In this document: piece by piece, positions 1-64,000 of the stretch
Layout: every line of letters begins with the position of its first letter
How positions within the stretch are numbered: the stretch's first letter is position 1
Origin: Adineta vaga
Lineage: Eukaryota > Animalia > Rotifera
NCBI GenBank assembly: GCA_021613535.1
Contig: CP075494.1
Coordinates: 11,532,001 to 11,596,000, forward strand
Direction of reading: 5' to 3'
DNA: 64,000 bases
Translations under genes and position numbers: made by a program
Notes under the pieces: generated by a model
The model's database searches: none
What the model saw: the letters and a program-made list of their open reading frames with translations, nothing else
Told to the model about the DNA's origin: nothing

Positions 1-1303
1 AGATGATTGATTTTTTATGAGAATTCGATCACGTTTCAAACGTGAGACAACTGCGCATGCAGAAGAGTTGATTAATCTACATTCTACAAAATGTTTTTCC
101 TACGACAGAATCAAAACAGAAAGATGTTATCAACTTTTTCTATTCTCTTTTTTCAAACTTTATGCGAATCAAAGACAGATTCATTTGTATCAATCGATGT
201 CCATAAACCATTTGCTTGACGAATTTTAATAATATTTTCTCGATGTGGTGATCGTTTGATAATATAAGGAATAGCAACGATTAGAAATGATTGATTAGAT
301 ACCTATAATTACAAGAAAATGAATGTAAGGAAATGAAAGTCATTGAAACATACAGTAGGATGGAATATCACTTTCAATGGTGTACTAATAAGTTCTTCTT
401 GTCGATCAAGGAGATATTCTGTTTCTGATACAGATAAATATGTTATATCAATTGGAAGCGAGAAATCATCGGGTGAAGTTCGAATGATACAAGGAGGACT
501 TTGATCAACATGCATAAATCTAAATATTACTCAATTAATTAATATTATTTCGATTGTGAATGCTTTCAAATACTTACTCGCGAATAGACCAATTTGCATA
601 TTCATTTTCAATGATGGATTTATGTGCCATAGCTAATATACGTTCTTGTTGTTGTTGTAATTCCTACAAATAAACAGATGAATTCATTGTATAAACAATG
701 GATTTTATCTATACTTTTAATCGTTGTCGTTCTTCTTCTAATTTCACACGTCTTTCCAATTCTGCAGCACGATTTCTTTCAATTTCCTGTTGTTTTATTT
801 TCATTTCTAATGCTTGTTGTGCTAATTCATCTTCTGCAAGTTTTTCAATTTCAGTTGCTCTACTCAATATCATTCTTGCTTCCTGTTGAAGTTGTATCGC
901 TGCTGCACGGCATTCTAATGTTTCTGCATTCAAAGCCATAAGTTTCGCTCGTATTTCAAGATCATCACCTACACAATCCATTTAATACTAATCAATTTAA
1001 AACAATAATGAATCAAAATCATATACCTGTTTGTTCTTTTTGTTTCTGTTGCAATTGCATTTTTTGTTCAACATTTGCTCGTAGAATTTCATTGATATCC
1101 GCTAATGAAATTTCAAATTGTTGTAATTGATTTAAAATGTGTTGTTGAAATTTTTCCGTTTCTTTCAATGAATCTCGGGATATATTAAGAATTGAATTCA
1201 ATCTTTTCGTATCGTATTCATGTGAATGATCAATTTGTCTTAGATCAATTATTTCACGACGTAGATCACCTAATGATTGGTCGAGTTTTGTTATTGAAAC
1301 CAT
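1..1303 (-). CDS. DTHD1-like (ZU5-type domain) protein with N-terminal coiled coil; 3' end runs off the window
   Basis: ATG at 1303. GT-AG exons ~1303-1027, 968-715, 663-578, 519-354, ~302-161, <~99 join in frame. A Q/E-rich coiled coil is followed by EELISTPLKVIFHP...LIVAIPY...RENIIKIR...FVECRL...AVVSRLK, which resembles the ZU5-like region of death-domain-containing protein 1 (from memory). Confidence 0.6.
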
Positions 1304-1610
1304 CTTTCTTCACTTGTTATTTCTAATAAACTAAATAACAAGAAAGAAAAGAAATCAAGAATTTTTTTTTCTCATCATGTCATACTCGAAATAATATACA
1401 TATGCAATCAAATGAAGTGGAGAAGTTATTGAAAGCATAAGAATGTCAGTGACGACGGCATATATATGTAATTTGCCTATTGTTTTGTGTAACGGAAGCA
1501 AAAAATCGATTGTGTTTTTTTTTCTTGTCACTAAAAGAAGAAAAAAAAATGTCTGATAGTGTTGTTCTTTTATTTTCTTATTCTGTTCGATTTACAATGC
1601 TTGATATACC

Positions 1611-1624
1611 GTTGCCAAGATAAT
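1611..1624. promoter_or_regulatory. RFX X-box-like motif upstream of the DTHD1-like gene
   Basis: GTTGCCAAGATAAT compared with X-box consensus GTTRCC-N2-RGYAAC; ~310 bp upstream of the ATG. Confidence 0.45.
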
Positions 1625-1735
1625 CTTACGAACAAAGAAATTTAAGAAATAACTTTATTAGTTTTTAATGAAAATTCAATAATGAAATCAAATATTTATT
1701 TATTATGTCTTCTGAAAAATATAACTCGATAAAAG

Positions 1736-1757
1736 CACACACACACACACACACACA
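1736..1757. repeat. (CA)n microsatellite
   Basis: Run of about 11 CA units just past the stop codon of nAChR gene A. Confidence 0.9.
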
Positions 1758-1763
1758 AAGTCA

Positions 1764-3673
1764 TCAGAGAACATCACGTTGTGAATCGAATAATTTCGGA
1801 ATTTGAAAGAAAAGAGCGATTGTACCAATGAATGTAACAGAAAGAAAAATAAATAATTGAATACGATCTATGACAAGGGAAATATATTTCCAATCATTGA
1901 AAATCTTTGAAAGAGAAAAAAAAACAAGTTGAAAATAATGATTATTTTTTATGTCTTACTTGCATTTCTTCGGTATTGGCCGCGATTTTTTTCGATATAT
2001 ATTTAATATCATTCGATCTTTCAAGAAATTGTTCAATTAAATAATTCATTTCCATGGGTAATTTCCTTTGTCTTGTTTTTATTTTTCGTAATATTAATGG
2101 TGAATTCATTGGTGATTCTTCGCGTTCGCAAGTTCGATGATAATCACATGGTTTATGTAAGAATAAACATGTAGGTAATGCATGTAAGAAAATAATTCTT
2201 ACCCAATAGGGAATGGGTGTATGCATTAATATTCGATGATGATTTAAATATAGAGATAAAACTGATAAACAAACAGTTAAAAGATTCATTATAAATGTGA
2301 ACATTAAATATTTCGATATTAATGGAATACTAATTGATGTTGGTGGAAGAATTCGTGAAACAAGTAACATAAAGAAGACTAAAGCGACAAGAATCGATGT
2401 GCAAAGACCCATTTTTTCTGCAGCATCACTTGGCAAACAGAAAAGAGTTATGGTTAATAAAGATATCATCATTGTAGGAACAATTAAATTGATTGTATAG
2501 AAAAGAGGTCGACGTTGAATAACTTAATGAACAAAACAAATCTAGATAAATGGATAAAAATCAAGAAGAATTTACTCATAGAAAACACCATTTCCGTACG
2601 AGATTCATAAGGTGGTTCAGATGATTTGATAATACGAATTTTTGCTGGAGCACTAAGTAATGTCCAAGTACCTGATGTAACATAATCGGATAATTCCATT
2701 GAATTCTCAGTTGCATACCAATCTAAGAAAAAAACAAGGCGTTTATTTTCATCACTTAAAATAATATATAAAAACATCTTCAAACAAACAAACCAAATCG
2801 AACTTGTGAAGCACTTAGTCCAGTCGAACCAAATCGGAGTCCACACGTTTGTTGATCTAAATTAAATATTGACACGGATATAAACTATTTGATGATATAA
2901 AATTCTCATTCACCAAACGGAAAGTATTCCACATTGATTGTCTAGTTTAATAGAAAACAAACTTCTTATCATATTTTTCCTGTTACATCATCAAAAACTC
3001 ACACAAGTTAATTTAAATATGGCAATAGGAATCCACAAAATCTTTCCTTCAGATGATATAACTGCATTTGCTCGATAACTAACTTCATAATTCCCTAGAA
3101 ATTCCAATCATTTAGATTATTATTTTCATCAAACATCTTACCATCAGCATTACTAAAATAATAAAAAAAAACAATCCAATTGATAAAACAAATATTTAAA
3201 ATACTTACTTAAAAAGTACTAAATCCGGTGTCCAAACTTTCTCGGGTGGTACACGAATACTTTCCAGATGATCTAAACAATTGTTGCATATTTCTTTATT
3301 TGAATAGGAAAAGAAAAAGAAAATCGAACCAAATCGATCGGGATTCCATCGCATTTGATAATCATACCAACGAAGTTGTAACCAAACATTCACTTTGACA
3401 ATTTGTTCTTTTTCATAAACATTTATTATCTGTGCTAATGTTAAACCAAAATGAATAACCAATGGTTCACTTGCATTAGCAACTGGAGTGATCAATGCAT
3501 TATATTGCGAATTCTTTCCAAATAACATATTCATTAAATTTTCTTCTTGTACATTGACTCCTATTTTAAAAATCAATGGAATAATCATTACAATATCACT
3601 ATGAGTTTATTTTACCGTCAATTCTACGAAATATTGGAATAATTAATATGAAGAAATAGACTTGACAAAACAT
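1764..3673 (-). CDS. Nicotinic acetylcholine receptor subunit A, divergent non-alpha type
   Basis: Multi-exon gene. Signal peptide MFCQVYFFILIIP; loop [14 protein letters not shown]; Cys-loop CTINVEYFPFDQQTC; no vicinal CC in loop C; RRPLFYTINLIVP-M1; M2 AEKMGLCTSILVALVFFMLLVSRILP; M4 DWKYISLVIDR; stop TGA at 1764-1766. Confidence 0.93.
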
Positions 3674-4365
3674 AATTAGAACAAGAAAGAAATGATGCTT
3701 CCTTAGATGTTCAATGACAATACGGAAACTAAGAAAAGAAAATAATCATGCTCGTCTTTTTCTTTCTCTTTTCTAAGTTTTCGTTGATTATCTTACGTGA
3801 TGTGATCTAAAGAATTTCATGGTCTTATTCCTACATTGACTGTCATTTGAATTACCATGCGCGTAGCAACTTTATTATTATCATCACTGTTTCTAACATG
3901 TCTAAATACATTGATCGAATAAATGGCAACGTACCAGAAAAAAAAAATAGAAAGAGCAAAAAAAGGAAATCTAAGAAAAGACATTCATTTGACAACATAA
4001 CTTCATGAACACACGCACACATCAAATAAGATTTTTCTCTTTTTATCTGTATCTGTTTATAGAAGACGAGGATCAGTGATGTTAGTATTTGCATGATTGA
4101 AGAGAGAGAGAGACAGAGAGAGCAATGATGATTTTACGAGAGAAACGAGAATAATTCAATTAGATAGGCAATTAAGAAAAAAGACGAAGTACTACCACAA
4201 TCGATTAGTTCATTATGTAAAAAGAAATCTTCATCGTCAACAAGAACAACAACAACAACATACATTCTCAAATCTTGTAAGTAATATTATTTTATTTATT
4301 ACACAATTATCTAAGCACCAAGAAGAAAAAAGAAGTTTGCGAAGAATATCGTTTTGTTAGTCTTT

Positions 4366-6197
4366 TTAACTTGTATTTCCAAAGGTAGGATCCCATTTTT
4401 TCAGTATTGCAGTTTGATCAACTACAGTTAAAACGTAAGGTGCACTGAATATAATAAAACATGTACCAATAGAAGTGACCGCAAAAAAGATGAATAACTG
4501 TAATCGATCAATCACAGATGCAATATATTTCCAATCATCACGTATCTAAAAAGAAAGAAAAAAGACTAAAGATAAAGATAAATATCCGAAAATTAGTTTT
4601 ACTTCTTCATATTGACAAGCTGATCTCATTTGATCAGCAATGAAACTAAGATCTTCTACTGCATCATAGATTTCTTTAGTTAAAAATGTATCAATTAAAT
4701 TGTCATCTTCAGTTGTACTTGTTAATGAGGGATCATCATTACTAATAGGTGTTACTATAGAAATAACACGCGATGCACGAATATAATTCATTCTTGTCTC
4801 TTCCGGTCGTTCTTCTTCATCTTCTCTTTCATATTTATTTGGCCTTTCCATTCGAAGTATACGTGGTAATATATCAATAAACAATCTTCGCATCCAATGA
4901 GGCATTTTACTTGTGCGTGGTGTACGATAATTATAATTAATAATGACAACCGTACAGAAGATTGTTATTATATTCATAATAAACGTAAATAGAAGATATT
5001 TGGCAATTAACGGTATAACAGTTGATGTTGGTGGTAGAATTTTTGATATTAATAATAGAAACACAACCAAAGCTAAAAGAATCGATATGGATAAGGTCAT
5101 TTTTTCACCTGCATCCGTTGGAAGATAGAAAACAAAAACTGATAAAAAGGAAATCAGCACCTAAAGAAAATATTTTTTGTTTTCAAATATAAGTATTCGA
5201 TATGATTGTTTACCGTTGGAATAATTAAATTAACTGTATAGAAAAGTGTTTTACGTCGAATAACAAGTTTACAAACAAATTCTACTCGATCACTTCGATA
5301 ACTTTTCTCTAATGAATTATATGTTGAATTCGATGGATGATGAATTGTCATTGGACCATCCATTAAATCCCATGAACCACTAACAACATAATCTTTTATT
5401 GTTACATTTCGTTCATTTTCATTATAATATGTAAAATTTAATTGATGTTGATCATATGTCCACGAACCAAATCGTAATTCACATTCTTGTTCGTCTGAGA
5501 ACAAGAAAAAATGGATTTGATTATGAAAGAAAATTAATTTTTTTACCAAACGGAAAGAATTTCACATCGATATGACAACTGGATTTATAAATAGCTGGTG
5601 GAACCCAATTCATATCTCCATTATAATAAACAACAACATTCGATTTAAATGATGCTTCATATTTTCCATCAGCATTATTAAACAAAACAACCTACATTCA
5701 AATGTTCACTCAGATTTTGTCTTTATTGAAATATCAATATTCCTTACATCCGGTGTCCAGACTTGATTTGGTGGAACACGTATTGATTGTATTCCTCCAT
5801 ATTTTTCTCGTTTCCATTTCATTTGATAATCGTGCCATTTCTAAAAGAAGAAAAGCATTCTCATATTTATCATCCTTTCATTTTCTATTCACATACAACT
5901 TGTAACCAAACATTTGTCTTCAATACTTGTTCTTTTTCAACTACACTAATCAATTGTAAGAGAGCAATACTAAATGAAACATTAACAGTATCTTCTAATC
6001 TTTGTACAGGTCGTATTAATGGATTATAATCTTGAAATAATTCTCTAAATAATTGTTCTTCATAATCAGAACTTAGAACACCTAGTAAATCAAGATGAAA
6101 GAAGTGAAAATAAGTTAATCTTTGAACAATTTTATCTACCATTTTTATTGATAAATAATAGATTAAATAGAATGAGGAGTAAACAGGATGATGACAT
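4366..6197 (-). CDS. Nicotinic acetylcholine receptor beta (non-alpha) subunit, insect beta1/UNC-29-like
   Basis: Signal peptide [15 protein letters not shown]; [20 protein letters not shown]; Cys-loop [15 protein letters not shown]; FGSWTY; no CC in loop C; M2 [29 protein letters not shown]; M4 [15 protein letters not shown]; stop TAA at 4366-4368. Confidence 0.95.
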
Positions 6198-7336
6198 GAA
6201 ATTAACATAAGAATAGATCGAATTGGGATCAGCTTCAGCAAGAGCTATGTATGTTTATAATTGAATGATTGTCTTCGAAAGGCGAAAGAATGATGAGAAA
6301 TGAATAGAAAAAGACTTGTTTAGATAAAACAAAAGAAAATAGAGAAGAGAAAGGAAGAGATAGGGAGAAAGAAAGAACGAAGAAACTTCAGTAGAATTAA
6401 TGTCATTAATATTATTCTTCTTCGTCTTCTTTTTCTCTCTTCTTCTTCTTCTTATTATTATTCTTTAATAGGCATCAAGGCAAAGATGATAACATAGATC
6501 TTGTTACAATCAAACTAACCTGAAAATGTTATCCCAAGAGTATCTTTTATCCCTAAGGTCACTTCTTTTATAAATATTAATCATATATATATATATATAC
6601 AGCTTAATCAATCAAATCAAGGCGTAAAGTAAGAATCGTTGATTTTTCTTTTAGCTTTTACGTTTTAATTATAGAAGTTTCAAACAACCAAAACATTATT
6701 TATTTGATGTGATTTCACTTTTCTTAATTGTAGAAAAGAAGAATATTGTTTAGTTTCGACGAACTCAAGAAACTATTAAGAAAAGACGAACGCATTGATC
6801 TAATCTATTCCGATCGTGTACGCATGCATACTCTTATTTAACAACGAGCAGAAACCATTCGCCTCGTTTCTAATATAATTATATCTCAAGATATAGATGA
6901 ATATATGTTATCCTTTTCTCTTGTTAAAAAAAAGAAAACCTCATATACAGACAAAACGATCATTATCAAACCTAAAAAGAAGGACTCTATGACAATTAAC
7001 TTCTCACAATTTCAATTCAATTAGTTGGAATATTATCTCGTTTCTTTTTATTCGATTTAGATTAATCATTCTACAGTAGTTCGTTTTTCTTCGAATAGAT
7101 TTTTAGTAAAACTAACAATAATAATAATAATAATTTCTGTTGATATTCTTTATCTTTCTCCATATCACTAACATCTAATTTATACGCATTAAAAGATAAA
7201 CATATTTTTCTAGTAACATATGCATGTCTGTTCTTCGTATACTTCACAGTTGATGTTATCTATTGCTTTTAGTTCGAAGGTTTTTCTTTGAGTTTTAGAT
7301 GGCTTTTTTCGAAAATTAGTTGGTCAATGTACGAGC

Positions 7337-9575
7337 ATGAATATCATCATTTCATTGATATTCTATGTTTCTTGGTGTATTACCGATGGTAAGTTTCATA
7401 TTGAAATAGAATTATTCGATGTTATAAAAATGAATCTACTAGTAATAAATGCAAATCCGGAAGCGAAACGATTGTATGAAGAATTAATTACTGTACGTTC
7501 ATATAATCGATTGATTCGACCTGTTAAAAATAATAGTGAAAAATTAACAGTTTATTTGGGTCTTCGATTAACACAATTACTTGATGTTGTATGTTTTATA
7601 TTGATTTTTACTAATCAAATTTGTCTATACTTCTTTTGAAGGATGAGAAAAATCAAATAATGACTTCAAATGTTTGGTTAAAACAAGTAAGTAATAGAAA
7701 TCCTAATAATAATTCATTCATCAATGAATAGGAATGGTATGATGATAAACTTCGATGGAATCCAAGTGAGTATGGTGGAGTTGATGTTCTTTATATTCCA
7801 AGTCAACAAATCTGGTTACCGGATATCGTTTTGTACAATAAGTAAACAACACTATGTTGCTATCGTTGCACTAGTTTATATCGTACCTTTCTTTCATCAC
7901 AAACCTTTCCATCGTCGTACGTTTAGTGATGTGTTTCGTTTAATCAGATGTGACTTTGTGCAACGAACTGATTGTTTCATTAGATGTATAAGTCAGTAGT
8001 TGTACTCATTTTTTGCATGGATATATTTACTATGATATAGATCGTTGACGAAATGTTATGGGTTTTGTTTTGTAGTGCGGATGGAAACTATGAAGTAACA
8101 TTGATGACTAAAGCAACAGTTTATTATGATGGTCGTGTTATTTGGGAGGTAAAATGAAGATATAAGAAGTTCTGATATAAATCTGATGTTTCTTAGCCAC
8201 CAGCTATATACAAATCAAGTTGTACAATCAATGTAGAATTTTTTCCCTTTGGTTTGTTTGTTTCAGGACGACGACGACGAATGAAAAATTTACATTCCTC
8301 TCTATTTAGATATTCAACATTGTCAAATGAAATTTGGTTCATGGACATACTCAGGGGAACAAGTTGATCTTGTGCATATCAATCAAACAAATGGTTCTAT
8401 ACCTGTTTATGGAGATAATAGTAAAATTTAGATATTCTTCTCATTGAAAATATTCTTTGATATTCTAGGTGTTGCATATGCAATTGATTTAACTGATTTT
8501 TATCGTTCTGTTGAATGGGATATTATGCAAGTACCAGCACAAAGAAATATACGTAAATATACATGTTGTCCTCAAACATATCCTGATATTACATTTTCAA
8601 TCACAATTCGTCGAAAAACATTATTCTATACTGTCAATTTAATAATTCCATGCGTTGGAATATCCTTTCTAACAGTTCTAACATTTTATTTACCCTCAGA
8701 TTCTGGTGAAAAAGTGGCATTATGTATCTCAATATTACTTTCATTAACTGTCTTCTTTTTACTATTAGCTGAATTAATTCCTCCGACATCACTTGTTGTC
8801 CCATTAGTTGGCAAATATCTTTTATTTACAATGATATTAGTAACATTATCGATTGTTGTAACTGTTGTTGTACTGAATATACATTTTCGTTCGCCATTAA
8901 CACATCGAATGCCACCATGGGTGAGACGAGTCTTTCTGCAAGTTCTACCGAAATTATTATGGATGCGTCGACCAAAAACACTTCATCCAGCAGCATCAGG
9001 AACAGCGGCATCACATAATAATTCGAATTCAATGAAAAAAGATACGATTTCAAATCTTTCAATTCCATTATTACGAAATAGTTCCTATCAAATAAATACA
9101 TATGTACTTAATGAAAATCATTTCAATCGTGATATGATTGAACAAGTTGAAGATGAACATGAATTTCAAGAATCAGTTCAATCAAAAAATGAATTATCAC
9201 TTTATCCACATGAAATTAAAAAAGCATTTGATGGATTACGATGTATTGCATCACATATGAGACAAGAAGATGAAGAGAAAAAAGTGACTAATTTACCAAG
9301 AGATAGAACTTCATTGAAACTTTTCATATTTTATCTTTAAATAGGTTAAAGAAGAATGGAAATATGTTGCCTTGGTAATCGATCGTCTTTTTCTCTATAT
9401 CTTTACAACAGCTTGTATTGCTGGAACATGTGGAATTATTCTACAAGGTATTTATAATCATTAGTTTTATCCATCAGATTTTCAATCATTATCTTTTTTT
9501 CTGTTCGTTTGTTTAGCACCGTCGATCTATGACAATCGAAAACCGATTGATATTCTCAAATCAAATCGATTTTGA
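7337..9575 (+). CDS. Nicotinic acetylcholine receptor alpha subunit (insect alpha1-4-like)
   Basis: [11 protein letters not shown]; [13 protein letters not shown]; Cys-loop [15 protein letters not shown]; FGSWTY; loop [11 protein letters not shown] with vicinal Cys; M2 [26 protein letters not shown]; [12 protein letters not shown]; stop at 9573-9575. Confidence 0.96.
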
Positions 9576-9770
9576 ATTTATTCTATGAGATATTCTTTTT
9601 TTTTGTATTTTTTTGCGGATTATATAACAATATGACATAAATAAATAAATAAATAAAAGCGTTAATATCACATATGCTCTAATTCGATTTATTTCTTCTG
9701 TATGTATGAAGTACAGAACATGTGATATTAATAGAATTTTATTTCAAAATTCTACGTTTGGTAAATCGAT

Positions 9771-9787
9771 CGACGTGGCATATAAAG
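9771..9787 (+). promoter_or_regulatory. GACGTGGCA bZIP (XBP1/CREB3-type) site abutting a TATA box
   Basis: cGACGTGGCA-TATAAAG, ~100 bp upstream of the ATG at 9882. Confidence 0.45.
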
Positions 9788-9881
9788 CCCAACATACTAT
9801 CCAGCTGATGCCACTGTTTGTTAGTATACAAAGAACTATTCAGTATCAATAACGCATCAAACATACACATAACCGAAAACA

Positions 9882-10559
9882 ATGATGAAAGAAAGTTATT
9901 TCATTTTGGTCATTACTGTCATCGTACTTTTAATAGCTGCTATCAAAGCTGCACGAATACCATTAGCAGGTGATCTTATATTCTCTCCTTTCTATTTAGT
10001 TTCATTTATATTTCATTTAGGAAGTTTTATTTCATATGAAAATGAAACTAAATCTCAAATAATTGATAATATTCCTGCAAACGCTTTACTCCCTTCATTG
10101 GATTCTATCCATGACAATATTCATCATTCACCAAAATCCAATGATACACTTTCAGCTTCTAATCATACGAAAACAAAACAATCTGGACCATCCTTAGATC
10201 TTATCGATCCTCATGCACATTCACATGATGATGATAATACATCTGCAATTGAAACAGCGAAACGTTTTTTAATTCAACCATCGCTTGAGTTTCTTGATGC
10301 ACAGTTACATGCAGGAAATGAACATGTTCATGACAAGAAAAATGAAACAAATCATCGTGCTGCTGACTTAAATGATTTCCAGAATTGGTTAAAAGAACAA
10401 AATCAAACCGGTCAATTGAATCGTTTTTTATTATTACAAAAAGAAATAAAAAACTTAGATTCAGATGATGCACAAATGTTAAATGAGAAACTCAATCGAA
10501 CAATTGAAGAACTTAAATCAGAATGGAAAAGAAAACAACGACGAAAATTTGATTTGTAG
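9882..10559 (+). CDS. Secreted His-rich protein of unknown function
   Basis: Hydrophobic signal peptide, probable in-frame intron at 9970-10020, His/Asp/Asn-rich middle, helical C-terminus ending WKRKQRRKFDL; upstream TATA box. Confidence 0.8.
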   Translation: MMKESYFILVITVIVLLIAAIKAARIPLAGDLIFSPFYLVSFIFHLGSFISYENETKSQIIDNIPANALLPSLDSIHDNIHHSPKSNDTLSASNHTKTKQSGPSLDLIDPHAHSHDDDNTSAIETAKRFLIQPSLEFLDAQLHAGNEHVHDKKNETNHRAADLNDFQNWLKEQNQTGQLNRFLLLQKEIKNLDSDDAQMLNEKLNRTIEELKSEWKRKQRRKFDL

Positions 10560-11674
10560 CTTTGTATTATCGATCAAAAACTCAATAAGAAAGTTTTCAC
10601 AACTAATGAAAAGCAATGTCATGTATTGTGAATTTAATATATAGATATTGTATTTGAAATCATAAAATAAATTCTTTAGTAGGAAAAATCGAAGCAATCG
10701 GTAAGCTGCTCTGTATTTAAATCAAATTGCCTTCAATGCAGAAAAGAACTTCGATGTGAATTTTTTAATTTTCAAAAAGTCTTTTATTTTATAGATGACT
10801 GTTTTTCAACAAGACCATTTGTATTAACAAACAGCGCTCATCCTTTGGATTCGTTGAGCCTTTTCTGAGAGAATTGTAATTACTAGCCAGGATGCTCAAA
10901 TACTTTGAGTAAGAAGCAACATGACACAAAGGATCTCTCTTCAATGAAATCCAGCAGATTTATTAAAAACTTCTCAGATAGAATTTCTTCTTTAATGCAT
11001 GATATCAACTTATTTTCAGTCTCTCAATATTTATAATAAGTGACCCATTCTAATTGCCATTGAACCTCAATTGAAATCATCTGATCAGGCCGGTGAACAC
11101 GCTTAGGATAAGATAAAGATTTGCTTTGGTTGATGAACCGAATTACTCGACTACTTCTCAAAAAAGTCTTTTACCCTTACTCATTTACTAACACGCCTAT
11201 CAAACCAACGCCGAGTCGCTGGAATACATATAATCTCTTTTACATTTTCTCATCAATTAGACAAGGATTTTCACACATCTAAGAAATAAGTTGCTTATAG
11301 TGCAACAATTCATAATCGCAGAATGACAAAATTCACGTAACAGTATGTGATTTGCGGTACAGATTTCATCCCCGCCTTCGTTTTTTGAAAGATAATGATC
11401 TCTTGGGTTCGTTCTGGAAGCTACTTCTATTAAAGGTCAAAAAAAACAAAATAAAATTTTTCCAAAGGAATTTCTGAATATATTCGCTCATTGTATATAA
11501 ATTCATATTTTATCTTGCTTTTTTTTCTTTTGGAGTAACTTTGTATTTCATTGGTTAGTTGAAGGAACGAATGAAAGATAAGGTTCACGGTAATGGCTGA
11601 TGATGTGTTAAGAAATCATTTCATTTTCATTCATTCTCATTCTTATTCTTAAATCTTAACAATTCTATTCTAAG

Positions 11675-12727
11675 ATGGAACGTTTTATGCGTAATATGGG
11701 TTTGGGACAATTAACTCGTGATATGCAAGGTGGTGGTCCACCCGGTGATACTCCGATGGTTGATACAGCTGAACAAGTTTATATTTCATCATTATCATTA
11801 CTTAAAATGTTAAAACATGGTCGTGCTGGTGTACCAATGGAAGTCATGGGGTAAACGAGGTCTTGAATTTGAAATCTAATATTTCGTTGATATTCTTTAG
11901 ATTAATGTTAGGAGAATTCGTTGATGATTATACAGTTCGTGTGATTGATGTTTTTGCTATGCCACAATCAGGTACTGGTGTTAGTGTTGAAGCTGTTGAT
12001 CCTGTGTTTCAAGCTAAAATGTTGGATATGTTAAAACAAACAGGTCGACCAGAAATGGTTGTCGGATGGTACCATTCCCATCCAGGTTTTGGTTGTTGGT
12101 TATCAGGTGTAGATATAAATACACAACAAAGTTTCGAAGCATTAACTGAACGTACTGTGGTAGGTTGAGTTCTTTTTTTTTATTGCTCTAAAATTGAATT
12201 TATTCATGTATGTCTAGGCTGTTGTTGTTGATCCCGTTCAAAGTGTAAAAGGCAAAGTTGTTATCGACGCATTTCGTTTGATCAATCCAAATGTCTTTGT
12301 TCTTGGTCAAGAAGCTCGACAAACAACTTCAAATTTAGGTCATTTAACAAAACCATCAATTCAAGCATTGATTCATGGTCTTAATCGACATTATTATTCA
12401 ATTAGTATCAATTATCGAAAAAATGAATTAGAACAAAAAATGTTATTGAATTTACATAAAAAATCATGGATGGATGGTTTAACTATTCAAGATTTCAATC
12501 AACATAGTGAACAAAATACTAGTGTTGTTAAACAAATGCTTGATTTATCGAAAAATTATATTAAATCTTTAGAAGAAGAAGAAAAAATGACACCAGAACA
12601 ATTAGCCATTCGAAATGTTGGTAAACAAGATCCAAAACGACATTTAGAAGAAAATGTCGATGCTTTAATGACTTCAAATATTGTTCAATGTATTGCAGCG
12701 ATGATGTCTTTGGTTATATTCAAATAA
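11675..12727 (+). CDS. PSMD14: 26S proteasome deubiquitinase Rpn11 (JAMM/MPN+)
   Basis: [36 protein letters not shown]; intact JAMM motif [16 protein letters not shown]; KQDPKRHL; 3 exons. Confidence 0.98.
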
Positions 12728-13194
12728 AAACTTTCTCTTCTTCTTCTTCTTCTTCTTCTTTTTTTTTCGCCTTTCTTTTTTTTAATCGAGTGGTTTTTTT
12801 TCTTCAAAAGAAAACTAAAATATAAATTCAAGAGAAAATAACAATAAAATCAACATTGACGATTGTTCTCAATACAAATGAGAAAGAAAAAGAATCATCT
12901 GCTATCGTTTACCGACAAAAAACGAAAGAACAAAAATAATACAAGATTGCGCTACTCACAGTTGAGTCATTCGAATGTATTATCGTACATAGTCAACGAT
13001 TAGTCAGTAAATATAAATCATTAGAACACGATTTTCGTTCTTCTGCTCTTCGTCTTTTTTTTCTCGTTCGTCTTTTTACATCAAACCATCTGCCTCTTGT
13101 AACTACTACTCATATAGACGAAATAGTCACTCCCATTCATCATTTTACATATTCACTCGCGCATATATACACACACACATCTATATACGAAGCG

Positions 13195-13620
13195 ATGGAA
13201 TGGTATACAATTCTTGGTATTCTGTTAATCATTGTATTAGTTGTTATTTTGAGTATTCTTTTGGCATGTGCATTATCGGGGCAACGTTGTACAGTGTCAA
13301 TACAACAGCGGCAACCAAATCATGAGTTAACAAAAATTCAACAAGAACAAGAACGAAAACGTCAAAAAAAATTAAGTTCACGATTGAAACGAACTTTTAG
13401 TCCGTCATCGAAACAAGAACGACCTTTAGAACCTGTTGAAGATATTAAAACGGTTGAATTTAGTTTAAAATTAGGAGATCGATCTGATCAAACTGAGGAT
13501 GTTATTACACCAATTATTGATTCAACTAAAGTAGTTTTACTTAAAGATCGTTTAACTCAAGCTGAATTGAATGAACGACAAAGAAAACGAGATGAAATTA
13601 GAAAGAAATATAATCTTTGA
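13195..13620 (+). CDS. Small single-pass membrane protein with PTTG1IP-like C-terminal motif
   Basis: Intronless 141-aa ORF: N-terminal TM helix, basic juxtamembrane segment, C-terminus RQRKRDEIRKKYNL. Confidence 0.75.
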   Translation: MEWYTILGILLIIVLVVILSILLACALSGQRCTVSIQQRQPNHELTKIQQEQERKRQKKLSSRLKRTFSPSSKQERPLEPVEDIKTVEFSLKLGDRSDQTEDVITPIIDSTKVVLLKDRLTQAELNERQRKRDEIRKKYNL

Positions 13621-14899
13621 AATCAATGATAAACATCAGATGTCTTTTTTGTATATTTTATTAATCGAACAAAATTCAAGACGATTTTATTCATCAAACA
13701 TTATTTTTTATTTGCTTGTTTTTCTTAGAACTAATCTTTATTGCTTGTTTTTTTTTTCTCGATAAATAAATTGATCTAATGCTAAAAGAGTACGAAATAC
13801 GAAACAGTATACAGTTACTTATCTTGATAGATCGCGTTAGTAGTCATATGATATTCTTATACACTTACGTCAGAATTATACTCATTTTATTTCATGTAAG
13901 AAGGTTTGAGATTATCTGCTATTAAAAGAGTCAATATTTATGTCAAGTATAACTATGATAAACTCTAATGCTACAGAAAAAAACTGTTTTGGTTTAACGC
14001 TAATAAGTGGATGATGTGAATGAGTATCCAATGAAATTGTTCAATAAATGAAAAAATCATTAAAGTTTGTCTCTTATGGTCATCTCTGACATAACCTCGA
14101 ACAATTCATACTGTTCAATAATCTGAATTAGCTACTCAAATTCATGGTATATTAACCAAATGATAGATTTACTGGACCATTGCTGAAAATTAGTTGAGTA
14201 TTAGAAATAAAACATATTTCAATAATAACCGTCTAAAAAGCATTAGATCGGCAAAGAGACAACATCAAGGATTTCTTTGTATTCATTTAGAAGAAAATCA
14301 TAAATGTTTGTAATTCAATTTTTTCCAATTTAATTATTCGTTGTCGTTGAGTGTTACCTAAAATATTTCAACATATGTCTTCTCTTCTGCATCTGAGATT
14401 GTATCAAAATACTCGAACTTGAGAATAAAATGATTCTGATCATATTTTAGTCTAATATAGAAATCGAAACATATCTACTCATTTCAAACACAACAGGGTG
14501 TCTCTGTCAATATACAGTTGTTGTTGTGCATACCGTTGCAAGTGAAAGTTGTAGTGAGTGATTAGTGTTCAAGTGGGCATGAAACATAATGGTTACTCTT
14601 CGCTTTACATCATCTTATGCTTCCTTTTTTTTCTTTTCAGTTAAAGTAATTGCTCACATATATACAAGACATCGTTTTCACTGATTGGATGGAAAATCAA
14701 AATACGAAAGATGATGAGAGTAGCAGAGAAAAAAAAGTCACCAATCAGAAGTCGATGAATATTTTCTTTTGCTCTCTCTTTTCTCTCTTAAAAAGAAAAA
14801 ATGTCTATATAGAGTAACAAAATGATACAGGTGTAAGGCAAACATACACAATTCTATCGATTAGAGTATCAGCAGAAAACTTCTCTTTGAGATACTATA

Positions 14900-16267
<1,368 letters not shown>

Positions 16268-18184
16268 AGATTTTTGTTTTACTTTTTCCTTTTATTTCTG
16301 TATATGTATTTAATAAGAAAATAAATATTTTTTTTGCGTGTTTAGTAATTGAAATCATTTTGTGAACACGCGATTGATGAGACAAATGTTTAGATTTCAT
16401 TTCTGTTAAGAAGGAAACAGAATGGATGAAATGACTTCGATATTAAATGTATATGTTTTTTCTTCTAATTGTCAAATCTGTTAAAAGAAGCCCGCCGGGA
16501 ACAAGTACATCCGTTTATTTTGTGGAACAAAAGTACTATGTAGAATGGAAAAAAAGACATAAGACAAAGATGACAGGATGTACGAAGCACGATTTACATA
16601 TGTAGTAATCCATTGATTGTATTTTATTCCGAAAGATGAATTTAATGTATTTCTATTCTCTTAAAAAGATTATTTATCGGAAGAAAGATCGAAGAAAAAG
16701 AAGCTGTTAACCACTTGTCGCTTCGTTCGGAATCCTGCAGTGTATACAAGACAATCACCATCATAATCATCAGCAACAGTTTTTTTTTCTCTTGTTCTTT
16801 ACTGTCGCCGGTCAAGAGTACTCAAAATCGATAAGAGAAAAAGAAATCAGTTCCATATTGTATATTCATCCGACATTCTTTTCTTTTCTTTTCAAACATA
16901 TTTTTTAATAGGATCTTTTGCTTTGCCTCATCACCACTTGACAACACTCAAACTATCGAGAATATCACCATGTATCAAAGTTTAATCATTAGCCAAACGA
17001 CTACACAAATTGGCTCCCTTGTGACATTCTTTTTTCGTCATCAACAATATCTTCTGTTTCATTGGTGGAAGAATGTCACAGTACAAACTCGATTAGTTCC
17101 AATAATATGTTAACTCAATTTAACCTTCATTGATGTTTAGACATCGAATAACATTTATATATTTTGCAATATCGAGAGTTTGTACATTGTAATTTATTCT
17201 CAAACAAAAAAACATTACAATTGCAAAGCCATGACAACATGAGAAGAAATCTCTACAGAAACTTTCTAGCGCTTTCATACACCGTTGAACTTTCTTTATT
17301 TTTTCTGCAAGCTTTTTCCTTTGATTGATGTCGACCTCTAACAAACGTTTCTTTGACGATGATCTTTATCGATCACATTTCATTCCTTCGACAACATCTA
17401 TTAAAAAACGACTTTGTAGTTCATTAGTACCAACTGTGCCTCAAGGTGGAACAAATTCTATTAACAAATCTAGTCTTGATCATTCAAGTTCATCAGATAC
17501 TAATTTAATTTCAAATAATTTACTCTCCTATCCAAAAGAAATAACATTTGAATGATGATTACATCAACCACAACAATAACAGTTATTTCAATGTGCGCAA
17601 AAAAGAACAAATACAAATCATTTTCATTTTGTTTTCTGTTCATATATATATATATTTATTAATTTTCTTATGAATACTAACAAGAAAACCAATTTGACTA
17701 TTAATATTCACGCAGATGATCAATTTCGTTCATCGAATAATAATAGTCACAATATTCGAATCGAAACTAATTCAATTCAAATACTCTATCCCGAAGAGTG
17801 CGATGTAAAACATCTGCCAACCGTACCTGTTTGTCACAAACAAGACATTCCAAACGATAATATTGACAGAAAAATACCTGCCAACCTTGAATAACGAAAA
17901 AATTTATTAAATAATTATATTTTTACTCGTTTTGTTTTTGAATTGAATACAAAATGAAATAATTGCTTCAGTAACATTTAAGAATATTTTACTTTTCAAG
18001 AGTTTCTTTCTTTTCTCTTCATATTTTTTCTTCGCTTTAACTGATTTTTGTTTTCAATGGTATTTTCGTTTTTGTTGTCGTTCGTAACAACACAAACATT
18101 ACGAACAAAAGTATATTATTTAACAAAAATTAATCTGAGAAGAACTACCAATACGTATCTGCACAAAAATACGGTACAGATATA

Positions 18185-19350
18185 ATGAATCAAGTTCAGA
18201 TTAGACAAGTACCAATAACACCTTCGACAAGTCCTGAACGAACTCCAGGCGCATGGGTAAACAAAGAAAACAAATAAGGAACATTGATTTGTTGAAATTG
18301 TTTTCTTCTTGATAGTTTCCAACTGGTTATTATGGACATTTTAGAGCTAAACCACGAATTGATTTATCTAATTCATTTCGACAATTGGCTCGTCCTAATC
18401 CGCCTAAAATATTTATTGAACGACAAACTGTAAAAAGAGCTTTTTCTAGTATATATTCTTCTAGTGCAAATTTTTTCTCGCTAATCTTTAGTCTGCAGCA
18501 ACAACACACAAGTTTTCTGATCATGATAATCGTCATAAATATGAAGCTGATCCACTTATCCGAGGTGCTCAAACAGTAAGATCAGCGATATGATCTATCT
18601 TAGAAATGTTTCTTTCATTTCTATCATTGCTAGGGTATTGGTAGACGAAGATCAAAATCAAGAGCATCCGGTGTATTCGATCCTTTTTTAATTGGTTGGC
18701 TTCCAAAAGATGCTGATCGTAAAACGTATGTTGATGAAATTAAAATCAGTTCTTATGCTAACGATTACAGTCATGATTCTATACCATCATCATTAACAAC
18801 AACATTTGATGTATCATCAATGAATCCAACACTTTCGAAATCATTACCGGATATTCAACAAACAAAACCATCATCTTCAAAGGAATGTAGTATATATCAA
18901 GCTGGCTTTAGTCATGGTCAACCGGATGCAGAACATTCGAAAAAAATTCGTGAAGAAACATTTCAACGATATGCTGGTACTGCAATACGTCGTGCACAAA
19001 TCAGACAGATTGATCGAAGTACAAATGTAGCAACATGTCTTGCATGGAATAGTGCAGATAGTGATGTTTCTACAACAACAAAAACGAATGATAAACCGAT
19101 GAATGTTGATGTACACATTCCAAGCCAAACTCGTATTAATTCGTCAATTGAAATCAATCATCATCATCAATCAAATCCTTATCATAGTGAATCAATGCCA
19201 ACATTTAAAAATATTGAACGACCAACTTTTGATATAACTCCATTACGAGAATATTACAATGTGAAAGTAGTACCACCACTGCGACGAGCAACTTCATTTA
19301 TACAACCACATACAAATGCTATGGAAAGTCTTATCACGAAATATATGTAA
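18185..19350 (+). CDS. HDNR-motif protein, C3orf84/TEX36-like (probable ciliary microtubule inner protein)
   Basis: 4 exons give GAWFPTGYYGHFRAK...LARPNPPKIFIERQ...HKFSDHDNRH...QTGIGRRR...SSYANDY, matching the remembered C3orf84 N-terminal pattern. Confidence 0.75.
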
Positions 19351-19778
19351 ACGAATCATTTTCTTATTCTTTTAAATAAACGAAATCTAATGAATATTTG
19401 AAATTCAATCAAACTTTTGTCTTTGTTTCACTAACTTAATTGCTCTCATCCTGTTCTTTGATAAATATCCATCGGCGACCCCTATGTTTTCATTTTCTAA
19501 TTTGCTGAGCAATGCTTTAGTCTATATGACTCATTTAATCATTAGGCCGATCCGTCCGTCGGTCGACCAACCGACCACAACCATTGTGTGTATATCTTTA
19601 CACGTAATTTATTTGTTTATTTCATGGATTTTTGAATAATCTATTTAAAAAAATAATAATTTCATCGAATTTCTAGATTGATACATTAAAAATTGATTCG
19701 TTCGTAAAAAATTGATTCATTTTGTTGTCTATGTTTCATTTCTTCTCATTGACAATAAGCTTCAAAAGATAAATCTAG

Positions 19779-22700
19779 ATGGGTGATAGGAGAAAATTAC
19801 AGGGTAACGTCGTCTTTCTTCTTGTTTAATCATATTTTAATAAACATCTACGTTCTTCATAGGTGAAATCGACCGTTGTTTAAAAAAAGTTACAGAAGGT
19901 GTTGAAACATTTGATGATATTTGGCAAAAAGTAATTCAAAAATCGATTTTGTTTTTTCAATGTATTTTATTTTATTTTTTAGGTACATTCAGCACCAAAT
20001 CATAATCAAAAAGATAAATATGAACAAGAATTAAAGAAGGAAATTAAAAAATTACAACGTTTAAGAGATCAAATCAAAGCATGGATATCATCAACAGAAA
20101 TCAAAGACAAAAAACAATTACAAGAAGCACGAAAAAATATCGAATTGGTTTGTGAACTTCAAAGAGAATTTATTCGGTTTTATTGTCAAAATCTATTTTT
20201 CCTCTTCTTCTTATTTGTAGCAAATGGAAAGATTCAAAATTGTAGAAAGAGAAACAAAAACAAAAGCATATAGTAAAGAAGGTTTAGGAGCTGGACAAAA
20301 GCTTGATCCACAAGAAAAAGAAAAAGAAGAATGTAATCAATGGATTGCGGTAAGAAACGAAGCTTTCTGCGATGAAACTTATATGTGATCTTTTTTAGGA
20401 AGCAATTCATGAATTGAATATTCAAATTGATAAATTCGAAGCTGATATTGAAACATTATCAGCATCACTTAAGAAGAAGAAATCGGATAAAGATGTAAGT
20501 ATTTATGATTGATAAATATAGAATTTTATACTGAATATTTCATTTCAGAAACAAGAACGTTTAGAAGAAACAAAACATTCAATAGAACGTCATAAATATC
20601 ATATTGAATCTCTAGAAAAAATTCTTCGTGCAATTAATAATGATGCATTAGATCCAAAAACTATTCAGAATTTACGACCTGATATTGAATATTATGTTGA
20701 ATCAAATCAAGATTCTGATTTTAAAGAAAATGATTTAATGTATGAAGAAATTGATATGGATGATTTAACAACATTAATGGCACCTGTTATTGTCGTACCA
20801 ACAACGCAATCTCATCCATCATCATTATCGAATGGCATTTGTAGTGGTTTGAATTCGAATGCAACATCAAATCATATTGATATTAGTTCATCAACAAATC
20901 ATTTGTAAGAATTTGTCATAAAGAAACAATTAATGTTTGATATTATTCTTTGTATTTAGATCGGATCGTGTAACAACAACAACAACAACCAATTCCAATC
21001 ATGGTGATAATGAATCTTTGATGGGTTTAACAACACCGTCATCAACTCAAGCAAGTTCGCCAAGTGCTAGTCCAGCATTATCATTAACAGATGATCGAAA
21101 ACGAAATAAATCCGAATCTGAAGATAATCCATTGCAACGCAATAGGTACTGAATAGATATTCGTTTATTTCTGTTCATTTAAATTATTTGTTTTAGAACA
21201 AATTCTGGTACAACTAATTCATCGGTAACATATGTATCATCACCCAAGCCTTCTTTACAATTACAACAACAATCACCTAGTCTATCATCAACAACAAAAT
21301 CAATCTTGCCTATAGTTTCCACACCAGCATCAACACTGTCAACAAGTGCACCACCACATTTCGGATATCCACCTACAACTACGACAACATCGGCATTACC
21401 TGTTCTGCAATATTCAGCAATTGTTTCACAAAATACTGTGCCATCAACTTCAACAACTACTATCAGCAGCAATACAATTACATCTAAACAACAACAACAT
21501 GTACTCTCACCACCAGCCAAACAACAACAACAACAACAACAATCCAGACAAATACTAAATGGGAATGGAACAATTTCGACTGGCAATGATTCAATAGTAA
21601 CCACATCACTAACTTTACCCATATCATCAGTTACAACAACAATTACTAATTCATCAAATATTTCTCATCCGCCTTCACTATTATCGACGACGAATGATCG
21701 ATCAGGTATTTATCAAATTGTTCTTTCTCTTTTTTTTTCTTTCTTTTATAAATTTTATTAATGGATTATGTGACTAATTATTTATTATCTATTTCTGAAG
21801 GAGTATTATCTCAACATATTCTAAATAATATATCATCTCAAATAAGTACATCATTGTCAACAACATCAGCAATTCCATCATCATTATATTCAAGTACAGG
21901 CTCAGGTTTATCGAATTCTAACATTCCTCTTGAATCATCTCCATTACCAGCAAATATCATCGATCCAGCAATTGTCTTACAACAGCCATCGATTTTATCA
22001 AGACCAACATCTGAGAATGATCGTTCAACTGTCATGAGTAATGGTTCTTCAGATACACATTCACTGTTAGATAGTACATTTTCAAATATGCCATCTTCAT
22101 CAACATCATCATTATTTCTCTCAAATAATAATTCAAATATCGGAGATATTCCAACAACAAATGGTGGTGTTATTGGTCAATTAGCAAATAGTATACCAAT
22201 TAATCCTGAACATCATTCGCAGCGTTTTGGATTATCGTCAACATCATCGAATATGGCTCAACAACAAACAATATCATCAGGTCGTGTGCCATTGACACAA
22301 GCAGAAGTGCGTATGCTCAATCGATTGAATTCAGCATATGTAAAATTACCATCTTTACTTGAATCGGAACGGCAAAGGTAATTCAGTGATATTTTCGAAG
22401 GACTTTTCTATTTTTTGTATCGTTTTTCTTTTTAGAACAAATGCAAATCGTATATATGGTCGTGGTTCACTTAGTCAATCACAAACTGTTCCATATTATC
22501 CTCAAACTCCACCATCGGGTAATGATACACCAGAGTTTTATTATCGATTAGCACCGGATACATTATTTTTTGTCTTCTATTATATGGAGGTATTTGAAAA
22601 AGCAAGATGTGGAACTATTTTTCTAAATTCTTTGATAACATTCTTTTTAGGGAACACGTGCGCAATATTTAGCTGCAAAAGCCTTGAAACGTCAATCATG

Positions 22701-22923
22701 GCGTTTTCATACAAAACATATGATGTGGTTTCAAAGACATGAAGAACCAAAAACAATAACAGATGATTATGAACAGGTAAGATAAATAATTAATTGAAAA
22801 CTGATTTTTTGATTCATATTTTTCTAGGGTACATATATATTTTTTGATTATGAACGATGGCAAACACGTAAACGTGACAATTTCATATTTGAATACAAGT
22901 TTTTGGAAGATCGAGAATTTTGA
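19779..22923 (+). CDS. CNOT3: CCR4-NOT complex subunit 3
   Basis: [31 protein letters not shown]; [15 protein letters not shown]; [14 protein letters not shown]; low-complexity S/T middle; NOT box [33 protein letters not shown]...[11 protein letters not shown]. Confidence 0.97.
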
Positions 22924-23501
22924 ATCTATACATATATACATATATGCTTATTGATTATAGAAAGAGAGATTAATGACACGAATTTATTCTACAGATCTGG
23001 TCATATTCATTTTCTTCATTGATGTTCTTACTCTCTTTCTTGTATACACTGACTTCGTTGTCATTATTTCTTTCTTTTTTGAATGTTGTTTGTTATATTC
23101 TCTGTCACCTTATTCGGTTGTTCTCTTCTTCTTCTTCTTCTTCTTCTTCTTTTTTTACGTGTATATCTATCGTGTGTGTGTGTGTGCGTGTGTTTTTTTT
23201 AACAAGCAACGTCCTTTTTTCGGTCTGTTGAATATGCGATGTTTAAAAGAAAAATCTTATATAAGAGAGAAACCAAATTTTGTTTTATCGAATGTTTTTC
23301 TCTTGCTCTCGATGTATGAAAAAATGGACGAGATAAAAAAAGCAATGAAAATCTTGGACTAAAGAAAAAATAGAATCAGATGCAACCATGCAAAATACGT
23401 AGGTGGATAGAAAGGAAAAATGTACATAAAGCATCGACAACGGTAGTGACGATGAGTATTTATATTATCTATCTATTCGTATAAGCAATCGAATAATAAG
23501 C

Positions 23502-25521
<2,020 letters not shown>

Positions 25522-26326
25522 CTTAATTTTGAAAAAAATAACAACGATGAACTAAATAAATTTCTATTCTATCAATTCTGTTTTTTCTCTTGTGCTAAAG
25601 AAAAGGAGAGATGTTTTTTTTTGTTGTTTGTTTTTTTCTTGGTGGCAATGATAAGCATACAACAAACATACACACACAAATATATAAAGGAAAAAAACAA
25701 ATAGCCATCCAGAACCCAACGAAAAACTTAATGAAATACACACAACAACAACCGTGTAGAGATAGAAGCACACACACGCGAAAAACCGTTTTTTTTCTTT
25801 TAGTTGTGAATAAATTAGGGAGTTTGATAAACGAGAGAAGAAAAAACAAAATAAAATGAATGAACTATGCGCAAATACACGGCAGATAATAAAAGCTGAT
25901 ACACACACGCACACACGTACAATCGCTTAATAAATAAATAGGGAAACAGACGGCAGCATAAAAAAGAAACACAGCATCAACTCACAAAAGAAAAAGAAAG
26001 AAAAAGTCGACAGATAATTCGAAAGCATAAACACACAGGGAATTCCATCTCCTTTAGTCTTTCGTCTCTGCTTTGTTTTTTACTAAACATATATCGAACA
26101 CATCTCTTGGAGAAATAAACACACAACACGAAAGTAAATAGGTTCGATTTCTTTTGTTTTTGTTTTTTCGGAGAGAAAGAAAACAAACAAGAATGAAAGA
26201 AAAAAAGAAACAAACAAACAAACGAGAAATAGACAGTTAAAACATATACTCACATAAACAGATCTTTTGGCAAAACGAGAAATAACACGATGATCTTACT
26301 GTTCTTTCAGAAAATTATTTGTCACA

Positions 26327-27583
26327 TTATGAATTACGACGTGGTTTTTTCAATTCGACTTTCAGTCGTTTAGGACCAACGCTAAATCCATCCATACTTG
26401 ATATCGCTAAATATAACAATAGAAAAATAGAGTTAAATGAAACTATTTCAATGAAAAAGTGAATTACCTTGTTGGGCTGATGAAGGATTATCGTATGAAA
26501 CAAAACCAAAACATTTTGATTGATTTGTTTTTTTATCAACAAATACCTAAGAAAATCGAAATAGATCGAATCTAATTGAATGATGATCGTAAAAACTAAA
26601 TCTACTTTTGCTGATAAAACTGTGCCAAATTGTGAAAATAAATTCATTAATGTTTGATCAGTTGTTTCTTGTGGTAAATGACATATGAATAAATTCGAAT
26701 TTTCAGGACCAATTTGTTGTTTACCACTTTTTGTTGTACGATAAGCTTGATTGGGTGAAAAACGCATTGCTGATAAATATGATGAATTATTTGAAAATGG
26801 TAAATAACCATCATTACGTTCATAACGATCATTGAATAGATTCGATGTTATTGGACCATTTTGTTGATATTGTGTTGGTGAATTCATATACAAATGATTT
26901 GTAAATGGTGATGATGGTTGATAATAGAATGATGATAATGTTTGTTGTTGATCATTTGTTTGAGGTAAAAATGAATTTTGATGTGTTGATGTCGTTGGTG
27001 GTTGTAATTGTAGATCATTAAAACGATTAACCATTTGATCTAAACTTAATTTTTGATTATCTAATGATTGACGAGAATCCAGTAAATTGGTATTTGTAAT
27101 AGGATTATTTAGTGAACGTCGATCAATATCATTGGGAAATAGTGTCGATGATGGTGATGGATCATATAATGATTCGTTAAAACATGACGATATAAGAGGT
27201 AATTGTTGGGAACAATATGGTGATGATGATGTATCGTTAAGAAATTGAAAACGTCCTGTTTGACTTATTGGATGATTAGTACCATTTAAAAGATTAGCTG
27301 GTGATGATGGTAATGGACTAAAATCATGATTTTGATGATGATTTAATTGTCTTGGATAAGGTAATTCATCACCACCAATATCATTACCAAATGGTTCCGA
27401 TGGCCATGAACGATGAGATGGTGAAAATAATGGTTCATTCCATTGATGATCCAATCCAGATTGATTTAATGTTGACCAAACAGGTGGTCGACTATGAAAT
27501 AGATTAAAACTATCAATTGGGTCATTAGCTCCAGTTGAATTGGTTGTATTACTACCACTACTTGTCACTGTCATTGCGGACAT
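26327..27583 (-). CDS. CELF/Bruno-like RNA-binding protein with only the C-terminal RRM3 and a long low-complexity N-terminus
   Basis: After removing two short introns: [15 protein letters not shown]...[56 protein letters not shown], which is CELF RRM3. About 290 aa of N/S/Q/P-rich sequence precede it. Confidence 0.88.
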
Positions 27584-28669
27584 GATGTTCCGACTTTTGT
27601 TCTAGTGAGAAGGTTGGCCAACTTACACCTTTACTCACTCAATATCTAAAATTAAAAAATTCAAATATATAGTATTTATTTCTATCTTTTATTTATCGAT
27701 GGTGACGATGAAGATGAAAATGGAATAAAAATCCAGGCATAGTCGTACGTATTATATAGATATTGATTTCGAAAATAAATGGTGTACAAGTCAAATAATA
27801 ATTTTCTGAAATATGTATTGAAATAAATAAAATTAAAAGCGGAAGAACATCAAGTAAAGAATCTTCACTATTTATATGGTCAGCTGTTCCCCTGGATTAC
27901 ACACATTATACATTGTCCTCCATTTTTTTCTCTCTATCTCTCTCGATATTTTCTAAAATCTACTATTTCGCTAACGTAGACGAGATGAGATTGCACTCGT
28001 TCGTAATAATTCGTTCATTTCAGTTTTCGTCCATAGTATATAAATGATAACGATAAAGAATAAATCAGGCGAGGTAGAAGAGTGAGGGAAATACACGTAT
28101 GTATACACAAAGAGAAGGAGACCTTGGTTTAGTCGATGTATTCGATTTCTTCTTCGTCACTCTCTCTCTCTCTCTCGTTCGGTTTTATTCACCCTCGTTT
28201 TGCATTTATACATTTAAATACGGGTACGATGCAACCTATCAGAATACAAAAAGAAAAAAGAATCGAACGTGCACACAACTTGGAAACCGTGGTTGAGCGC
28301 GGTAGTGTGCACATCGAAACAAACAAACATACTGAATGTGTTTATTTCTTGTTAGACAACGAACAGACAAATATTTTCAAAAGAAAGAAAAATGAGTTTT
28401 TTCATTATCTTTATTGAAATGAACTATTTTCAGAATTATTTTCGTAGTCAAAAAAGAGAATATTTTCTTTTATTTGTCGCCCGTCTGACTCGATTCTCAT
28501 TATTGGTTATCCATAATTTACCAATCATATCAGAGGAACAAAAGCGGAGGTGGGGCTGGCTGTTGTAATGTAATGTGATGATGATATTGGATTTGAGCCA
28601 AACATACACAACTCAAATGATTTCGTTTAGTTTTACATTTTTTTTATCTATCGTCACAAAATAAAAGAT

Positions 28670-30952
28670 ATGACAACATTAAAACCACTTTTTCAATCAG
28701 AATGTGGTACAACAAATCCATTGATAAAATTAACTGAGTTTTATACATACGATCAAACACTAGTGACGCAAGTAATATGCGTATTTTCTTCTGATATTCT
28801 AACGAACAAATAAACATTCCTTAGGATAGTATCATTAATTCATCTACATCACCGATCAATTCTATAGTAAGATGTCATCCGTATTCTCTCTCGATGTAAT
28901 ATATTATTACTATTTTTATAGGATGATAAATCAGTTGCTGATACTAGTACGATGGTTGATCAACTTGTAAATGAATATTATAGACCTACTCCGGCACCAA
29001 ATACATTTCAACTTCAAAATCTTCTAACAAATTTATATTCATCGGATACAAATAGTAAAAGAATGTAATTTTATGTTTCTAGTATGCTAACAACATTATT
29101 TTCATTATTTAGAATGTGAATGGACTAAACAATTTCTTGATCCATACTTTACTTCTACACAACCAAATTCAACAATCACAGAACCTATGATTTCACCACA
29201 ACTATTTGACCACAAACAAAATTATATGTAAGTGTAAATATCAAATTCAGCGATACAAATTTAGATACATACTGAAAGTTTCTTGGGACTTCGTATTATA
29301 TTAGTCGTCTCTTTGTATAGTCCATCAATGACATCTCCTATCCTCCACTCACATTCGATTTTTCTTGATCAACAACTATTTCTTACTCAGACAGAACCTG
29401 ACAATGATACAGTTAATGCTGCAAATAATATTCTTTCTTTTCTTGGAGAAAGTCAATTTGCAGTTAAGACTGAAGTAAATCGAAAATATTCTAATTGCAC
29501 AATAAAATTTTATTTCAGAGTGAAACTATTACAGAAAACTTGAATACTAAACTGTCAACCATTGACATAAATGGCAAACAAGAAAGCAAGTTATATCAGC
29601 TTGATAGTCATTTTAGTCACAATCTTGACTATAAATTTATTCAACAAAATCCATTTTTGGATATCATCGACTCGTATGAAGAAGGTCTTAAACGTTTAGA
29701 AGTTCATGATATTCTTAATGCAATTTTATGTTTTGAAGCTGCTGTTCAAAAAGATTCGAAACATATTGATGTAAGTTGAATGAAATTATCATCTCGTTAA
29801 AATCTTCGACTTACTTGTCTTTGTTCATCAATTATTAGTTCTTTTCATTTAGATAGTGTGAAGTATGTATCTCTAACATTCGATAGTAGAGCAAATAGTT
29901 AGTGACTAATATTCGTCGATCTTACGTAAAAGTTCAATGACATATGTTCTTCTGATGGAAAAAGAATAGCGAATATTTTTGATTTGCTTTAGGCATGGCT
30001 TCAACTGGGTATTAGTCAACATAAAAGTGAACAAGATAATCGTGCTATATGTGCATTGAAAAAGTAACATTTTCCACCCAGTTATTCCGATTTTATAGAC
30101 AAATTTTCGATCTTTAGATGTGTTGAAATTGATTCGAAAAACTTACAAGCTTACAGCACATTAGCAGCATGTTATGCGAATGAAATGTTCAAAAATGAAG
30201 CACTTGATTCGCTCTATAACTGGTTAAAAAACCATAATAGATATTCTCGTATACTTTCTGATCATCAATTACATTCGATAAATAATAATGAAACAAGAAT
30301 TACCGATGAGTATGTCAACTGTTTTCTTTCTGGATATTCTATATTCCGAATGTCTATTTTCGATAGGTTGACGTTTGAAAAGTTGAAAAATTTCTTTTTA
30401 CAAGCTATTTCATTATCAGATAGTCCGAATGAAATCGATTCAGACCTTGAAGTATGTCTTGGAATACTTTTATATATATATGAAGATTACACCAAAGCAG
30501 CAGAATGTTTTAACATAGCCGTGCTTACGAAACCAAACGTATGTTCAGATTTGAAACATTTTCTTTTTCATATTCAAAATCAGGTTGTCAATAGTTGATT
30601 GAAATTCTTTTTATATTAGGATGCATTGTTGTGGAATAAATTAGGTGCATCCGTAGCTAATAGTGGTCAGAATGAACAAGCCGTTCATGCTTATTACCAT
30701 GCATTGAGTTTATCACCAGATTTTATACGTGCTCGTTATAATCTTGGAATAAGTTGTTTAAATTTGAATGCATATCAACAAGCTATTGAACATTTCTTAA
30801 TTGCTCTTAAACAACAAACAAATGTATCTATGTCAGAGAATATTTGGCGTACACTTTCTATTGCCATTGTTCGATTTAAACGAGAAGATTTACTACATGA
30901 TATTGCATGTAAAAATCTTTCATCATTACTTCGTGAATTTGATATTGAATGA
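28670..30952 (+). CDS. PEX5: Peroxisomal PTS1 receptor PEX5
   Basis: N-terminal ECGTTNPL (ubiquitinated Cys), LVNEY, APNTFQLQNLL, WTKQF, and TPRs AILCFEAAVQKD / LWNKLGASVANSG / FIRARYNLGISCLNL / MSENIWRTL. Confidence 0.93.
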
Positions 30953-30992
30953 GTAGAATTTTTTTCCGAATTCTATATATGATTAAATGATA

Positions 30993-31108
30993 TTACGTGA
31001 GTTTTTTTCGTCTTCATTTCTATTTATGATGTAATGCACGAATGTGACGTCATTGCAAAACATTGCGAGAGACAGAGATTTATTAAATACATGTTTGGTA
31101 TATAAAAG
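30993..31108 (+). promoter_or_regulatory. bZIP (ATF/CEBP) site cluster plus TATA box upstream of TyrRS
   Basis: TTACGTGA 30993, TGATGTAAT 31027, TGACGTCA 31045, ATTGCAAAA 31052, TATATAAAAG 31099. Confidence 0.55.
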
Positions 31109-31150
31109 AGATTTTGATTTGTTGTAGATTTCATTCTATAAAATCGAACA

Positions 31151-32745
<1,595 letters not shown>

Positions 32746-33487
32746 TCGACAGAAAATCAAAATGGTCAAGTTTTATTATTTTTTTTCTCAATCTATTCGT
32801 TTTCATTTATCATCAGAAGATGTTGTTTGAGTGTTCATTGTTAAACCATATAAAACATTAACATTAACGGTTTTAGACAGAAAAATTCAAGACTTTTATT
32901 CGATTGATTGAATAACAAATTGTATGACAAGCAAAAGGGGTATAACACTCGAACTGTCTTATCTTTCGCACTTCTAATAACAATAAGAAAAGAAAGAAAG
33001 AAAGAAAGAAATTGATTCTTTCGTCTTATCTTTGAGCTAAATGTCGACCAATCCCTTCAATATAATGAACACATGCAATAGAAAGAGTATCATTGATTCA
33101 ATCAGTTCATTTGATGTCATAAACGATATAAGTTGGAGTTATTTATCAGGTAAAGTTCTATTCAAGGTTGTATATATTCACTATATTACATTCAATTGAG
33201 ATAAAACAACAGAAGAAAATTCTCTGTGCGAACAAAAACTCATTAATGAGTAAATATCATATGAATAGTTTTTTCGTAAAGGCAATGACATATAGAAATA
33301 CAAAAAAGAAAAAAAAGATGACACGATTTCGACTTTCTTTTTTTGTGTTCTTTCGAGACGAACAAATGTAGTTCTATCATAATGACAATCTCTCAACAAG
33401 AATAAAAAAACAAAGAACAGGAAAAAAACTCAGAGAGTACTCTTCTCTCGTCATTTTTCATCTTGTATCCTTGAAAACACAAAACGA

Positions 33488-33989
33488 ATGCGTAACGAAC
33501 GTCTATTGACCGGTTATCGAGCTGTGAAGTAGATAATCTTAAATTTCCAATCGATTCATTATTTATCTGTTTCTTTTTTTGTTCTATAGAGGTGTTGGAC
33601 GAATGAACAAACGTGAAATTGATGAACTGGAACCCTATTTAGAAAAACGTAATGGTTTTACATGGTTACCGCAAAGTAATACTGATTATTATCAATCTGA
33701 AATCGATCATATAAATTTAAAACTTGCTGAAAATAAACGTGATCTTATGAATATATCGGATTATTTATTTTGGTCAATTGGAAATTTTTTTCTTTTTTTT
33801 GTGTTCGGAATTGTTTGTATTATTCTATCTGTACGTGTTCGTGAACATAAACGAACTAAAGACTATGAGACAACATTAAAAATTTCACAGAGAACATTAG
33901 TTATGAATATTTTTACATCAGTTCTAGGTATTAGTTTTCTTGTCACAATGCTTGCATTATTAATTAATAAATCATCAACACATTTCTGA
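33488..33989 (+). CDS. CD225/dispanin (IFITM-like) membrane protein
   Basis: 2 exons (intron ~33529-33589); DYLFWSIGNFFLFFVFGIVCIILSVRVRE...DY...S...NIFTSVLGI is the CD225 two-hydrophobic-segment pattern. Confidence 0.75.
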
Positions 33990-34613
33990 GAAATATTGAT
34001 TGTTTATGGTAAGATTTTTTTTCATATTTTCTAAAGATCGAAATATTACCTTTTTTTTCGCAATAAACAAATGATTGTAAATAATTATTCGTAAGCTTTT
34101 TCGTGTTTTTTTCTTTCTATACAATTTCGACTATGACGACATGAATGAAGGATACAAATAGCATATGTGTATCATTTTCGTTTCATTAATATGATCATAT
34201 ATTTTATCTTGCTAGTCGCTCTACATTAACAAAATAAGAAAGACAATGTTATTTTATTTGAATACAAAAAAAATACATATTCTGAAATCTTCTCATTAAC
34301 AAATTCTATACAATATCAATAACAATTAAGACAAGATTTCACATAAATTTCATCGATCCTATGGTTAACAAAGTTGCATAGAGATAACTGTCATTCAATG
34401 AAACAATAATGATGAGGAAAAAAACAGAAGCATATGTCACCTATTGATATATCAATACAGCTTATTTATACATTTTTTATTGACCATATGCAGTATTTAT
34501 TCGTTCCGCATGACGCCACAAGAGAAAGAAACTTTTTTTCTATCAATATATATTTATTTGTTTTGTCAGTGAATAATACATAGGTATATAAATATTTTTC
34601 TTTAGACGAATCG

Positions 34614-37600
34614 ATGCAATCTGAGAATAAACACAAAAATCGATCATTGATCGCTTTTGAACATGGTAGAAGTTTTTAAGAATGATTGAAATATGAAATA
34701 AATCGTTTTTCTTTATCCTTTTAGTGTCCAGATTCATACCTGTTCATATTGATATGTGTAAGAAGAAAAATATGGAAGAACATTTAACAATTTATTATGA
34801 TGTCGAAGGACTTGTTCTTCGACGAGGTCGAACATTTTCATTTATTATTACATTTAATCAAGAATTTAATACGGATAGATATCATCTATCGTTTATTTTC
34901 AAATGTCATACATGGATGAATTGTTCAGAAATAAAAATACCATTAAATGGTACATCAAATGATTGGTTAGCAAGGAGAATAATTACAGAAAATGAAACGA
35001 AGAATCGTATTCATATTCAAATCAGTTCTCCTTGTCATGCGCTTATTGGCAAATATTCTGTAAGAATATAACGATATGTTATTGTATTCATTCTAATAGT
35101 TATTTTTTTCTTCTCGAATATTAGCTTTTACTAGAAACATGTTCGACAGAGAAAGATCATCTTGATAAAAGAACTCTTTCTATGTTTCAATTCGAAATCG
35201 ATATTTATTTTCTATTTGATCCTTGGCAAAAAAATGACACTTGCAGTTTGAATTCTTTAGAACAAATTGATGAATATGTTATGAATGAACATGGACAAAT
35301 TTATCTCGGTTTATCTGAAATACCTCGATCTATTCCATGGTATTTTGGGCAATTTGAAGGTGTCGTATTATTAACTGCTCTTGAAGTTCTTCGTAAAATA
35401 CAAATATCAGCACAGTATTCTATCGATACATTGATTGTTCTTCGTATGCTTGCATCGAAAATTTGTTCAGAAAGGGGCACAAATAATGGTATATTTCCAG
35501 CAGCATGTGAAGATCGTCCATTTTTATGTCCAGACAATGAATATACGAGTAGTCCAATTATTTTAAAATTGTTTCATGAATCCGATAGTCAATCGATACG
35601 AAGAGATAGTGGCAATAATTGGCAACATGTGGCTGTATTTTGTAGTTTATGTCGATCGTTGGGCATTCCTTGTCGTATCGTTACTATCTACAATGCAACT
35701 TGTCCATTTGAAGAAAATATGAACCAACAACAACAATCATTGATGATGACTACTCAAAAGACGAAGAATCGGTAAGAAATTATTCTAGAAAGTTAAATAT
35801 TCTTGATCTATGTATTTTCTAGACCATGGTATCTATGGAATGAATGTTGGTTACATCGAACTGATTTACCACAAGATTTCAGCGGTTGGCAAGTAATTAA
35901 TTCATCGTTCATTCAATGTGGAAATCGTAAATAAATGTTATAGAATTGATTTGTTATATCACTTATCTTTTCATAATTTAGCACTCCGACGTATTGGTCC
36001 ATGTTCAGTTATGGCTTTGAAGTATGGTTCGTTAGATTTCAAATGGGATACGAAAGAAATTCATAGTATGCTGAATGGAAATAGAGAATTAATTAGTAAG
36101 TGTGAATTAAATTTTTTTTAAATTATTTTTATATTGGATCTATTTCATAGGAACGGAAAACAATGCAATTCGTATTAAAATTATTACGAAAGCATTGCAA
36201 AATGATCAACAATACGAAGATCTTACGAACAATTATATGTCAAATGAAAGTGTGTAATCATAAAATTGTTCTCTATTCTATTATTGTATTTTCAACTTTG
36301 ATAGTATCTAAGAAGACAACAAGAACTGATGATGTTGATATCGATATAAGAACACCTCATAGTATAAAAGTAAACAGTATGAATTTGTATTAGATGCTTT
36401 TTTTCTATTCCTATTATTTATTTAGAATGGTGATGATCTTCCTTTTTTGCTTATTACAAATAATCGATCAAATTCATATCGAACATTAAAAGTAACTTTA
36501 ACTATAGTAGAAGTCAATTGCATCGATCATTCTCATGTTTTAAATTCACAAAAATTCCATCAATCATTGACTTATACTTTTCCATTGAATCATTATGAAC
36601 GTAAGTATAATCAGAATGTAAATTGACTAGAAGTTCATACTCTATTATTTAGAGAAAGGAATACGAATGAAATTGGAAGAAACACAAGATATACGTAAAA
36701 GATGTTTCGATAGTATTTTCAAACTATCTATACATGGAATTGTCAAAGAAACGAATCAAATCTATCAAGTAGAAAAATATATTTTAAATGAAGAAGCCGT
36801 TTCAATGAAATTAGTAAGGCAAAATAAACATTAATCCGATAAAATTCTAGTATGTTCTCTAGTTTCTTCGTCATAACGTTACTGAAATAGACGAAACAAT
36901 CAAACTGAATGTACAAATAAATAATTTATCATCGAAACCACTAAATAATGGACGTATCACAATCAATGGCTTAGGAATAATTAAAACATTCCGTTCAAAG
37001 TAAGATAAGATCAACAGTTTTCTATGACAGAAAAATATAACAACTATCTATATATAGAATACCGATAGTGTCCAAACAAGTGGCGAATATCCCATTTGAA
37101 ATTCCAACTTTGCGGTTCGGTGTCGGTCACTTATATGTAACATTTTCAACTGATTCCTTGCGTCTTCCTCCAGAATCTATCTTATTGGAAGCAATACCGA
37201 CGAAATTTGAACGTTTGGGTACTACTAAAACTGTGCCAAAGAAAACACAAAATGTTCCCCGTTCACAAGACAAAGCTGAATTTAATCAATCATCTAATCG
37301 AACTGGAAAAGATACAAGAACGGAATTCACACCAAACAGCATATCTGAAATAAAACAACCAAGTATTTCTATTAAATCCATTTCGATAGAGAAGCAAGAA
37401 GCCAAAGACTCGCCTAGTACAGCATTTATTACGTCTGCACAATCCGATGCTTCTATCAATAAACAAGCGAAGGGTGACATGGCTATCAAATTGGACAAAG
37501 TTCCATCAATCAATCAACCTACCTCTTCTACAATTATTTCAACTAATAAAGATGACACACCTATCATTCATAAATCCCAACCATATCAAATTCAATCAAT

Positions 37601-40600
37601 AGCTGACATCAAAGACAAATCACACAACAATGAAGTCGACACTGTTACACTAACGAAAATACCTTCCAACCAGACTCAAAAACCAACAACTTCAAAAGCA
37701 GTTGTTACTCAAAGTCCAATGCAGGCCAACGATCAAGAATCAGCTACATCTTTGATACACGAACATTCCGAGAAACCAACACAAAACATACCTGTAACTA
37801 CTGCGGCCCAGGATTCTTCAGAACCGCAATTGAAAACATCGATTACATCTTCTATTCCAATAAATGGAACAAATACCAACGAGAAACCTCAAGGAAACAT
37901 CCGTATGTACAACATGTCATCAACACAAAATGCAGTACCGAGCCCCACAACCCCTGCAGCCAAAGATCTCATCAAATCAACTACAAATCCTCTAAATCAA
38001 CAACAGTTACACGGTAACTTATCTCTCGATGATCAAATCGGGACCGCAAATCAAGTCGTTCCACCATCCAAAGTGAACCTCAACATCAAACTAAATACTT
38101 CGTCGGACAACCAAGCCTCCACAAAACTAATTCCTACTGTCCAAAAAGTACCTATCAACGACAAGATCCAAACAACAAGTACAACCAATAACCTAAATAA
38201 TACAAAAAACGACATAACATCCAAAAAAAACGGCCTTTTATCGCAAAGCCATCCCTCAACAACTTCCCCTGCAGACATCAAAACAACTCACGATATCGTT
38301 CCACCAACCACTGCCATAGCGCAAAACTCACAACAAACTATCTCACCTTCTCAAACAGATTTAGGGACAAAAGTAGAATCAAATATACCCACAGCTCCAT
38401 TCATCAAACAGCCATACACAATACCAATGACCGAAACCAAGGATAAGACAATGGAAAAATATGCCGATAAAAACACAAACGTCCCATTCGGAGAAACGTC
38501 ATCCATTGAAACACCATTTGACACTATATTTCATGACGAAACGAAATTAAACACAATTAAAACTACCGAAACACAACCGTCAATCGAAACGGAATTCGAT
38601 AGTACTAAAAACCAAACTAACTCGATGCATTCTAATGTCGCAGTTGAATCCACATCCTTTCCCGATAGAGTGACAGATACTACTCTAAAAGGCGAAATGC
38701 CCATCGATTCAGTAAACACACTAGGAACCACCGTAACAGTGGCGCAACCAATCAATATTAAAGACACCCGAGAACAGCCTAAATATACTGATACGAAACA
38801 GCGATCCGAAATTTCACTCGACCAACCACTAACAACGCGACCAAACAAAAAAGACACCGCAGTTCCTAGTCACGACTTCGGAGCACGATCATCTCAAGAC
38901 AAACAATTCAATAACAATCACAGCGAACCCGAGCACCGAAATCTCAATGTCAAACTTGACTCTGAACCATCCGTCGACAAAACCATCGAAACTACCATGA
39001 AAGACGCAAAGAAAGATGTCCATGAGAAACACGCATCCACACCATCGATCGACCACCCACTTGAAACTATTATACGAGCGACGAAGAACGATGCTGATGT
39101 GAAACTAGAATCTTCACCGTTGATCGCCAAACAAATTGAATCTGCTATCCAGGAAGAGAAGAAACAGGTTGAGACCACACTCGAATCCACAGTATCCGTT
39201 GAGCAACGAACTGGAACTACTCTGCAAGAGGAGAAGAAGGCTGTTGAAGAAACACTCAAATCTAACCCATTGGTGGAAGAACCAACTCAAACTGCTATCG
39301 AGGGAGAGAAGAAACAAGTTGATACCACAACCGAATCCACTGTATCGCTTGAGAAACTAATTGAGACCACTCTGCAAGAGCAAAAGAAGGATGTTGACGA
39401 AAGCCTCAAATCTACTCCGTTGGTTGACAAACCAACTGAATCTGCTATCCAGGGAGAGACGAAACAAGTTGAGACAACACTCGAATCCACAGTATCGGTT
39501 GACAAACCAACTGAAACTACTGTGCAAGAGAAGAAGACGGACGTCGAAGAAAGCCTCAAGTCTACCCCGTTGGTTGAAGAATCAACTCAAACTGCTATCG
39601 AGGGAGAGAAGAAACAAGTTGATACCACAACCGAATCCACTGTATCGCTTGAGAAACTAATTGAGACCACTCTGCAAGAGCAAAAGAAGGATGTTGACGA
39701 AAGCCTCAAATCTACTCCGTTGGTTGACAAACCAACTGAATCCGCTATCGAGGGAGAGACGAAACAAGTTGAGACAACACTCGAATCCACAGTATCGGTT
39801 GACAAACCAACTGAAACTACTGTGCAAGAGAAGAAGACGGACGTCGAAGAAAGCCTCAAGTCTACCCCGTTGGTTGAAGAATCAACTCAAACTGCTATCG
39901 AGGGAGAGAAGAAACAAGTTGATACCACAACCGAATCCACTGTATCGCTTGAGAAACTAATTGAGACCACTCTGCAAGAGCAAAAGAAGGATGTTGACGA
40001 AAGCCTCAAATCTACTCCGTTGGTTGACAAACCAACTGAATCCGCTATCGAGGGAGAGACGAAACAAGTTGAGACAACACTCGAATCCACAGTATCGGTT
40101 GACAAACCAACTGAAACTACTGTGCAAGAGAAGAAGACGGACGTCGAAGAAAGCCTCAAGTCTACCCCGTTGGTTGAAGAATCAACTCAAACTGCTATCG
40201 AGGGAGAGAAGAAACAAGTTGATACCACAACCGAATCCACTGTATCGCTTGAGAAACTAATTGAGACCACTCTGCAAGAGCAAAAGAAGGATGTTGACGA
40301 AAGCCTCAAATCTACTCCGTTGGTTGACAAACCAACTGAATCCGCTATCGAGGGAGAGACGAAACAAGTTGAGACAACACTCGAATCCACAGTATCGGTT
40401 GACAAACCAACTGAAACTACTGTGCAAGAGAAGAAGACGGACGTCGAAGAAAGCCTCAAGTCTACCCCGTTGGTTGAAGAATCAACTCAAACTGCTATCG
40501 AGGGAGAGAAGAAACAAGTTGATACCACAACCGAATCCACTGTATCGCTTGAGAAACTAATTGAGACCACTCTGCAAGAGCAAAAGAAGGATGTTGACGA

Positions 40601-43600
40601 AAGCCTCAAATCTACTCCGTTGGTTGACAAACCAACTGAATCCGCTATCGAGGGAGAGACGAAACAAGTTGAGACAACACTCGAATCCACAGTATCGGTT
40701 GACAAACCAACTGAAACTACTGTGCAAGAGAAGAAGACGGACGTCGAAGAAAGCCTCAAGTCTACCCCGTTGGTTGAAGAATCAACTCAAACTGCTATCG
40801 AGGGAGAGAAGAAACAAGTTGATACCACAACCGAATCCACTGTATCGCTTGAGAAACTAATTGAGACCACTCTGCAAGAGCAAAAGAAGGATGTTGACGA
40901 AAGCCTCAAATCTACTCCGTTGGTTGACAAACCAACTGAATCCGCTATCGAGGGAGAGACGAAACAAGTTGAGACAACACTCGAATGCACTGTACCGGTT
41001 GAGAAACTAATTGAAACCACTCTGCAAGAGCAAAAGAAGGATGTTGACGAAAGCCTCAAATCTACCCCGTTGGTTGACGAACCAACTCAATATGCTATCA
41101 AGGGAGAGAAGAAACAAGTTGATGCCACACCCGAATCCGCTGTACCGGTTGACAAACCAACTGAAGCCACTTTACCAGAGAAGAAGACGGACGTCGAAGA
41201 AAGCCTCAAATCTACCTCATTCGTTGAAGAATCAACTCAATCTGCTATCGAGGTAGAGAAGAAACAAGTGGATACCAAATTCGAATCCTCAGTATCCGTG
41301 CACGAACCAACTGAATCCACTTTGCCAGAGAAGAAGACGGACGTCGAAGAAAGCCTCAAATCTACCTCATTCGTTGAAGAACCAACTCAAACTGCTATCG
41401 AGGTAGAGAAGAAACAAGTGGATACCAAATTCGAATCCGCAGTATCGGTTGAGAAACCAATTGGGACCTCCGTACAAGATGAAAAGAAGGCTGTTGAAGA
41501 AACTCTCAAATATACTCCGTTGGTTGAAAAACCAACTGAATCTGCTATCGAGGGAGAGAAGAAACAAGTTGATACCACGTTTGAATCCACAGTATCCGTG
41601 CATAAACCAACTGAATCCACTGTGCCAGAGAAGAAGAAGGCTGTTCAAGAAACACTCAAATCTACTCCGTTAGTTGAAGAATCAGCTCAATCTGCTATCG
41701 AGGAAGAGAAGAAACAAGTTGATACCACACCCGAATCCACAGTATCGGTTGAGAAACCAATTCGAAGCACCGTGCAAGAGGGGAAGACCGACGTCGAAGA
41801 AAGCCTCAAATCTACCCCGGTCGTTGAAAAACCAACTGAATCCGCTATCGAGTTAGAGCTGAAACAAGTTGATACCATAGTCGAATCCACTGGATCGTTT
41901 GACAAACAAATTGAAACCACTGTACAAGAGGCAAAGAAAGATATTGATGTAGAACTGGAGCCGTCATCCTATGAAGACACTCGTAGTGAGACTATTGTGC
42001 GAGAAGACAAGAGGAAAACGCATGGCGCAGTTGATTATACACTATTGATTGAGAAACCAACTGAATCCAGTGTGCAGGTGGAGAAGAAGGAGGTTGATGA
42101 TGAGCTCAAATCTACACAGTCGTGTGACAAACCATTGAGAATTAATATGCAACAGGAGAAAAATGATGAACAGGTAGAATTGGACCCTTCTGCTTATGAA
42201 GACACTCGAAGTGAAACTATCGTGCGAGAAGACAAATGGAAAACCCATGATGCTGTCGAGTACACATCGCCGATGGAAGCACCGATTGAAAGTAGTACTC
42301 AAGAAGAGGAGAAAAATGTTAATACTGAACTCGAATGCACAACTTTCGTTAATAAACCAAATGGTAGTGCTTTACATGAAGAGAAGAATGAGATTGGCGT
42401 AAAATTTGAATCTACATCATTGGTTGATAAAACACCTGAAACTAGATTACAAGAGGAGAGGAAGGATGTTAATGGAAAGCTTGGATCTGCACTGTCGATC
42501 GACACATCAATCAGAACTTCGATGCAAGAGGAGAAAAAGGATTTTAGGGTAGAACTCGGTGTTTCATCCTCGGAAGACACGGGAAGTGAAGCTGTTGTGC
42601 AAGAAGACAAGAGTGAAACCGATTCGGCAAAGGAGTCTGCGCTGTTGATTGAAAAAATAATTGAAACTACGGTAGAAGAGGAGAAGAAGGATGTTGAGAT
42701 TAAGGTTGAATCTACACCAGCCGTCAACAAACGATTGGATATGACGGTGATAGACGAACTGGGAGAAAATATTGATGGGAAACTGGAGTCTGTACTTCCG
42801 ATTGTGAAAGCAGTTGGGACGAATGTTGTGGAAGGAACGAATGGATTAGCTGGAGATGTAAATTTGGAAGAGGAAGAGGAAATGGAAGCTGATGGGAAAC
42901 ATGGATCAATGGTTGAGACGAAGAATTTGTTCAATAGTGCATGGATAGAGAGTGAAATGAAATTGAGTAATGGAAAGGTGAAAACAACTTCGTTCTCGAG
43001 TTCGTCGGATAGTAGTTCGATGGAAGAAGAGACGAAGGAGGTCGATTTCGATTTGGAAAGCATGCCAGAAGTCGATAAAGCGCTGGATACTGATATGAAA
43101 ACTGAACTCTTGACAGAAGTGGACAATATGCTCGATAGTATGGTAAAGGAGAGTGAAACGAAAGCTAATGATAGGAAATTGAAAACAATGTCAATCGTGG
43201 AAGAAAGTTTGGGATCAAAACCGGCGAAGGATGAATTGCTGAATACTGAGAGAATTGATGGTGAAGTCCAATGCCTGACAACTTTCGAGATACTCAAAGA
43301 AGTTATTGTGAATGAAATAGTGAAGAAAGAGTTGTTACCGGAATTCAATAATGTGGTGCAAATTGACAAACCATCGGAAATTATTCTCATTGAATCGGAA
43401 AAGAAATATATTCAGGAAACTTTAAATACGGATGTTACGGAAGGTGAAGTTTCGGACACTGTCGTGAAAGATGAAGACAGGAGTAAGATTGACATGGAAT
43501 TGGAGTCAGGTTTGGATGAAGTAGAAATGGGTGATTCTAATGTCAATGTTGTGATGTCGAAGATGAACGTGATGAGATCATCTTCACCTGTCGAAAAAGT

Positions 43601-46600
43601 TCAACATGATAATTCTATGGACATGAAGGCATCGGATACAACGAAAGTGGATGAACATGAAGATGTGAACGTAATGAAGCAGTTGACACCGCCTAAGCAT
43701 GATGCAGCTATAAAGTTGGACGATGTGAACCCATTAGATGACGAATTAAGATCTTGGATAGATGATCTTCTGCGCAAAATCTTACTGTCCAATCGATCAA
43801 TATTGCATACGGATTCTTTGAAAGCGACGATAGAGGAAGATGAACAACCGACAGATACTGACCTGCGAAATTGGATCGATAGTATGCTCCATAAAATTTC
43901 ACAATCCATTCGATTAAAAGTGTTGAATGAAAAAGACAAGTCACCTTTAATTATCGGTCAGAAGAAAGAGACAGAAGATGAAATTGATGAATCAACTGTA
44001 TCCGTACCAGTGATATCTCATGAATTCGATACTGTTAAGTTAACGCAATACTTATCAGCAGAAGAGAACATCATTCATCCAACAGATGCTGAGCTAAGAA
44101 ATTGGATCGAAAGTTTACTTCGAGAAATTTCACTATCGAATCAAGCTCAACGTCAGAATGTGGAACATATTACACATACGACACTAACTTCTGAAGTAAT
44201 AACAACAAACGATCTACTTCAAGATAATCAACTTACTACTACAAGAAAAATCGAGCAGAAAAAACTGGCTATTCAAGATCGACCTGATCAACATTCTTTC
44301 GCTAGAGAAACGGATGAAACAACAGTAGACAAAGATTCAAATCTGGCAGATGATGACATTCAACGTTGGATCAATGATTTATTACGTAAACTTTCTTTAT
44401 CTACTAAAACAGATCTGGACAATGAAGAAAAATTAATACCTTCACGCGGGAATAGCATTGGTGAAGATGACAAGACATTAGAAAACTCAGTATCGGATGA
44501 AGATTTGAAAGGTTGGCTTAAACATCTCCTCGATCATATACGTTCAGCAGATGAAATAAAATTTAATAAACAATATGAAACCCTAGACCATTCCACATGT
44601 TTACTGGAATCAAACACGGATTGGGAACTGAAGAAAACGAAAGATAGTGCACACAATCACGATAGTATATTTTCTGAAGAGACGGTACTTGCCAACAATG
44701 ATCATACTTTACCGAATTCTGTTATTGAGTTGGTTAATGAGATAGATGGCGATGGATCGATGACAACAACAACGGCTGGAACTATACTCAATGTTCCATC
44801 AAAAAACTTGCCTGATGATGTTATAGAAGCAGTTGTAGAACGTGATATCGATACAATGGTATTATCGCTTGCGACTGAACATAAGTCTGATATATTTATT
44901 TCGGAGAGATTTGAACATCATTGTCAAAATACGGTCCAAGATATCATTCCGCCATCAGTTATGGATATTATTGATGAGCTAACTGGAAACGTGGAAGCAA
45001 ACAAAGATGAAAATACATTAGTCAAACACGATGTTCTTGCTCTTTCCTCGTCACCACCTAGTGAACAATCTGTGAAAATAAATACAACGGAATCTATAAA
45101 TATAGAATCAATACCAGAGACCGTGGTACTTGATTGTTCTTTCCGAAATAGTATGGACTTTGTTGAAAAAATGTCGACTGATCATTCATCAAAAAATTCT
45201 GATAACTACGCTTGTTCTCCATTGGAACAAACATCATTGGCAGAGAACGAACCATCAATAGATGACGATTTAAGAAGTTGGATCAATGATTTACTGTATC
45301 AAATTTCACTATCAAAACAACCCGATGAGAACGATGAGAACGATCTACGAGATTGGCTTACGCATCTACTTCATCAAATATCTCAATCGAATCAAACAGA
45401 ACTACATGAAGATAAGCAAAGGTTATTAGAAGACGACGAACTGCCAGCAGATGTTGATTTAAAAAATTGGATCGACGATTTACTTTGGCAAATTGTTCTG
45501 CCAAAGCAGCCTGGTGCGCACGACGAGAAGAGCACACTAGTAGAAAATGAAGTGGACCCTACTGATGACGATCTCAGAAGCTGGCTTACGCAACTACTGC
45601 GTCAAATATCTCAATCAAATGAAACAGAATCACATGCCGAGAACAATATAGGTGAACTATCTTATTTAAACGTTCCTGAACAGATAGTATTAGAGGACGA
45701 CGAACTATCGATAGATGACGATTTAAGAAATTGGATCAATGATTTACTGTATCAAATTTCACTATCAAAACAACCCGATGAGAACGATGAGAACGATCTA
45801 CGAGATTGGCTTGTGCATCTACTTCATCAAATATCTCAATCGAATCAAACAGAATTATATGAAGATAATATGGATGAACTATCTTCCTTAAACGCTTCTG
45901 AACAAATGATAGACAAGGATCTAAGGGACTGGATCAATCATTTACTTCGTCAAATTTTCTTCTTAAACGAAACAGAATTAAACGATAAAGGCGATGGTTC
46001 ATTGTCAGTCAATAGTAATAACTTTTCTACTCAATATTCGATAAATGCAGAATCGGATGAAAATATGAAAGAATGGCTAGATAATCTGTTTGATCGGATG
46101 ATTATCAACGATGAAAAGAAAGATTTTCCAATTTTAGTTGCAGACAATTCTGATCAAACTAGTCTGAAATCCATTACAATCGAAACATTTCGAACAACAA
46201 TAACAATTGTAGAACATGGTGTAAACTTCAAGGAGAATTCAGATACTGAAGATTCCTTAGAAGAACTTATCGATGGACTAACATCTTCACGGTCAACATC
46301 AATATCGAGCGTTGAAGAGAAAGAAATAAACGAATTGATGCACATTTATAATCAAGTGAGCGACTCTTTAGTTGACAGTATATTCGAAAGTCTGCATATT
46401 TCTCGAAATACAACAGCAGATTCTCTATACAAAGAACTAGAAGATAATGATAATCCAGAAGAAACGGTGAATTTATATGCAGAAATCATAGCCGAACGTA
46501 TTCGGTTAGATGTAATTAGTGATATAGATTCAATATTCAGTGATCCATCTATGGTAACTTCAATGTCCGATAGTGACAGTATATCAGATAGTGATGGCTT

Positions 46601-47069
46601 AACTTATCATACAGCTGATGAAGCATTATTCGAAACAAGAGATGGACGATCAGGAACTCAATCAACACTGGCTGATTATATGTCATTTACGGATGAAATA
46701 AGAACTGATGACGATTATACCGATGAGGATGAGGATGAGGATGAGGATGAACTACTTGAAAGCTTGCCAGATGGTATTGCATTGTATGCGAATCTTTTAT
46801 CATACAAATTGGTAAAATCTGCTATATATTTATACAAAAGCCAGTTGAATGAATTATTAGCAATGAATGAAACTTCTCAAGCAGAACTAACTCCCACTCT
46901 TGATGATAAAGTTCGCTCGAGAAACGTCTTCATTCCTATAAAATCGAATCCTGAAGATTCTTCGAAAAATTCAACTAATCATAAACTAGTACGTGAAGAT
47001 ACGTTAACAGAAACGAATTCTGATGAATCATTCGATGAGCAGAAGAAAACAAACTCTTTTGTACCATAA
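34614..47069 (+). CDS. Giant transglutaminase-fold pseudoenzyme with a ~3,300-aa repetitive C-terminal extension
   Basis: TG N-domain N..EHLT..Y...LVLRRGRTF; core FLFDPW...EYVMNEHGQIYLG...PWYFGQFE; CRSLGIPCRIVT; WNECWLHRTDLP...GWQ; IGPCSV. About 10 short exons splice in frame into a 37058-47069 terminal exon. The start codon is uncertain. Confidence 0.85.
38950..42720 (+). repeat. Coding hierarchical tandem repeat (75-bp / 25-aa monomers, 300-bp higher-order unit; near-perfect core 39283-40986)
   Basis: Sequence lines 39301, 39601, 39901, 40201, 40501 and 40801 are identical; ~5.7 units of 300 bp; degenerate monomers on both flanks. Confidence 0.97.
43731..46110 (+). repeat. Dispersed coding repeat D-x-D-L-R-x-W-[IL]-x-x-L-L-x-x-I-S (13 copies)
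   Basis: Seen directly in the translation; includes a DNA-level duplication, ~45255-45415 vs ~45708-45868. Confidence 0.9.
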
Positions 47070-47476
47070 CAACTAATACTATACAAATAAATTTATATTT
47101 AGCAATTTTCAATCAAATCAATACTTTTTTTCTATTCAGTATCATTGTTTTGCTAAAAAAAAAGTTGAATCGGATAAAACAGAATGAAAATGGTTTCAAG
47201 AAAAATAGCAATGATATAGGCAACATACATGCATAGAAAAGTTGAAGGAAAAAAAGAGGAAATTGCATGTTCAATTATTAAAGTTTCTCTCTCTCTCTCT
47301 TATCGCTATTAGTTAGTGAAGTAAAAATACAGGAAAGAACATTTTTTTTTTCTTATATGTTATTTGTAGTGCAAAGAATAAACGTTTCATATTGATGCTC
47401 TACATATAATATATACAACACAAAACATCTTGATTTCAAACGTTCCCAACTTCGAACAAATTGAGCATTATTAAAG

Positions 47477-49388
47477 ATGGTAAGTTAAAACTTAGTGTTT
47501 TGACAAAATGTGGGAGTTTGATCTAATTCAAAATGGCAATATATCTAAAAATATAATAAAAAAGAAACGAGAGAACACGGAAGTTTAGTAAAATTTTGAT
47601 AGCTTCAAGGATCGATTATTTTAGACTAATGGAAACTATATCTTTTCTTAATGAAAGAAATACTACGTGTAATTTTGGTTTTAGAAATCAGCAAATGATA
47701 ATCAACAATCAACTGAACATGAAGATTCGATGACTATGATTGTAAGTCTTAAATCTTCACTACGAAAAATCTTGTTTTTATCTTAAGTAACTTTTTATTC
47801 TATTCAAATTAGACGAAAGAAGGAAATAAATAAAAAGACTCTTTAAACTTCTTAGCCTATATTAATAAGTGATTAAAAACAAGTTAGAAGAAAGCAAATA
47901 TCTTATTTATTTTCTTTGTAGTTATCCGAATGTCTAATACAACAGAATGACAAACCACTATCAAATCGATTACAAATGTCTTTGACATCATCTTTGACTG
48001 AAACTTATAGACCAACGACAACGTCTGCTGTTCTTGAAGAAAGTATTCGACGAACAGTCTCATCAGGTATCAGATCTACAGTAATTTCTCCTTCACCAAT
48101 ACCATTGCGCACACGATCATGTTTTCAATTACATTCATTAATATTCAAAAATGAACAACAAATTGTTCAACAATCTACTATCGTGAATACATCGAGTACA
48201 AATCAAATTAATATTAGTCCAAGAACAAATGTATCCTTTGAAACAACAGTGACTGATCAGGATGAAGCAAAAAAATACCAATCAACTGTAATTTATAAAT
48301 AATATCTTCTATATAGAATCATTCTTTATTTATTATGATTTTAGACGAATATTTCTCAACGTCATTCCAAAACTCGACGATTTAAATCAGGAAAGAAATG
48401 CAAAGACATAGAACACGATATGGAACGAACCAAAGATATCGATCAATCTTCTTCGATGATTTCAACCGGAAACTATGATTATAAAAGTCCGTTTACAAAA
48501 GAATATGATCTAGCTATTCTCTCACAAGCACAATTCGCCACTAATAATAGTTATACTAATGAATGGAATTTAAAAGATTTTTATCGTGATGTCAAAACGC
48601 CATTTGAACTACATACAAATACCAAAGACGTATTTGAAAAATGCCTTAAATTAGCTAGGTAATTTTATTCAGTTATTAGCAAATGTTGTTTACCAGTTTC
48701 TTTTTTCTCTTAAAACTATTTATAATTATGAGAAGTGCTTTAAAATGATTATTTATATACGGTCAAATCTATTATTCATCAATAGTTATTAATTTAAAAT
48801 GAGAGCAGAAAATATTTTTTACTAATTAAATTTTGAAAAGTAATAATGGATTCTTTTAGATTACAAGCCATAACAATCAAATGGGAACAACGTCGACGTC
48901 CTAATGAAACAACATATAATCGTTCGATAAAATCTGCTGCATCAGATCGTACTACAACATTAAGTTTAAGTAGTACTATATCATCGAAAACGACTTATAA
49001 TGAAAAGGATATTCAAGAAATTGGCGAAATAAAACATGATTTACGTTGTAATGAATGTAAACGTTTCCTATGTGCTGGTAATTGTATCGGTCCATCAGCA
49101 GCAGCATCAGCAGCAGCAAATATGCGTGATTCACTGCAACGAAAACTTCATTCTCGTTCAGCACGAACAGTAGCTACTCATTTACGTCCTCGTACAACAC
49201 AACATACATCACGTGAAATCAAATCAAAATCCGTAAATTCTGTTGTTCTTACACCATCTTTTACTAATGAATCACAAATGAAACGTTCACCAACACAATT
49301 TAATAATGGTTTTCTTCCTGGAAAATTAATTCGTACACATCGTCAAGAAACATTAGCATTGATTACTACACAGAAAATTTCAAGCTAG
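47477..49388 (+). CDS. Uncharacterised S/T/R-rich protein with a CxxCxxxxCxGxC motif
   Basis: Exons 47477-79, 47685-47741, 47922-48288, 48345-48658 and 48861-49388 splice in frame; motif LRCNECKRFLCAGNC; no family recognised. Confidence 0.65.
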
Positions 49389-49399
49389 TATTATTTTCT

Positions 49400-52300
49400 T
49401 TTTCTATGCAAAACAAAAAAACTAAATAAATTTGTAAATATTTCTTATTATAAAAATATCCAATCTCGTTTATTTCTATTCAATACTGTTGTTATTATTG
49501 TTTTATCTTTCTTCAGTTTTTCTTTTCTCATCCACTTGGGATATACAGATTAGATCTCATATATATACAAATCTAATTGAGAGTGGAAACGCGATCGCCT
49601 TTGTTCCATTCGTCGACTATCATATATAAAGTGTCTCGCGATAAGAACAACACTTTTTTTTCCTATCTGACTTTCTCGTTGCCATTATGTCACTCATTGA
49701 CAGATAGCTAATGAGCACACACACACACACACACACAGATATATCAAATGACGGCTCTGTGTTTGTAGTCGAAAGGTTGAATCGATTGTCATTGTGCATG
49801 CACAAATTTGAGTGGCACAAATTAGTATACAACTATCAGATGAAAAAAGGACACCGAATATATACATTTTAAAGCACAACTGTTCAAGTAAATCTTTGAT
49901 CCTTCTATTCTGAAGATAGATCAATTGAAAAAAATACATTCGATTCATTTATCTTATGTAAAAACAATATGTCTTGTATGTACCGAAGAAGAAAAAGAAG
50001 TATGTGCGACATAAGAATAATTATTGAGAACAAACTAATATGTAATATAATCGTTTTCTTCATTAATGTGCTTATTTGTGCATAGAAGAAAGAAGACAGG
50101 GACAAACAAATAACAACATCAGGTATCTTTCTTCGTTTTCAAAAGATGCTTTTATAGAAATACATATGGATTTATCATTTGATCATCAATGTTTATATAC
50201 ACTAGCTCAAATATGAAGACTAACTTTCAAAAGATCAAATTGCATAAGCATAAGTGCCTCTAGGAATATTCTAAGCAGCATAGAACATCATCCATGGTAG
50301 TGTGCATTTAGCCTCAAGGCTCTTGACACTGCGCGAGCGTGCTCTCTCTCTCTCTCTTTTCTTTAGCTGTACAATGAGATAACAAGAAGAGAAAAAGAAA
50401 GAAGAATTCACGATGGCATGAAGGATAAGACAGTCTAAAATATGCCTTGAAGAAGATCTGTAATCGATAGGATGGATAATGAGAGCAACACTTGCTCTTT
50501 TATTCATTCTTGCTTGCTTGCTATCGCAATTCAGAACTTAGTTCTTTATCTAACAATAGTTGCTTGTATATGCAAGAAAAAATGTTTATCAATATATATA
50601 TATTAAGTAAACATACTATGGATTGATCTTATTTTGACTGAAATTATAAAATGAAATGTCTTTTTTTTCTCTCTTACTTTTGGTTTTACAAGACGTGACA
50701 ACTGTCAGTTTGAAGAGTGCGAAAGAAAGTGAAAGTAACAGCTGTGATAGCACTACTTCTACTTATTAATATAGAATGATGAGATGTAAGTAAGAATGAA
50801 TCAATGAGGAAATCTACTGTCTTGTCTAACATGAACATGAACAATAATAACAAAAATCATAATCGATAACTTGACTAAATTAAGTTAATTATCAAGTATA
50901 TATATACAAATAGGATTGAAGTTTTGTCTGATTTCTAGGCAAGACAATGATAGCACATTGATCGTTAAATGATGTTCTTTCTCACTGTCTATCTGTCTCT
51001 TTCTCTTTAAATACTTCTTTCCTTCTTTTCTTGCCTTCTCGTTCTCGGTCAAATGACAACAATCATCATCAATGTTCTCTTTCTCTATATAGTATAAAAA
51101 GCTATGAAAGAAATAACCTCGATGATTATTATAAGCACTGTACCATCGCATTTTCTTTCTTCACTTTCACTGTCTGTGCAATCGCTTTCATATATTCAGT
51201 TGACAACAACAACAGTTGTCTTTACTGCTGCTGCCGCCGCCGTTGTCGTCATAATTCTCGAGCCGATGATAATAGGTAATTAGGTGCTATTGTTTTTATA
51301 CCATTATTCATCTTACTTACAGTCGTTTACTGACATTATTGCTCTTTTGTCTAATGTTTACAGCAATAATGTATTTAAAGAATAGAAATAGATGTATAAA
51401 TCAGAGAATTCGTATAAAGTAACGTTTTTTTCTTGAGAAAATTGTAGAAAATAAACTACAGGTAAAATACATGCTAGCCGTTTATCATAGAACTTTGATG
51501 ATAAAAACGATTATCGTTTGTTAATCCTGATATCTTTTTATCTTTCGAATTGAATTGACAAGTTAACGGAAATAATAGTTTTTCTTATTGTTTCTTATTG
51601 AAATTATTGTTTCTTGACGAAGTGTTTTATGCTCTGTTAATGACACATTTCTCTATTCGATATATATTTATGTGTATTCTTTGCATGAATGATAACAGGT
51701 CTAAGAGTGTGTCTTATCCTTTTGTCATTATCATCATTGTCAAAAATGATAATAGAAATAGGAATCTCCGGACAAAAGTGATATTGCCTAATCGACACAT
51801 CTTATGTTATCTTTTATCGACCTCGTAATAATCTCCTGTCGTTAGAGACTACAATAGAATTATTAGTTAGTCAGTCAGTTGAGTTTGACTTGTATGCAAG
51901 TCTTAATGCGTATCAATAAGCTTAGAGTGAGAGAAGGACAAGCAAACAGACGTTGCACAGATTATATTACAACAAATACTTAAAAAGAAAAAGGAAAAAG
52001 AGACAGAAGACGATAAAAGATATTCGTAAGAATAACAACACAGTAATGTTATTGTTTATGCTGATAGCAATGATTTTTTTATATGGTAAATGTAGCTTTA
52101 GCAAAATCGGACTCTCGATAACGATTAATATCTTAGATGTAAGTATACCTCGTTATATATATATATATATCTCAGACAAATATTATGATCTATGACTAGT
52201 ACTATTTGATGATAAATGAATGAGTAGCATGTATTGATGCAATCACTTTTTATTTCATCGGCACGTACTACACCGATTAACAATGAGAAGAAAAGAAATG

Positions 52301-55300
52301 AAAACTAACAGTGAAACATTGCATGAAATCTATATACATGCGCACTTCTCGCTTTCATAATAACACATGAGAATTTCTAGATGTGTGTGTATATATATAT
52401 ATATCTATTTATAGTTAATGAATAGGACGTGTGAGGACTATCAAAATTATCACAAACATATCTTTTGTATACACAACTAGTGATAGATTTACTTTATTAT
52501 ATGTAGTCTTTTATTGTAATAGGATCATCTATATATCTGATCAGATGCAATGTTATTTAATGAATGCAGATGTGAGTTCGTGCATGTCGATGAATTGTTA
52601 GAAAAAAAAAGAAACATATAGAAATAATTCAATGTCTTCGATCATTGATTTTAGTTCTTCATCTCTTGTAATTAATCTTCGTTGTGTCTAGTGATAGACA
52701 ATAAAGTGCAACTTGTTTTACAGTAATCTTATATTAGATTAATTGACCTATGATGATCATTTTTCTACATAAAATTTTTGACATCTATCTTCAATCGATA
52801 GAAGATAAACGAGAGCATATATCGTTGTCCATCTTTTCTGTACTTGTCAACAATACATACATACACTGTCATATACAATCTTGTAGAGCAAAGGAAAAAA
52901 AAGAAAGTTTCTTCATCAAAATACAAAGATAGATGAGAATTCGATCTATCGATCATAGATATGCTTGTCTTTTGTTATTTGTATAAAGGAGGAGATTTTG
53001 ACATTATGTAGGCATCGATGACGATAAAGTTTAAGAGAAATTTCGTTTTCTTTTTATGCATGATTTGATGATTAATATCTTGATCATGTTAACATCGAAC
53101 TCTTAGCCTTCAGAATATTGTTATTCTTGCAATAAATGCATATAATAATGTAAGATCAACAATATTTTACAATTATTGCGACTATATACTTCATTCTGTT
53201 ATTTGGTTTCGCATTGTATCGTCATACTGTATATATTAAGACATTGTAATACTACAAAGGAAAAAAGGTCAATAGAGTTTTATTACTTATACAATAAATG
53301 CTAATTTATTTCTGATTTGAACTTGTATTGAGACAGGTAAATGCTTCCTGTTTTATTTCTCTATATATGTAAATGATGACATCAACAATAGTTCTATTTT
53401 TCTTTCTATTCATTTAAATTTGATATGTAAGAAGAAAAAAAAAGCAAATTTCAACGGTAAAAATACATACTCATCAACACATCTTTGTTTTCTTTGTTTC
53501 GTGTTTTTCTTCTTCTCTGTCCTTCCTCATTTTCTATTCTATTGTCCTTGTGTAAATTGATGAAAGTATTCATATCATCACTAGTGACAATCAACCAACC
53601 AACCAAGCAAAGAAAAAGAAAATTAGCACCATATCATTATGAATAATAATTTTTGACAATTATTATGAGAAGCAGTAGGAAAGAGAAAACTCTTAATCCA
53701 AAATTCTCGAAACAAAAATCATTCTCTATTCGAAAAAAAAAGAAAAGAGAAAGAAACGGCTTCCAGTTAATGTCTATAATCGTTTCATTCTTTTTTTTTT
53801 CAATCATTCGTATGTGCACACGCCTATTTGCCTTGAAATCAGTATGTATAACGAGTTATTCCATTCATTCATCTAATAAGAAACAATACATTCATACCAC
53901 CTCCGGCATATATGTATATACGATGCTATACAAACCCTTCTGTTCTTGCTTGTTGGTACTATTGTCATTGAAAATCTTTTCAAGCGAATGGATATTGTCA
54001 CATCTACTTATGTGCCCATAATTTTCTACCTTTTTATTTCTTCAGCTTATTCATACTATTGCTTACAAGCATTTATATTTACTTAGAAATCATAATAGGT
54101 AGAATAAGTATGAAATTGTTGTATTCAATATCGACATTAGTTTTGCTTTTGTTTCTTTCTCTTTTTTTTTATAGTCGACGATAAAATAAGATTGTCCTAA
54201 ATGATTGACACAATCTTTTCGGCAATAAAGAATCAAAAGAGATAGGAAAAGACGATCTGTAACTTTAGTTCTTTCTTCTTGTTCTTTTGTATGATTCTCT
54301 TGTTAGAAAATAGATGAAGACAATAACAATAGAAAGAGATTGCACAGAATAGCTATTAGCACAAAGACTTTGTCGAATGTTTTAGTGACAAGTTATTGAA
54401 CAATTGACAGATTCTTATTCAAGTTTTTCTCCTTGAATCTGTCATGCATAAACACTTGTTAGTGAAGAGTAAGAAAAAATTAAATCAAATAATGTACAAA
54501 TGATAGAAGAGGTAAAGGGCGATTAACTTGACTGTTATGTATATCATTAGTGATGATAGTATGATCCTTTTCTTTTCTATTCCAGTTGTCTTTTTAGTAA
54601 AAATTACTTTTCTTTTCTTGCCTTCTCTCTCTCTCTCTCTGTGTCTTTTCACGGCACCTGATGACAAAAAAGATTTCATAATGCCATCGCTCATCAAATC
54701 TCGACGACTCGAGAATCGTTGTCTTTCTATTGTTTATGTTGTGCTGAGTCGGAAAAGAAAAAAAGAAGGAAAAAAAAGGAAAAGAGTGAGAGATGAATAG
54801 ACATAAAAGAGCGAGAATAAAACTCAAAGAAGACACAGTATAAGATATCTTTTTTTCTTTAAATAGTGTTTTTTTGTCAGACAAATGAATCTTTATATGT
54901 ATCTCTTATGTAGAAAATCAGTTTGTATGTTCATAATAACGATGATGTGTATTGTGTTGAGTATATGTATATAGATACACTGCGACGCAATTGAATATAG
55001 ATGATGATGTGAAATCGAGCGTAGAAAAAAGAGGAAGAAAAGAGAAGAGAGTATTGTGTCATGTAGAGGTAAAATACAAGTCTTGTCGTTGGTATACTAT
55101 TCGCTCAGTATATACTCCGAACAATAGATTCTTAATAGAAAAAGAAAGAAAGGAGAGAAAAGAAGGAAGAACGACTACTCACACACGCATACATAATCGT
55201 AGTGCCTAGGTGTATCCACCATAGCATTTATATGCATAATTACTATTGATGGTAATAAATTTTCTTTGTGCACTGTGTTGACGTTCGATTCGTCAAAGTA

Positions 55301-55473
55301 AAAAACAACAACAATAATGAAGCAAAGGAGAAAAATAGAAAAAAAATATTCGCGAAATTATTTCTCAACAACAATCACAAATGAATACTCATATACATAT
55401 ACACATTCATCTATTCTTTTGATTACACTGAAGGTAAATTCAATAGATATTGTATAACAGAGTAAGTAAGCTT

Positions 55474-55504
<31 letters not shown>

Positions 55505-57300
55505 AAGAAAGATTTATTCATATAATAGTATATTATTGTAATTGTTGCTTCTGCTTAACTCTCTTTTCATGTTCAAAATATATATCTTTGAACATATTAT
55601 TAGTTGTAAAAGAAGAAAGAACTATTTGTAGTATTAGAAACAATAGTGTGTGTGTGTGTGTATGTGTGTGACAATATCAATTATATAAACGAAACTCAAA
55701 TCCGGGTATAGTGCTATAAGAAAAGGGGAGTGTCATATATACGCTAAAAATGTCCTCTATTTAATGAAGGAAAAAAACATAGAATATGTGATGGTTCCTC
55801 TTCGTCTTAGACGGCTTTCACACTTCATTAGCTATCATTCTCTCTCTCCTTGTCACACTCTTATGTAGACAAAAAGGTAATGAGAAAAGAAAAAAGATAT
55901 TTCTCTTCATTGAATATCTAAAAGATACGATTTATATATGTACGTATAAATATATCCTTACCTATACATATAATTTATTCTGCATGATTGTTAGCTTTTT
56001 TCCGCTTTTTTTTCTCTTCGTTTTCTTTATACATCTGCATTTAATTGCAACAACTTTATTATTATTATTTCTAGTGTTTCTTTCTTTTTTTCTTGTCCCT
56101 TGGCGAGTAGTATTATTTGACATAAGGTTTCACTTCTCGTGTAAATAATCAATACTCATTGTCGTTACCTTATATGAATAGCAAACGAAGTATTAAAATG
56201 TACAGAATGTTATTTTTACATTATATGTTCTTGCCTTATAACGTAATATGTATATTTAATAAAAGTGTGCATTAGATGTGTGAAAAGTTTCTCTGTGTAT
56301 ATGTATGTATGTGTCTCTCTCTCTCTCTCCTACTCGCTTTTTCTTCGTTATTCGCTTCACTAGATTTGTTTCACATGATCGGCCTTATATTATGTAGAAA
56401 GAAGATCAATATAATAGTTCTAAATCGACTTTTTTTCTTCCTATTCCTATTAAATATATGGTGGACATAGGTAATTAGAGAGAACGAGATATAGAAGGAG
56501 AAAAAAAGATTGAAATCGTTTAACAAACATGCAAGGACAACTCTAAAGGCGTACATATCTACACGTTCGTATAAAACTTGGGATGATGATAATGATGATT
56601 CAATTTTACATATATATATATATGTTCTAGGTAGATATATGATCACTTCAGTTTTTCACCTCTGGTTATTGTTCTTGAACGTTAGCTCACATGTCTTATT
56701 CACATACACACGTATCGTCATTTTATTATGTCTCCTGTCATCACCTGGTGATTCTTGCTTAGTATTATAATATAAAGTGCAATGCCATTTCTTTCCTTAT
56801 TCTTCATCTCTTCTTCTTCGTCTTCTTTTTTTTATTCCTTTTTGGATGAATTAAGAGAGAACACATACACATATATATATAAGATTTTTTTTTCATTCTT
56901 TTTTTTTCTCTCTTTACACTCATAAAAGTGGTTCTCACATATTATAAATTATTCGTCCGAACAACCGAACAAATCTAATGATTTCAATTGAGAACTATAA
57001 GAAGAAAAGAAACAACAAGAGTAATAGTAAGAATTGTATTCAATATAAACGATATGCATGTCTCTCTTTGGCTTCGCATCGATGCAGATCAACATGACAC
57101 TTGAACACATCGATTAACATTGAAAAGAAGATTTTCTTGCTTGTTACTTTCTTTTCTCGTTTTCCTATTGTTCTCTGTCTTTTCACAACGAACATACAAT
57201 AAGCGATGTCGAGAAAAGAAAAAAAATCTTCGTAATAGAACACATTATTTTTAGAAAACACCTTCTTATTTCTTCATTCGACTGTTTTTAGATTATCTTA
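49400..57300. promoter_or_regulatory. ~8 kb non-coding region upstream of SoxD (probable cis-regulatory region or 5' UTR introns)
   Basis: No credible coding exons, rich in microsatellites, and far larger than any other intergenic gap in the window. Confidence 0.55.
55474..55500. repeat. (GA)n microsatellite
   Basis: About 13 AG/GA units. Confidence 0.9.
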
Positions 57301-57304
57301 CATA

Positions 57305-59565
57305 ATGTCACTTAAACGAAAGTGTGATTTCGATGAACTTGATTTATCTTTAATTCCATGTGCTGAAGACGAATCAACGACTAGAAAATATATAAAAACA
57401 GATGAAATTTTTAATAATAATTCTCCATCAAATAATGAACGTAAGTAATGATAAATTTGTTTTGTCGAAAGAAAATTATTATTCGAATAGATGAATCTGA
57501 TGAAAAACATTCAATATCTTCTCATTTATCTGTCTCGAATGAATCTCATTCAGAAGAAATCAAAGTAATACCACAACGAAACCGTCGAAAGAATACTTCT
57601 CAATCGAAATTATCACAAAATCCTTCTCATTCTTCTTCTGCTACATCATCATCATCGTCATCTTCAGTAACAGTACCCATGATTCTTAATTTAATCGATT
57701 CATTAGTAGATGAAAAACAATTCGATAATAATGATGAAAATCTTCTCGTTACTATTGATTGTCTCATCAGTAGTTTGAAACATTTACGTGAAAAAATTAA
57801 AACAATTAATCATGATGATACACATCCATTGAATTTATCAAAACCAAAAGTTAAACAAAATACACATGAAGAAATGAATTCAACAACAACATCAACGAAT
57901 ATTCCATTATCATCAACACTTTTTCCTTCTCAACCATTTTATCCACCATTTTCTGGTAAATCATTTCTTTGTTTTTCTTTTGATAGTAACCATCATTCTT
58001 AACATGTCGTTTTCAGTTGCTAATATGACTCATTTACAAAACTACTTAAAATTATCAGCTGCATCGGTTCTCAATGATTCAATTGTATGATGATTCATTT
58101 TTAATCATAACGATTCACTTATATTCTTCTCGTTTAGAATTTAAAAAATGGAGATACTCGAAATTCAAGACCTTCATTACCATCACCATTTCTTGCTGGT
58201 AGATACAGATTGAAAATCGTTTCTTGCAAGTTTCTTGTTCTTTTAGGTTTAAATATGTTTGCTTTTTCACCACCATCAAGTCATCTTACTCATCATTCAA
58301 TGAATGTAAAATCATCGGCAATTGAAACAATAAATGCAAATCATAATAGCACTAATCATCAACATCAACATCATCATCATCATCGTGAATCGTCTATTGA
58401 TAAAGAATCTTCATTAGGTAAGTCTTAATATCTATCAATGATTACAAAACAAAGAAATATATAAATCATTCAACCAAATCGTATTTAGTTATAATAAATT
58501 TAACAATAGAAAACATATATCCACGAAGACAAGTCATTAGCAATATCGATAGTCATTGTTTTATGATAATGAATAATCGATAGTTAGACAGATAGATAAA
58601 TAAACCTGATATTGACTTGTTTTTCTTTCAATAACATTAAAAAGAGAATATATGATTTTCTCTTAAATCAAAATAATATTTGACCTAATAGTTTATACAA
58701 ATGAGGTTAATTTTACTTTTATCAAAAAAAGAAGCGTTGAATTCAATGAAAATTGTTTGATAAGACACGTTATATTTAGTACTAAAAGTCAATTAAATGC
58801 TTATTAATAAAAGAAAAAACGACTAAATTTACCGAAACCATATATGTCAGATATCGATATGAACAAACAAAAAACATATGTACTTATAAAAATTCATCTG
58901 ATTTCAAATTTTTTCATATAGCTCGACAAATGTTAACAAATCGAAAAGAACGAAATCAATCAATCACATCGAATAATTTATCTCTATCATCATCATCATC
59001 GTCGTCTAATGGAAATCATGAAAGTTTATCATCAAATGATCATATTAAACGTCCAATGAATGCATTTATGGTTTGGGCACGAGAAGAACGACGAAAAATT
59101 TTAAAAGCTTGTCCTGATATGCATAATTCAAGTATTAGTAAAATCTTAGGTACTCGTTGGAAAGCAATGAGTAATGAAGAAAAACAACCGTATTATGAAG
59201 AACAATCACGTTTAAGTAAAGTTCATATGGAAAAATATCCCGATTATCGATATAGACCACGACCAAAACGAACGTGTGTGATTGATGGGAAGAAAATTCG
59301 TTGGTAAGAAAGTAATTACAATCGAACCATTTTTCATTTGTTTTTGTTTTTTTTTCGTTTTATTAGGTCAGAATATAAACAAATGCTAAAACAACAGAAA
59401 GTTGGTCCATTCGATGAACAGTCATCACCTGATGGAAGTCACTATTTAAGTAAGAAATTGTTTTCTTTATTAAAGATTTTTTTCTAATATTTCATTCTAG
59501 ATAACGATGAGTGTAGTTCAGATGGTAGTAATACTTCACAAAAAGATCTTATTTTTACTGATTAA
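57305..59565 (+). CDS. SoxD: SoxD-group HMG transcription factor (Sox5/6/13, Sox102F-like)
   Basis: HMG box [37 protein letters not shown]...[17 protein letters not shown]; PLNLS CtBP-binding motif; short coiled coil [15 protein letters not shown]. Confidence 0.95.
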
Positions 59566-60599
59566 TTCATCAATGTGATGTTATCGAGACAGAGGAAGTG
59601 CTTCAAACAGTATTCTCCCATGTCCGGTCAAGTGTATGTGACAGTTGTTTTTTTTTTAAAACATGTATAAAATAAATACAGTGAATCTCATTGGATGTAC
59701 AACAGCCTTGTTCTTTATTCAATGTATACAAGTTTCTTTTTTTTTGTATTTATGCGCATGGTTTTAATCCCGGTGCGCAATTTATCTCATTTCTTATCCT
59801 TCTTTTTTTTTCACTTTGTGTTTTATGTTCATTATTCATATTCTATTCTTTTTATGTTTATTATTCATACGTTGTGCCTTCTTTCTTCTCTTCTTTTTAT
59901 TAAAACATTTTTTTTGAACATTCTATAAAAGATAAAAATTAATGCAATAGACTGGAAGATAAAATAATTTAGAAGTCATTTCTAGAGTACGAAAAACTCT
60001 TGAAGTATAATGCGTTTATTATAAGAGTTTAATGAATTCCTTTTGGTATGACATTGAATCATCACGTCTGATGATCTTTTTTTATTTAGTAATGAAGAAA
60101 TAAACCGATATTGATTACATGTTTGTATCGAAGTAAAATATTAAAACTGACCTACATTAATTTTAGTAGAGCTTCATCTATACAGTTAGTGTTTGATAAC
60201 TTTTAAACCATATCGCGAGGTATAAATCGTTATATAGCGACTATCTAACAAATATACAAGGATAATTGTATATCTATAATTTCAAATCATGAGATTCTTT
60301 TGAAATAGTGTTCTTTAGAATATAAACATGTATCAAACAATAGAAGTACTACTGAAATGATATCGACAGCTTAGATACGAATTTAATTCGATAATGGTGA
60401 AACATTGAAACATATAGTGTTTATTTATCTATTTATGTATTTATGACGACAAATTCTTTTTTCAACAACTGTCGCCCTCTATTTACTAAATCACTAATAT
60501 TGATCCTTAGAAATCAAACAAAACCTGAATATTGATTTAAAACTATAAAATAAGTCAATACAATTACTTTAAATACATTTTCTCTATGTATACAGTTTA

Positions 60600-60613
60600 G
60601 TAACCATAGTAAT
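60600..60613. promoter_or_regulatory. RFX X-box-like motif upstream of FAM47-like/IFT88
   Basis: GTAACCATAGTAAT, 60 bp upstream of the FAM47 ATG. Confidence 0.5.
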
Positions 60614-60673
60614 CTTTGGAATGAATTAGTGTCATGAGATTTGATAGTTATATACCTAATATCATATCACGAT

Positions 60674-62860
60674 ATGTCAACTAAAAGTAATGCTAGCAAC
60701 GATCTTAAATATATCCTGTTACCTATAGTTGAAAATCGTCGTCGTGAACCAAAATTTCAACCATGGTATTTATTTCTTCTCTCTAGAGATCAATTGTTTT
60801 CCAAAAAAACATATCTTAACATAAAATCTTTAGGCCAATTAATAATTCCAAGTGAGAAACTATCATTCTCATTCGCTGCTTCCTATTCTTTTCCCTATGC
60901 TTATCCGTACTGCTCATGTTTCATCAAAACAAAAGAAGAAACGAAAACATTTGTTTGTTTTTTTCTTAGGTATCGGGAACGATTCAAAATGAAATATCCA
61001 TCTCATATGAATACTAAAAATTGGAAATTTGTTAAAGATGGTTTAGATGATTTTCGTGATGGTTTACCACCGCCACATGATGATATTATGTTAGAAGTAT
61101 GTATGATGAACTGATTGATCATCAATTATTTCTATCTTTTTCTTCTATTTAAATAGCCGGATAAAGGTCTAGGTCCAGTGATATTCTCTCAAAAACGTCG
61201 AGTAAAAGCATCTGTATCAAATGCTCGTCGTCGACTTGAAGATCATCAAATATTCTTTAGTCGTATGTTACCAACAGTAGAAAAACGTCGACAATTAATT
61301 GATTATTATATATCAACTTTACTTGATCATCCAATGGCCTTATTTCCACATTTTCATCAAGTACTATCACCGAATGTAAGTGATGCATATATTTTATTTA
61401 AAATAATAAAGAAATAACATTTGTTTATTTAGATGTATGAACAAATAACAAAATTATTAGAAGGTGAATTATCACGTATAATTGAAGAGGAAGAAGACTT
61501 TTTCGGAGATGAAAGTAAAGAATTTCTTTCATTATCGACAAGTTTTCCAAGAACTGGATTCGATCAAAGTAATACTGATAAAACAGGTTCAGAACATCTT
61601 GGCCCATCCAATGCTCAAGAAGTGCGTGAGGAAGTAGAAGTTAAAAAGAAACCAACACGACCAGGACTAAGTACGATTGTTTATGATGAATCAGGAAAAG
61701 CATGGGATTCCGAAGAATATGAAAAGAAACAAAACAATCCATACCGTTGGTTTATTGAAGAACAGAAGAGAATACAGAAATATAAAGGACCTACACGAGA
61801 AGAAATAGCCGTTTCTGCTATGGTAAATTTTCATTGATTCAAATTCTTCTCTTATTTCTATAGATTCATTTCTTGTAGGAAGCTCATCTTCGAAAAGTTG
61901 CTGAACATTTTTGTAATTGGTTGTATAGCCTTGGTGGTGAAACAAATTTTGACATCGATCCTTCTGTTGTTCGAAATTTATTTTCAACTGCTTATGATAC
62001 AAAACCATCATTAGATGTACCAATAAAAATAGTACAGATGACAAGAGTAAATTTCAATTGTTTTTTCTTTTCATGATTAACAATAGAACTCTTCTATGTT
62101 TTTCTTCCAAATGTAGCTTCCAGCCGATCTACGTGAAGGTACAAAGGAAACAATGATTGCTGAACCCGAGGAAAGAACACCAACATTGGCAAAATCGGTA
62201 TTTTTGCTCAGAGAATAAATAATAGAGAATCGATATATGAAAAGAAAACGATCTTTGTTAGAATTGATCTTTGCTCGAAGGACTTTATAGAATTAAGCTT
62301 CTCATCGATAAATCTACTTGATTCATGCACAGATGTAAAACTAATCTTATCAAACTTTTCTAGCGCGCATATCCCAAACTCTCAAAGTCCAATAGTTTGA
62401 CGGCTCAATCATTTGATTCAATACAATCTCGTAAATATCGTTTTGGTGCTTGGTATTTACCTACAAATCTTTGGCAACGATCATTAACAACCGAACACTT
62501 GCAAGATCCAAAAAAACTTAAAGCTGAACGCGAAGATAGCGCACGAATACGAGAAGAACAAACCGTAAAACATTCTTCTTCGAAAATATTCAATTAAATA
62601 TTTTCTTTAGAATGCGCATCTTGCTCCATTGCGTGGTGTTGATGCATTCAAAGATTATTTGGTCGATAGAAATATTCGCCGTTTACCAAAAGTAAATCTA
62701 ACATATTCATCTTTGAATTAGAGATTAGATCAGATCTTATTATTTTCTTTTTTGTTTTATTTTATAGTTAATTACCGATGTTGAACAGTATCGTCGTGAT
62801 CATCCTCCTGAACCTAGTAAACCAACGATTGGTGTTCGACGAAAAGCATCTTCCGATTGA
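60674..62860 (+). CDS. FAM47 family protein (FAM47E-like)
   Basis: QPWYRERFKMKY...WKFVKDGLDDFRDGLPP; LLDHPMALFPHF; FCNWLYSLGGE; LFSTAYDTKP; KYRFGAWYLPTNLW. Confidence 0.85.
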
Positions 62861-62946
62861 TATTTTTTTATAATTGATTTATTTTTCCTAATAATGATTT
62901 TGAGTTTGATACCTATATTTTTTCTAGATTTTATTTTCGTTTTATT

Positions 62947-64000
62947 ATGACAACTAAACCTGATTCATATACTGGCTTTAATGATTATAATCCTTTATTA
63001 GATTCAGAAGTAAGTACAGTCATAGTCAATAAGAATAAATAAACTTGTCTATTCGATTGCTTCTTCTCAGGGTTTAAAATATGATACTGATTTACAACAA
63101 GCCGTTTTAAAAACTAGTCATGGACGACGAGCACCACCGGTAGGTTCATGATTATTGATTAATAAATTGAATAATGACTACTGTTTTTGTTGTTGTTGTA
63201 GACCGGTCAGAAGGTAAACAACTTCCCATCAATTGATTTTTCTATAAAACTATTAAATTTTAGAGTGGTTTCTTTTCGAAAATGAAAAATGCATTTAGTC
63301 GACCAAAAAATGCAGATGTGCCTGTATCCGTCAATAATCCTACCGGTCGATTAGGTACTGCATCAAGAGCCGCTCAACAACAACAACAGCAGCAGCAGCA
63401 ACAAAGTGCTCAGATGAATGCACCATTTGGTTCAGCTGCTCGTCGTCCAACAACAGCACAAAAACGACCAACAACTGCTATTCAAGGTGCTGGTTTTATG
63501 GCTGGAGTTGGAGCATTTGGTAGTCATGTAGCAACAGCAGGACCGAATCAATTTGAAAAGAAGGAAGAAAGGTAATTGTAAAGTAATCGCTAGGATAAAT
63601 ATGAATGATATGATCATTTCAAAGCAATGAAGAGAAAGCACGTAAAATGGAGAAACAGATCATTGATCTTGTGGATGAAAGTTGTTTAGCTTATGAACAC
63701 AATGATAGTAAAACTGTAAGAAAACATTATCGATTGATTGTATCTTAGAGATAGATTGTTTTAGGCACTTGAAAAAGGTGAAGAAGCAATGCGAAATGAA
63801 AAAAGTCTTGGACGATATCGTGAAGAACAAAATATGAATGAATCAGATATAAATTTAACGGGATTTGTATATATCAATTACTTATTGTTGATATGTTTGA
63901 TCTGAACTTTGTTCTACATAGGTTATCCTACATTGTGCAAATATGTATACAAAATGTGGTATGAACACAGAAGCATTGAATCAATATAATGTTATTCTTA
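62947..64000 (+). CDS. IFT88: Intraflagellar transport protein 88 (5' part)
   Basis: SYTGFNDYNPLLDSE...LQQAVLKTSHGRRAPP; RPTTAIQGAGF; MEKQIIDLVDESC; ALEKGEEAMRNEK; TPR start EALNQYNVIL. Confidence 0.92.

What the first reader, a model, noticed from the sequence alone, without database searches (positions are those of the whole stretch)
34614..47069. Giant catalytically dead transglutaminase fused to a 10-kb repetitive exon: candidate new structural or scaffold protein
Seen: the TG fold motifs are present but the whole catalytic triad is substituted. GQCWVF becomes GNNWQH (Cys to Asn, 35617-35619), WNFHVW becomes RPWYLW (His to Tyr, 35830-35832) and GWQxxD becomes GWQVIN (Asp to Asn, 35899-35901). 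The gene is nonetheless open and spliceable, and continues into a ~3,300-aa tail made of a T/S/P/N-rich segment, an E/K/T/S repeat array, Trp-helix repeats and an acidic end. Known: erythrocyte band 4.2 is an inactive TG-fold membrane-skeleton adaptor, but it is ordinary in size. Inference: this is a ~3,900-aa band-4.2-like anchor with a long disordered tether. Recurrent KKQV and QE motifs put Lys next to Gln, so the tail could be cross-linked by active TG paralogues (integument or cortical lamina) or act as a hydrophilic desiccation protectant.
Basis: partly seen in the sequence, partly recalled or inferred. Interest (0 to 1): 0.88.

Follow-up and report, generated by a model that had tools for sequence, protein, structure and literature searches.

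The report
Giant dead transglutaminase scaffold in rotifer
This is a real, expressed 3,966-residue gene of the bdelloid rotifer Adineta vaga, in which a transglutaminase fold that has lost all three catalytic residues is fused to a 3,300-residue acidic repeat tail; it belongs to an undescribed rotifer/acanthocephalan clade, most of whose members lack the catalytic cysteine, and its two bdelloid branches are the only animal-type transglutaminase genes found in this genome.

Summary
Eleven exons (34614-47069, + strand) give a 3,966-codon frame. Intron-less contigs from three public studies show all ten GT..AG introns removed, including 36999|37058, which joins the transglutaminase (TG) exons to the 10-kb exon. 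One contig carries the bdelloid spliced leader 8 nt before the ATG.

Alignment to factor XIII and to 41 other TGs places Asn, Tyr and Asn at the Cys/His/Asp positions. An AlphaFold model (pTM 0.84) is a complete four-domain TG. The giant exon supplies the last three strands of barrel 2, and no order is predicted beyond it.

The gene is already in NCBI as a "hypothetical protein" of Adineta vaga. That 4,335-aa model probably swallows the downstream gene.

Cys-less relatives occur across bdelloids, and relatives mostly without the Cys occur in acanthocephalans. Together they form a clade apart from other animal TGs. Type A (this gene) has long, fast-changing acidic repeat tails; type B (paralogue on C2) has short ones. 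The TG head is under purifying selection (omega about 0.22).

No Cys-bearing animal-type TG was found in the genome, so cross-linking by "active paralogues" has no candidate enzyme. The most likely function is a non-catalytic, band-4.2-like scaffold, but this is inferred, not shown.

The parts
34604..34605 (+). Acceptor AG for spliced-leader trans-splicing; the mRNA body starts at 34606, 8 nt before the ATG
   Evidence: The X7 contig carries 12 loose letters, CAACTTACCAAG, before 34604. CAACTTACCAAGAG followed by GT occurs 44 times in the genome and 0 times in the control. Bdelloids have a 23-nt spliced leader (PMC1925144).
34614..34665 (+). Exon 1 (start codon 34614-34616)
   Evidence: Joint 34665|34725 in X1 and X7; the peptide matches P0001 at residue 1
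34725..35059 (+). Exon 2: Transglut_N beta-sandwich
   Evidence: Pfam PF00868, 4.3e-19; joints
35125..35771 (+). Exon 3: first part of the TG core, with Asn (35617-35619) in place of the catalytic Cys
   Evidence: Pfam PF01841, 2.7e-7; alignments to 1g0d and FXIII; codon check
35823..35926 (+). Exon 4: rest of the core, with Tyr (35830-35832) for His and Asn (35899-35901) for Asp
   Evidence: FXIII alignment 372-398; multiple-alignment columns
35982..36999 (+). Exons 5-10 (35982-36095, 36151-36249, 36305-36369, 36426-36600, 36653-36813, 36863-36999): end of the core, barrel 1 and the start of barrel 2
   Evidence: Joints; phase arithmetic and match to P0001; AF2 strands
37058..37220 (+). Start of exon 11: the last three strands of TG barrel 2 (protein aa 631 to about 678)
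   Evidence: AF2 strands 637-646, 651-660 and 669-676 with pLDDT about 90, then below 50; joint 36999|37058 in three studies
37221..38954 (+). T/S/P/N/Q-rich low-complexity linker (aa about 685-1262)
   Evidence: Composition table; no Pfam match; covered by spliced contigs up to 39000
38955..42815 (+). E/K/T/S/V repeat region built on 25-aa units. The core array 39109-41930 has a 300-nt period and 9.4 copies, and four to five central units are identical at the nucleotide level
   Evidence: TRF; 25- and 100-aa periodicity; exact 1,236-nt run at offset 300
42816..43736 (+). Acidic non-repetitive stretch
   Evidence: Net charge -10 to -15 per 100 aa
43737..46118 (+). Thirteen copies of a ~21-aa amphipathic Trp-helix motif (acidic, acidic, D-L-R-x-W-I/L-x-x-L-L-x-x-I-S)
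   Evidence: Regex hits: 13 here, 15-16 in the two A. ricciae orthologues, none in Rotaria or Didymodactylos; invariant columns in A2; predicted as isolated helices at low confidence
46119..47069 (+). Conserved acidic C-terminal region ending in TAA at 47067-47069. It includes an FFAT-like Y-H-T-A core (46599-46625), a D/E run (46722-46751) and an amphipathic helix (46782-46835)
   Evidence: Alignment with A. ricciae; omega 0.39; coordinates
47086..47091 (+). AATAAA poly(A) signal 17 nt after the stop
   Evidence: Sequence

Best explanation
SHOWN: this is one SL-trans-spliced, 11-exon gene of a bdelloid rotifer; its public protein record names Adineta vaga. It encodes a 3,966-aa cytosolic-type protein with no signal peptide and no membrane segment. 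The first ~680 residues form a complete four-domain animal transglutaminase fold in which Cys, His and Asp are replaced by Asn, Tyr and Asn, so it cannot form the thioester intermediate. The remaining ~3,290 residues have no Pfam match and no confidently predicted fold where that was tested, carry a net charge of about -330, and fall into a T/S/P-rich linker, about 1,300 aa of 25-aa E/K/T/S/V repeats, 13 amphipathic Trp-helices and a conserved acidic end. The head is under purifying selection. It belongs to a clade of TG-like proteins in bdelloids and acanthocephalans; all bdelloid members lack the Cys, and one partial acanthocephalan protein keeps it. INFERRED mechanism: it acts as a pseudoenzyme scaffold. 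The dead TG head serves as a protein-binding anchor, as protein 4.2 does in the red-cell membrane skeleton. The repeat region serves as a long polyanionic entropic spacer or spring, comparable to titin PEVK or neurofilament side-arms. The array of helices and the conserved C-terminal motifs serve as a multivalent docking end. The protein would thus tether or space cytoplasmic structures. I put the identity at about 0.95 and the scaffold mechanism at about 0.5.
For: - **Splicing and 5' end:** one search shows ten GT..AG joints in three studies. One 4,162-nt contig spans exon 2 through more than 1.9 kb of exon 11. Searches give the spliced leader.
- **Frame:**
- **Triad:**
- **Fold:** (pTM 0.84, ordered to about aa 678; TM by target 0.77-0.82 to closed TG2, TG3, FXIII and protein 4.2).
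- **Constraint:** (head: dN 0.18, dS 0.84, omega 0.22 over 635 codons against A. ricciae).
- **Conservation of the architecture:** orthologues with long acidic repeat tails occur in A. ricciae (4,865 and 4,985 aa), A. steineri (at least 2,137 aa, partial) and Rotaria socialis (1,677 aa). The repeat sequence differs in each genus while its character is kept.
- **Clade:** (SH-aLRT 100).
- **Tail:** no membrane segment, net charge -328; no Pfam domain.
- **No active TG in the genome:**
Against: - No partner, localisation or phenotype is known.
- The tail model is unusable (pLDDT 30.7), so the disorder claim rests on composition and on a shallow alignment.
The rest of the 10-kb exon is supported only by its open frame and by conservation of its C-terminal third.
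- The middle of the tail is not conserved in sequence and contains nucleotide-identical units, so part of its length may be recent, unstable or mis-counted in the assembly.
- The runs are labelled 'RNA?' by guess. That they are RNA is inferred from the intron-less contigs.
Confidence: 0.6

Rival explanations
1. The protein is mainly a substrate: its Lys- and Gln-rich tail is covalently cross-linked by an active transglutaminase into an integument or lamina matrix.
For: The tail holds 288 Lys and 160 Gln. K and Q are adjacent or one residue apart 76 times, against 53.5 +/- 7 in shuffles.
Against: No candidate enzyme was found. Transglut_N and a canonical clam TG hit only this gene and the C2 paralogue, and both lack the Cys. 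The other Transglut_core hits look like PNGase, KY-like, DRC7-like and bacterial-type proteins, by my reading of their motifs. The K/Q excess comes from one repeat unit copied many times.
Confidence: 0.08
2. The tail is a hydrophilic desiccation protectant (an LEA-like molecular shield), and the TG head is only a carrier or anchor.
For: The tail is highly charged and hydrophilic, and no order is predicted for it. The organism tolerates drying (general knowledge about bdelloids). The largest tails are in Adineta.
Against: There is no LEA or other Pfam match. The repeat is 25 aa with regular prolines, not the 11-mer helix-forming LEA unit. No expression data under drying were available here. The C-terminal helices and motifs are conserved like docking sites, not like bulk filler.
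Confidence: 0.12
3. Only the head and the conserved C-terminal third are functional. The central ~2,000 aa is a nearly neutral, unstable repeat expansion whose length carries no function.
For: Four to five units are identical at the nucleotide level. The repeat sequence is unrelated between Adineta species and Rotaria. Tail length runs from about 950 to about 4,300 aa among orthologues.
Against: Every type-A orthologue keeps a long acidic E/K/P/V/T/S repeat region in frame, which argues that bulk and charge are selected even if the sequence is not.
Confidence: 0.15
4. The fusion is an artefact: the TG exons and the 10-kb ORF are separate genes.
For: The public models around this locus are unreliable in both directions. 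The A. vaga model adds the downstream gene, and the A. ricciae models add part of an upstream gene.
Against: The joint 36999|37058 is seen in contigs from three studies. Barrel 2 of the TG fold is split across that joint and folds with pLDDT about 90. The same architecture occurs in four other species.
Confidence: 0.02

Closest known systems
Erythrocyte protein 4.2 (EPB42)
   Same: Four-domain TG fold with the catalytic Cys replaced, acting as a non-enzymatic adaptor. It is a structural match (7uzs / 8cs9_X, TM by target 0.78) and a sequence match (7tvz_E, 3.3e-14).
   Different: EPB42 is a 691-aa vertebrate paralogue. This protein lies in a separate rotifer/acanthocephalan clade. It has lost His and Asp as well as Cys, begins MQSE so has no Gly2 for myristoylation, and carries a ~3,290-aa tail. 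Its partners are unknown.
Catalytic animal transglutaminases (FXIII-A, TG2, TG3, hemocyte TG, annulin)
   Same: Transglut_N, the core and two C-terminal barrels, in the closed conformation; about 20-35% identity.
   Different: The triad Cys-His-Asp reads Asn-Tyr-Asn. Those enzymes are about 700 aa and have no repeat tail.
Bdelloid type-B Cys-less TG (A. vaga I4U23_007798 on C2, 1,196-aa model)
   Same: Paralogue, 55% identical over exon 3. It also has Asn for Cys and an acidic E/K/S/T/P tail. The downstream neighbour gene is homologous too.
   Different: It keeps His and Asp. Its tail is only about 270 aa and has no Trp-helices.
Entropic spring and spacer regions (titin PEVK, neurofilament side-arms)
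   Same: Long, charged tandem repeats of about 25-28 aa rich in E, K, V, P and T, with no predicted order. This comparison rests on my knowledge of those proteins, not on a search.
   Different: No sequence homology was detected. Here the net charge is strongly negative, and the repeats are attached to a TG head rather than to Ig/Fn3 or filament domains.

Membership tests
Animal (papain-like, four-domain) transglutaminase family | N-terminal beta-sandwich (Transglut_N) | tested here: met
   PF00868, 4.3e-19, 69.5 bits against a cut-off of 27
Animal (papain-like, four-domain) transglutaminase family | Transglutaminase core domain | tested here: met
   PF01841, 31.3 bits against a cut-off of 23 on exon 3; PDB hits to TGs down to 1.5e-17
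Animal (papain-like, four-domain) transglutaminase family | Two C-terminal beta-barrels | tested here: met
   Pfam Transglut_C was not detected on single exons, but the AF2 model has both barrels and aligns over about 720 columns with whole TGs
Animal (papain-like, four-domain) transglutaminase family | Catalytic triad Cys-His-Asp (needed for membership as an enzyme) | tested here: not met
   Asn294, Tyr348 and Asn371 at the aligned positions. The protein is a homologue by fold but not an enzyme.
Protein 4.2 (EPB42) | TG fold with the active-site Cys replaced | tested here: met
Protein 4.2 (EPB42) | Orthology with vertebrate EPB42 | tested here: not met
   The tree puts the bdelloid and acanthocephalan proteins in a clade (SH-aLRT 100) outside 30 other animal TGs, including vertebrate TG2-like and FXIII-A. 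EPB42 itself was not a row; its position inside the vertebrate TGs is established knowledge.
Protein 4.2 (EPB42) | N-terminal myristoylation (Gly2) | tested here: not met
   The protein starts MQSENK
Protein 4.2 (EPB42) | Binding to band 3 / ankyrin-type membrane-skeleton partners | not testable with these tools
   No partner is known, so no test was run
LEA / hydrophilin desiccation proteins | Match to LEA family profiles or 11-mer repeats | tested here: not met
   No Pfam family on the tail at E up to 10 other than chance-level hits. The periodicity is 25/50/100 aa.

The most novel reading that the evidence does not exclude
Bdelloid rotifers have no catalytic animal-type transglutaminase at all and keep only TG-fold pseudoenzymes, inherited from a clade shared with acanthocephalans. 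The giant type-A protein would then be a lineage-specific structural element of the syncytial cytoplasm, for example a spacer or tether of the intracytoplasmic lamina that defines Syndermata, anchored by the dead TG head and docked through its 13 Trp-helices and its FFAT-like C-terminal motif.
Probability: 0.15. Interest if true: 0.8.

Novelty: new variant of a known kind. Interest (0 to 1): 0.6.

Why it matters
Protein 4.2 was the only inactive TG-fold protein that came up in the full-text searches here or that I know of. This gene represents a second, independent loss of catalysis. The loss is old: it is shared by every bdelloid genus found here, and related proteins, mostly Cys-less, occur in acanthocephalans. 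It is maintained by purifying selection. It is also combined with one of the largest tails seen on a TG fold: among the 150 best hits of an exhaustive search, only the Adineta proteins exceed 2,000 aa.

If bdelloids truly lack any catalytic animal-type TG, they are a natural test of which TG functions need catalysis and which need only the fold. The protein also offers a tractable case of a huge repeat region that changes its sequence quickly but keeps its character.

Tried and rejected
- **Head-to-tail binding:** Complex prediction of the TG head with a pair of Trp-helices (window:45252-45401) returned "no answer" (score 0.00, controls not run). This is no evidence either way.
- **Fold of the last 689 aa:** AF2 with a 3-row alignment gave pLDDT 30.7. 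The model is unusable and was not sent to fold search.
- **ESM Atlas feature search of the same part:** no usable hit.
- **Pfam on the tail, whole and in five pieces:** only chance-level hits. The best was Phage_int_SAM_4 at 6e-5, below its cut-off. There was a weak Ish1 hit (0.13) on one Trp-helix.
- **Other copies of the tail in the genome:** none.
- **DNA of the second A. ricciae copy (P0003):** not on record. The planned unsaturated dN/dS between the two A. ricciae copies could therefore not be done, and the A. vaga/A. ricciae estimate has dS near saturation.
- **Literature:** no paper on rotifer or bdelloid transglutaminases, nor one linking them to the intracytoplasmic lamina.
- **Reads on the 3' part and on the 47061-47684 interval:** the single read-laying run had been used on 34400-39000, so these were not tested.
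- **Joined model:** Exons were searched by reference, and the public protein P0001, checked exon by exon as identical, stood in for the joined head.
Full report
**What genome this is.** The window is C5:11532001-11596000 of a 100.8-Mb, six-contig genome. It has about 30% G+C and introns of about 50-60 nt. The public protein identical to the exons is "hypothetical protein I4U23_025649 [Adineta vaga]", so this is the bdelloid rotifer A. vaga.

**Gene structure and expression.**
- Three-frame translation of 34500-37200 suggested eleven exons.
- Laying contigs of four public runs on 34400-39000 gave ten joints, all GT..AG: 34665|34725, 35059|35125, 35771|35823, 35926|35982, 36095|36151, 36249|36305, 36369|36426, 36600|36653, 36813|36863 and 36999|37058.
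- All ten joints are seen in X1 and X7, and most also in X11; these are three different studies. X10 contigs run through the introns and are genomic DNA.
- One X1 contig of 4,162 nt runs from exon 1/2 to beyond 39000, so the TG exons and the giant exon lie on one transcript. The runs are labelled RNA only by guess; their intron-less contigs are what show a processed transcript.
- The exon lengths sum to 11,901 nt, which is 3,966 codons plus TAA at 47067-47069. Every exon peptide sits at the expected index of P0001.
- The X7 contig begins with 12 letters that are not in the locus, CAACTTACCAAG, immediately before the AG at 34604-34605. The extended word followed by GT occurs 44 times in the genome and never in the control.
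- Bdelloids trans-splice a 23-nt leader onto more than half of their mRNAs (PMC1925144). The mRNA is therefore SL-trans-spliced 8 nt before the ATG at 34614, which fixes the 5' end.
- An AATAAA lies 17 nt after the stop.

**The head is a complete but dead transglutaminase.**
- Pfam finds Transglut_N (4e-19) and Transglut_core (above its cut-off).
- PDB sequence searches align GNNW to GQCW of factor XIII and sea-bream TG. They also align W-Y-L-W-N-E-C-W to Y-H-C-W-N-E-A-W, and G-W-Q-V-I-N to G-W-Q-A-V-D.
- Asn294, Tyr348 and Asn371 therefore replace Cys314, His373 and Asp396 (FXIII numbering). A 42-sequence alignment agrees.
- An AlphaFold model built on that alignment has pTM 0.84 and is ordered from residue 20 to about 678.
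- Foldseek matches it over about 720 columns to closed TG2-GTP, TG3, the FXIII zymogen and protein 4.2, with TM by target of 0.77-0.82.
- Exon 11 starts at residue 631 and provides strands 637-646, 651-660 and 669-676 of barrel 2. The fold itself therefore needs the 36999|37058 joint.

**The tail.**
- Exon 11 encodes 3,336 residues. After barrel 2 come a T/S/P/N/Q-rich linker and an E/K/T/S/V region with 25-, 50- and 100-aa periodicity.
- The core array of that region (39109-41930) has 9.4 units of 300 nt, and four to five of them are identical base for base.
- An acidic stretch follows, then 13 copies of a 21-aa amphipathic Trp-helix motif and a conserved acidic C-terminal region.
- The tail has 686 D+E against 358 K+R, no hydrophobic segment (maximum Kyte-Doolittle score 1.09) and eight Cys.
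- No Pfam family matches. The genome holds no second copy, and the Atlas gave no hit.
- The AF2 model of the last 689 aa has pLDDT 30.7, with isolated helices at the Trp motifs. That fits disorder, but it may also reflect the three-row alignment.

**Relatives.**
- The word-based search found two A. ricciae proteins of 4,985 and 4,865 aa with the same architecture.
- The exhaustive HMMER search with exon 3 found a tight group, with E from 1e-92 to 1e-26, ahead of ordinary TGs. Every member in which the motif could be located lacks the Cys: the motif reads GNNW, GSNW, GQNW, GTNW, GKDW or GTIW.
- The named members come from A. steineri, Rotaria socialis and Didymodactylos carnosus. The next tier comes from the acanthocephalans Neoechinorhynchus and Pomphorhynchus.
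- A second search found the type-B proteins, including the A. vaga paralogue on C2 (1,196-aa model).
- In a maximum-likelihood tree of 47 TG modules, the 12 bdelloid and 5 acanthocephalan or unnamed rows form a clade with SH-aLRT 100, apart from 30 other animal TGs. Inside it, Didymodactylos is sister to type A plus type B. The root was set at the midpoint only.
- Type A has Cys>Asn and His>Tyr everywhere. Asp>Asn is found only in A. vaga.
- Type B has Cys>Asn or Asp and keeps His and Asp.
- One partial Pomphorhynchus protein keeps the Cys, so the loss may not be complete in acanthocephalans.
- Type-A tails are all long, acidic and repetitive. Their units are unrelated: A/P/V/E in Rotaria, H/E/V/K in A. 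steineri and E/K/T/S/V in A. vaga. The Trp-helices were found only in A. vaga and A. ricciae; the partial A. steineri sequence stops before that region.

**Selection.** An exon-by-exon Nei-Gojobori comparison with the A. ricciae locus L028 gives dN 0.18, dS 0.84 and omega 0.22 over 635 head codons. The alignable C-terminal parts of the tail give omega 0.31-0.39. dS is near saturation, so these values are rough, but the head is clearly not evolving neutrally.

**No active paralogue.**
- Transglut_N matches only this gene and the C2 paralogue, and a canonical clam hemocyte TG finds the same two loci only.
- By eye, from their motifs, the other Transglut_core matches look like PNGase, a bacterial-type protein, KY-like proteins with repeated domains, and DRC7-like proteins. 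I did not confirm those names with a family search.
- The searches are exon-wise and give lower bounds, so a very divergent enzyme could have been missed.

**Gene models.**
- The public A. vaga model (4,335 aa) drops 50 aa inside the array. It also leaves exon 11 at 47060/47061 through a 624-nt GT..AG interval to 47685, adding 421 aa.
- Those 421 aa correspond to a separately called 428-aa gene in A. ricciae (L028:20044-21743). A homologous gene also lies downstream of the C2 paralogue.
- Both A. ricciae models end at the position equivalent to 47066.
- Together with the AATAAA, this makes 47069 the likely end of the gene. I had no read call left to test it.
- Conversely, the A. ricciae models begin with about 65 aa that match the separate small membrane-protein ORF at 33579-33989 here. 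The spliced leader at 34604 argues against that fusion in A. vaga.

**Interpretation.** What is shown is the gene, its transcript up to about 39.3 kb, the dead triad, the intact fold, the constraint on the head and the clade. The function is inferred: a non-catalytic scaffold with a TG-fold anchor, a polyanionic spacer and a multivalent helical docking end. The substrate model lacks an enzyme. The desiccation-shield model lacks any LEA-like feature or expression data. The single complex prediction (head plus a Trp-helix pair) gave no verdict.

**Method note.** The joined spliced model was never typed or searched. Exons were searched by reference, and P0001:1-745 stood in for the head.

Noticed in passing
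window 34604-34613; G000 clusters at C5:9.88-9.93 Mb, C5:10.91-10.93 Mb and C2:8.68-8.69 Mb: The mRNA carries the bdelloid spliced leader. The leader word followed by GT occurs 44 times in the genome, mostly in clusters and often as inverted pairs about 165 nt apart; these are presumably SL RNA gene arrays.
   Followed up: partly
window 47061-49385: The public A. vaga model I4U23_025649 joins the giant exon to a downstream gene (exons from 47685 to 49385) through a 624-nt interval. In A. ricciae that gene is called separately (428 aa). It is probably an over-fused model.
   Followed up: partly
window 33579-33989: A small ORF encodes a protein with hydrophobic segments. Its first ~65 aa match the N-termini of the A. 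ricciae TG gene models, so either those models are over-fused or the upstream exon is sometimes cis-spliced to the same acceptor.
   Followed up: no
window 39451-40986: About 1.5 kb of exactly identical 300-nt tandem units lies inside a coding exon. This points to recent amplification or concerted evolution, and the copy number in the assembly may be uncertain.
   Followed up: partly
window 42299-43390 (- strand) and 38531-41648 (- strand): Long antisense ORFs (up to 363 aa, plus a ladder of 90-aa ORFs every 300 nt) lie inside the giant exon. They look like by-products of the purine-rich repetitive coding strand rather than genes.
   Followed up: no
window 46599-46625 and 46782-46835: A conserved L-T-Y/F-H-T-A core follows a Ser/Asp tract and resembles a phospho-FFAT (VAP-binding) motif. 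A conserved amphipathic helix (L-Y-A-x-x-L-S-x-x-L-x-x-S) resembles kinase-anchoring helices. Both resemblances are recalled from memory and were not tested.
   Followed up: no
G000 loci L003-L008 (C4:11.79 Mb, C5:4.59 Mb, C2:8.39 Mb, C1:13.92 Mb, C4:9.06 Mb): A family of KY-like Transglut_core proteins with an intact Cys and many repeated ~90-aa domains. Several start with MGC, a possible acylation site.
   Followed up: no
G000:C2:6471001-6491000 (L014, L015): The type-B paralogue locus has homologous ORFs (T-N-D-Y/F-T-Y-R-T-E motif) both upstream and downstream of the TG gene. The public model I4U23_007798 fuses the upstream one to the TG head (240 extra N-terminal aa).
   Followed up: no
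window 38000-44000: G+C rises to 40-45% inside the giant exon, against 30% around it, and the GC skew flips from -0.19 to +0.31 across the array. This is a compositional effect of the repeat codons.
   Followed up: no
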